DNA of 64,000 bases, taken from contig CM059432.1 of NCBI GenBank assembly GCA_030390025.1, positions 70,744,001 to 70,808,000 on the forward strand, in the 5' to 3' direction. The notes beneath the pieces were generated by a model. It did no database searches. It had not been told where the DNA came from and saw nothing but the letters and a program-made list of their open reading frames with translations. Both the position numbers and the translations under genes were made by a program. The DNA is from Squalus acanthias. Lineage: Eukaryota. Below are positions 1-64,000 of the stretch, piece by piece (within the stretch, counting starts at the first letter, position 1; every line of letters starts with the position of its first letter).

Positions 1-672
1 AAGTGAATGTGACCATAGAGAGAGGGGGAATGGGTAAGGGTGCAGGGATGTAAGTGTCAAGTGGGATGTGGAGGAAGAGGTTGGCAAAGCAGAGTGCTGG
101 TGAGGAGAGGCGATGGGGATCAGATTGAGGGTGATGGGAAAGTCATACTCACTTTTCCTGTGCGGAGAAGGTCATGAAACCTCCTCCTGCATTGCAGCCA
201 GGTTCTGCAGCTCATTGAAATGGAGTTGACCTCCTCGGCCACTTGCAGCCACACAGCTTTTGTCTGCTGGGGTGGCTTTTTTCTCCCTGAGGAAGGCAAC
301 AGCACCTCCTTATTACATCTGGCTCCGTGCACCAGAGCTTGGAGGGAGGGCTCATCAAACCGAGGTGCACACTTTTGCTTGATCATTGACATTGTCGGGA
401 AATCAACTCCTTCATACAATTTGCAGAGCCTTTGCAGTCTCCAGAAGAAGTCATGCTGCTTGCAGGTCTTAAATCCAGCAGCGTTGATGACGTCATTAGA
501 GGTGACTTTCTGTATGAAAAGACTCATTGGGCCAGGGGTTCCCACACGCAGGAAATCAATTGCCCAATTAGGGGAAAATCCCACTTTTTCAACACTTCAC
601 TTTGGAGTCGGGGTCCTGACACGATTTCCACCTGACACGCCCCAGCCCGCCCACACTGACAAAATCCAGCCC
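1..672 (-). mobile_element. PIF/Harbinger DNA transposon end, running off the window start, with Myb/SANT-like gene exon (~153-392)
   Basis: Terminus reads GGGCTGGATTTT on the minus strand from 672, with TAA outside it. The minus ORF contains APRFDEPSLQALV...WLQVAEEVN...RTWLQCRRRFHDL, typical of the Harbinger Myb/SANT protein, and is followed by a GTGAGT donor (GT at 152-151). Confidence 0.75.
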
Positions 673-1856
673 TAAGGATCAGTCTTGTGGTTTTTTTTCT
701 CCACTGCCTCTAGTGCATGAAAGACTTGTGTCTTGGTGACTAGAACTGGTCACTGTACACAGGGGCGCAGTTTGAACCAGCTATAATTTGTAGGCAGGAA
801 TTTTACATTTCCCACTTCTCTTAACACAGGTGATGAGAGCCAATTGCAATTGTTTCTGCTGGTGATAGTGTCACTTGTAATGGATAGAAGGCCCTCCTCA
901 TGAGTTCAGGGACCAACATTGGTTCCAGTAACACAAATTAACTATGTATGTGACTCATGATTTTTATGTCCCTGTAATGTCAATCCTCCCACTCCTGGGG
1001 AGGTTATGGAGAGATCTCAGTGAAATGGATGAAGTAGGACAAGAGTGAGACCCTTTCATTAGCAAATGTTTGTAATCCCAAACAGTTTGTGTAACTTGCC
1101 TTCAAGTACCCATATTTAAATATTTGGGGTTTCAAGCAGTGGCAAAAAATGTGGAATGCCGTCCCTTTCAACCTATGGACACAAGACAGAAACTATCAGG
1201 ATTACCATCAGCTCTTAAGTTAATTACTTGGTATCTATGCTTCCCAATGGGTTCCCACAAATCTTTAGGGCCTTGAATCGATTTTTTATTAGTTATTTAT
1301 GGGCAGTGAGGTAAGCAGGTTTCAATTTACCAATAATCTCCCGAATACTGGAGGAATATTTAGAGAAAGCGATTTTATGTTGATTGGGCTGAATTTTCTT
1401 ATACGTTACTGTCCAATCTTGGACAGTTTTAGAATGGCTGGAAGAGGAAAATGGGGTGGTGACATGTTCTGCCAAGTTCCTGTCTCTTACAATGCTGTAA
1501 ACACTTTCTTCCAAAAAGATGAGTGCTGGAAGAGGGTCAGCAGGATGAACTGGCAATCGAGGTCTACTACAGGAAGAATTTACACTGGAGAACCCTTTGT
1601 CAACTGCAAGACATCTACAGGCAGATATAATAACAGACACTTTTCCTGAGTTAACTGTGGCCACTGCAACAACAGTCATAGCTCCATGTTTCCCTTTCCA
1701 GAAAAGCTAAATCATTCAAAGAGAGAGACTTGGCTCTCATCTGCAACTTCCATGCCTATTATTTCTAATGATGTGGAGATGCCGGCGTTGGACTGGGGTG
1801 GACAAAAATGAGAAGTCGCACAATACCAGGTTATAGTCCAACAGATTTATTTAATT

Positions 1857-1894
1857 TTACAAGCTTTCGGAGCTATCGCTCCTTCGTCAGGTAA
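1857..1894 (-). ncRNA. Minimal type I hammerhead ribozyme motif (Penelope-associated)
   Basis: Reverse complement of the motif at 2303-2340. Confidence 0.75.
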
Positions 1895-2302
1895 GTTAGC
1901 AATGAGAGAATCTCCCAGAATTCACAATTTAAACCCAGACAAAATCTATTCACATTATTCGCTACAACAAAGAGCACAGCCAAGACAATGAGATGTGTCC
2001 CAGGGGGTCCAGCCAAGTTCCGCACTCATGAGGATGGCCTCAATCGCGATATCGGGTTCATGTCACGATACAGAACGTGACTTGACATCATGGCCGGTCT
2101 TCCCAGGTGTTTTTTTTTTGGTTTTTTTTAAAAACACAAGAACACAAATTGACAGGATATGCAGCCAGCAGGTGGTTTGACACGCTGGACCCCCTGGGAC
2201 ACATCTCATTGTCTTGGCTGTGCTCTTTGTTGTAGCGAATAATGTGAATAGATTTTGTCTGGGTTTAAATTGTGAATTCTGGGAGATTCTCTCATTGCTA
2301 AC

Positions 2303-2340
2303 TTACCTGACGAAGGAGCGATAGCTCCGAAAGCTTGTAA
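2303..2340 (+). ncRNA. Minimal type I hammerhead ribozyme motif (Penelope-associated)
   Basis: TTAC-CTGACGA-A-GGAGC(GATA)GCTCC-GAA-AGCT-T-GTAA: CUGANGA/GAAA core, stem I TTAC/GTAA, 5-bp stem II, palindromic stem III AGCT. Confidence 0.75.
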
Positions 2341-3572
2341 AATTAAATAAATCTGTTGGACTATAACCTGGTGTTGTGCGACTTCTTATTATTTCTAAAA
2401 CATTCTTCAAGCCATTCCCACAAGCAGGCAAGAAAAAGTCTGCACATATACCATCACTGCAAACAATTCTTTAATGAACAAATATCTGTGTGCCTTCCTA
2501 CTCTTTGGTTCCCCTTAGTGCCTACAACTGTGTGCCTTTTCATTCCAAATCTACTTTCTTTGTTGCTTTGTCAGTGGCAGGAGGATGATAATTTCTTCCA
2601 GGAGCCTTTGGGGCTTGAGGTCACCCTCACCTCAGGGCAGCTGAAGCCACAGAAAGAGCTATTGCAGGCTGTGTCATATCTTTGTTGAGAGGGCACTGGG
2701 TACTTTCTGCCACATGTGCAGGGATCTGAGCAAGCTGGCAGGAAAACACATACATAGTACTGTCTTGAGAGACAGCATTATCATGGAGCACACACCTGCC
2801 AGGTGACTAGTGTTAGGCCTTAGCTCCAGTTAGCCACTGAGCAGAGGGAAAGCTGCCCAAACAGTACAGATCAGATCTTTAAAGCTCTGAGAGACACATG
2901 ACTGTATTCCATCTCCAATTGCTTGTAGGTCAGAAGAGACAGCCCTCTCCACTCTATTACCCAAGATGTCTAAGCCAGTATTCACAGCTTTCATGCCAGA
3001 TGTTGTTGGTGTAGCCTGTGGCACAGCCCACTCTACAGAGCTCAATACACATCCATCATGGTTCCACCTGCAGCATATTCTGTGTCATGGGATAATGGAA
3101 ATGTACAAGACCAGAAGAAACTACTATGGCACATATAGTAGGTCCCACTGTCTGTAAGTATGTCTGATGCTCTACAAGCATACTTTTAATGCAGAACCCC
3201 GAATACCTAGTTCCTGAGCATCCTCAACTGAGGACAGACATCTGCCCCACCAATCAACAATGACTGCCTCCTGATCTTTCAGCCCCACCTCATCCTGGGC
3301 ACTCATGCTTTGTGTGTCATCCTGCGTGTCGCTAGGCTGGTACTTAGGAAAAACAGTGAATGGCAGCATGGGAAGAGGATCTAGGCAGCCCTGAAGTAGA
3401 GGAGCCAGATTTCTCTTGCTCCTCCTCTGCTTGTTGCTGTAGTAGCTGTGTAAGGAAACCCAAAAATAAATTGGGGCAGGGAGGTGGTTGTAGTGGTTAT
3501 AATACAAATTTTAAAAAGGTAAGAGAAAATAATGGGACTCATGATAGTCAAATCTCCAGGATCTGATGGTTT

Positions 3573-5093
3573 CCAACGACAACTTGTATTTATATAGCGC
3601 CTTTAACGTAGTAAATCATCCCAAGGTGCTTCACAGGAGTCTTACAAGACAAAAATTTGACACCTAGCCACATAAGGAGAAATTAGGGCAGATGACCAAA
3701 AGCTTGGTCAAAGAGGTAGGTTTTAAGGAGTGTCTTAAAGGAGGAAAGAGAGGTAGAGAGGCGGAGAGCTTTAGGGAGGGAATTCCAGAGCTTAGGGCCT
3801 AATCAGCTGACGGCACGGCCACCAATGGTTGAGTGATTATAATCAGGGATGCTCAAGAGGGCAGAATTAGAGGAGCACAGATATCTCGGGGGGTTGTGGG
3901 TCCGGAGGAGATTACAGAGATAGGGATGGGTGAGGCTATGGAGGGATTTGAAAACAATGATGAGAATTTTTAAAATCGAGGCGTTGCTTAACTGGGAGCC
4001 AATGCAGGTCAGCGAGCACAGGGGTGATGGGTGAACAGGACTTGGTGCGAGTTAGGACACGGGCAGCTGAGTTTTGGATGACCTCAAGTTTACGTAGTGT
4101 TACAAATTAGGGGTAACTAAAATGTATATGGTTAAACAAATGAAATTGTGACGTGAATAATACTGTGTTTAGATGATTGTATTAGAGCTTGAGATAAAGT
4201 GTCTTCTGACTAGTATTAGAGTAGCTGGATAGAGGCTTAAAATTTGCCTATGTTTTTGGTTCCCTGCAGATGTTATAACATTCCACACAGTGGCAGTCAC
4301 ATTTGACCTTGCTTCCCAGGCTAGCTGCCTGCTGTTTGTGTGCTAGGAAGGCTGCTGACTGTATCTTTAATTTGGCCAACCAAGGCCCAATGCCTATATT
4401 TCTCCCATTACCACTAATAACCATATTATAATGCTAAGTTAGGATTTTGACTCTGTTTAACTCAGATGTGTAAGTTAACCAGTGTGTGAGAATAGAATAG
4501 AGGATATCTTTGGGAATTTAATGATTCATTCCATGGTACAATAGTCCGATAATGGAATGAAATAGTTAGTTTGCACAGCTAGCTGCATGAACAGCTTTGA
4601 ACATAAATAACTGATAACAAGCAGCTACAAACAATCTGAAGACCGAGCCTGGTATATCTTAGAAGTTGTTAACGCCAAACTTGGGAGGACAGGGCCAGAT
4701 GAGATAAGGGGAAAACAGTCCTCAGCATATTCTACCCCAGGTCTATCCCTAAAAAGAGTATAAAAGAAAGACCTGAAAAGCCCCAGTGCAGGCGGTGGAG
4801 TGGAGAGCTCCCAAGAGTGGATCTATGCTGACTTTGGTCTAACACTCTTGGGCAGCTCAAGAAGAAAGACACACACGAGACGAGCAGAACTGTTCGCATA
4901 TGCCAGCCGTCTGTCAGATCAGAGCCGGTACTCGCTGCTTGTCACGGTCGTATGTTTTTGCTGTATGCCACCTTAAACTCCGATTAAACACAATATACCC
5001 ACCATATTGGTTGCAGTCGATCCTGATTATTCAAAAGACCAGAGATAAGTTAATTACAACAGTAGGGTTGAACATGGGAGGCCAGCCAAGAGT
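3573..5093 (-). mobile_element. L2 LINE 3' fragment, interrupted by a solo LTR
   Basis: L2-type tail (minus strand GTGAAGCACCTTGGGA...GCGCTATATAAATACAAGTTGT). Same family as 8774-9116. The sequence resumes after the LTR at 5066. Confidence 0.75.
4098..5061 (+). mobile_element. Solo LTR (964 bp)
   Basis: TGTT...AACA termini, 4-bp TSD GTAG at 4094-4097 and 5062-5065, TATAAAA near 4759, ATTAAA near 4983. 3' part is similar to the LTR at 22519-23512. Confidence 0.85.
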
Positions 5094-5099
5094 CACGCC

Positions 5100-6597
5100 A
5101 GAGTATTAAAAAATAAGTGAGGAAATTGCAGATGCATTAGTTATAATTTTCCAAAGCTCTGCAGATTCAAGAATTATGCCTTTGGATTGGAAAATTGCAA
5201 ATGTCTGCCCATTATTTAAGAGAGAGGGAGAAACCAGGTAACTGCAGACCCATCAATTTAACATCAGTTGTGGGGAAGTTACTGGAATCTATCAGCGAGA
5301 ATGACTGAGAACTTGGACAAGTATCAGCTGATCAAACAGTCTGCATGGATTTGTAAAGGGTAGGTTATGTCTGAATAATCTAATTGAATTTTTTGAGGAA
5401 GGCACTAGCATGGTGGATGGAGAGTGTCAATGGATGTCGTGGTCTTCCAGAATGCATTGGATTTGGTTCCACAAGAGATCAGCAAAAATGAAAGTGCACA
5501 GAATTGGAGGTAAATTTGTGACATGGGTCAGTAATTGGTTGGGAGAGTAGAGATAAATGGAATGTACTTTGATTGGCAGGCTGTGACAAGTGGTGTTCCC
5601 CAGAGATCAGTACTGGGTCCTCAGCTTTTCAACATATATAGTAGCGACTTGGATGAAAGAATAGAGCTGTATATCCAAGTTTGCAGCTACACTAAGTTAG
5701 GAGGCACAATAAGTCGTGTAGATGGGAGGAGAAAGTTACAATAGGACAAAGACAGACTAAGTGAGTGGGCAAAACTATGGCAGATGGAGTTCAATGTGAG
5801 CAAATAGGAGGTCATCCGCTTTGGATCAGAGAAAGATAAATCAGATTTTTGTTTTAAAAAACTAGGAGCTGTGGAGGAGAAAAGGGACTTGTGTGTCCAT
5901 GTACTCAAGTCATTAAAAGCTAGTTCTCAGGCACAGATTAATCAAAAAGGCTAATGGAATGTTGATCTTTATCTGAAGGGGGTTGGAATACAAAAGTGAG
6001 GAAGTGATGCTTCAGTTGTAGAGCCTTGGTCAGACCCCATCTGGAGAACTACATTCAGTTTTGAACACCAACACTCAAGAAGGATATATTGGCCTTGGAG
6101 GGGATACAGTGCAGATTCACCAGAATGATACCAGGTCTTAAAGGGTTAAAATGAGGACATTGTATAAACTCAATTTGTATCCCTTTGAGTTTAGAAGGTT
6201 GAGGGGGTGATCTAATTGAGGATTTTTAAAATGATAAGGGATTCAATAGGGTACATATGGAGAAACTATTTCCTCAGTTGGGAGAATCCAGAACAAGTGG
6301 GCAGAATCATAAATTAGAGCTAGGCCATTTAAGAATTAAATCAGGAAACACTTTTTCCACACAAAAGGGTAATGGAAATCAGGAATTCTCTCTCTCTCTC
6401 CACCTCCCCCCCCACCCACCACAAAGGCTGTGGATGCTGGGTCAATTAAAATTAAAAAAAGAGATCAATAGATTTTGTTGGGTAAGGGTATCAAGGGATA
6501 AGGAGCAAAGGCAGGTAAATTGAGTTGAGGTACAGATCAGCCATGATCGAATTGAATGGCTTGAGGGATTGAATGCCTGAATCCCATTCCTATGTTC
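5100..6597 (+). mobile_element. Decayed CR1 LINE, RT region to 3' end
   Basis: Frameshifted RT remnants (VTSGVPQRSVLGPQLF) and a CR1-type 3' tail (CAGCCATGATC...CCTATGTTC). Confidence 0.85.
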
Positions 6598-7328
6598 CCC
6601 AACATTAGTCCTCCAACCAGTACTTTTTTTTAAAACTCTAGTTCTATCCTGTTTTGACCTTGCTTAGTAATCTTTCATGTGGAACTTTATCAAATGCCTT
6701 TTGGAAGTCTAAATACAAATAAGGTTTACCAGTCAACATGGGTTGTCACTTCAAAGAAATCAAGGAGGTTGGTCGGGCAAGATCTTCCCATGTAAAGCCA
6801 TTTTGGCTGCTGTTTATTAGTAAGTTATTGTATAGATTCAACTTTACTCCTGATAATCAATTTCATTATTTTTACATAAATTGAAGACTAATAGGTCTGT
6901 AGTTATCGGTATTGACATTGCCAATATTGTCCCTTTCTATACTTTACTTTCCAAGGCCATAACTATTTCTTTAAGCTTACAGTTAGCACATCTAGCCACC
7001 TTTTAATGTGTCTGACTTTTTTGTTAATGAACATTCCACAACAAGGACACTCCAACTTAAAATCCCACCCCATCAGCTACAACCCATAGTTTGTTCCTCC
7101 CATTTGCTCCTTTTTAGATTTTACGGTTTACTGTGTTGCTTCTGACTCTTGGTTCCTCTAGGTGCCCTTTTTAATGTTGGCTTGCCCAAGTGGACTTCTT
7201 TTTAAACAAGCAGATCTCCCCTTCCCCATCCCCCTTAATTCAGGCCATCATCCATTTATACTGCATTCAGCCTTACTTAGGAGAGAAATAAATTTGTTTC
7301 TCTTTTCATCAGCACTACATGGAATCAA

Positions 7329-7595
7329 TACAAATAGGGTTTACCAGTCAACATGGTCGAGGGGGGTCATTCAGCCCGACTGCCTGCCTCTCTTCTGCGG
7401 CCACGTTCGCACCCGGGTGGCCCTGGAGATGGAGTATGCGGTGTCTGCCGGCATGCTTGAAACCTTCCGCGACCAGTGGGCACCGCAGGGACTGGAGTGC
7501 ATCATCACCCCCGCAACAAAATTTTAATTTAATTGTTAAGTTTTCTTTAATTTTTTTTAGTTAGTCTATTTGTTTATTGTTTTCCACCAAAAAGA
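7329..7595 (+). mobile_element. L1-Tx1 3' fragment
   Basis: ORF2 C-terminus GVIQPDCLPLF...LECIITP; ends in CCAAAAAGAG; degenerate TSD CTACAT(G/A)GA(A/C)TCA. Confidence 0.7.
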
Positions 7596-8773
7596 GCTAC
7601 ATAGACTCAAAGGGATTTACATGTATTTTAGCTTTTTTTTTTAATACTCATTGCAACCTTGAGCCCACAATTCATTCACCTCTACTCCGTAGTTTCTCCA
7701 AGGAGATAGCAGTCAAGGACATTTGACTATCTAGGATGAATGTGCTAATCAGAAGCATCAACCAGGACAGAAGTGCTGCCTCAGGACTCAAGGACTGATA
7801 GTGAGCACAGTAGGAGCACCTTTTAATTGGCATCAGAAGTGCATGTTTTGGCAAACAATTCTGACAAAGGCATCAGTAAAAGCTACCAGAATTGCAGCCT
7901 ACTTGCTTCAGAGGAAGTATCACACTAGTTCCTAGGGTCAAGCTTCGCAGGCACCTTCCACAGCAGACAAGAATTATAAATGATGCTTCATTGAATAAGG
8001 CATGCAATTCATCTTGACTACTGGTCATACAGCAGGCTTTGTATGACGGTTTCGGAATGTTTGTGCTCCTTCTGAGAGTTTGAAAATTAACTTTCCATGG
8101 AATTAATGAGTCAAGCGAAGCCATTTCTCCCCCATTGCACTTTCCTCTTTGAAGACATATCTGTTGCAAAGACAGTATAAACACAATTACAGGCAGTACT
8201 TATACAACCCTTCATATGAGGTCAGGTGTTGGTTAAAAAAATAGGTTAACCAATTCACAAAAAACCCACACTGTTGTATTGTAATAAACAAAGACTCGGG
8301 CCCCCAATATTTATAGGGAGGCAGCAAGGGAGAGGCAGAAACCCGGAGGTCCTGCCGAATTAAAGTCAGGACCTTTAAGTTTCCCACCCGGCAGCTGGCC
8401 TGCCTGAAAGCCAGCACTGGCCACAGCTGGGGACGGTTCCCAGCAACCAGGAAAGATCAAGGATTGGTGGGGCGGGGAGAAGTAGTAGTCACAGGGCAGT
8501 GTGCTCGGGATTGCATGTTTGGACAAGAGGGTCGGATGACCACAGCAGAAGATTTGCTCGAGGGTCCGGGGAGGAAGCACTCCTGCTTCTCCTGTCCCAC
8601 AAGCAGTACCCTGCATGATTCGACTGTTCCTGCTTCTTTTTAGCGGTTTGGTTTCCGGAGCCCTGGGAAACCTGGCCAGCCTGCATTAAATTTAAATGAG
8701 GCCCCCCAATTGCGCTGTGGGAGCCCAATTTAATTAACGAGGTGTTCTACCTCTTGCGAGTGGGATACTGAGA

Positions 8774-9116
8774 CAACAACAACAATTTATATAGCACCTT
8801 TAACGTAGTAAAACGTCCCAAAGCGCTGCACAGGAGTATTTTAAGACATAAAATGACACCGATCCACAGAAGGATAAATTAGGGCAGGTGACCAAAGAGG
8901 TAGGTTTTAAGGAGCGTCTTAAAAGGAGGAAAGAAAGAGAGGTAGTGAGGCGGAAAGGTTTGGGCAGAGGATTCCAGAGCTTAGGGCCTAGACAACAGAA
9001 GACACGGCCACCAATGGTTGAGCGATTATAAATCAGGGATCCTCAAGAGGACAGAATTAGAGGAGCGCAGATATGGGGGGCTGAAGGAGATTACAGAGAA
9101 AGGGAGGGGCGAGGCC
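8774..9116 (-). mobile_element. L2 LINE 3' fragment
   Basis: (CAA)n followed by TTTATATAGCACCTTTAACGTAGTAAAACGTCCC; homologous to 3573-3930. Confidence 0.75.
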
Positions 9117-9134
9117 TTTAACCCCTACAACGAT

Positions 9135-9545
9135 ATGGAGTGAGAGGTTGCAGCCCCTCTTCCATCATTTGAAGGAGCTGCTCCTTGATTGGCTGCACTT
9201 CAGTCCCACGCTCCTGATCTTTGGTCACCCAGTGCAGAGGGGAGCGGGCAGGCAGGTCAGGGGTCCTCCTCGTAGGACTGCTCCTGGACCTGGTCACGGT
9301 GGCCATCATCAACAGGACCAGGCAGCTGGTGGTCAAGGGGGTCATTCAGCCCGACTGCCTGCCTCTCTTCCATGGCCACATTCGCGCCCGGGTGGTCCTG
9401 GAGATGGAGTACCCTCCTGCACGCTTGAGGCCTTCTGCGACTGCTGGGCAGTGCAGGGACTGGAGTGCATCATCACCCCTGGTAACAAATTTTTAATTTA
9501 AGTTTCATTTGATGTATTTTTGTTTATTGATCACACAAAAAGAGC
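9135..9545 (+). mobile_element. L1-Tx1 3' fragment
   Basis: FSPTLLIFGHPV...DCLPLFHGHIRARV...LECIITPGNKFLI across frameshifts. 15-bp TSD AACC(C/T)CTACAACGAT at 9120-9134 and 9546-9560. Confidence 0.8.
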
Positions 9546-10226
9546 AACCTCTACAACGATTGGGGGGGGGGGGGGGTAACATTTCTCCCTCAGTTACTGA
9601 TCAAATTCACAGATACGAACCCACTCCCCCCAAGTTCCAGCTACCAGGACCCATGACTACAACTTGTGCTACGTGACTGGGGAGTTTTGATTTGGGGAAA
9701 TGTTGTGCTAGTCATGACCTACAGCTTCAGCTAGCCATTACATTTAAAGAAGTTTGCTATTCAGCAAACATCAAAAGCAGAATACTAACCTGGAATGAGC
9801 TTGGATTGAGTGGGCAACAGACATGCCATTCCCCTCCAATCGCGGTAGCAGTTCTTCAAACTGGATTACAAAGGGTCTATTTGACTTTCTGGACAACCTA
9901 GTTTATTTAAATACATTTCCATCTATGCTCAAAATTTACCTTATGCATGCTGTGACAGGGGCCAGGTAGTAAATTCAATAGTGCTAGCTGCACATAGGGC
10001 ACGAGTTACTAATCAAATGAGTAGTTCCAGTATAACTGCACTCCAGTATAACTGCACTCTTAACTAAAGCTGGAATAAAGGCAGACACATTTGAGGCAAT
10101 TGGAAAAATCCCTGCAAATAGTATGGACAGCAGGATGCCCTGCGGAAAGTGAAGGCACACTCCGACAGGGTAGATAGACTTGCTTTGCCGCCAGTGGGAT
10201 AGGACGCACTCGAATGTCGAATTAAT

Positions 10227-10958
10227 GGCCCAGAAATTGATCTCGCTCTGTTCCCGCGGGGGTAAGGCTTCCCCGCGATCTCTCACTCCGCGTGTGCTTT
10301 TTCAGATCCAGCTCGCACGAACTTGATGTTCCAGACATCAGCTGGGCAGTGCTTGCGTGTCCCACTGGCGTAGTGAATTCGTGCGAGCTGTGGGATCACG
10401 TGACTCAGTTAGAGCCAATGGCAGCACACCATCTTCCATTCATAAGTTTCACATACGTGCTGTGAAATCTATGAATCTTACACCCCCCCAAAATAACAGC
10501 TAAACCTCAATTAAATTTAAAAAAAAAATCACATTAATAAAATAAGTATAGTTAAATAAATTAACCATTTTAAATAAAAAATTAAATTTTTGAAAAAATT
10601 TAAAATCTTTTAAAGAGTTATAAAAATAAACTTACCTGTCTTTAAAGTCTCTAAAAAAAGATATACCGGTTAAAAAAAATTCAAAAAAATACTTAATTCA
10701 CTACTTACCTTGTTAAAAGTGGGTCTTACTCCTCCTTTTTCCATTTCTAAAATCTTCCGTCCTTACCTGCGCGTCCAAAGCACGAAGTGCACAGCGTGCG
10801 CGCAGCCTGTAGCGCGCACGCGATGCACCGAGGAACCGCCCCCTTTTCAAAAGACCAAGTGCCGGTTTTCAGCGCATGCGCAGGGCATGCAGAAAACCGG
10901 CAATTGGAGAGAGAATACGCAGTGCGTACTCTCGCGCAGCGGGATGAATTTTTGGCCC
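10227..10958. mobile_element. PIF/Harbinger-type MITE
   Basis: Imperfect 21-bp TIRs (GGCCCAGAAATTGATCTCGCT / GGGCCAAAAATTCATCCCGCT), 3-bp TSD AAT, CpG-rich ends and AT-rich core. Confidence 0.75.
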
Positions 10959-11082
10959 AATGGGTTTGCTAGTCCCTTCCTCCCCTCCAATTGCCGTAGT
11001 TCTACTAGAATAAAACACATAGAATGGGGACTTAAGACTTGAGTGGAATTTTTTTTTAAACCTTGAAATTTAAGCTTTTTCC

Positions 11083-11177
11083 TTTATTTAGACAATACCA
11101 GTTAGTTTTTTTGTTCAGAACAAGGTCTACAACATTAAAAAAAGGACCATAAGACTTTTTTTAATTAGATATGTACA
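11083..11177 (-). promoter_or_regulatory. MOS: MOS 3' UTR translational-control elements: Pumilio element, CPE and poly(A) hexamer
   Basis: Minus strand: TGTACATA 11177-11170, TTTTTTTAAT 11143-11134, AATAAA 11088-11083. Confidence 0.7.
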
Positions 11178-11203
11178 CATTTAAAAAATACATTAAGTTC
11201 ATG

Positions 11204-12202
11204 CTATAGCTGTGTCTCCAAGTTATTAATACTTTCCAATAATTTTTTTGCACTAGGCCTGTCGTTTGGTTCAACTTCCCAGCAGTGATCGATGACTGAT
11301 CGAATCTTCCGGCCCATTGAGGACTCATTGAAAATAGCTGAAAAAGACGGACGCCGGTTGTAAGCCACCACCGCATACATCACACACTGACGATCGCCCG
11401 AATAGGGCTGCTCTCTGCTCATCATCTGCCAGAGAGTAATCGCAAAAGCGTAAATATCCGCCTTTAAAGTAGCACTGCAACCTCTCAGCAGTTCAGGCGC
11501 CCGGTGGGTGTAGGTACCAGCAAGGTGGCGCAATTGGACATTGGGAGTCAAGTCATTACCGGTCGCCAGCTTGTGAGAACATCCGAAATCTCCAATTTTA
11601 CAGCGTCCCTCCTCCGTAATCAACACGTTGGCTGGTTTTAGATCCAGATGGACAATGCTGTGAGAGTGGAGGAAATTCAATCCGCTCACAATGTCACTTG
11701 AAAACTTTAAACAGTCTCCCATGTCCAACGGGTCTGCACAGTTATAAATCCTATGGTCCAGGCTTGTTCCTCCTGCATACTCCATGATGATCGTGCCCAC
11801 ACTATCCTCAACCTTCGGATCTGCGGGGACCGACGTGGTGGCTGCTACAACTTTCACAATATTCTCATGGATCAGGTGCGCGACGTTCAGCTCAGCCCAG
11901 AAACTCTGCCTAGCAGCCAATTTGTTCTTCGTGCATTTTCTCACTTTCTTTATTGCTACAGTTTTACCATAATAAGTGCCCTTATAAACCCACCCGAAAC
12001 CGCCTGAACCCAAAAGATCAAGCAGCTGTAGTTCATCCCAAATTACCGTGTACCAAGAGCGTCGCGGTGCCTTATACTGCTTTGTAAAAGAGAAGTGTTG
12101 AGCCGTTCCTTGGAGCTGGTTGGGGCTGCTACACGGCCTCAGCGTTATGGTAGGCGAAAATCCTTTCGGTAAAATGCGGTGAACTGGGATAGGTGACGGC
12201 AT
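11204..12202 (-). CDS. MOS: Proto-oncogene serine/threonine kinase Mos (single exon, 332 aa from MPSP)
   Basis: Intact intronless kinase with MPSPIP N-terminus, LRPCSSP, LGSGGFG, SFWAELNVA, HLDLKPAN, KIGDFGCS, GTYTHRAPELL, YAVVAYN. Lies downstream of PLAG1 on the same strand, as in mammals. Confidence 0.97.
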   Translation of the reverse strand: MPSPIPVHRILPKGFSPTITLRPCSSPNQLQGTAQHFSFTKQYKAPRRSWYTVIWDELQLLDLLGSGGFGWVYKGTYYGKTVAIKKVRKCTKNKLAARQSFWAELNVAHLIHENIVKVVAATTSVPADPKVEDSVGTIIMEYAGGTSLDHRIYNCADPLDMGDCLKFSSDIVSGLNFLHSHSIVHLDLKPANVLITEEGRCKIGDFGCSHKLATGNDLTPNVQLRHLAGTYTHRAPELLRGCSATLKADIYAFAITLWQMMSREQPYSGDRQCVMYAVVAYNRRPSFSAIFNESSMGRKIRSVIDHCWEVEPNDRPSAKKLLESINNLETQL

Positions 12203-12255
12203 TATTTCCCGCCCGGCATACACTAAACGAGTGAGAGGTGCTACATGCAGCATTT

Positions 12256-12262
12256 TTTTATA
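12256..12262 (-). promoter_or_regulatory. Candidate TATA box for MOS
   Basis: TATAAAA on the minus strand 54 nt upstream of the MPSP ATG. Motif match only. Confidence 0.3.
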
Positions 12263-12694
12263 TTGCTGACATTAATTGATGTGTAAATGAGTTCCATCTG
12301 CAGATTGTTAGCAAAGTCCGGCGCTCGCTGGACAAATCCAGGGCATTGGAGAAGACCAAGGGATTCAAATATTTCAATGACACATTTCATTTCGAACCAG
12401 TCCACTCGGGTCATTCTCTTAGTTCAAAGGAAACGTGTTACCAATTAGCAAAACAACTTGGTGCTCTTTTGGTTAAAACATCGAATGACCGTAAAGGTCT
12501 TCAAAACTAACTGTAAATACATTGTTCAATTTTAAATTAAAAAAAAAGACAATTTGCTCTTTTTTTATTAATTATTAAATATGTAGATTACTTGTTAATT
12601 GGAATAGTTAAATACCATCCATAAACAGTAACTCCTAAAGAGTATGGGTAATTCAAATTATACTTCATGCCTAGATTTTTCTCCCAACACTGTT

Positions 12695-12906
12695 TGGCCC
12701 GACTGCCTGCCTCTTCTCCGCAGCCACGTTCGCGCCCGGGTGGCCCTGGCGATGGAGCACGCGGTGTCCGCCAGCACGCTCAAGGCCTTCCTGGATTGGA
12801 GTGCTTCATCATGCCCGGGAATAGAATTTTAATTTAACTTGTTACATTTCCTTTAATGATTTTTGTTAAGTTACAGTTTATTTGTTTATTTTTTCACCAA
12901 AAGAGT
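12695..12906 (+). mobile_element. L1-Tx1 3' fragment
   Basis: PDCLPLLRSHVRARVALAMEHAVSA; TSD ACACTGTT at 12687-12694 and 12907-12914; ends in CCAAAAGAG. Confidence 0.75.
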
Positions 12907-13288
12907 ACACTGTTCGATTTTTTTGGGTGGTATTTGGCGGGTGATTTATGACACCAGGTTTCTGCCTACTTTAGTACCCATCCAATTTTTTTTACTGCCT
13001 TTTCTAGCAGACAGATGAAGAGTCACCCCCCCACACACACACACACGTAAAATGGTTGAGTGTATTTAAAACTTTGTGGAATCGTATTACTCCACCAGTT
13101 TACAACTTTTTTTTTTGTTTTTTACTTCCTGACAACTACTTTACCATCTGCCTTTCTGCCATTTGCTGTGGGGCTCCTTTCCCCTCCAGACAGGACACAA
13201 TATGGGTTTCTCATTGGGGATTCCCCCACCTTAATTTCATGTGAGAAAATGAGGAGGAGGAAGAGAGAGAGGCCAGAATGTTGAGGCT

Positions 13289-14011
13289 GGATTGGATGTT
13301 GGTGTTGAGAGAGATTTAGGTGTCCTTGTACAGGAAACAGAGTTAGCATGCAGGTATAGCAAGCAATTAGGAAGGCAAATGGCATGTTGGTCTTTATTGT
13401 AAGGGGGTTGGAGTACAAGAGTAAGGAAGTCTTGCTACAATTGTGCAGGGCCTTGGTGAGACCACACCTGGAGTACTGTGCACAGTTTTAGTCTCCTTAT
13501 CTGAGAAAGGACATACAGGCCTTGGAGACGGTGCAACGAAATTTCAGTGGATTGATCCCTGGGATAAGAGGGTTGTCCTATGATGAGAGATTGAGTAGAT
13601 TGGGCCTATACTCTCTGACGTTTAGAAGAATGAGAGGCGATCTCATTGAAACATACAAGATTCTGAAGGGGATTGACTGGGTCGATGCTGAAAGGTTGTT
13701 TCCCCTGGCTGCAAAGTCTAGAACTAGGGGGCATAGTCTCAGGATAAGGGGCGGCCATGTAAGACTGAGATGAGGAGGAATTTCTTCACTCAGGGTTGTG
13801 AATCTTTGGAATTCTCTACCCCAAATGCTGAATCATTGAGTATATTCAAGGCTGAGATAGTTAGATTTTTGGACTCTAGGGGAATCAAGGTATATGGAGA
13901 TTGGGCGGGAAAGTGGAGTTGAGGTCGAAGATCAGCCATGATCTTATTGAATGGCGGAGCAGGCTAGAGGGCCTGTATGGCCTACCCCTGCTCCTAATTC
14001 TTATGTTCTTA
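13289..14011 (+). mobile_element. CR1 LINE 3' fragment
   Basis: RLGLYSL...RRMRGDLIETYKILKG...RTRGHSLRI and CR1 tail ending TCTTATGTTCTT. Confidence 0.9.
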
Positions 14012-14871
14012 CAATGCGGCACTGTTGCAACAGCTTAAAATGGCCAAGGCAGTCATTTTTTATCTGTAACAATTTTGTTCACTAATGTCTGAAACTAGTG
14101 CATATTCAGTGTACCCACTCACAAATTTAAAGATTCCTCAGCTGAAGTGAAACTGTCTGTCATCTAACAAAGGAGAACCTAGCTTCTTGCCCCGAGGCAT
14201 GGAGGCCCACAGAGGTCATGATATAGCACCATGGACGAGGTGGCCTTCAAACTTCAAGAACTCGTGCATGGCTGCTAAATGCCAAAAGCAGGTCACTAAC
14301 TGTTCCAGGGGAGCCATGTAATAGGAGGCAGTCATATCTTGCAACAGTGTGTTGTAATCATCATAGGGGAGAAATTGGCTAACCCCCAAAAATGGGCACA
14401 GGGATTGTGGTATGCAATTAATCCATGCCTGTTCATTGCATTGCAGGCAGTATGGTAACTACGTGCTATCTGCTGTGTACAACCAGTGCTCCTGTGCTGT
14501 TGATTGGCTGTACACCTTAGCAAGGGGCCCAATATAGCGAGTGACTAGCGCTACTTAACGGCAGCCTGCACCTCATAAAGGAGGTGAATTGTGGCTGCAA
14601 GAAGTGGTGGGAGTCGTTTAAAAACTGAATCTATGCTCTGATACTTTGTGCAATGACTGAACATGTGAGCGAGTGTGCACCAAGGTTTTCAGACACTACA
14701 CTGGAGGTCTTGGTGGAAGAGGTGGAAAGAAGGAGAGATGTCCTGTATCCGCAGGGGGGCAGGAGGCCCTCCAGACAGATGTTCAGGAGGTAGTAGGAAC
14801 AAATAGCAGGGGAGGTCAATGCCAGGAGTGTTGCTCCAAGAACATGGATGTAGTGCAGGAAGAACTATAAT

Positions 14872-17800
14872 GAGCAGCAGCGGCGAGAGGATAAAGAGCA
14901 GCCCGGGAGCGGACCTGAATAAAAGCAGCGGCGAGAGGACAAAGAACGGCCCGAGAGCGGACCTGAATTAAAGCAGCGGCAGCGCGAGGCTCCGATTCAA
15001 AAACAACAATGAGTAACGTCACAGGAGAGCAGGTAGGTGATTGGTTGGTGAGTATTACAGCTCTTTTTTGCTCTCTAAGTTAGGGAAGGGGGTTAAATTA
15101 AGAGCTGAGAAACTGTAACTTGCTAGTACTTATTAAATTAATAACTTAAACTAAATAAAATAATGAAAGAATAAACCTAAAATATCGATACAATAAACCT
15201 AAAATATCGATTGAATAAAATCTTTAGCAAATTAATTAATAAATAAAACAAGGTTAGAGATGGCAGGGCAGGTGGTGTCATAACTGCAGCATGTGGGAGT
15301 CTGTGGAGAGCATCACGATCCCGAGCAACCACATCTGCAGTAAGTGTCTGCAACTCGAGGAACTTCAGCTCAGAATTGTTGAGCTGGAGTACGAGCTGCA
15401 GACATTGCGATGCATCAGGGAGGGGGAGAGTTACCTGGACACTTTGTTCCAGGAGGCAGTCACACCCTTTAGGTTAAGTAGTACTTTAGAGTTCGTCAGT
15501 GGTTAGGGACAGGAGGGTGTGACTGCGAGTCAGGACGGTATGGGGATACAGGATGTCGTGATGGAGGAGCCTCAGCCCTGGACCTTGTCCAACAGGTATA
15601 ATGTACTTTCTACCTGTATGGATGAGGAAAAGGACTGCAGGGAGGATGGGCAAACTGATCACGGCACTGTGGTACAGGGGGCCATCCAAGTGGGGGGAAG
15701 AAGGAAGGAATGTGGTAGTAGTAGGGGACAGTATAGTCAGGGGGATAGATACTGTTCTCTGCAGCTGCAAAAGAGTCCCGAAGGCTGTGTTGCCTGCCCG
15801 GTGCCAGGGTTAAGGATATCTCCTCGCGGCTGGAGAAGAACTTCGAGTGGGAGTGGGAGGATTCAGTTGTTGTGGTCTATGTAGGAACCAACGACATAGG
15901 TAGAACTAAGAATGAGGTTCTGCTGAGGGAGTTTGAGGAGCTCGGGTCTAAATTAATAAGCCGACCCACAAGGGTAATAATCTCTGGATTACTACCTGAG
16001 CCATGTGCAAATTGGCATAGGGTCAAGCAGATCAGAGTTAAATGCATGGCTCAAAGAGTGGTGTGGGAAAATGGGCTTTCAATTCATGGGGCACTGGCAC
16101 CAGTACTGGGGAAAGAGGGAGCTGTTCCATTGGGACGGGCTCCACTTAAACCGGGCTGGGACCAGCGTCCTGGCAAATCGAATAACTAGGGCTGTAGATA
16201 GGGCTTTAAACTAAAAAAGGGGGGGAGAGGTCAGGTGAGGGGAAATTTAGAAATCTAAAGAGCAAGCTCAAGGCAATAGAGCAGTGTAGCAATTTGGGTA
16301 AAAATAAGCAGAGTGTGACAGGAAGGGACAGAAAGTTTAATGGTAGCAGTGCAGCAGAGAAGAAGGTCAAAGCAGGGAATAATGGTAAAAAAATTAAATT
16401 AAAGGCTCTTTATCTGAATGCATGAAGCATTTGTAACAAGATAGACGAACTAGTGGCAGAAATAGAGATAAATGGGTTTGATCTAATAGCCATTACAGAG
16501 ACATGGTTGCAAGGTGGTCAAGGTTGGGAACTAAATGTACCAAGGTACTTGACGTTTCGAAAAGACAGGCAGATTGGAAAAGGTGGGGGAGTAGCCCTGA
16601 TAATAAAGGATGACATAACGACAATAGCAAGAAAGGATCTCGGCTCAGAAGATCAGGAAGTAGAATCAGTATGGGTGGAGATAAGGAATAACAAGGGGCA
16701 GAAAACACTGTTAGGCGTAGTATATAGCCCCCCTAACAGTAGCTATACCATTGGACAGAATATTAATCAAGAAATAGTAGGAGCTTGCAACAAAGGTAAT
16801 GCAATAATCTTGGGGGACTTTAATCTTCATATAGACTGGACAAATCAAATTGGCAAAGGTAGTCTGGAGGACGAGTTCATGGAATGCATTCGGGACAGTT
16901 TCCTAGAACAATACGTCATGGAACCAACCAGGTAACAGGCTATTTTAGATCTTGTATTGTGTAATGAGACAAGGTTAATTAGCAATGTCATAGTAAAGGA
17001 TCTTCTGGGGCAGAGTGATCATAATATGATAGAATTTCACATTAATTTTGAGAGTGACTTGCCTAAGTCTGAAACTAGAGTCTTAAACTTAAATAAAGCC
17101 AATTACATAGGTATGAGGGGCAAGTTGGCTAAGGTAGATGGGAAAAATAGATTAAAAGGCATGGCGGTAGATAAGCAGTGGCTAGCATTTAAAGAAATAT
17201 TTCATAATTCTCAACAAAAATACATTCCATTGAGAAACAAAAACTCTATGGGAAAAGTCATCCAACCGTGGCTAACTAAAGAAGTTAAGGATAGCATTAG
17301 ATTGAAAGAAGAAGCTTATAATGTAGCAAATAATAATAATAAGCCTGAGGATTGGGAGAGTTTCAGAAACCAGCAAAGGTTGACCAAAAAATTGATAAAA
17401 AGGGAAAAAATAGAATGAGAGAAAACTAGCAAGAAATATAAAAGCAGATTGTAAGAGTTTCTACAAGTATGTAAAAAGGAAAAGAATAGCTCAAGTAAAT
17501 GTTGGTCCCTTAGAGGCTGAGACAGGAGAAATTATTATGGGGAATAAGGAAATGGCAAAAATGTTAAACAAATATTTTGTATCTGTCTTCACAGTAGAAG
17601 ACACAAAAAGCGTACCAAATATGATGGGGAACCAAGGATCTCATGAGGGTGAGGAACTTAATGTAATTAATATAAGTAGAGAAAAAGTACTAGAGAAACT
17701 AATGGGACTAAAAGCTGACAAATCCCCTGGAACCGACGGCCTACATCCTAGGGTTCTAAAGGAGGTGGCTGAAGAGATGGTGGATGCATTGGTTTTGATC

Positions 17801-19676
17801 TTCTAAAATTCCGTAGATTCTGGAATGGTCCCAATGGATTGGAAGGTCGCAAATGTAACACCGCTATTCAAGAAAGGAGGGAGAGAAAAAACAGGGAACT
17901 ACAGGCCAGTTAGCCTGACATCAGTCATCTGGAAAATGCTGGAATCCATTGTTAAGGAAGTGGTATCAAGTCACTTAGAAAATCATAACCTGATTAGGCA
18001 GAGTCAACATGGTTTTATGAAAGGGAAATTGTGTTTAACAAATTTTAGTTTTTTGAGGATGTAACTAGCAGGGTAGATAAAGGGGAACCAGTGGATGTAG
18101 TATATTTGGATTTCCAAAAGGCATTCGATACGGTGCCACATAAAAGGTTATTACACAAGATTAGGGCTCATGGGGTTGGGGGTAATATAGTAGCATGGAC
18201 AGAAAACAGAGTAGGGATAAATGGATCTTTTTCAGGTTGGCAGGCTGTAACTAGTGGGGTGCTGCAAGGATCAGTGTTGGGGCCTCAAATATTTACAATC
18301 TATATTAATGACCTAGATGAAGGGACAGAGTGTAATGTATCTAAGTTTGCTTATGATACAAATCTATGTGGGACAGTAAGCTGTGAGGAGAACACAAAGG
18401 GGGGAATTTTCCCAGCCCTGGGGAGGTGGGTATGGAGGCAGGACTGCCGGGAAAATGGCAGAAACTGGGAGTGGATACCGACCCCGCTCCCAACCCACCG
18501 TTGTGCCATCTTCCTGGGAGGCGGGTCCCTGAGTCGCGCAGGGACCCGTCTCCTCGAGGCGGGAAGGGGATTAGAGCCAATTAACTGTCTGTTAACAGGT
18601 AGTTAACAGGCAGTTTTGAGGCTTTTCCCCATTTTACGCCTGCAATTGCGGGTTTCCTGATGGCTGCGTACCTCACCAGGGTCAGCGAGGCAAGCAGTGG
18701 GTCTATGGGGGTGAGAGGGGTTGAAATGTCAGCTGTAGAGGTGAGTGATGGGTGCAAGTGTGGACAGCTAAGTATGAGAGGTGAGTGTAAAGTGTTAGAA
18801 AAAGTTTCCTTACCTTTGCTTCTTTCTGCAGGCTTCAACCTTTGAGGATCCGGAGATGCCTCATCTCAACGGCAGAGATGACAGAATGGCTGCTGCATTC
18901 TCAGATGCAATTAACAAGGCCAATCAAGGGAAAATAGCATGGGTTGGTCAGACGTCGCTGGGGGCGGGACTGAAACCCAGAAACCAGAAGTCCCGCCTCC
19001 AGCACGTCTCCATTGAGAAAATCCCGCCCAAAGAGTCTGCAAAGGGATATAGATAGACTAAGTGAGTGGGCAGTAAGGTGGCAGATGGAGTATAATGTAA
19101 AGAAATGTGAAGTTATTCACTTTGGTAGGAAGAATAGAAAAACAGAATATATTTTAAATGGTGAGAAACTTTCAAATGTTGGTGTTGAGAGAGATTTGGG
19201 GATCCTCGTGTAAGAAACACAGAAAGCTGGCATGCAGGTACAGCAAACAATGAGGAAGGCAAATGGCATGTTGGCCGTTATTGCAAGGGGGATGGAGTAT
19301 AAGAGTAAGGAAGTCTTGCTACAATTGTACAGGGCCTTGGTGAGACCACACCTGGAGTACTGTGCACAGTTTTAGTCTCCTTATCTAAGGAAGGATATAC
19401 TTGCCTTCGAGGCGATGCAACGAAGGTTCACGAGATTGATTCCTGGGATGAGAGGGCTGTCCTATGATGAGAGATTGTGTAGAATGGGCCTATACTCTCT
19501 GGAGTTTAGAAGAATGAGAGGTGATCTCATTGAAACATACAAGATTCTGAAGGGGATTGGCAGGGTTGATGCTGAGAGGTTGTTTCCCCTGGCTGGAGTG
19601 TCTAGAACTAGGGGGCACAGTGGTGGAGCAGGCTCGAGGGACCATATGGCCTACTCCTGCTCGTATTTATGTTCTT
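14872..19676 (+). mobile_element. Near full-length, inactivated CR1 LINE (ORF1 Zn/leucine zipper plus SGNH esterase ~15260-16214; ORF2 APE-RT ~16400-19620)
   Basis: 5' tandem ~48-bp repeat. ORF1 motifs CSKCLQLEELQLRIVELE, VVGDSIVRG, VGTNDIG, WDGLHLN. ORF2 motifs IAITETWL, ILGDFN, SDHN, NYRPVSLTS, YLDFQKAFD, QGSVLGP. CR1 tail. Multiple stops and frameshifts. Confidence 0.93.
18399..19029. mobile_element. Harbinger-type MITE nested in the CR1 RT
   Basis: TIRs GGGGGGAATTTTCCCA / GGGCGGGATTTTCTCA; 3-bp TSD AAA at 18396-18398 and 19030-19032; CR1 frame continues across it (EENTK|SLQRDIDRL). Second copy at 47623-48747. Confidence 0.85.
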
Positions 19677-19734
19677 ATGATCTCACATGAGTTGCCAAGG
19701 TCAGTGAGTTCATCTTCAAATGGCACATCCTACC

Positions 19735-20628
19735 AGCTGCTCCACTAGCCGATGTTGTGCTCTATAATGTTCCTTGTGGCAGCATGACTCTCATTGTAGG
19801 CCTGCTGTACACATGTGCATGGGTTCCAGACTGGATCATAAACCATGTCATCAGTAAATAACCCTTGTCTCCCAGTAGCCAGCCTTTGACTTGCCGTGGT
19901 GGGTCAAATACAGCTGGCACAGAGGATTGCCACAGAATGAGCAAATTGTGACTACTGCCAGGAAAACTGGCATTCACCTGCATAATGCACTGCCTGTGGT
20001 CACACACCAGCTGCACATTGAGAGAGTGGAATCTCTTTCGGTTCATGAAAATGACCGCGTTGAAATGAGGCACACACAAGGCAATGTGTGTGCAGTCAGT
20101 GGCACCCTGCACCATGGGGAAGCCTATAATCCGTGCAAACCCTTGTGCTAGCTCTGCCTGCTTGTCTCTGGCAAGAGGGAATGTGATGAAGCTATCTCTC
20201 TTTGTATAGACAGCCTCAGTGACCTTCCTTATGCAGCAGTTTACTGCAAACTGTGAGATGTTGCTTATATCTCTAGTAGCAGCCTGGAAGGAGCCTGGTG
20301 CATAAAAGTTCAGAGCCACCGGCACCTTGACAACCACAGGCAATGCAGTCCTTGCCCTGCTTTGAGGTTGCAGTTGTGGCTGCAGCAGTTGGCAGATTTC
20401 AGTCACAACCTCTTTAGTGAAGCGAGGACGTCTCAAGCATTGGTCCTTACTGAAGTTCAGGTAAAAGAATTGCTCCCTAAAGACCCTTGGTGGAAATGAC
20501 CTCCTGCTGAGAGCCCTTCTCCCCCTCCTCCTCCTCCCTCTTCTAGCAGCTTGTCCTGCTCTGCGTGGCTTCTGTTCATTCTCCCAGTCATGCTCAATGC
20601 CAAGAGGAAGGCCTACCAGGCCACCCAT
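19735..20628 (-). pseudogene. Harbinger (HARBI1-like) DDE transposase, frameshifted and truncated
   Basis: GFPMVQGATDCTHIA, FHSLNVQLVCDH, FPGSSHN, GWLLGDKGY; frameshift near 19835, then AYNESHAATRNIIE in another frame. Confidence 0.9.
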
Positions 20629-21499
20629 GTCTGGAAGCAACTTTTTTCAGCACAAGCCTTTAAATCAATGGAAAAATACTTCAGCACCAGCCAGACCACT
20701 CCTGTAGACTATTGAAACTTTAGGCAACTATAGAAAAGCTCCAAAAATGCATGCAATTGCACCAGCAGCCAGAAGAAATAATCCAGCAACTAACCTGTAA
20801 GTAGTTCATGATCCCTTTAAGTAGCGCTGGTGGGGGGTTCTTCATGCCATTTAACATCTTGTTCAGCTGTGCGAGGTTAAGGCACGGCGTAGACTGGAGC
20901 GTGGTGTTTCAAAATGGCAGCGGTGGTGTGAAATCAGCGTTGCGCACAGATTGACGTCATGATCTGCCTGCTCTGCATGCTGCTGGTGTTCATTAGGTGC
21001 ACGCACCTCGGACGGCATTTTCAAGCGTTAGGAGGCTGCATTGTGTCTAAAAATGGGCGCTACAGAGCCCAATTTCTCCCCCATAGTTTCCAGTTGCAGC
21101 CACCTTGCTTTCACTGCAAACACTGTTAGCAACTAACCACCTATGTGCAAGAGGTATCATATTACCATTCACATTCCCTTTCTTCTCCCTCAGTTGTTCC
21201 TTTACACACAGCTGAACATGTAGGGGAAGCAGTGAAGGACTCACATGATATGTAGTTCCTTGCCAGTATCTGTTCATACCTGTATTAAGAATGCCTTCTA
21301 AACCTAACTGCATTCCATATGATGGTATGCGGAGTGCCTTTGCACTCTTCGCTTTCTTATTAAAGAGAAAATGACAACAAAGACAAGGGAATATCATGTC
21401 AATCCCCCAGGGGTCCTGCTGCAAAACACCAGCTAGCCACTCAGAATCTCAAGCCACCATAGAAGAAGTAGGAGGCTAGGATTGAAAAGCCACATAACT

Positions 21500-23181
21500 G
21501 CTCTGTCCTGGCTGGTGCTGAGCTCCTTGAGTGTTGTTCTGGCTGCACTTCTCCAGCTGAGTGATGAGTATTCCATCACATTCCTGACTTGAGCCTTCTA
21601 TTTTGTCGAGACATTTTGAGGTGGCAGGAAGGCGAGCCATTCATCGCAGAGTACCCAGCCTCTGCAAGGGGAGGGACAGTAGCCTTAAAACACTAGGTCA
21701 ATGAGCCATTTTTGTCACTGACAAAATTTGTGTTTGTTTGTTTATGGGATAGTGGCAATCCATTGCCCAGCCCTGAGACGGTGGTGAGACTTCCCCTTGA
21801 ACCACTGCAGTCCTCGTGGTGATAATGTTCCCACAATGCTGTTAGGTAGGGAATTTCAGGATATTGACCCAGTGACAATGAAGGAACGGTAGTATATTTT
21901 GAAGTCAGGATGGTGTGTAACTTGGAAGTGACCTTCTAGATTATTGTGTTTTCACAACATTGCTGCACTTCTTATTCAGTGGTAGCGGTCATAGGGCAGA
22001 GAGGTGCTGTTAAAGTATTCTTGATGAGTTACTGCAGTGCATCCTGTAGATCATTGTGCAGCCACAATGCACTGGTGATGGAGGGGTGGATATTGAGTCC
22101 AATACAGGGGCAAAAATCAGTGAACTGCTCTGTCTTGGCTGGTGCTGGGCTCCTTGAGCGTTGTTCCGGCTACATCATCCAGGTGAGTATCCCATCACAT
22201 TCCTGACTTGTAGATGGTCGAGACGTTTTGAGGTGGTAGGGAGGCGAGCCATTCATCGCAAAGTACCCAGCCTCTGCCAAGCTCTTGTAGCCATGATGCT
22301 GATATGGCTGGTGTAGTTAAGCTTCTGGTCAATAGTGACCCCCAAGACATTGATGGTGGGGAAGTGGCTGAAGTTCCTCTTATTGGAGATAACATTACCT
22401 GGCATTATGTGGCACAAATGTTACCTGCCATTTGTGAGCTCAAGCCTGGATGTTGCTCAAGTCCTGCTGCAGGCTGGCATGGGCTGCTTATTTATCGGAG
22501 TAGTTATGAATGAAGCTGTGTTAGAAACTAAAGATTCCTAAAAATGTGTATAGTTATGCGACTAAAACTGTGACGTGAAAAATGCTGTGTTTAAATGGTT
22601 ATGTTCGAATTACAGACGGAAAGTCTCCTCGGACCAGATAGATGCTTAGAAGTGCTAATGTTTTGGTTTCCTACGGAGGGTATATAAACTCCCTGTTGCT
22701 AAGTGATTACCTGTTGTTTTTAAGTTAAGACTTGAACATTGTCTATGTATTTTATGTATAATGCTAAGGTAGGATTTGAAGTTGGCTTAACAGAACTGCT
22801 TGCGAAGATAACGGAAGGAAGTTTGGGGAAGTTAATGTAAACATTTGCTATGTCATAAAGGAGGTAACACTCTGAAGCGAACAGGTTTCTGGTTGGGCCT
22901 CATGAGATCAAAGAAGGATACGGACGAAAGAGATAAGACATGAATTCCACAGGAAGGAAACCCTGGGAAAATATAAACCAAGAAAGACATGTGGCCAAAA
23001 TCGTAAGACATCTTTAGGGTGGGCTTTGACAAAAGAATCGAGAAAAAGATCTGGAAGTCCCATTGGATATTAAGGTTTTTGGGGAACTTCTATAGGTCAA
23101 AAGGTCTTGTCAATACCCTGGTTCAGGCCCACCCCTAAAAGTAGAATAAAAGTGACCTCCCGAAAGCTTATACTCATAGAC

Positions 23182-23220
<39 letters not shown>

Positions 23221-23836
23221 TACTCGCAGACGGAAAAGAAAGAAGAGAGAGAGAGAGAGCTTGTACTCAGACGGAAGAGAGAGAGAGGAGGCTCTAGATG
23301 AAAGGAAGAAGAGAATTGATCATGTGTGTCAACCGTCTGTCCGATCGGATCGGTATCAGCTTCTTGTCACGGCCATATGTTTTTGCTGTATAACTAGTGT
23401 TATATTCCATCTTAAACTCTGATTAAACACAATATACCCACCATATTGGTTTGCACTCGAACCTGATTATTTAAAGTGACCAGAGATAGCCGTAACTTGG
23501 CTATTTCTAACAGCTGAATAATGTGGAACAATAAGTGATCAGCCCCACTTCTGACTTTAAAATGATGGAATGTAATTGATGAAGTAGCTGAACATAATTG
23601 AGTGGAGGACACTTCCCCGAGAAACTCCTGCATTGAAGCCATGTGGCTGTGATGTTTGGCTTCCAACAACCAGAACCATCTTCCTGTGTGTCAGGTATGA
23701 TTCCTTTGACTCCCATGGAGCTCAGTTTTGCAAGGGCTCTGTTAATTCCTGCATCCATGTCTAGATCAAGGCTGTGTTGAGGTCTGGAGCCAAATAGTTC
23801 TCGCAGAACCTGAACTCCGCATTGGCGAGCAGGTTA
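21500..23836 (-). mobile_element. Older fragments of the same CR1/L2-group LINE family as 23838-27540, interrupted by a solo LTR
   Basis: Diverged similarity to 23880-25110 (e.g. AGTATTCCATCACATTCCTGACTTG, GTCAGGATGGTGTGTAACTTGG). Confidence 0.65.
22519..23512 (+). mobile_element. Solo LTR (994 bp)
   Basis: Inverted termini TGTTAGAAA...TTTCTAACA, TSD GCTG at 22515-22518 and 23513-23516, internal (GA)n near 23185-23216. 3' ~170 bp similar to 4098-5061. Confidence 0.88.
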
Positions 23837-23837
23837 C

Positions 23838-26800
23838 TTTTTTTTTTATTCATTCATCAGATGTGGGCATTGCTGGCAAGGCCAGCATTTATTGCCCATC
23901 CCTAATTGCCCTTGAGAAGGTGGTGGTGAGCCGCCGCCTTGAACTGCTGCAGTCCTTGTGAAGGTACTCCCACAGTGCTGTTAGGGAGGGAGTTCCAGGA
24001 TTTTGAGCCAGCAACGATGAAAGAACGGTGATATATTTCCAAGTCAGGATGGTGTGACTTGGAGGGGAACTTGCAGGTAATGGTGTTCCCATGCACCTGC
24101 TGCACTTGTCCTTCTAGGCAGTAGAGGTCGCGGGTTTGGGAGGTGCTGCTGAAGAAACCTTGGTGAGTTGCTGCAGTGCATCTTGTATATGGTACACACT
24201 GCAGCCACAGTATGCTGGTGGTGAAGGGAATGAATGTTTAAGGTGGTGGATGGGGTGCCAATCAAGCGGGCTGCTTTGTCCTGAATGGTGTCGAGATTCT
24301 TGAGTGTAGTTGGAGATGTGCTCATCCAGGCAAGTGGAGAGTATTCCATCACACTCCTGACTTGTGCCTTGTAGATGGTGGAAAGGGTTTGGGGAGTCAG
24401 GAGGTGAGACACTCGCCGCAGAATACCTAGCCTCTGATCTGCTCTTGTAGCCACAGTATATGTGGCTGGCCCAGTTATGTTTCTAGTCAATGGCGACCCC
24501 CAGGATGTTGAAGGTGGGGGATTCAGCGATGGTAAAGCCGTTGAATGTCAAGGGGCGGTGGTTAGACTCTCGCTTGTTGGAGCTAGTCATTGCCTGGCAC
24601 TTGCGTGGCGCGAATGTTACTTGCCACTTATCGGCCCAAGCCTGAATGTCATCCAGGTCTTGCTGCATTTGGGCATGGACTGCTTCATTATCTGAGGAAT
24701 TGCAAATGGAACTGAACACTGTGCAATCATCACCGAACATCCCCACTTCTGACCTTATGATGGAGGGAAGGTCATTGATAAAGCAGTTGAAGATGGTTGG
24801 GATTAGGACACTGCCCTGAGGAACTCCTGCAGTGATGTCCTGGGGCTGAGATGATTGATCTCCAACAACTACAACCATCTTCCTTTGTGCTAGGTATGAC
24901 TCCAGCCAGTGGAGAGTTTTCCCTGATTCCCATTGACTTCAATTTTACTGGGGCTCCACACTCGGTCAAATGCTGCCTTGATGTCAAGGGCAGTCACTCT
25001 CTCCTCACCTCTGGAATTCAGCTCTTTTGTCCATGTTTGGACCAAGGCTGTAATGAGGTCTGAAGCGGAGTGGTCCTGGCGGAACCCACACTGAGTATCG
25101 GTGAGCAGGTTATTGGGGAGTAAGTGCCGCTTGATAGCACTGTCGACGGCACCTTCCATCACTTTGCTGATGATTGAGAGTAGACTGATGGGGCGGTAAT
25201 TGGCCGGATTCCATTTGTCCTGCTTTTTGTGGACAGGACCTACCTGGGCAGTTTTCCACATTGTTGGGTCGATGCCAGTGTGGTAGCTGTACTGGAACAG
25301 CTTGGCTGGAGGAGCATTTACTTCTGGAGCACAAGTCTTCAACACGACAACCGGGATGTTGTCAGGGCCCGTAGCCTTTGCTGTATCCAGTGCGCTCAGC
25401 CATTTCTTGATATCACGTGGAGTGAATCGAATTGGCTGATGACTGGCTTCTGTGATGATGGGGACATCAGGAGGAGGTCGATATGAATCATCCACCCGGC
25501 ACTTCTGGCTGAAGATGGTTGCAAATGCTTCAGCCTTGTCTTTTGCACTCGTTTGCTGGGCTCCGTCATCATTGAGGATGGGGATATTCATGGAGCCTCC
25601 TCCCGTTAGTTGTTTAATTGTCCACCACCATTCACGACTGGATGTGGCAAGACTGCAGAGCTTTGATCTGATCCTTTGATTGTGGGATCGCTTAGTTCTG
25701 TTTATAGCATACTGCTTCCGCTGTTTAGCATGCATGTAGTCCTGTGTTGCATCTTCCCCAGGTTGGCACCTCATTTTTAGATACGCCTGGTGCTGCTCCT
25801 GGCTTGCTGTTCTGCACTCCTCTTTGAACCAGGGTTGGTCCCCTGGCTTGATGGTAAAGGTAGAGTGAGGGATATGCTGGGCCATTAGGTTACAGATTGT
25901 GGTGGAATATAAGTTTGCTGCTGCTGATGACCCACAGCACCTCATGGATGCCCAGTTTTGAGCTGCTAGATCTGTCCTGAATCTATCCCATTTAGCACGG
26001 TGGTTGTGCCACACAACACGATGGAGGGTGTCCTCAGTGTGAAGACGAGATTTCATCTCCAAGGACTGTGTGGTGGTCATAAGAACGTAAGAACATAAGA
26101 AATAGGAGCAGGAGTAGGCCATACGGCCCCTCGAGCTTGCTCCGCCATTCAATAAGATCATGGCTGATCTTCGACCTTAACTCCACTTTACTGCCCGATC
26201 TCCATATCCCTCGATTCCCCTAGAGTCCAAAAATCTATCCATCTCAACCTTGAATATACTCAAAGACTCAGCATTCACAGCCCTCTGGGGCAGAGAATTC
26301 CAAAGATTCACAACCCTCTGAGTGAAGAAATTCTTCCTCATCTCGGTCTTAAATGGCCTACCCCTTATCCTGAGACTATGCCCCCCAGTTCTAGACACTC
26401 CAGCCAGGGGAAACAACCTCTCAGCATCTACCCTGTCAGTCCCCTTCAGAATCTTGTATGTTTCAATAAGATCACCTCTCATTCTTCTAAACTCGAGAGT
26501 ATAGGCCCATTGGTCACTGCTACCAATGCTCTCATGGACAGATGCATCTGCGACAGGTCGATTGGTGAGGATGAGGTCAGGTAGGTTTTTCCCTCGTGTT
26601 GGTTCTCTCACCACCTGCCACAGTCCTAGTCTGGCAGCTGTGTCCTTGTCTGGCAGCTATGTCCTTCAGGGCTCGGTCAGTAGTGGTGCTACTGAGCCAC
26701 TCTTGGTGATGGACATTGAAGTTCCCCACCCAGAGTACATTCTGTGCCCTTGCTACCCTCCGTGCTTCTTCCAAGTGATGTTCAACATGGAGGAGTACTG

Positions 26801-27540
26801 ATTCATCAGCTGAGGGAGGGCGGTAGGTGGCAATCAGCATGTTTCCTTACCCATGCTTGACCTGAAGCCATGAGACTATATGGGGTCTGGAGTCAATGTT
26901 GAGGACTCCCAGGGCCACTCCCTCCCAACTGTATACTACTGTGCCGCCACCTCTGGTGGGTCTGTCCTGCTGGTGGGACAGGACATACCCAGAGATGGTG
27001 ATGGAGGAGTCTGGGACATTGGCTGAAAGGTATGATTCTGTGAGTATGACTGTCAGGCTGTTGCTTGACTAGTCTGTGGGACAGCTCTCCCAATTTTGGC
27101 ACAAGTCCCCAGAGGTTAGTGAGCAGGAATTTGCAGGGTCAACTGGGCTGGGTGTGCCGTTGTCATGTCCAAAGCCGGTGCCGAGGTCGATGCCCGTTTT
27201 ATTATTGTTTTTCGTAGCAGTTGTGTACAACTGAGTTGCTTGCTGGGCCATTTCAGAGGGCAGTTAAGAGTCAACCACATTGCTGTGGGTCTGGAGTCAC
27301 ATATAGGCCAGATCGGGTAAGAGCGGCAGATTTTCTTCCCTAAAGAACATTACTGAACCAGATGGGTTTTTACGACATTCCGATAGTTTCATGGTCACCA
27401 TTACTGACATTAGATTTATTTAATTAACTGAATTTAAATTCCCCAGTTGCCATGGTGGAATTTGAAGTCGCGTCTCCGTATCATTAGTCCAGTCCTCTGG
27501 ATTACTAATTCAGTAACATAACCACTATGCCACCGTACCC
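23838..27540 (-). mobile_element. Near full-length CR1/L2-group (Zenon/Crack-like) LINE with tRNA-like head and a single APE-RT ORF (decayed)
   Basis: APE motifs (TYRPPS, VGNFNVHH, EPTRGKNLPDL) and RT motifs (NYRPISLLS, LDIKAAFDRVW, GVPQGSVL, FGDD, IYKAQVRSVMEY). Tail ATGAATGAAT-(A)n at 23838. Head GGGTACGGTGGCATAGTGGTTA at 27540. Confidence 0.85.
26080..26510 (-). mobile_element. CR1 3' fragment nested in the preceding LINE
   Basis: TSD TGGTCA at 26074-26079 and 26511-26516; LEFRRMRGDLIETYK...; (TAAGAACA)n tail. Confidence 0.9.
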
Positions 27541-27559
27541 ATGATGCTGCTGTACTGGA

Positions 27560-28362
27560 TGTGGTAGGGCTTGATAAACTACTTCACTCTGTCTATAGCC
27601 TGCTGCTTTTTGTGTTTTGCATGGAGATAGTCCCATTTAGTAGCTTCAGTGGGTTGGTATCTCATTCAAATATATTCCTGGTATTGCTCCTAGTGTGCCC
27701 TTCTGCACGCTCCATTAAACCAGGGGTCTCCTGGCTTGATTGATTAACGAGGGATGTGCCAGGCCATGAGGTTACACATTATGGTGGTATGCAATTCTGC
27801 TGCTGCTGATGGCTCACAGTGCCTCATGCATGCTGAATTTTGGGCTTCTAAATCCGTCTTTAGTTTGTTCTGCCAAAAGGGGTGATGGAAGAGTCTGGGA
27901 TGTTGGCTGAGAGATGATTCTGTACAAGTCTGTGGGACAGCTGTCCCAACTTGGGCACTAGGTATTAGAGGAGGTCTTTGCAGGGTCAAATGGGCTGAGA
28001 GCCCAAGTTTTGTCCTAATCGTTGTTGATGGGTCCATCTGATTCCCCCCCGCCCCCCCCCTTTTTTACACTTTGTAATAATTGTTTACAACTGAGTGATT
28101 TGCTAGGTCACTTCAGGGGGCATTAAGAGTTACCCACATATTTTGGAATCATGTTTAGGACAGACTGGGCAGTGGCGGCAGGCTTTCTTTCCGCAAGGCT
28201 CAGTGAATTAGTTGAATTTTTACAACAATCCAGCAAGTTTTGTGGTTATTTTTCTGGTACTAACCCATAAATTACCAGATTTATTAAATTCAATTTCACA
28301 ATTGGAATTTGGACTTTCAACCTCTGGATTGCTAGTCAGTACCATAACCACTATATTACCAT
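27560..28362 (-). mobile_element. Older deleted copy of the tRNA-headed LINE family
   Basis: Patches homologous to 25700-25980 and 27000-27540, including the head (ATGGTAATATAGTGGTTATGGTACTG). Confidence 0.6.
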
Positions 28363-28454
28363 AGTCTATGGCCTCAACTTTAATCCCCCCATCCCACTGG
28401 CAGGAAAGGGCCAGGCGAGGGGGTGGAGGGTGGCTTAATTAAGAGGTCGTAGAG

Positions 28455-28666
28455 TATGGAATTCTCTGCCCCAAAGAGCTGTGGATGCTCAGTCATTGAG
28501 TATATTCAAGGTGGAGATGGACAGATTGTTGGACTTGAGGAATCAGGGGATATGGGGATAGGGCAGGAAAGTGGAGTTGAGGTCTAAGATCAGCCATGAT
28601 CTTATTGAATGGCGGAGCAGACTCGAGGGGCCGTATGTCCTACTCCTGCTCCTATTTCTTCTTATG
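28455..28666 (+). mobile_element. CR1 3' tail fragment
   Basis: GGAATTCTCTGCCCCAAAG...CAGCCATGATCTTATTGAATGGCGGAGCAG...TCTTATGT. Confidence 0.85.
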
Positions 28667-31600
28667 TGATATAAACCTGCCACCAACCCACCGCTGTAAT
28701 ATGAATGTAATTTACCCTGGAACCCCTCCTCCCATTGACTGCCGGGGACCGTTCCCATGGGTCCCCGACAACTGCCAAATTTCTGCTGCCGCTCGCCAGC
28801 CAGGTAGTGAATCTGGCTGGGTGACTACAGGAAGTTTTATTTAAGTGAGGCCCTGCCATTTAGATTGGGAGGTCCTCCACGTCCCTGACTTGTCTGGGGT
28901 GTCACCCGCTACCAGGCTTCCCTGTATAAAACAGGCTTTGGAGTCCCGTAAGTTGAAAAATGGGTACAATTTCTTTTCTAAGAACTGAAGTAATTGTCAT
29001 GTGGTTTTTTTGATCGATCTCAACAGTATCATTGAATTAAGATTTGATAATTGTGCAATGTTAAGTGTTTGTGGATACTAATATAACACTTTAGACCAAG
29101 TGGAGCTGCAGCGGAACTGTTTTATTATAGTAAATTTGCTTACAAAAATGCAGGTTATCTGGCACAATAATAAATAATCAGTTTGCTTTTGAAGCATTTC
29201 TTTGGATGTAAAGATTAAATTCTAAAACGTTTTACTGCAGCTTTAGGTTGTGAAAGCTATCTTACACATCTTGTATGCCTGTATTTGTACAGATACCAGT
29301 AGTATGTAAATACATTGATAAGTGTATACATTGTAAGCAACATGTTTCCCATTGTGAACAGGATAACAATTGTTGAAATGCAAAGAAGTAGTACAAAAGT
29401 CCAATTTGGAATGCAGTTAGTTTCTTCTATTCCATCAATTTTGGTTTAAACTAAAATAATATGCTTTAAACCAGGCACATTAAATATCTAATTATGTTTA
29501 CATCTTTTTAACATTCACTTAAAAACTGTTTAAACCTTGCACTTCCATGATGCAAAGGAGGGAACAATTGTTAGAATCTTTGTTCTTCATGGGGATGCAC
29601 AATGTGGATGCATCAAGCAACAGATTTAGTAATACTTTGGGGAGAGATGGAATAACCTTATGCACAAAATGCTCAACAATACTTACACAGAATTAAATGC
29701 ACTAGAGTTCATGTAGTTCCAGCAAACCTCCACTATACAGAGATACAAGGAATACAAACTGCTGATCGATTTTGATCAGGTCTTAAAACTTTACAACAGT
29801 TTTTTTTGCCACAACTGCATAACTATATGTTGTGGCTTCACATAAAGGCCATGGCGTTTAGGGGTGTTGCATCATTCAAGCCATTGCTGATTTTTCCATA
29901 CTTTGATAACTGCATTATACAATTATACAATTATAGTAATAAACTAAGAAAGGGAAGGTTCATAGCACCATGAGGACTGGTTTCCTCTAACCAAAGTGAA
30001 TTAGCAGCAAAGTATATACTTCAAAAATGTTGCAGGAGTGTTCCCCATCGAATTTGCTTCACTTGTACCACAATGATTTCACCCAGGTGTTTACTTTCTC
30101 ATCTGTATAAATATATTTATTTAGAGGGAGCTGGTGGGACGGCAGCAGCAAAGAACTATCAGGTCATATACTGGTTATGATAATGTCTTTAAAAAAAAAA
30201 ATAAGACACTCCCTAAGTGAGACACAGCAACTCTGTGCAAGTAAAGCAAATATGACAATTTAAAAACAAAAAAGAAACACTGACATTTGTACCTGCTAAC
30301 AGTTAAATAGAAAATGTAAAATTTTATATACACAAATTGTTTTATAATCTAATGCTCTAATAATAGAATATAAAATCTAATGGCACTTGAAACAAGTTTG
30401 TAATGATGGTTAAATGTACGACCTTCAAGAGATACTCTTAAAGAGTTAAGGTATATGAAAGTGCTAAAAATATAGGTTATTTTGCACATGTTCTGTAGAC
30501 AAAGCTACAACTTAACACTATTCACTATATACTTGTGTGTTGCAACAATACTCAAACATGTTACTCAGTTATGCATCTATAAAAAACTGAACCTTTGTAC
30601 AACTTTGAAAAAATAGATCTAACATTTTATGAAAATTCAATTTCTCAAGCAGCATGCACTTGCTTGTGCTTTAGTTGACATATGAAAAATATATATAAAA
30701 TAATCATGTGTGAAAGGGTAACTGTTTAAAGTTCACTTACTTATTGGAGTTTGGATGCAATTTGAATGCCAGAATTGAGAACAATATACATCCAGTTTAT
30801 GGGAGATTATTTTATTCTCAACATCAGATTTCTTTCAGTTAACACAGGTTGGTTTGAATTAGTTGTCCTCCTTTGAATGTTTTCCCTCCTATTATGTGTT
30901 GTGGGGTTTTTCCTCCAGACACCTTAATTGGTTGTTCTAGATATTCTCAAATACAAATGTTTTCTCTAGTCTAAACCTAAAGACAACTCGTAAAGTCAGA
31001 AGGTGTATTTAAATGAGGCATTTCTGATGTAAAGAAGTGTCCTTCCTTTAACAGGTGCCTGACATACCATAGAACTGGATTTGTAGTTTCATGTAGAAAT
31101 TGTGTGTAAAACATAGATGGGTATCTGTAAACAATTTACCCACTGGCTATCTTCATACCATTTCCCTTTCAGCTGCGCTGCAACCACAGTTTCACTTGCT
31201 CAGTCTGCCTCAGTGTCTGTGCAAGGAAATCTGACTACAGTTTTAAATAAGGGGTCATTTTCCAACTTTGCCAATGCAGAAAGCCTCAGCTGTTGGAAGA
31301 ACACAATGGAAATTTGGGTATGCAGTGCATTATTTTCCATTTAAAGTAATGGTTGAAAAATTGTGTACAGTGTGCACCTGAATTTTCAATAAGTACTTCT
31401 GACAGATGAAGCTCCTTGTTAGGAATGCAATGTTGCAAAATTACCCCTATAGCATCTATATAGTTAACATTGGGATATATAAAAATAAAACTGATTACAG
31501 CATTTGATTGGTTCAGTACACAATGCAATGTAGGTTTTTAAATAATGTCATGTACCAATATCCCAGTTTCCCCCCTCTCTTCCCCCCCCCCCCCCCAAAT

Positions 31601-33884
31601 ACCTTCAACTGGGAGCAATGAAGTCCTGCATTTATTCTATCTGCCTTACGTTTTGAATGCATTTCTCTAAAGGGATACTTTTTAAAAAATAGAACTGTCT
31701 ATGCACATTATCCTGTAGCTAATGGACTTCATATTAAAAAAGGACAATCGACAATTTTCTAGCGTCACTTGTTTCAATCGTCTACCCACAAAAAAGGGCA
31801 GGAAAGACACATCTATTCAGCAGCATTGGCATTTATATACTGAATAATACATTGTACACAATAAGCACCAATCCTACTGTGCTGAGTAAATGTCCACCAT
31901 ACAGCCAAAACCAATGGTGTGACTAACATCTGAAGTATTTCTTAGTCACAGTTCAAAATTCTAATGTATGCATCAAAACCTAAGTGCTAAGCCTTTCACT
32001 AACTTAAACAGTAGACTCAATTATGTAAATGACCAAATACAAATACTAACTTTCAAATCCAGGGAGGACCAGAGCTATAGGTTACAGACAAAAATAAAAA
32101 AAAGTTCATTTTCTTTAAGGCTATCTTTGGGCATAGGCTAGATTTCAAACCAATGACAACGAATGTACACTAAATCTTCAATGTTAATGCAATACTCATG
32201 TAGTTTGAAAATTTAAAACTGAACCACTGCAAGGTACAAATCTGCAAGATTATACCTCCAATGATATTATTTCCAAGTCTAAAAACTTAACAGGTTTCAG
32301 CTCTTATAAACTGTAAGAATTATACATCCAACACAATTCGAGTTCAGTTTGAGAGGGTAGTGCAAACATCATATACAAAAGTTTGCTAACATAATAGCTA
32401 CTGCACTTCAAAAAGCTAATTCATCATGTAAAGAATTGAGACATCTTGACATGAAAAGCATTATATAAATGCAAGTATTATTTTAACGAATGCAAAAGTA
32501 CCATACTTGTATTACTTATTACCATCATTGGTGACATCTCTAATGTCTCCAGTTATTTTGTTTGGGCATCGACTGCTAATAACAGGACGTGGAGAGTTGT
32601 GAGATAGTCAGTATTCCAATGAGTTACTAACCTGATCAAATATGAATTTGTAATTGGGTGTTTAATACTATTCAATTAATTTGCATATGCCTACATGGAT
32701 TACTAAAAGTATCCTCAGATACAATTTCAGGATACTTCTGAAGTATCGGTACCATCAGAAGTGCATGATTAACTTTATATTTGTCCTATTTTTGTCTTCT
32801 AGAAGACTTATCACACATCCTTCTCTAACTACAGGCTTGAATTATACGGCAGTTGTGGTCATGGAAATCTCCATAATCTATCAAGCAAAGTAACAGCCAA
32901 AAAAATGATGGCTATTCAAAATACATTATATGCCATGAGTGAATGCACTAGAGTGCCAAGTCTTGATGGGCCAAATGCCTTTTCATGCCTGACTTTTCTT
33001 ACGTTTTTATAGAATAACTAACAATGCAGCAACAAATATTGTTGTGTGGTGGATGAATTTCCTGCCTTTACTAATTTTAATCACCACTTTATAGTCATGA
33101 CAGTTTTTTTGCTAAAACTAACAAAGACAGGAATGTCATCACTTTATATATTGTATAACTAAAATGTTGATTCTCAGATAGTTAGTGGATCATATGATGC
33201 AACATTATTAACAGTTCATAAATGGGTATTGAGATATGGGATCAAGGATGCATCTTAATGAAAGTCAGAGAAAAAATTTGCCTTAAAAAAAAAACAGTAT
33301 TTTTATTATATAGAAGTATCTTAACCTAGTGTCCATTAATTAAAAAAAAAATGCCCTTCTATTTTTCTTCTCTCACTCCTCCTCTCTTGTTGGCATTCAC
33401 TTGTGTTATACTTTAGTTCCACAGACCCCAAAAATCCTCCAGCACCTGACTGAAGTGTTCATTCTTCATATATGAACTTGACTAGTGAGTTTCTGTAGGT
33501 TATTTGATTATCTGGGGGGAGGCAGGGGGAGAAGGTTGGAAATCACCTCTTCAGCTAGTGCCCATGCATGCATTTTTCTAGAAAATGTCACTGACTAGGT
33601 AATCAGAAATGGACTAGTTAAGTTTTCCCCCCTCCCTAGCCCAGCAATGCTCAGATCAGGTTTAGCATTTTTAATATCACTCCAGCTGATATGGAGTAAC
33701 TCAGCACAGATGAGGGATTGAGCCATTAACACGAAAAAGTGCATTTCGCCGTAATTCTTTCAGCATTCTAGGACTGTTGGCTTGTCTTTTCAAGAAGTTG
33801 TGTGCCACTTTTTCCAACTGAATATAATTGTGTGAAAATCTCAGAGTATGTTCTCTCCTGTTCTCCTTGTAAAGTTATTTAGAT

Positions 33885-34601
33885 CAGTGGTTCTCAAACT
33901 GGGGTCCACGGACCCCTGGGGATCCAGAGAGACTTTCCAGGAGTCCGCGAAATAATGTGAACAGGACCCATTGCTGCGATGGCGCAGGTCGGGTACGCGT
34001 TGTTGGTCGTTATTTTGATTTCCCTGGAATGACTATCAAGCCAAGCTTCGTTCACGGAGTACGGCAGCTGGGCCTGTGACTGGACCTGGACTAAAGCCGC
34101 AGTCCCAGTTACTGGCAGTGCCCCGATGGCAGAAATGCTGCGCACCAGGTAGCGTGTCTGCAGTATTCCAGCGCAGACAGGCCGGTAAACAGCAGAGGTG
34201 GAGGAAAAAAACCATTCTGAAACACTCAGCAGTTGTGTAGTGAGGGGTTACACCTGAAACAGTGCCAGTGTTCCCAACAGGAGCCACCGAGCCTAATCCC
34301 ATTCCAGGAAGAGCAGGGAGGTGTCATGCGAAGAAGTATTCAACAGGCATGTTGCTGAACCTGAACGGTTACCTTTCAGCTGAAGGGAAGATAAAAGTTT
34401 TCACGTCACCAGTCACATCAATGTTTACTATAATTGGACACCCCTGGCAAAATTTCATGCAAATTCCTTTAACAGACACTGATTTATATTTCTGAATGTA
34501 AAGTTAATAGAAGTTTATAGTATTATAATTTAGATGGGGGTCTGTAATTACTAATCCATTTGAAAAGGGGTCCTTCAACCAAAAATGTTTGAGAACCACT
34601 G
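33885..34601. mobile_element. hAT (Charlie-like) non-autonomous element
   Basis: Perfect 15-bp TIR CAGTGGTTCTCAAAC; near 8-bp TSD ATTTAGAT / ATTT(T)AGAT. Confidence 0.85.
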
Positions 34602-35420
34602 ATTTTAGATGAGCTATAAATCTAGGCTCCAGCATATTAAACTGTTACAAGGAAGTAGTAACAATGTTCTTACTCAGGCATTTGAATAAACAGAAGTTTT
34701 TGAATTTAATAATTCACATATGAAGATTCAAAAACTAAACTACAAATAACACTACTGAAATGTGTTAACATTCCCCATTATAATCCTGTACTTCCTAATC
34801 ACTGGCTGACAAAAGAGGTAAAATTCCTCATTGATAGAGTTAGCTTGGGTAGAGTGAGGTTTCTGATTTTGTACTCTTGTCACCTTTTTGGTAAAATTGA
34901 CAGGAGGACTTTCATTCAAAGTGAGCAAGCAAGGGTTTATGCATTCAAACTAATGGGGACTGGCCAATATCTGCAATAGTCTCAAGAGTAGTGAGTGTGA
35001 TTTACAGAATAGGGAAAAAATGATCCACATACTTAAGAGTTTCAAGCATTAAAACCATTTTAGATTTCATGTAGTGGGGTAAAGATTTATTTCTGGTTGA
35101 TGAATAGTTAGGATCTATTGGGACAATAAGTGGTAGCTAACTGCTAAATTGTGGATAACTGCTAATCAGATTTACTGGGCAGGGAATCAGAATTTTGTGC
35201 ATAAAGAACTAATACTACATAACTGAAGTAGTACAGTATTGCATTAACAATTTACTATTAGCAGTGATGAAGAATACAGAGATCACATCGATCTACGAAG
35301 GAACATGTAGATCAAAGCCAGACAGCTCCTTCGGCCTTCCCTCCATTCCATCTTTTTGGGCTACAGGTTATTTTGGTTCAGCAATATTCCACCAAGCTAA
35401 TATACTCAAGAAGCCCATGA

Positions 35421-35610
35421 GACAAAAGCACAACTAATTTATAAACACTCAGCAGGTCAGTCAGAATTTGTGGAGAACAGACAAGTTAACATTTCAGATG
35501 TCACTCTTCATCACTTCTGAAGGGTTACACCTGAAATGTTACCTTGTCTGTTCTCTCCACAGATGCCAACAGACCTATTGAGTGTTTCCAGTAACTTTTG
35601 TTTTTGCTTA
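35421..35610. repeat. Old foldback remnant of a Penelope-like 3' end with degenerate hammerhead cores
   Basis: Imperfect inverted arms at ~35443-35513 and ~35518-35587, resembling 42361-42450 and 45249-45340. Confidence 0.65.
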
Positions 35611-37787
35611 ATTTCCAACAGTTTCAGTTTTTGCTTTGTATTCAATTATTTTAGCCTGTTTGAATTTCAATGTAAAGCCATTGTATCACATTGCAAGGTT
35701 GCTAATAGCTAACCAATAAAATAGATTGTAACACATCTTGTGTAACACATCTTGCTAGCTACTTCATTAGAATATAGTTTACTAAATTTAAAGCTCCTCT
35801 TGTCAAATGGTTCGCAGGGTTTGACCAGCTAGCTAAATCATGATCACTTAGACTGTACAAACTATTGTATGACTGCTGAATGTCTGCCACTGAAGTAATA
35901 TGTTAAAATCTTGTCTAAACAAATTACAACACTAATTTGCTGTGTGTAGTACAAGAAGACAAACAGCATTCATTACCCCAAAATACAATTTCATTCCTGC
36001 CAGTGAGTGAACTATAAGAAAAATCCAAATTAAATTCAGATAGGCATGTTAGACCGTTTTTCTTAAGTACGAATATACCTCGGAGGTACATTTTTCAAAA
36101 GGAAACTTTAAGTACAATTGCTATCAGTTGCAAAATAGATCTTTGGGGTTTTAATTTTTTTTTTATAATTGAGGTTTAGTCTAGCAAAAGATAGCAACTT
36201 CATACAGTCTGCATTTATCAATGAAGCAATAAATTCAAGCACACTACAAATAATGCAGGCATGAAAGTGAACATCAGTAATATGATGCAGAAAAGCAAAG
36301 ATCAACTGAAACCTCTGAGGAAATCAATCCAAAGCAGTTGTCAAAATTTCAAATTTGGAGTAGACCAATTCTGTAAGAATGATGGAGGAAATAGTTCTCT
36401 TATAATGGCAAATTGTTTTTCAAAGCAGCAAGTATCAAAAAGTAAAATACACTAAATAGCCTAAAATATTTAGCTAAATATATTGGCTAAATTGCTATAA
36501 TTATTAAAATTCAAAATAAATCAAGGAGAATTTGCATAATTTATTATAAGCGAATAAAGATTTTACGAAAACTTCATTTATTTACCATTAGTTTCTACAA
36601 GTTGATTCTCTGCCTCTCTTAAGGCTGTGCTTTATTTTGGAAACTTAGCTCTTTCACTTGTATTGTTTTAAAACAAGAATTAATTAAATTTGTGTTGAGG
36701 ATATGTTCCAAATTTGTTAGCCAAAACCAGTAATCTAATGGAGATGAATTTGTACCGTCTTAGAAGATGAATATGCATTATAAGCTACTTTTGTGGATTT
36801 TATTCAGATGTGTCTGATATTCAAAAGTTTTGTTAATATAATCCATAATCTTTATTAATGCTGCTCAGAGAATTTAAAAGAAAACCAACACAATCACTTT
36901 TCAAGTTGGAAAGCAGAACTCGTGCAGGATTTGTATTGCTACACCATTGCAAAGGAATTAAAAACAATCATCTCCAGAGTTTTTAAAGGAACTGTATTGA
37001 ATTTGATGGCATGTTTAACCTTTACAAGTTTTCACCAAGTAGTTTCAGTTTGAAGGTAATCTAATTTGTTCATTAACCTATTCTCAGTAATTTTTTAGTA
37101 GCAATTTAAAAAAAAAAAAAATCATTGTAGGTCCTTGGTGCACAGATATGCCCAAAGTTCAAAAGGTACTTGATGTTCAAACTTTAAAAAAAATGCAAAT
37201 ATGGACCACCATTCCATACAAGACCCCCAAATGATCTAAGAAGTGGAACTCTGCAAAATCATTAAACAAAGCAGCAATAAAATTATTTTAAAAATTGAAT
37301 CCAGGTTGCTTATAACTTTAAAAAAAAGATATAAAGCACTGTGAATGTTGCAGTCACTCTGATAACTAAATCTGAAAGATTGCCTTTTAATGTCAGCACA
37401 GCCTCAAAATTCGAACTATAAAGAACCATTCCGGTCATGGAGTTGGGTGCAGTGCTACGGTGTATGAATTCTTACTGTAAACCTCGACTTGTCAGTTTGA
37501 GTCTATTAGTGGTGGCTTAGTCTCAAATCTGCTTACTAACGTGTAATGAAATATTATAGATTAACTGCTCAATAGGATGTTCCCATCATGAACAAAAGTA
37601 AGACAGTCCTGTGCTGTCCATCTTTCCCTGGTTTTGCTTGCCTCCTGTGGCTAGTCACAAAGCAGCACAGACATTAGAAGCCATTAAGGAGTCTATAGTC
37701 CAATTCCTTAATGTTCCATCTGGACAACTGGCATCGCATAGGAAAATATTTGTAAAAGGAAGTGGGTAAGAAAGAAATTCTTACTGT

Positions 37788-39051
37788 CTACTGAAAAGCC
37801 TGATGAAAACGTGGTAGGGTTGTTGTGCTTAAGCTAGTTGTAAAGACTGTAGATAAGGGATGCAGAGCATTGAGACCAATACTGTTGCCAGTTTCATGCG
37901 AATCCTGGCACTGTGGTGGGAGAGGAATTGGGGATGCGTGAGGTTCCTCCTGTGTATAACACATTCCAGGATTGCCCAAAGAAACTGGTTGATTGTATGG
38001 AGGGCCATTTAGCGGCAAGAAACTTAACAACTGAGAAAAGTCCAAGGATGATGTATTCAGAGGTTCACTGAGGACTGTTGGACTTTTTGAAAGCAAAATA
38101 TCCCCAGATCCATCACCCAGAGACCCTGCCTGGGACTCTAAGCCTAGTTTTGATGAGGATGATTGAGTGTCATGGGCGGAGGGAAGCAAATCACTTTGTA
38201 AATCCAATAAGTAACTGTCTATCTCACTCTTTAATGGTTGTCCTTTTTCAGGCATTGCAATGGCATATGAGGTAGAACCAAGAAAATATTTTGACGTGAG
38301 TTCTTGAGGAGAGCGAATTGAAGACTCAATTTCTAGTGGGCAACCCATTCCTAAAGGTAATGGAGTAGAGACCATTTGGTTTGTTGACCCTAATGTTTGC
38401 ATGGTCTGAATATGGGCACTGTAGATATTCATTTGCAAAGTATTTGTAAATGGCCTAGTTGTCAGTTCACTGGAAACCATTGACATCACTGGACTTAGCT
38501 CATCTTTTAATGACAATGATGGATTCGAGCTAAATAGATCCATAAAGTCTGGTGGTTCAGTTTTCACCTTTAGCAGCTCCTGTGAATGACTTTTCTTCAT
38601 GTGGCGGGTTAAATGGTCCTTCCGACCAAATCTCTGAGCACAGTACTGACAAAGGAAGTCTTTCCTTCCGGTGTGTACTACCATATGTCTCCGTACATCC
38701 TTACGAGTATAGAAACAACGGTCACAGTGGTCACACTGGTGTTTTTTTTCCTTTGTGCCGCTTGATGACTTGCCAGCATGTGTCTTCAGGTGCTCCAGTA
38801 ACACTCCTGTGCTTTCAAATGTTTGTAAGCACACTTTACAGGTAAGGTCACCACTAGTTGCAGCATGCAGAGCCAGATGACGCTTATAACCAAGCTTTGT
38901 ATTGTAGTTTTTCCCACATTCCTCACACTTGAAGGCTTCCTTGTTTGGATCATGAGTCTGAAGATGGTTCTTTAGATGATCTTTACGATGGAACATTTTC
39001 TCACAGTAAGTACACTTGTGGGTCTTCTGAGGTGAATGGGTGGCCATATGC
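37788..39051 (-). CDS. PLAG1: PLAG1 last coding exon (zinc fingers 2-7 and transactivation domain)
   Basis: Acceptor TTATTCAAG|G at 39052; R-HMATHSPQKTHKC...; C2H2 fingers; SUMO-consensus VKTE/LKDE/LKSE; C-terminus TTLPRFHQAFQ*. Joins 53356-53597 in frame: 242+1264 nt = 501 aa plus stop. Confidence 0.97.
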
Positions 39052-40565
39052 CTTGAATAAATACAAGTTGTTATTCATACTGGAAAACTCATTTAAAGAT
39101 CTGCACAAAAGTAGTGTACCGGGCCTCCTTGTTTGCAGGTAGGCAATACACATTACAGTATACCCCAAGAAATATAATTAAATTGATCTTTCAAAATAAA
39201 ATCTGGATTATAAATGACTGTATAATTTTGTAACCTTACTTCAGTTTATAAATCTATAAGTGACATAGCTTCAACTTAAATTTAACAATGTATAAACTAA
39301 ATTATAGATCAAAACATAACAGATATAAAAGTTATTTCAATACTAAAAATTAGAAAAAGGATAAACAACAAGGTTTTGGACAGTAAGATAATTTATGAAT
39401 ATTGAATTATATGTAGCAGCACATATAATTGTAGGCTTTGTGAAGATTATACTATGCACATGAAATATATCCCCAAGATGGACAGAAATGTCATGAGGAA
39501 GTAAGTTTATATATTTCTAAAACTTAGTTTACTTTAATAAAATGGATGTATTCAATTACTTAACCAAAATTTGTTGATAGAAATAGTATTTCTGATAATT
39601 CTGACTATATCCAAAGCCAATCATTTCAAATTTAAGAGGAAATTATAAAACATGGACCATTAAAATATTATTAGTGCAGGGTAAAGAACTTTGGTTTATA
39701 AATGAGATAGAGAAATAGCTCAAAAAATGTTTCTAAAAAGGCACCCCTACATTATTGAAGGAAACTGCTGAAACAATATTTCATGATCAAATTGTGATAT
39801 TTGCATCTAAAATAACACCCTCAGAAAAAGAAGTTGAATTAACAAAAAGAGAAACCAATTAGCACTTGGAAAAAAAGATCCTTTTAAGAATGGACTATTT
39901 TGTTGGAGATAAAGATAGTCACCAAATTAAGAAACTGAAAATGGAAGCATCTGTGCCATTAGGGAAGAAAATAATAAAAATGAAATGATCAAAACATTGA
40001 AAGTGTGTGTATAATTTTTTTTAAGAGTTTCCCAGCAAAAAAATTAGCTTTCAAGAACTTTTAAACCTTGCATCTTTAGATACCTTTCAAAAAGAATTTC
40101 TGGTGTTGTGATTCACATTGGCTATATTTATCAAAGCAATCATAATATGGACAAAGAAATTGGTTTTATCATCAGTATTTTATGTACTAATTACAAAACA
40201 GATAGTTTTACTTTCAGGTAAGTGTAATGATGTATTAAATTAATTGTTACAGCAAACTATGGTTTCAGTGCTCAGAAAAAAATACTTGCAAGTTCTAGAC
40301 TAAAATACTGAAATGTTGAATCTTCACAGTGTTGGACATCCTGGAGAGATGTATGTTGGACACCTTGGAGTTAAGGGTTAACAGTCAAACTTCTCAGTAG
40401 GTAAAGGATGTCTTGTTTAAGGGAAGTGGTTCTGAGGTAAACAACTGCAAACTGTTTACGTAGATAGTCTGTTTTCAAAGAATTTGGTAAATAGATGCAT
40501 CATTTTGACATTTTCCTTCAATGTAATCAAAATATGGTGTATAAAGGAGCATGGTTTTCAACAAT

Positions 40566-41920
40566 AATAAAAACAAAATGCTGGAAATACTCAGCAGGTC
40601 AGTCAGCACCTGTGGAGAGAAACAGAGTTAACGTTTCAGGTCGATTACCCTTCGTCAGAACTGGAAAAAGTTGGAGATGGAACAGGTTTTTAAGCAAGTG
40701 TAGGAGCAGGGGGAGGGGAGGAAAGAACAAAAGGGAAGGTCTGTGATAGGATGGAAGGCAGGAGAGATTAAGAGACAAAAGGGATAATGGTGCAGGCAAA
40801 AGGAGATGGTAATGGGACAAGTTAAGAAACAAAAGATGACTCTAGATGAAGTGTAAATGGCAGAATGATCGACCGCTGCCATGTGAGAGAGAGAAAAAAA
40901 CAATATAGGGCAGAGGTTATGGTCTGAAATGTTGAAGTCGATGTTGAGTCCAGAAGACTGTAAAGTGCCTAATCGAAAGATGAGGTGCTGTTCCTCGAGC
41001 TTACGTTGAGCTTCATTGGAACAGTGTAAGAGGCCGAGGACAGAGAGGTCAGAGTGGGAGTGGAGCGGAGAATTAAAGTGACAGGTGACCAGAAGCTCGG
41101 GGTCACCCTTACGGACTGAACGGAGGTGTTCCGCAAAGCGGTCGCCCAATCTGCGTTTGGTCTCCCCAATGTAGAGGAGACTGCATCGTGAGCAGCAAAT
41201 ACAGTATACTAAATTGCAAGAAGTACAAGTAAATCGCTGTTTCACCTGGAAGGAGTGTTTGGGGCCCTGGACAGTGGGAAGGGAGGAGGTAAAAGGACAT
41301 GGTTTGCATCTCCTGTGCTTGTACGTGAAGGTGCCAGGCGAAGGGGAAGGGGTGTTGGGGGTGATTGAGGAGTGGACCAGGGTGTCGCGGAGGGAGCGGT
41401 CCCTTCGGAATGCTGAAAGGGGAGGCGAGGGGAAGATGTGTTTGGTGGTGGGATCACGCTGGAGGTGGCGGAAATGGTGGAGGATGATCCATTGAATGTG
41501 GAGGCTGGTGGGGTGAAAGGTGAGGACAAGGGGAACCCGATCATGGTTCGAGGAGGGAGGGGAAGGGGTGAGAGCAGAAGTGCGGGAAATAGAACGGACA
41601 CGGTCAAGGGCCGTGTCAACCACAGTAGAGGGGAATCCTCGGTTGAGGAAAAAGGAAGACATGTCGGAAGCACTGGTATGGAAGGTGGCATCATCAGAGC
41701 AGATGTGGCGGAGACGGAGAAACTGGGAGAATGGAATAGAGTCCTTACAGGAAGTGGGGTGGGAGGAAATGTAGTCCAGGTAGCTGTGGGAGTCAGTGGG
41801 CTTATAGTGAATGTTTGTCAATAGCCTATCCCCAGAGATGGAGACAGAGAAGTCGAGGAAGGGGAGGGAAGAGTTGGAGATGGACCATGTGAAGGTGAGG
41901 GAAAGGTGGAAATTGGAAGC
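40566..41920 (-). mobile_element. 5'-truncated Penelope-like element (RT C-terminus and GIY-YIG) inserted in the 5' LTR
   Basis: 14-bp TSD TGGTTTTCAACAAT at 40552-40565 and 41921-41934. ORF with YKPTD, NLVYCICCSRCSLLYIGETKRRLGDRFAEH, GLN. Confidence 0.93.
40626..40662 (-). ncRNA. Minimal hammerhead ribozyme motif
   Basis: AGTT-CTGACGA-A-GGGT(AATCG)ACCT-GAA-ACGT-T-AACT on the minus strand. Confidence 0.7.
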
Positions 41921-42412
41921 TGGTTTTCAACAATTTGTCAGTGTGCTTGAAAGATACAGAAGCCAGTAAAGTCACTCTCTGTATACAGTTAAAGGCTGAT
42001 CACCTTTACTGTGCATCAATAAAGTCTGTTCCGTATACTCCACTACGAAGTCTCGTGCTTACTCGAAATGGGTTGTTGTGAACCAGAGGAGAAAGGAGGT
42101 TGCTTAATATTTGGTGCCATGAACTCGTCCAATGAATACGTGGACGGCGAGTATGAATTAATATCGATAGTGGGTATAACTAGCTCCTGGGAATTGTGAT
42201 CTAGGGAATAGATTGGAATCAGACAGTTTCTCGACCAAGTTGGTCCCTTTGAAAATTTCTGACTGGATTAAAAGGGGGACCTTACAATTGTTCCAAGGAA
42301 TTTTAAACGGGTACCGGGAGGAGATTGAGCAGGCACTGGAGAATATGTAATAACAACAGAAAACGCTGGAAAAACTCAGCAGGCCAGGCAGCATCTGTGG
42401 AGAGAGAAACAG

Positions 42413-42449
42413 AGTTAACGTTTCAGGTCGAAGACCTTTCGTCAGAACT
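42413..42449 (-). ncRNA. Minimal hammerhead ribozyme motif
   Basis: AGTT-CTGACGA-A-AGGTC(TTC)GACCT-GAA-ACGT-T-AACT on the minus strand. Confidence 0.75.
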
Positions 42450-45248
42450 GGAAAAAAGCAGGAAATGGAATAGATTTTAAAGCAAGTTTAGGGGCTGGGA
42501 AAAGGGGGAGGGGATGAAAGAACAAAAGGGAAGGTCAGTGATAGGATAGAAAGCAGGAGAGATTAAGACACATTGAGAGATATTCAAGGCAAGAGGACGT
42601 GGTAATGGGACAGGTTAAGGAACAAAGGATGGCTCTAGATGAAGTGTGAATTGCGCTGGCAGAATGAAGGACAGCTGCCATGTGGGAGGGAAGAAAAAGA
42701 GGCCAAACAAAAGTGTGGATAAAAAAATTATATGTATGTGATAGGGGCCGAGGTTATGATCTGAAATTGTTGAACTCTACGTTGAGTCCAGAGGGCTGTA
42801 GAGTGCCTAATCGAAAGATGAGGTGCTGTTCCTCGAGCTTACGCTGAGCTTCCGTGGAACAATGCAAGAGGCCGAGGACGAGGACAGTGAGGTCTGAGTG
42901 GGAATGGAGCAGTGAATTAAAGTGACAGGCCACCGGGAGCTCGGGGTCCCACTTACGGACTGAACGGAGGTGTTCCGCAAAGCGGTCTCCCCAATGTAGA
43001 GGAGACTACATCGTGAGCAGCGAATACAGTATACTAAATTGCAAGAAGTACAAGTAAATCGCTGTTTCACCTAGAAGGGGTGTTTGGGGCCCTGGACAGT
43101 GGGAAGGGGGGAGGTATAAGGGCATGTGCTGCAACCTACCTACCTCCCTCTGAACTTGCAGCACTCCATTCTCTCAGAACCAACCCCGACATTGTCATTA
43201 AACCTGCTGACAAGGGTGGTGCTGTTGTTATTTGGCGAACCGACCTCTACCTAGCGGAAGCTGAACGCCAACTCTCCGACACCTCCTCTTACCTCCACCT
43301 GGACCATGACCCCACTACCGAATATCAAGCCACCGTTTCCAAGACTGTCACTGACCTCATCTCCTCTGGAGATCGTCCCCCCACGGCCGCCAACCTCATA
43401 GTTCCCCAACCCCACACAGCCCGCTTCTACCTCCTTCCCAAGATCCACAAACAGGACTGCCCTGGTAGACCAATCGTTTCAGCCTGTTCTTGCCCCACGG
43501 AACTTATCTCTTCCTATCTTGACTCTTTTTTTCTCCCCTTGTCCAGTCTCTTCCCACCCACATCCACGACTCTTCCGACGCCACTTTAACAGTTTCCAGT
43601 TCCCAACCGCCTCCTTTTCACTATGGACGTACAATCCCTCTACACCTCCATCCCCCACCAGGATGGCCTGAGGGCGCTCCGCTTCTCCCTTGAACAGAGG
43701 CCCAACCAGTCCCCATCCACCACCACCCTCCTCCGCCTGGCTGAACTTGTTCTCACATTGAATAACTTCTCCTTTGACTCCACTCATTTCCTCCAAATCA
43801 AAGGTGTTGCTATGGGTACCCGCATGGGTCCTAGCTATGCCTGCCTTTTCGTGGGATATGTGGAACACTCTTTGTTCCAGTCCTACTCGGGTCCCCTCCC
43901 TCACCTCTTTTTCCAGTACATTGATGACTGTATCGGTGCCGTCTCCTGCTCTCGCCCTGAACTAGAAAATTTCATTCACTTTGCTTCCAATTTCCACCCT
44001 TCCCTCACCTTCACATGGTCCATCTCTGACTTTTCCCTTCCCTTACTCGACTTCTCCATCTCCATCTCTGGGGATAGGTTATTGACAAACATTCACTACA
44101 AGCCCACTGACTCCCACCCCGCCTCCGGTACGGACTCTATTCCATTCTCCCGGTTTCTCCATCTCCGCCGCATCTGCTCTGACGATACCACCTTCCATAT
44201 CAGTGCTTCCGACATGTCTTCCTTTTTCCTCAACCGAGGATTCCCCTCTACTGTGGTTGACACGGCCCTCGACCGTGTCCGTTCTATCTCCCGCACTTCT
44301 GCCCTCACCCCTGCCCCTCCCCCCCGGAACCACGATAAAGTTCCCCTTGTCCTCACCTTTCACCCCACCAGCCTCCACATTCAACGGATCATCCTCCGCC
44401 ATTTCCGCCACCTCCAGCGTGATCCAAACACATCTTCCCCTCACCTCCCCTTTCAGCATTCCGCAGGGACCGCTCCCTCCGTGACACCCAAGTCCACTCC
44501 TCTACCACCCCCAGCACCCCTTCCCCCGGCACCTTCCCGTGCAAGCGCAGGAGATGCAACACATGCCCTTATACCACCCCCACTGTCCAGGGCCCCAAAA
44601 CACCCCTTCCAGGTGAAACAGCGATTTACTTGTACTTCCTGCAATTTAGTATACTGTATTCGCTGCTCACGATGTGGTCTCCTCTACATTGGGGAGACCA
44701 AACGCAGATTGGGTGACCGCTTTGCGGAACACCTCCGTTCAGTCCGTAAGGGGGACCCCGAGCTCCCGGTGGCCTGTCACTTTAATTCACCGCTCCATTC
44801 CCACTCAGACCTTACCGTCCTCGGCCTCTTGCATTGTTCCACGGAAGCTCAGCGTAAGCTCGAGGAACAGCACCTCATCTTTCGATTAGGCACTCTACAG
44901 CCCTCTGGACTCGACGTAGAGTTCAACAATTTCAGATCATAACCTCGGCCCCCATCACATATATATATATTTTTTATCCACACTTTTGTTTGGCCCCTTT
45001 TTTTCTTCCCTCCCACATGGCAGCTGTCCTTCATTCTGCCAGCGCAATTCACACTTCATCTAGAGCCATCCTTTGTTCCTTAACCTGTCCCATTACCACC
45101 TCCTCTTGCCTTGAATATCTCTCAATGTCTCTTAATCTCTCCTGCTTTTTATCCTATCACTGACCTTCCCTTTTGTTCTTTCATCCCCTCCCCTTTTTCC
45201 CAGCCCCTAAACTTGCTTTAAAATCTATTCCATTTCCTGCTGTTTTCC

Positions 45249-45285
45249 AGTTCTGATGAAAGGTCTTCGACCTGAAACGTTAACT
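45249..45285 (+). ncRNA. Minimal hammerhead ribozyme motif
   Basis: AGTT-CTGATGA-A-AGGTC(TTC)GACCT-GAA-ACGT-T-AACT. Confidence 0.75.
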
Positions 45286-45573
45286 CTGTTTCTCTCTCCA
45301 CGGATGCTGCCTGGCCTGCTGAGTTTTTCCAGCGTTTTCTGTTGTTATTTCGGATTTCCAGCATCCGCAGTATTTTGCTATTGTACTGGAGAATATGTGC
45401 CTGCAGAAACAAAATGACAGTAGACACACATTTTTCCTGTTTCAGCAGAAACAAAATGAAATGAGACAGAACATACCTATTGCAAGGGCTTTGTCTGGGA
45501 ATCGGCACTTTGTGGAGAAAGCATGCTCAGACGCAGGCTGAAAATAGGGTCTTGAAGGCAGAAAGAGAGAAAC

Positions 45574-46068
45574 TTGGAGGAGTTTGATGCAGTCAGGGTT
45601 CACGCTGTGCAAGTTACTAATTCCTTCCTGGCTAGTCACGATGCTGTGGTGCCAATGCGTGATGAGAGAGAGGAATTGGAAGATAAAGTACGCAGCTTGG
45701 AAGTTGAGGTGGTCAGACTACAGTTAGAAAAGGCGCTGGAAAAAGTGTGCCGACAGAAACACAAACAAATACAGAAACTGGAACAGAAGCAGAAACAAAA
45801 AGACAGCGGCCTTGGGCTAATGAAAGAACAGTCTGAGGTGTTGCTCATTAATTCGGTGAAGGAAGCCGTGGATGTGAAACTGATGCAGCAACAGTTAAAG
45901 ATGAAAGGAATGGGAGAAGCTTGCTCAGAAGCACTTAAAGATTCTGTAGGAATGGGCTGTCTCAGAATTGATGAGATGTTCAGTGAAAAGATAAAATGTG
46001 AGGGTTATAAGCATGGTCTAAAGGAATGCGGAATGGAAGTTGGAATGTTGAGAGAGGCAGTTATATAG
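45574..46068 (+). pseudogene. Coiled-coil ORF remnant at the gag position of the LTR element
   Basis: Heptad-like E/K/Q/L-rich sequence (REELEDKVRSLEVEVVRLQLEKALEK), about 400 bp after the PBS once the Penelope insertion is removed. Confidence 0.45.
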
Positions 46069-47622
46069 CAGTTCCGAAGGGTGAACTGAGAAAAGGATTG
46101 GGACTCTCGACTGAATATTCAGTGTTCCCTTCACCCTTTAATCTATGTTGTTACACCCCCTCCCATATACCAGAGAAAAGTGTTAAGAACTGTGCAGGAG
46201 GCAACAGGCTTGGGTGAGGATATGGACTGTGAGCTGTAATTTTGAATCAGTACAGAATGGAATTCAGTAGAAAACATCAGAAATAAAAAATTGGTTTAAG
46301 GGAAAAAGGATAAATAGTTGTGATGGAATACAGGAGAAAAGGGGAGCTGATGTCTCTTCTACTGATCTACAGAAGTTTTGTTTTCAGTGTGAATGTTAAT
46401 GTCTTTTTACAAAGCATATGAATGTTACTGTGGCTCCTCCCTCTTTTTCAAGCTGGAATGTGTGTTGAGTTTAAGATATTGGTCTGAATTAAATTTGAGT
46501 TACTGAAGTTAACTTAACTGTTCAATTATGAAAACCAGATTTTTATTGTGGCCACGGTGAAATTCTGATTGTTGTAACTTGTGTGAACGCCTCTAGTTCC
46601 GGACATGAGGCAAATCACATCAATAATTGTTTTTTTTAAATTTCTGACCAATGCTTTGAGGTGACTGTTTATTCATCTTAATGGTACTGGAATGTGTGAC
46701 CAAGGGGAAAAAGGGGGGAATGCTATGTGTATGATAATTAAGTCTGATGTTTTTACTTGCTGAATTGAATTGATCAGAATCTTTGCAAGTTTTAAAGGTA
46801 CAAAGACTTTGCAAAAGTAATAGTTTTTTTATTGGGCAATAGTTTTTAAAATTTACTTGAAAGCTGCGACACAAGCTGACATTGACTGATGATGTCTGGG
46901 TTTGTCTTTTGAAATGAAAAGAAGTCAACTCTCTTCACAAGCAGCCATTTGGTTTTTTTCTGGTGTCAGACTAACTTGGTTTTAATTCACTAAGCAACAA
47001 CTTTTGCATTACTGACTAAACATTTTGGATATTTTTAAATTTTAAGTTTTTTAAAATTTGAGTAGATGTTTTCCCCACACTGACAGAAGGGAATCAGAAA
47101 TTGACAAATGACGAATTAACCCATTGGGCTCGCAGGAAACCCACAATGGATTTTCTGTTTTTTCTTTTAAGCAGAGGGCCATATGAGTATTGATGGTGCA
47201 AGATTACCAAGAGTGGTTCATTGATATAAAATGACTTCAAGGTGTTAGAGCTTGAACTTTGCTGGAAAAGTGCAGTGGGAGCTCCAGTACTCTTCAGAAT
47301 TTAAGCTCTTATCTACAGACATCGATGGATTTTGAATATCGCAGTGTGGTGACAAAATTGGACTTAAGACTTTAGCCTATTGGGATCGTTTGTTATCTTC
47401 CAAGACGCATTGCTCGGGTGAGGGGGAAAGAAGACAAAAGACTTGCATCTCAATGCAATTACAACTGTTTTTGTTTTTTTTGTAAACCATGAAGCCTGGG
47501 CATAATTTATTTGTGAAATTAAAACTGATTAGATAAATTGATGAGTTGCTGTTCAAGCACTTGGGAAGGGAAATTTATCTGAAATCTAAGGGATCATCAA
47601 ATTTTATTTTTGAAAAGGTCCA

Positions 47623-48747
47623 GGGGGCGATACTGTGTATCAATAAAGTCTGTTCCATATACTCCACTACGAAATCTTGTGCTTACTCGAAATGTGTTGC
47701 TGTGAACCAGAGGAGAAAGGAGGTTATTTAACACAGTATTGCTAAAATGTTAGCAGAATGTTTTGAAAACAAACACGCTTAGGTTTGATTGTTTGGATTC
47801 AGAAGGGCAGATAGATAATTTTCAAATAATATAAGGAATCTTCTAAAGATACTTAAACATTGTGAAACATTTGGCATGGGTTGGGTACCTGCCTCCTGGG
47901 AAGATGGCACGGGGGCAGGATGGGTACCCGCTCCCAGTTTCTGCCATTTTCCCAGCAGTCCTGCCTCCAAACCCACCTCCCCAGAGAAAGCCTTTGAAAA
48001 TGATACAAAGCATCTATGGGGAAATTTTGATTAGTTTATAAAAATGGATAAATGGAACAAAACATTATAGCCTTCAAATTCCCACGCTGGGTCCCGTCTC
48101 CTGGAGGCTGGAAGGGGATTACAGCCACTTAACTGCCTGTTAACAGGTAGTTAACAGACAGTTAAGATGATCATCCCCATTTTTCCAACAGAGTTGCGGG
48201 CTTCCCGACATCGGGAAACCCCGCCAGGGTCTGCGGGGGTGAGAGGGGTCCAAAAGTGCGCTGTGGAGGTGAGTGATGGGTGCAAGTGTGGAGAGCTAAG
48301 TATGTGAGGTGAGTGAAAAGTGTTTAAAAGGTTTAACTTACCTTTGTTTCTTCCTGCAGGCTTCAATCGTTGGGGATCCAGAGGCTCCGGCATCTCCACG
48401 GCAGAGATGACAGAATGGCTGCTGCATTCTCCGATGCAACAGTCATCTGCTTTCTGCTCAGGAAATAGGTTTGGTGAGCCTTGAGTACAAGAACTCACCA
48501 AACAACAGAGACCGTCAGTGTTTGACAGCTTCTCAAAGCTGTCAAACGACGACAATTACATCTGTCAAAAATTGACAGATGAAACGTCATACGCTGAAGT
48601 TCTCCGTCACCGGCTTTCCTGGCGGGCTTAACAAGGTCAATCAAGGGAAAATAGCGTGGGTTGGCCAGACGTTGATGGAGGCGGGACTGAAACCTAACCA
48701 GCAGCAGTCCCGCCTCCAACGCACCCCCATTGGCAAAATCACCCCCC
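47623..48747. mobile_element. Rearranged Harbinger-type MITE (family of 18399-19029) containing templated insertions
   Basis: Right TIR TGGCAAAATCACCCCCC; left stub GGGGGCGAT; 48082-48747 collinear with ~18535-19029; 47879-47983 is an inverted family segment. Confidence 0.8.
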
Positions 48748-48769
48748 TAGTCTACGTGGTTCTGTCCAA

Positions 48770-49900
48770 ACTGTGTGTTAAGGAAGAAGTTTTTTTGGGG
48801 AGACTGTTGTGTAAAAAGGGAACTAACATCTCTCATCTTGCAGACTGAATTGCTCCCTGGAATATTTTGAGGAATGAAAGTCCAATAAGAGTTTAAGTAG
48901 AATGAACAAAAATGTGATTATAACTTGGATTGATTTGGGAACTGTGTTAAATGGTAATGATCATATCATATTGGATGGTAAAGTTTCTCCAGGGCTCATG
49001 AATGAGATGAAATGGTAATATAATGGGAATTTTCCTAAAATCATTTTCCTGGGTGATTACGGGTGAATTTCAGGAACTCAAACGGGGTTAGGAAAAGATG
49101 TGCGAATGCATCCCTGAGTAACGTGATACCTGAAAAGATTTCAATTTGGTATCAAGGTATATTCTATTGAAAGTCAAAAGTGTAGATGAGAATCATTAGT
49201 TGAAAGGTTTCTCTGAGCGGTTTGTGTCTTTGCCTATACTGAACAATGAGAAAATGTATTTGATAGCCTGGCCACTACCCTAGTCAGTGGGACCATGCAG
49301 GGAGAGATGAGAAAAGACCTCTGATCTTAATTTAAAAAGCCCAGGAATGGCTTGTATCTGATGTCAATTGTGATACGATATTGTGTTTGTGCAAATGTGA
49401 TATGTTGTGCATGAGGCAACTAGCACGCGGAAATGTATGGTGAAGATGCACTGAAGAACGGGTCTCAGACCTGCTCAGTTATTTGACAACAGCACGACAT
49501 GAAATGGTTAATGTGGCTCAGGAGTGAGAGACAACTTTTAATCAAGACACGTATACTCCATAGCGAAACTGACCTTTTTAATGAAACAATAGAGTTAAAC
49601 GTACTGGTACTTAGCAGAAGAACTAAAATTAAAGTAAAGAGGGACATAGGATTTGGATTTCTAAATTTCAGGGCTGAATTCCTTTGAGTTAACAATGAAA
49701 TTGGAATAACTGAAAGCTAGTGGGAAATGGTACTTAGCGAGAATATCCACAAGATACATAATGGTACAAGGAGAGTTGGAGAATCTATTAAAGCCATGAG
49801 TACTTGATCATATGGTATACTGTAATGTTCTGTACAATGTTTTATGATATTCTTTGTGTGTATCATGATGTGTACTATTACCCAAGTTAAACTTTGACAA
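48770..49900 (+). pseudogene. Possible env-like remnant
   Basis: Lies just upstream of the PPT and 3' LTR. Cys-rich patch near 49350-49440, NET/NGT sequons, hydrophobic TM-like stretch CFMIFFVCIMMCTI near 49835-49880. Many stops and frameshifts. Confidence 0.4.
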
Positions 49901-51108
49901 GAGTTCGTAGTTTAAAACCCCAACATTAACCGACTGACAGTGTTTATATGATGTAATGCTTACGTTAAAAAAGGAAATCATGAATCATGGGTGAAAGTTT
50001 AAAACACAATTCAGCACCTATGGACTAGAGTTATACTGTATCAACAGTCTACCTCATTATATGAGCATGCATTAGAACAAGAAATAAAAGGTGGTGATAT
50101 GTTAGACATCTTGGGGAGTTAAGGGTTAACAGTCGAACATCTTTATATCTTGGAAAGCCTGTTGCTTTAAGATGCAATCAGGATGACTTTGAAGTGTCGT
50201 GAGGAGAAAGCATAGCTTGTTTTCTGATCTGTAAAGTGCTTGCGTAAGGGAATGAGTGTTAGTAATTACATCACCCATGAGTGGTTTAGTTTTAGGGTAA
50301 TAAAACAGGGGTAGCGAGTCCTTTTGCTAAAGATAACAGTAGGTAAAGGAAGTCTCGTTTAAAGGAAGTGGTTCTGAGGTAAACAATTGCAAACTGTTTA
50401 CATAGATGGTCTGTTTTCAAAGGATTTGGGAAATAGATACATCATTGACATTTTCCTTTGATGTAATCAAAATATGGTGTATAAAGGAGCATGGTTTTCA
50501 ACAGTTTTTCATAGTGTGCTCGAAAGATACAAAAAACAGTAAAGTTACTCTCTGTATACAGTTAAAGGCCAATCACCTTTACTGTGTATCAATAAAGTCT
50601 GTTCCATATACTCCACTACGAAATCTTGTGCTTACTCGAAATGTGTTGTTGTGAACCAGAGGAGAAAGGAGGTTATTTAACACAGTATTGCTAAAATGTT
50701 AGCAGAATGTTTTGAAAACAAACACGCTTAGGTTTGATTGTTTGGATTCAGAAGGGCAGATAGATAATTTTCAAATAATATAAGGAATCTTCTAAAGATA
50801 CTTAAACATTGTGAAACATTTGGCATGTTTACAATCATGTTTTCTTTAAATATTGAGAAAGCCTTTGAAAATGATAAAGCATCTATGGGGAAATTTTGAT
50901 TAGTTTATAAAAATGGATAAATAGAACAAAACATTATAGCCTTCAAATTCCTGTTAGTGAACATTATCATATGAATGCTTAATGTATTTATACTAAATTC
51001 CTCTCACCGGTATTAAATGGTGGCATTAACCTGTTTTGAGTTATCACCCCATGTTAAAATAGCAGAGAGGAATTTGTTACAAAAGTATTAAGCATCTATA
51101 TGATTAAC

Positions 51109-51110
<2 letters not shown>

Positions 51111-51174
<64 letters not shown>
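51111..51174. repeat. (TACA)n/(TA)n/(CA)n microsatellite
   Basis: Directly visible tandem dinucleotide run. Confidence 0.95.
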
Positions 51175-51177
<3 letters not shown>

Positions 51178-51302
51178 GTAAAAATGAGAAGTCTTTTATT
51201 TTCAAATATTATAAAAATTAGGATTTTATATTGAAAATTTATCAACTTGTAAGCTATTGTGGATATAAATTAATAGCCTTAAACTGAATAGAAAAACTAT
51301 TT

Positions 51303-51688
51303 ATAGAATCATTGACATTAATGGCACAGAAGGAGGATATTCAGCCCATCATGTCTGTGCTGGCTGAAAAGTGCTATCCAGCCTAATCCCACTTTCCAGC
51401 TCTTGGTCTGTAACCTTGTAGGTTACGACACTTCAAGTGCATATCCAAGTACTTTTAAATGTGGTGAGTGTTCCTGCCTCTACCACCCTTTCAGGCAATG
51501 AGTTCCGACCCCCACCGCCCTCTGGGTGAACCAATTTCTCCTCAATTCCATTCTAATCCTGCTACCAATTATGCCCCCTGGTTATTGACCTCTCTGCTAA
51601 GGGAAATAGGTCCTTCCTATCCACTCTATCTAGGCCCCTCATAATTTTATACACCTCAATTAAATCTCCCCTCAGCCTCCTCTGTTCA
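51303..51688 (-). mobile_element. CR1 3' fragment
   Basis: Reverse complement of the CR1 ORF2 end and tail (CACAGAAGGAGG...CCCCTCAGCCTCCTCTGTTC on +). Confidence 0.8.
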
Positions 51689-52227
51689 CTATGATTTTCT
51701 ACACAAATGTCAATATTTTCTAATCTCAATGTGGGTAAATATAAATGGCTCTTTCCTGTTTATGATATTTGTCAAGCATTTACATGACCAACAGTTCTAA
51801 ACACTAAGAAATTACTGATGTGTTTATTTTACTCTCAGAGCAAACAGAATGTTTAAAAGATAGCTAAAGAATACTGTTAAAATTTAGCTGAAGTAATAGA
51901 TTAGAGCTACTGTAAAATTCAACCACAGAGTGTATTGCAATTTTATCAGCTGTAAATGCTACAAAATTTTACACTTGCACAATTAGGATTGTTACATGGG
52001 TTGGTGTTGAAAATGTGGTGTCAGTGTTGAAGGGCGTGTGGGAGTGTGCGTGCGCACACAACTACTTGCAAATTAGAACAGATTCATTACTCATACCATT
52101 CCTATCCTTTCAATTACTATTTTTTTTGGATACACTCAAAAATGCATATGTTTTGAAAAGCATTGAAACAGTAAAACATAGGTAAAACAACAAGATACAA
52201 ATGCTGAAGTCATTCAATGAAAATTTT

Positions 52228-52852
52228 GGGGTAGAGTTTCTGCTTTGGGCGCAATTGGTGATCCGGGCGCAAATTGTGCTAGTTTGGAGAAGTTTTTTCC
52301 TCAAGTTGCCGCTCAAGCTCATTAGCATATCACCAAATGTAAAATCTGCCATGAACCAGCGCAATCGGGCATTTTAGAACTTTAAAAAAAATTCTGATAT
52401 ATTTAAGAGTGGTAACTTGGTGCAGTTTGAATAATACAGCTGAAAATGGTTTTCTCTCAAAATGAGCATTTTAATCAGTGTCTAGTCCACCACCTGTGAG
52501 TAACACTATTTTAAATAACCGAAAATGACAAAAAATAAACATTTACTCATTATATTGGTGTACAGTAGTCAGTTTTAGTAAATAAAAATTACATTCAAAA
52601 GCTTTTAAAACATGCCTATTAGTGTCCTTGCGCCTGGAAAAAAACTTAAAAAAATTAAGAGTCTCCTCGAAGGCCTGCAAATGGGCGCAATTAGCAGAAA
52701 CTCGCAATGGTGATTAATTCAATTGGGGAGCGTGAGCGGCTTCTAGCAAGATTTATTAAATAAAACTAGCGTGAAAAATCGCGGAAACTCGATTTGCGTT
52801 GGTTTAGCTGATTTTAAGTGAATTGCACCGAAAAATCCAGCAAAACCTAGCG
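52228..52852. mobile_element. Probable Harbinger-type MITE
   Basis: Starts GGGGTAGAGTTT; CpG-rich ends with repeated GGCGCAAT and an AT-rich core; right TIR poorly defined. Confidence 0.4.
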
Positions 52853-53355
52853 GTTTGAATATATTCACTAATGAATTCAATTACAATGGTTTTGTTTTCT
52901 TTTGCAGAACCTCTACACATTTTATACGTTTAAAACACAATAAAAACAGCAATTAGAAAAATAACAGTACCTTAGAGTCATTCAAAATCTGACAGCAACT
53001 TTTAATCAAATGTCCCATTGTCTCTTGTATCAAAGTGTGCCCCTAAATCCATAAGTGGAACCAATGCACCAGTTTCAGCCTGAATATTTGGTCATCATCA
53101 CTTTGATGAACTTTGTCAAAAATGTATTTCTTTCCTCAATCCAATTTGCTGCAGACTCCTTCAATGTCTGCTGTGAAATGATAATTTAGGTGCATTAGTT
53201 GCAGGCAATTGTTTAGTTTAGAATGAGCCCAAATCTGAAATTTAGAATTGCTGTAAATTATCAAGGATACTGAATTAACAAAACATTAGAGGCAAATATC
53301 CCCAATGTAGCTGTAAAATAGAAATACTTTCTATTCTGTATAGGGTTTTCCATAC

Positions 53356-53597
53356 CTCAGTAGTTTATATTTAGACACAAACGCCTTGGTACAGTCCTCG
53401 TGTGAACACTTGTAGGGTCTTTCTCCGGTGTGTGAATATGAATGCACTTTCAATTTCTCAACACTAGTGAAGATCTTTCCACACAACTGACAAGGAAAGG
53501 ATTTTCTGGATTTGGTTTCACTACGTTTACGTTTTCCTGCTAGAGCCTTCCGAGTATCCTTTACTTCTAAAAGATCACCAGGGATGACAGTGGCCAT
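53356..53597 (-). CDS. PLAG1: PLAG1 first coding exon (whole exon ~53356-53718)
   Basis: [15 protein letters not shown]...GKRKR(NLS)...FPCQLCGK...[13 protein letters not shown]...[11 protein letters not shown]; donor AG|GTATG at 53355; acceptor TTTTATTGTTTATAG at 53719; strong start context GCGATGG. Confidence 0.97.
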
Positions 53598-53691
53598 CGC
53601 AGTCTACAGTAGGCCTAATCTCTGGACACTTGGGTTTTGCCCAGTTGTACTGATAGAAATTGACTTCTGTTTCTTCTTTCTGATGTTTCAT
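53575..53691 (-). other. Upstream overlapping ORF (38 aa) in the PLAG1 leader
   Basis: [38 protein letters not shown]; spans the main ATG out of frame. Translation is not demonstrated. Confidence 0.55.
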
Positions 53692-54029
53692 GTATTCAAC
53701 ACATTTGGCATTTAGAACCTATAAACAATAAAAGTTGTTGAAAGTTTCATAATTCATTTCAGGCAAGATAATGGTGTGACTGAACTTAAGAGCATTCCTT
53801 ACTGCAACAATACTATCTCTATATTACATACTCGGCCCTAATTCTCAGAGCTAAGGCACCACATCTGGAACTATTTTCTAATTATAGACTCATAGCTTAT
53901 TGTAGAATTAACTAAAATTAGTAGAACATAATGCACTTATAATTCTTTATGGATAGTCTTTGAAGGAGACCTAATCCTCTTTCTCCTGTGCACTTTTGTC
54001 TCCAATTATGAAGGTCTAAATGAAGGTCC

Positions 54030-54810
54030 AATTATCAAAATCCACGACAAGACCTTGGACAACGTGGACCACTTGCCATACCTCGGGAGCCTACTGTCAA
54101 CAAGGGCAGACGTCGATGACGAAGTCCAACACCGCCTTCAGTGTGCCAGTGCAGCCTTCGGTCGCCTGAGGAAGAGAGTGTTTGAAGACCAGGACCTCAA
54201 ACCCAGCACCAAGCTCTACAGAGCAGTAGTAATACCCGCCCTCCTGTATGCCTCAGAGACATGGACCATTTACAGCAGGCACCTCAAAGCACTGGAGAGG
54301 TACCACCAACGCTGCCACCGCAAGATCCTACAAATCCATTGGCAGGATAGGCGCACCAATGTCAGTGTTCTCGCTCAGGCCAACATCCCCAGCATCGAAG
54401 CTTTGACCACGCTCGATCAGCTCCGATGGACGGGGCACATCGTCTGCATGCCCGATACGGGACTCCCAAAACAAGAGCTCTACTCGGAGCTCTGACACGG
54501 CAAGAGAGCCCCAGGTGGGCAGAAAAAACGCTTCAAGGACACCCTCAAAGCTTCCCCACCGACACCTGGGAATCCCTGGCCCAAGACCACACAAAGTGGA
54601 GGAGAAGCATCCGGGAAGGCGCCGAACACCTCGAGTCTCTTCGCCAGGAGCAAGCGCAAGCACCCCACCCACCCGCCCCTTCAACCACCGTCTGCCCCAC
54701 CTGTGACAGAGACTGTAGGTCCCGCATTGGATTCATCAGTCACCTGAGAACTCATTTTTAGTGTGGAAGCAAGTCATCCTCGGTTCCGAGGGACTGCCTA
54801 AGAGAAGAGA
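54030..54810 (+). mobile_element. RTE-clade (BovB-like) LINE 3' fragment
   Basis: FPYLGS-like LPYLGS, ASAAFGRLRKRVF, LLYASETWT, QLRWTGHIV, C-terminal CPTC...SRIGFISHLRTH zinc motif, AG-rich tail. Confidence 0.9.
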
Positions 54811-54884
54811 TCTTAATCTGCTGCAGCATCTTGCTCCAATATCAACAGCATTTGTACATAATCAGTGTATCATTTAAACCATGG

Positions 54885-55780
54885 ATGTTTATAGCACAGA
54901 AGGACACCATTCGGTCTATTGTGCCTCTGCAAGACCAATCCAAAACTAATCCCACTGCCCCACTTTATATCTTCCTCTGCTTCAAAATATTTATTGAAAG
55001 TTCCATTAAAAGATGCAATGGTCTCTGCCTCACTTTCTGTGACAAAGCATCCATTCTCTAACAACCCTCCTGCATACTTTTCCGAACTGCTCTCCTCACG
55101 CTGTGACCGACTTAAATTGATGACCCTCGTCACTAACTCCCCAACCTGAAGATTTGTCTTTCTCTATTCACTCTATCATAGTGCATAGACCCTTCATAGA
55201 TTTAAAAACCTCTATTAAATCTGTTAGTCTTCTCCATAAATAGTCCCAGTATCTCAAGTCTCTCCTCATAACTATAGTTCTCATCCCAGATATCATCCTA
55301 GTGAATCTACAATGTATGCTCTCTCTGGCGCTGTCCTTTTTATAATGGAGCATTCAAAGCTGCACACAATACTCTTAACTGTTGCCTAATCAAAGTTTTG
55401 CATAAATTCATTACTTCCTTGTTGTTGTACTCTATGCTCTTATTTATAAAACTCAAAATTCTATGGCCTTTTTGTAGCTTTATCTACTTGCATTTTCAGG
55501 CAATTATGTATTTGAACTCTTGTTCATCTGTCCACTCTCTATTTAGCCACACCCTTCAATGTCATTGTTTAATTGTATATTCTATTCCTCATTTTTTCTC
55601 CCAGAATGTCTTACCTCATATGTATCCTCATTAAATTGCATCTTCCACCTATCTGCCCATTCTGCTAACCTGTGTTTTCCTGGAGGCTTTTACAGTCCCC
55701 TTCATTATTTGCCAAGCCTCCTACTTTTGTGCCATCAGAAAATTGAGATTGTGTTTCTTACACCCAAGTCCAAATCATCT
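54885..55780 (-). mobile_element. Old CR1 fragment
   Basis: Remnant RFTRMISGMR...DLIEVFK on the minus strand; heavily decayed. Confidence 0.6.
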
Positions 55781-56920
55781 ATAAATCATCTACATGTAAA
55801 TGCCAACCCTATTACTGTTTATATTTGTTCACTCCATGTATTAGATTCCCTTAATGGTTTTTCTTTAAGATTATTTGTAAAAGGTTAACCATGTGCAAGG
55901 AAAATGATTTTATTTGAAACACTGTCACTTTTGGTGTGGGTGGTAAACTGGCGGTTGTGGATGAACCGCACGGTATATGCCTTGCCCAATTTTCTTTCTC
56001 TCAATGGAACTGAAAAATTTGGGTGGGGTGTATAACATGTAACCAATGTCAGTTTACTGAAAGTGAAAATCGGCTGCACTGTTTTCAAATGCATTCCAAG
56101 AATTATTGAGTTTTCAATATAATGTTACCCAAAAACTGGAGTAATATTCACAAAGATTCCCCATTATTAATAGAGGTTGGCTAAATTAGCCAGCGTGTTA
56201 CAATTAACTATATGGACATGCAAATGATGAAGTCAAAAATGTAACAAAAGATATTGCGAGTTTGCTTTTTCTGTAATTAGATTACGGGGCGGGGGAGAGA
56301 AGTTTACCTGCTCAAATGTTTTTCTTCCGAGTTCTACTCATTGTGAAAATATCACTTTCCACAGTAGGACTCAGGTTCAGGCTCATCAAGTTTGTGCAGT
56401 CACTCTTTGCCCCAGTTTCTGCAAATCACGAATCTAGAACCTAGGGGCAAAAATCAGAAATTGGTGTCACAAGTGCACAAACCAAGTATTCTTGAAATTT
56501 ACCTATACTAAAGAAAATAACTAAAATTTGGATAATTTTACAATAGGACTGGGGAGAAAAAGTTTTCGCAGGTTAGTTTCTTTGGCTCTTACAAGTCAGG
56601 AAAAAAATGAACCAAGTGGCAATGAAGAGCACTGTAGAATTTTGAAAACTACATAAAAAATAACACTGCTAATTAGAAAGCAAGAACTTGAATGTAAAAT
56701 AGGACCTCATCACATTTCTCAAAAACCCAAAGTGATTTACACAGAATGTATTATATTGTGTAATTACTGTTGTTGGCAAATTAGGGCTTTATATTGGCTT
56801 TTGTGATATGTTAAACAAGATTTTCTAAAATAATCTACTGTTTGAAAATGTGTAATTTAAAAATGATGCAGTATTTTTAAAGTTACTGGTGTGGTAATTC
56901 TTTATTCAAGAGCAGTTATA

Positions 56921-57020
56921 GCAACAACTTGCATTTATATAGCATCTTTAACATAGTCAAAACATCCTAAGGTGCTTCACAGGAGCGTTATCAGACAGAA
57001 TTTGACATTAGCATCATAAC
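56921..57020 (-). mobile_element. L2 tail fragment
   Basis: CAACAACTTGCATTTATATAGCATCTTTAAC...AAGGTGCTTCACAGG as at 3573 and 8774. Confidence 0.65.
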
Positions 57021-57030
57021 AAGTCTTTAT

Positions 57031-60000
57031 CTAGAATCATAGAATGATACAGCACAGAAGGCAGCTATTCCGCCCATCGTGTCTGTGCTGGCTCTTTGGT
57101 AGAGCTATCCAATGAATCCCATTCCCTTACTCTTTCCCCTAATTTTTTTTTCATTCAAGTATTTATCCAATTCTCTTTTGAATATTACGATGGAATCTGT
57201 TTCCACCACCCTTTCAGGCAGTGCATTCCAGATCACAACAACTCGATGTGTAAAAAAAAAAAGTTTCCTCATGTCGTCTCTGGTTCTTTTGCCAATCACC
57301 TTAAATCCGTGTCCTCTGATTACCGACCCTTCTACCACTGGAAACAGTTTCTCCTTATTTACTCTATCAAAACTATTCATGATTTTGAACACCTCTGCCA
57401 AGTCTCCTCTTAAACTTCTCTGCTCCAAGGAGAACAACCCCAGCTCTCCACATAACTGAAGTCCCTCATCCCTGGTACCATTCCAGTAAATCTCTTCTGT
57501 ACCCTCTCCAAGGCCTTGGCATCTTTCCTAAAGTGCGGTGTCCATAGTTGAACACAATACTTCAGCTGAGGCCTAACCAGTGTTTTATAAAAGGTTTAGC
57601 ATAAGTTCTTGGCTTTTGTAGTCTATTCCTCTATTAATAAAGCCAAGGATCCCATCTGCTTTTTTAACAGCCTTTTCAACTTGTCCTGCCACCTTCAATG
57701 ATTTGTGTACATACACCCCCAGGTCTCGCTCTTCCTGCACCCCCTTTAAAATTGTACCATTTAATTCATATTGCAGGCCTCTCATTCTTCCTACCAAAAT
57801 GTATCACTTCACACTTGTAAGAGCTTACAGGAGTAGGCCATATGGCCCCTCTAGCCTGCTCCGCCATTCAATAAGATCATGTGGATTTTCTACATCAACT
57901 CCACTTTCCTGCCCTATCCTCATCCCTTAAGTGCCCAAAAATCTATCGATCTCAGTCTTGAATATACTCAACGACTAAGCATCCACCGCCCTCTGGGGTA
58001 GAAGGTTCTTGCATTAAATTTCATCTGCCATGTGTCTTCCCATTTCACCAGTCTGTCTATGTCTTCCTGAAGCCTGTTACTATCCTCCTCATTGTTTACG
58101 ACATTTCCGAGTTTCATATCATCTGCAAACTTTGAAATTATGCTCTGTATACCCAAGTCCAGGTCCTTAATATATATAAAAAAGAGCAGTGGCTCGAATA
58201 CCGACCCCTGGGGAACACTACTGCATACCTCCCTCCAGGCTGAAAAACAACCGTTCACTACTACTCTCTGCTTTCTGTAGCTTAGCCAATTTTGTATCAA
58301 TGCTGCCACTGTCCCTTTAATCTCATGGGCTTTACTTTTGCTAACAAGTCTATTATGTGGTACTTTGTCAAACACCTTTTGAAAGTCCATATACACAACA
58401 TCAGCAGCACTACCCTCTCCTTTACTTCATTAAAGAACTCGATCAAGTTAGTCAAACATTATTTGTCTTTAACAAATAAATGTTGCTTTTCATTGATTAC
58501 CCCATAGTTTTCCAAATGCCAGTTAATTTTGTCCTGGATTATTGTCTCTAAAATGTTTACCACTGACATTAGACTGACTGGCCTGTAGTTGCCGGGTTTA
58601 TCCCTCTACCTTTTTTAAACAGGGGTGAACATTTGCAATCCTCCGGCACCACCCCCACATCCAAGGAGGATTGGAAGATTGTGGTCCGAGCCTCTGCAAT
58701 TTCCACCCTTACTTCTCTCAGTAACCTAGGATGCATCCTATCCGGACCGGGTACCTTTTCTACTTTGTGGACTGCCAACTTTAAGTACCTCCTCTATCTA
58801 TTTTTAATCCTATCCAATATCGCTACTGCCTTCTCCTTTAGTGCTACAGTAGTGAAGACAGATGCAAAGTACTCATTTAGTACCTCAGCCATGCACTCTG
58901 CCATCACAAGAATATCGGCTCCATAGAATCATAGAAGATAGGAGCAGGAGTAGGCCATTCGGCCCCTCTAGCCTGCTCCGCCATTCAATGCGATCATGGC
59001 TGATCATCCAAATTCAGTACCCTGTCCCTGCTTTCTCCCCATATCCCTTGATCCCTTTAGCCTTAAGAAATATATCCAACTCCTTCTTGAATCTATTTAA
59101 TGAATTGGCCTCTACTGCCTTCTGTGGCAGAGAATTCCACAGGTTCATCACTCTCTGGGTGAAGAAATTCCTCCTCATTTCTGTCTTAAATGGCTTACCC
59201 CTTATCCTTAGACTGTGACCCCGGGTTCTGGACTCCCCGACCATCGGGAACATCCTTCCTGCATCTAGTTTGTCCTGTCCTGTCAGAATTTTATAAGTTT
59301 CAATGAGATCCCCTCTCATTCTTCTAAACTCCAGCGAGTATAAGCCCAATCGACCCAATCTCTCTTCATATGTCATTCCTGCCATCCCAGGTATCAGCCT
59401 TGTGAATCTTCGCTGAACTCCTTCCATGGCAAGAACATCCTTTCTCAAATAAGGCGACCAAAACTGCACACACTACTCAAGGTGTGGTCTCACAAAGGCC
59501 CTGTACAACTGCAGCAAGACATCCTTGTTCCTGTACTCAAACCCTCTCGCTATGAAGGCCAACATACCATTTGCCTTCTTAACCGCCTGCTGCACCTGCA
59601 TGCTTACCTTCAGCGACTGGTGCACAAGGACACCCAGGTCTCACTGCACTTCCCCTTCTCCCAATCTATTGCCATTCAGATAATAATCTGCCTTTCTGTT
59701 TTTGACACCAAAGTGGATAACCTCGCATTTATCCACGTTATATTGCATCTGCCACGCTTCTGCCCAATCACCCAACCTGTCCAAATCATCCTGGAGTTTC
59801 TCGGCATCCTCCTTGCAGCACACACGCCCACCCAGTTTTGTGTCGTCTGCAAACTTGGAGATATTACATCTAGTTCCCTTGTCTAGATCATTAATATATA
59901 TTGTGAATAGCTGGGGTCCAAGGACCGATCCCTGCGGTACCCCACTAGTCACTGCCTTCCACTCGGAAAAAGACCCGTTTATTGCAACTCTTTGCTTTCT

Positions 60001-60565
60001 GTCTGCCAACCAGTTCTCTATCCAAGTCAATACCTTGCCCCCAATCCACCCTCCCTTTGACTACCCTTTTACTATTTATATGTTTATAAAAGACTTTTGG
60101 GTTCTCTTATGTTGGCCGCTAATCTATTCTCATACTCTCACTTTACCCCTCTTATTCCCTTTTTTAGATCTCTATATTTTCTATATTCAGCTTGGTTCTC
60201 TACTACATGATGAACCTGAAAATCATCAGAAGCCTCCGTTTTCTCTCATTTTAACTTTAGTCATCCAGGGAGCTCTAGCTTTGGATGTCCTTCCTTTCTC
60301 CCTCATGGGAATGTGTCTACTCTGTACCTGAACCATCTCCTCTTTGAAGGCCTCCCATTGTTCACATACAGTTTTGCTTACCAATTTTTGATTCCAATCC
60401 ACCTGGGCCAGATCCCTTTTCAACTCACGGAAGTTAGCCCTCCTCCAGTTAAGTATTTTTACACTTTATTTGACCCTTGTCTCTTTGTATAACTATTCTA
60501 AACCTGGTGATATTATGATCACTGTTCCCCAAATGCTCTCCCACTGAAACATGCTTCACTTGCCA
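57031..60565 (-). mobile_element. CR1 LINE with nested younger CR1 fragments (~57818-58004 and ~58923-60046)
   Basis: Minus ORFs with YMDFQKVFD, FADD, GVPQGSVLGP, RRMRGDLIE; three separate CR1 tails near 57031, 57818 and 58923. Confidence 0.88.
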
Positions 60566-60709
60566 CTTGGTACCTCCCACCTCTTATAGCTTGAAGTTAT
60601 TTTGAAATCATGACCCTTCTCCCATCCCATGCATATTTGGATTTATATACTATGAAATTACCTGTAGCATGTGTTGACAAAAATGTCCAGAACATAAAAG
60701 GGCAGTTAC

Positions 60710-60841
60710 CTTTTCTGTACTTCACTGTTCTGTTGTAAAACCAATGGACTATACTTCCAGCTTCATGTACAGTGGTCTCAACCAGTCCCGCTAATTCTTC
60801 CTGGTGGTGACCAGAATGTACTATGTCCCATTTTTGATGAT
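60710..60841 (-). other. PLAG1: Candidate PLAG1 5'-UTR exon containing a 17-aa uORF (60831-60778)
   Basis: Acceptor CCTTTTTAG at 60842, donor AAG|GTAAC at 60709, unique sequence, AAAATGG-initiated MGHSTFWSPPGRISGTG*. Resembles my unverified recollection of the mammalian PLAG1 leader. Confidence 0.65.
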
Positions 60842-61041
60842 CTAAAAAGGTATAATGTGAACTTAGAGTCTTCAGATAAGACTTATACCTAAAATTTTGG
60901 ATTAATTGAAATTAGTGAGCAAGCACTGTAATGAACATTTTAAAGTGAGTTTAACCCTAAATAAAAACTACTGAATCTCCCATGACATTGTTCATATTCA
61001 CAAGAAATATGCTGTTTTATGAAGAGAAGCAGCATGATAAT

Positions 61042-61689
61042 GGGCTGGATATTGCAGCCAGCGGCGAATGAACCGTTACACTTGCACTTGCCAATAGACT
61101 TTATGGAAGTTTGCACTGGAAGTTCCCGTCAGCCAATTATCGAGAAAGCTTGGCGCCTTCTACAGAGCATCTGGGACCTATGTGACCAGGACAAGCAACT
61201 GTGTATCTCTTTAACCAATCAGACTGAAGAATCGTAAATGAGCAAAACAGAGTCTGAAGCAGGAAGTGTCAGAGTAATGAATTTAATGTCAAATCAGGTA
61301 CAGAAAGCAAAATAATGAGGGGGAAAGAAAGATTGGATTATGAGAGAGAGCGATAAGAGACAGATTTATTTTAAATTTTTGTATTTTTAAAAATCTCCAA
61401 CAATAATTAAAATTTGAAGGAATGAGACTCCACACTTGTTACAGTTAATTTTCGGTGCCAGAGAGGTTGTTTGGCAGTAATTAAGACTTACCACACCATA
61501 TATATCAGATAAGTACAGCAGCGTGAAGTCTCTCGGCGAGATACCATTATCGCTCAGCTTTTGGAGGAGCAGGGCATCTCGGACAGCAACTTCCTGATTT
61601 ATGCATTTAACTGCACATGTGCAGTCGCTGGAAGTTGCTGTCCGATTTACACGTTGATAACGGTGAGTGCGGTTTGCTAAATCTGGCCC
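61042..61689. mobile_element. Probable Harbinger-type MITE
   Basis: Termini GGGCTGGATATT and (reverse complement) GGGCCAGATTT resemble the TIR at 672; internal inverted repeat CGGACAGCAACTTCC / GGAAGTTGCTGTCCG at ~61580-61645. Confidence 0.5.
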
Positions 61690-64000
61690 ATATTATAACA
61701 CACAGTGAACTATTCTGTTCCTAAAAAGCAACTTTGTATAACCTTTAAGGCCACAAGATTTAATTGCTGTAACATCATTGAGGTCAATTAGAAGCTAACT
61801 GTTCTTAGGAATATTCTGAGGGGAGTTAAAAAGCATTTTCTGTTGCTAGGGAAGTTTCTCGGTTATGTGGAAGTGATTGGCTTGCTTTCTCTTTAAAAAC
61901 TTTTTTTTTTTTACAGTTAAGGGCAGAGTATTCTGAATGCTAAATACTGTAACAGGAAAAAACCTTACCACTGAACAAATTACTTTGGCTAATAACCCAA
62001 CCTGCAAATTTAAGTCAAAAAGAAAATCTCAATTGTAATTTGAAGGTGCTACAATACCCTGAATCACATCACAAAGTACTAATGAGGGAGGCAAATTGGT
62101 CCCACTAGTTCATCCTTTCTTAGAAACCCATGATCCCCCATGTACACCATTTAATTGCCTCTTAAATTATTGCAGGCTTTGTCTCCACTATCCCAAGGCA
62201 TTCCAGCTACTGATCATGAAGTGCTTCCCAGCACAAGTCTTGAACGACCAGTTTATACCCATGTGTCCAGAATAGAAAAGGTACATTTGGAACAGTTAGT
62301 TGAACCACAACTCAAAGAAAAGGGAATGAACTAGGAGGAAATCTACCTCACCCTGAAAAAAATACAAACCTTTCACGTTTTGAAAAGTACATTGAAGTCT
62401 TATATTAGCTATCCTTAAAAATATTTCTTCATGAGCTAAATCATAGATTATATAGCATAGCTGCAGAATACTCTATGCCAGTTCATAATGTAATGTTAAC
62501 TTAACAAGCACTCAGTCCAAGAATAAAATGAATACAGCCTTTGTACAACAACATTAATATATTTCTAACCACACTGTTGCATTTTTGGGTCTTTTCTAAC
62601 CTTCTTACCCTGGATTATTTGGCCTCTAGTATCTTAGGTCACATCTGCGGGTGATTCCCAACGCCTCATATCTTCTAGAGTTTTTATTCTTGCCTTGAGA
62701 TGTAGGTAAACTTTTTGTAATGTGCCCAAGAAACAAACAGCAAATCCTGTCTATTGAATTGCTTTTAGCTACTCGGCATATCTTAAGATCAAACCTTGTT
62801 TTCAGTTTATAAAAAAAGATTAACATGTACATAAGTAACAGTAATATAATATAGTTGTATATTTACTTTAGGCATCCTTCTGCCTAACTCGAGCGAAAAC
62901 AATTAACAACTGCAACTCTAAGAACTAAGCTAATGCTTTAAAAATAACTGTGAAAGTACAGCATTTTTCTTGAATTTCTTATCACTGTTTCTTCAAAATT
63001 CAGTGATTTTTTTTCCCCAGGAGTTTCACACAAATTGGTTCACTTCAAACTGATTCTTCTGAAATTTTCAAACAGACTCTGATTTGAACAAAACCGTTCC
63101 TTTTTATATCCCAGGAAAGTGTTACCAGGATGCCCTGGATTTTGAATATCTTGCCACTCAAATTTAAAAAAGTAACAGTCAGTCACATTAAAGCTGAACC
63201 AATCACACAGCATTGTTTAAGTTTGAATTATTTCTCTGGCCAACAGAACTTGCAATATCATATCAATATAGGCTTGGTACAGGAATCTGAATTGTAGGTA
63301 GTTAAACTGCTATGCATTGTGACTGGATTTAAAAGGAACAGCCACCAAATCAAACTAGACAAATATCTTTATTTTGTCACACATACCAATCAGTACTGCA
63401 TTTTTAAGGTCATACTACTATACAATGCCATTTAAAAGTGTGGTTAAATTCTCTTTAAATTGAAGCAGATTTGCTTTTACCCAAGTAATGCTTTGATAGC
63501 TTTAAAAAAAAATCACTGTGCTGCAATTTTAAAGACTGTATTGTTCTTTAAAATGAACTTATTCCTGATATTTAGGTCATATAGAAACAATCCTATGGGA
63601 TTGCATCAGATGCACTTCCTCACTTCCTATTTCCCCCTCTCTGTGAAAAGTCACATTGTGCAACTCAAATTGTAAAAATGTACAACTTCATGCATTTCTA
63701 CAAGTTAGTCTGCAGCTGCCAAAGCCACACTGAGAAAACAAGAACAAGGAATTGGTCAATGGCACACATCTTAAAAACAGGTTTAATCTTCATTAAAAGT
63801 GAATTAAAAAAACTTGTTGCAGGGATGAATGATGCTAACAAAGCCACATTTATTTTCTATCCCCAGCTGCCTTGCAAGGATGTTGGTGAGCCTTCTCCTA
63901 AACTGCTGCAGTCTTTGTGGTGTTAGGTAGGACATTACAAAATTTTGACCCAGCAACAATGAAGGAATGGTATAGTATTCCCATGAGTTTGTTGCTCTTC

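Follow-up and report, generated by a model that had tools for sequence, protein, structure and literature searches.

In delayed reinitiation of the ATF4 type, a short first upstream open reading frame (uORF) that permits reinitiation is followed by a conserved overlapping uORF. Hox mRNAs carry conserved inhibitory uORFs that begin at AUG codons in poor context (Ivanov et al. 2022, PMC8892498), and uORFs that overlap the main coding sequence (CDS) out of frame are described as a class termed oORFs or uoORFs (Whiffin 2020, PMC7253449; Wieder 2024, PMC11057154), with such elements reported to be commoner in dosage-sensitive genes (PMC11057154). For human PLAG1, the Ribo-seq uORF c8riboseqorf50 has been listed with a negative PhyloCSF score (Sandmann 2023, PMC10032668). 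The main text of PMC8892498 does not name PLAG1 (0 occurrences). No report of a uORF in the first coding exon of PLAG1 was found in the literature searched, although the catalogue supplements of PMC7530721, PMC13010147, PMC13275300 and PMC8892498 lay outside that search and could include it. PLAG1 gave 0 matches in the supplements of PMC4568590 (9 of 16 files), PMC10908861 (11 of 12 files) and PMC4739776 (3 files), where it may be entered under other identifiers, so that these counts do not amount to absence.

Within the window (the whole 64,000-nt stretch of Squalus acanthias DNA analyzed), the first coding exon of PLAG1 contains an upstream ATG on the minus strand (uATG; 53689 to 53691) that can be compared with each of these systems. 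As in the Hox uORFs, a conserved upstream AUG in poor context precedes the good main AUG of a developmental transcription factor, and the uORF overlaps or closely approaches the main start, which would be blocked; unlike them, the PLAG1 frame flips by lineage, overlapping the main ATG or ending 6 nt upstream of it. Features of the oORF/uoORF class are also present, namely, an out-of-frame AUG in the spliced 5′ leader, a stop downstream of the main AUG (+23) and a dosage-sensitive gene, whereas the predicted overlap here is confined to the shark lineage, plus an echidna gene model in another frame. The human c8riboseqorf50 belongs to the same gene, and exon 1 of the shark gene carries its homologue (40 aa, strong context), but it is a different ORF from the one opened by the uATG, lying ∼43 kb upstream. 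An overlapping uORF with other uORFs before it also recalls ATF4. A switch of that type was considered and rejected, as the first uORF in strong context spans 40 codons, the tiny uORFs end 1 to 2 nt before the uATG or overlap it, and amniotes lack the overlap.

A dosage-sensitive regulator of growth, PLAG1 is also a fusion oncogene, with reported links to Silver-Russell and Wilms. Splicing of the two coding exons generates a protein of 501 aa, for which the best full-coverage matches were shark and ray PLAG1 (90 to 95%). The first coding exon (53356 to 53718, minus strand) comprises 121 nt of leader and 242 nt of CDS, with the main ATG at 53597 in strong context (G at −3 and +4). The last coding exon spans 37788 to 39051 (minus strand) as far as the stop, and the MATHSP methionine, correctly placed at 39047 by the initial annotation, is Met83. 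The uATG lies at −94 in the context TAC-ATG-A, weak at both −3 (a pyrimidine) and +4 (A). As first described, it opens a 38-aa out-of-frame ORF (53575 to 53691, minus strand); the stop, initially put at about 20 nt inside the CDS, ends exactly 23 nt inside it. A 7-aa uORF in the main frame (53688 to 53711, minus strand) ends in a TGA that does overlap the uATG as ATGA, and a 2-aa uORF (53696 to 53704, minus strand), missing from the earlier list, lies between the starts of the 7- and 38-aa ORFs. All three have weak contexts. The main frame also retains a TAG at −9 to −7 (53604 to 53606, minus strand), which is the stop of a 27-aa uORF in amniotes and into which no ATG reads here. Since 38% of 20,000 base-shuffled leaders yielded some overlapping ATG ORF and 3.2% yielded one of at least 38 aa, the 38-aa ORF by itself is only mildly unusual.

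Contigs from all four runs (X1, X12, X19, and X20), which were assumed to be RNA, joined exon 53718-53356 to a 133-nt leader exon at 56308 to 56440 (minus strand), and because of this junction the ATGs of the 38-, 7-, and 2-aa ORFs all lie in the spliced leader. X19 additionally extended to the last exon at 39051. The 133-nt exon holds a 24-aa uORF (56386 to 56312) with a second in-frame ATG. Upstream of it, X12 continued into an optional leader exon at 60710 to 60841 (minus strand), of which the 3′ end was defined by contigs and the 5′ end was inferred from the acceptor; it carries a 17-aa uORF in strong context (60831 to 60778) and a weak 5-aa uORF, the start of which resembles the amniote uATG motif (M-K-L-E). 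The optional exon is homologous to an amniote leader exon, as alignment with the pangolin and echidna models shows. The idea that the leader encodes a long conserved frame running through this exon was rejected, as the frame aligns to these models but meets stops in this fish, and there was no support for the leader exons being mutual duplicates (p = 0.07 to 0.84).

Exon 1, located through the loose end of a contig and reached by X1, X12, and X19, lies outside the window (G000:C8:70840230); a search of the shark's own genome with the amniote leader protein model gave no match. The part of the assembled leader examined has 9 upstream ATGs if the optional exon is left out and 11 if it is included, or 12 distinct upstream ORF readings when both forms of the exon 1 junction ORF are counted. 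The chain begins with the strong-context 40-aa uORF of exon 1 (L009:1500-1638, minus strand; G000:C8:70840368) and ends with the 38-aa ORF. Besides human c8riboseqorf50, the exon 1 uORF resembles a stretch of the Komodo dragon model P0216. The exon 1 uORF ends in a stop that shares bases with a further ATG (TGATG); when the middle exons are skipped, this ATG reads into the last exon in frame, which would produce a 7-aa extension as in bamboo-shark models.

A counterpart of the uATG was identified in L008, a metagenome contig with a PLAG1 exon and one of four matches from a pattern scan (L005 to L007 were unrelated and were dropped); further pattern scans of genome and viral contigs for vertebrate counterparts gave 0 matches. 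The protein encoded by the L008 exon equals bird/reptile PLAG1 over the exon, and its alignment with the shark exon contains one 4-nt gap just after the uATG (359 versus 363 nt). The only upstream ATG in L008 is the homologue of the shark uATG, in weak context but at −90 and in the main frame, where it opens 27 codons that end in a TAG 6 nt ahead of the main ATG; the 7-aa uORF has no counterpart ATG there. All five candidates returned by a search with this frame were vertebrate gene models. The same 27-mer ends the pangolin, Komodo dragon, flying fox, and titi monkey models, with 25 of 27 residues invariant when L008 is included. The residues D-H-M-K, which imply C at −3 and A at +4, were present in 6/6 bony-vertebrate models that include leader (these four, echidna, and moray eel), a sample biased by having been found through similarity to the 27-mer and made up of automatic gene models, with L008 as the sole nonshark nucleotide sequence. 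The eel model keeps D-H-M-K-L-E with equal spacing to GQ, and the echidna model begins like the 27-mer and then shifts to the third frame, which may be an assembly error. The uATG is kept in weak context in sharks, the eel model, and amniotes, which makes it older than the initial annotation could establish, and one ATG is read in three frames: overlapping in the shark, main-frame 27-mer in five amniote sequences, and third frame in the echidna model. The agreement of eel and amniotes, together with the same gap in the PLAG-family paralogue L002 (a weak alignment), suggests that the shark frame is the derived one. In the echidna RefSeq models P0219 and P0220, the ORF that starts in the leader runs through the main ATG in the third frame, and an apparent donor ∼33 nt into the CDS then joins it to the last exon; the 517- to 520-aa PLAG1 product with a different N terminus could be a real isoform or an assembly artifact.

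The ATG is aligned, weak in both lineages, and predicted to block the main start in both layouts, and it is best read, with moderate confidence, as an old weak-context upstream start, extending from sharks to mammals, that likely acts in cis as a brake on PLAG1 whatever peptide is made. A minority of scanning ribosomes would initiate at the uATG and then miss the main start, and most ribosomes arriving at the exon would leak past to the strong main ATG. In the shark layout, ribosomes on the uORF would terminate beyond the main ATG and so bypass it; in the amniote layout, the 27-codon ORF would terminate just short of it, leaving a gap across which reinitiation is inefficient. The uATG would then act as a fractional damper, the last of the 9 to 12 upstream ATGs, which are headed by the 40-codon exon 1 uORF. 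The ancient elements are the weak-context ATG and a layout that would keep ribosomes off the main start in both lineages. The apparent target of selection is the start codon with its blocking position rather than the peptide, and the element is probably an ancient translational damper of an ordinary kind, in which the frame flip is instructive. That flip between shark and amniotes amounts to a natural experiment on start codon versus peptide. Counting for a brake are the alignment of the ATG between shark and L008 while the frame varies by lineage, the D-H-M-K residues of the six gene models, the persistence of the ATG in five shark relatives (organisms A to E), the indel contrast between neighboring exons of organism F described below, and the reported excess of such elements in dosage-sensitive genes. 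The leader from −49 to −1 also counts for it, being identical between shark and amniote at 36 of 49 positions, compared with 31 of 57 synonymous CDS sites (Fisher p = 0.047). Counting against it, the paralogue L002 lacks the uATG, the human Ribo-seq table of PMC10032668 gives only the exon 1 uORF for PLAG1 and none in the first coding exon, and identity across the leader from −81 to −1 (52/81) was not significantly above that at synonymous CDS sites (p = 0.29). In amniotes, moreover, nucleotide conservation extends over the whole stretch, and the ATG might therefore be carried along with some other element. Full-length PLAG1 transcripts, including fusions that swap first exons, keep the first coding exon, in which the uATG sits; if the brake is real, variants at the uATG would tune PLAG1 output.

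This passenger explanation is the likeliest rival, although we consider it rather unlikely: the stretch around the start would be conserved as RNA or DNA, through splicing signals, a hairpin, or a regulatory site, with the uATG and its ORFs having little effect. Between shark and amniote, 23 of the first 24 CDS nucleotides are identical, which points to such constraint. Over 25 third-frame residues the echidna model equals L008, which fixes 25 main-frame wobble bases, as these are the middle bases of the third-frame codons; by arithmetic, the chance of this at 80% identity per site is 0.004. The first coding exon is also skipped in some shark gene models, in keeping with splicing signals. A predicted 7-bp hairpin (53622 to 53644, minus strand) is common to shark and amniote and includes one compensatory pair, and its stem is free of the 11 sites that vary among sharks; it is a candidate cause of the nucleotide conservation but a weak hint that lacks statistical support, being based on two sequences, equaled by 256 of 500 shuffles, and with an empty stem at p = 0.16. 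Folding z-scores near zero (−0.47 to 0.08) and the lack of an Rfam match argue against an RNA structure, and the ATG-AAA-C block is identical though its flanks diverge, which favors the start codon itself over a passenger role.

If the uATG acts as a brake, its reach could extend to the short isoform of 413 to 419 aa, which is widespread. No ATG occurs in any frame from +3 to +245, ahead of Met83 (in one of several tests, synonymous recoding gave p = 0.044 for this stretch), or in the corresponding exon part of L008, and because no ATG intervenes, reinitiation at Met83 after the uORF is possible. Ribosomes captured at the uATG would be carried past the main AUG in sharks or up against it in amniotes, and scanning would resume over the ATG-free 243-nt stretch to Met83. 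A weak start as old as jawed vertebrates would in that case tie both PLAG1 dose and the ratio of long to short isoform to start codon stringency, and the element would have survived the frame flip since nothing beyond the start codon and its blocking effect would be of consequence. This extension is improbable. The bamboo-shark models P0155 and P0156 join exon 1 directly to the last exon, a join that also works in this fish, and the zebra-shark model P0160 joins the 133-nt exon to the last exon; as such exon-skipping models yield the short form, splicing alone suffices to explain it. Should the stringency reading be true, the uATG would be the one brake left in place by tumor fusions that replace exon 1, and a feedback loop would be closed, given that PLAG1 itself has been reported to dampen protein synthesis (PMC9437713).

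Could the functional product be the 27-aa peptide of bony vertebrates, which sharks either lost through the 4-nt insertion or never had? The invariance of 25 of 27 residues across the five amniote sequences and the matching ATG-to-GQ register of the eel model speak for it. In the gapless 81 nt shared by shark and L008, the main frame is the sole frame with several synonymous changes (10 identical, 4 synonymous, and 13 nonsynonymous codons), and the TAG is kept. Residues upstream of the ATG are, however, about equally conserved, wobble positions are fixed too, and differences by codon position (12/8/9) show no third-position excess. The echidna model departs from the frame (with the reservation of an assembly error), a shark relative (organism F) carries a stop in the main frame upstream of the PLAG1 start, and the 27-aa uORF does not appear in the Ribo-seq table of PMC10032668. 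The chance that this peptide is the selected product appears slim.

Among the sharks, runs from four relatives (organisms C to F) were compared over the first coding exon, and loose contig ends added organisms A, B, and E. In organism F the first base of the uATG lies too near the end of a piece to be scored, and 4 of its 18 differences are unlisted. None of the listed differences of organisms C to F interrupts or shifts the 38-aa frame, and the sole indel listed is a frame-keeping 3-nt insertion in organism F, the adjacent leader exon of which has five frame-breaking indels. The absence of any listed stop, frameshift, or ATG loss indicates that the overlapping layout has been retained among the sharks. 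Of the 11 variable shark leader sites, 4 are synonymous in the 38-aa frame (2.0 expected; p = 0.12) and 1 in each of the other frames, a hint of peptide constraint only.

Beyond sharks, conservation of the 38-aa peptide across jawed vertebrates, as first proposed, failed: in the 38-aa frame L008 has no ATG and three stops, and the shark-amniote comparison over the same 81 nt gave 10 identical, 0 synonymous, and 16 nonsynonymous codons. The human look-alike given in the initial annotation was partly borne out, in that 24 open codons in L008 match it up to the same stop at +23, but they have no ATG and the three stops lie upstream of them; the nearest sequence to human was the titi monkey model. 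The tail of the peptide looks familiar because the nucleotides are conserved, since any frame read across such a block appears conserved. A search of small proteins with a 47-aa frame found no homologue; HMMER with 1.84 billion representatives as the target returned only two matches, both long, bacterial type, and repeat driven; none of three peptides matched Pfam, and the best Atlas score was 0.79, which is lead level only. These database searches are a weak test, as ORFs of this size seldom receive annotation. The 38-aa ORF thus has neither the conserved start, frame, and stop, nor the synonymous excess, nor the database homologue of a conserved-peptide uORF, and as a conserved microprotein it is rejected outside sharks. 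Despite the four synonymous shark sites, the 24 open codons, and the fixed main-frame wobble bases, which are first positions in its frame, a selected 38-aa peptide, in all jawed vertebrates or within sharks, is very improbable, the stop at +23 also appearing in 30% of synonymous recodings, and the 38-mer of this fish probably arose as a mere by-product. For microprotein hunting this is a caution, as a convincing cross-species peptide came from nucleotide conservation in a frame without an amniote start codon.

Two PLAG-family paralogues were also inspected. In the first coding exon of L002 (G000:C11), 44 codons ahead of the ATG form an open stretch in the main frame, near the start of which a CTG in good context (A at −3 and G at +4) could allow a non-AUG N-terminal extension; its leader has only one uORF, of 9 aa. 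The equivalent exon of L003 (G000:C1000) is open in frame from the acceptor, and its product includes an additional CxxC-x12-H-xxx-H-like motif, a hint that the leader part of the PLAG1 first coding exon may once have been coding.

Downstream of PLAG1, an intronless MOS-like kinase ORF (12271 to 11204, minus strand) starts like known MOS proteins, and the protein database cluster of P0016 mixes PLAG1 with MOS, probably because a gene model has fused these neighbors. Elsewhere in the window, inspection of translations by eye identified remnants of Harbinger-like Myb/SANT and transposase-like ORFs (120 to 596 and 19762 to 20646, minus strand) and many LINE/Penelope-like reverse transcriptase fragments (15749 to 19690, 40655 to 44942, and 53932 to 54761, among others).
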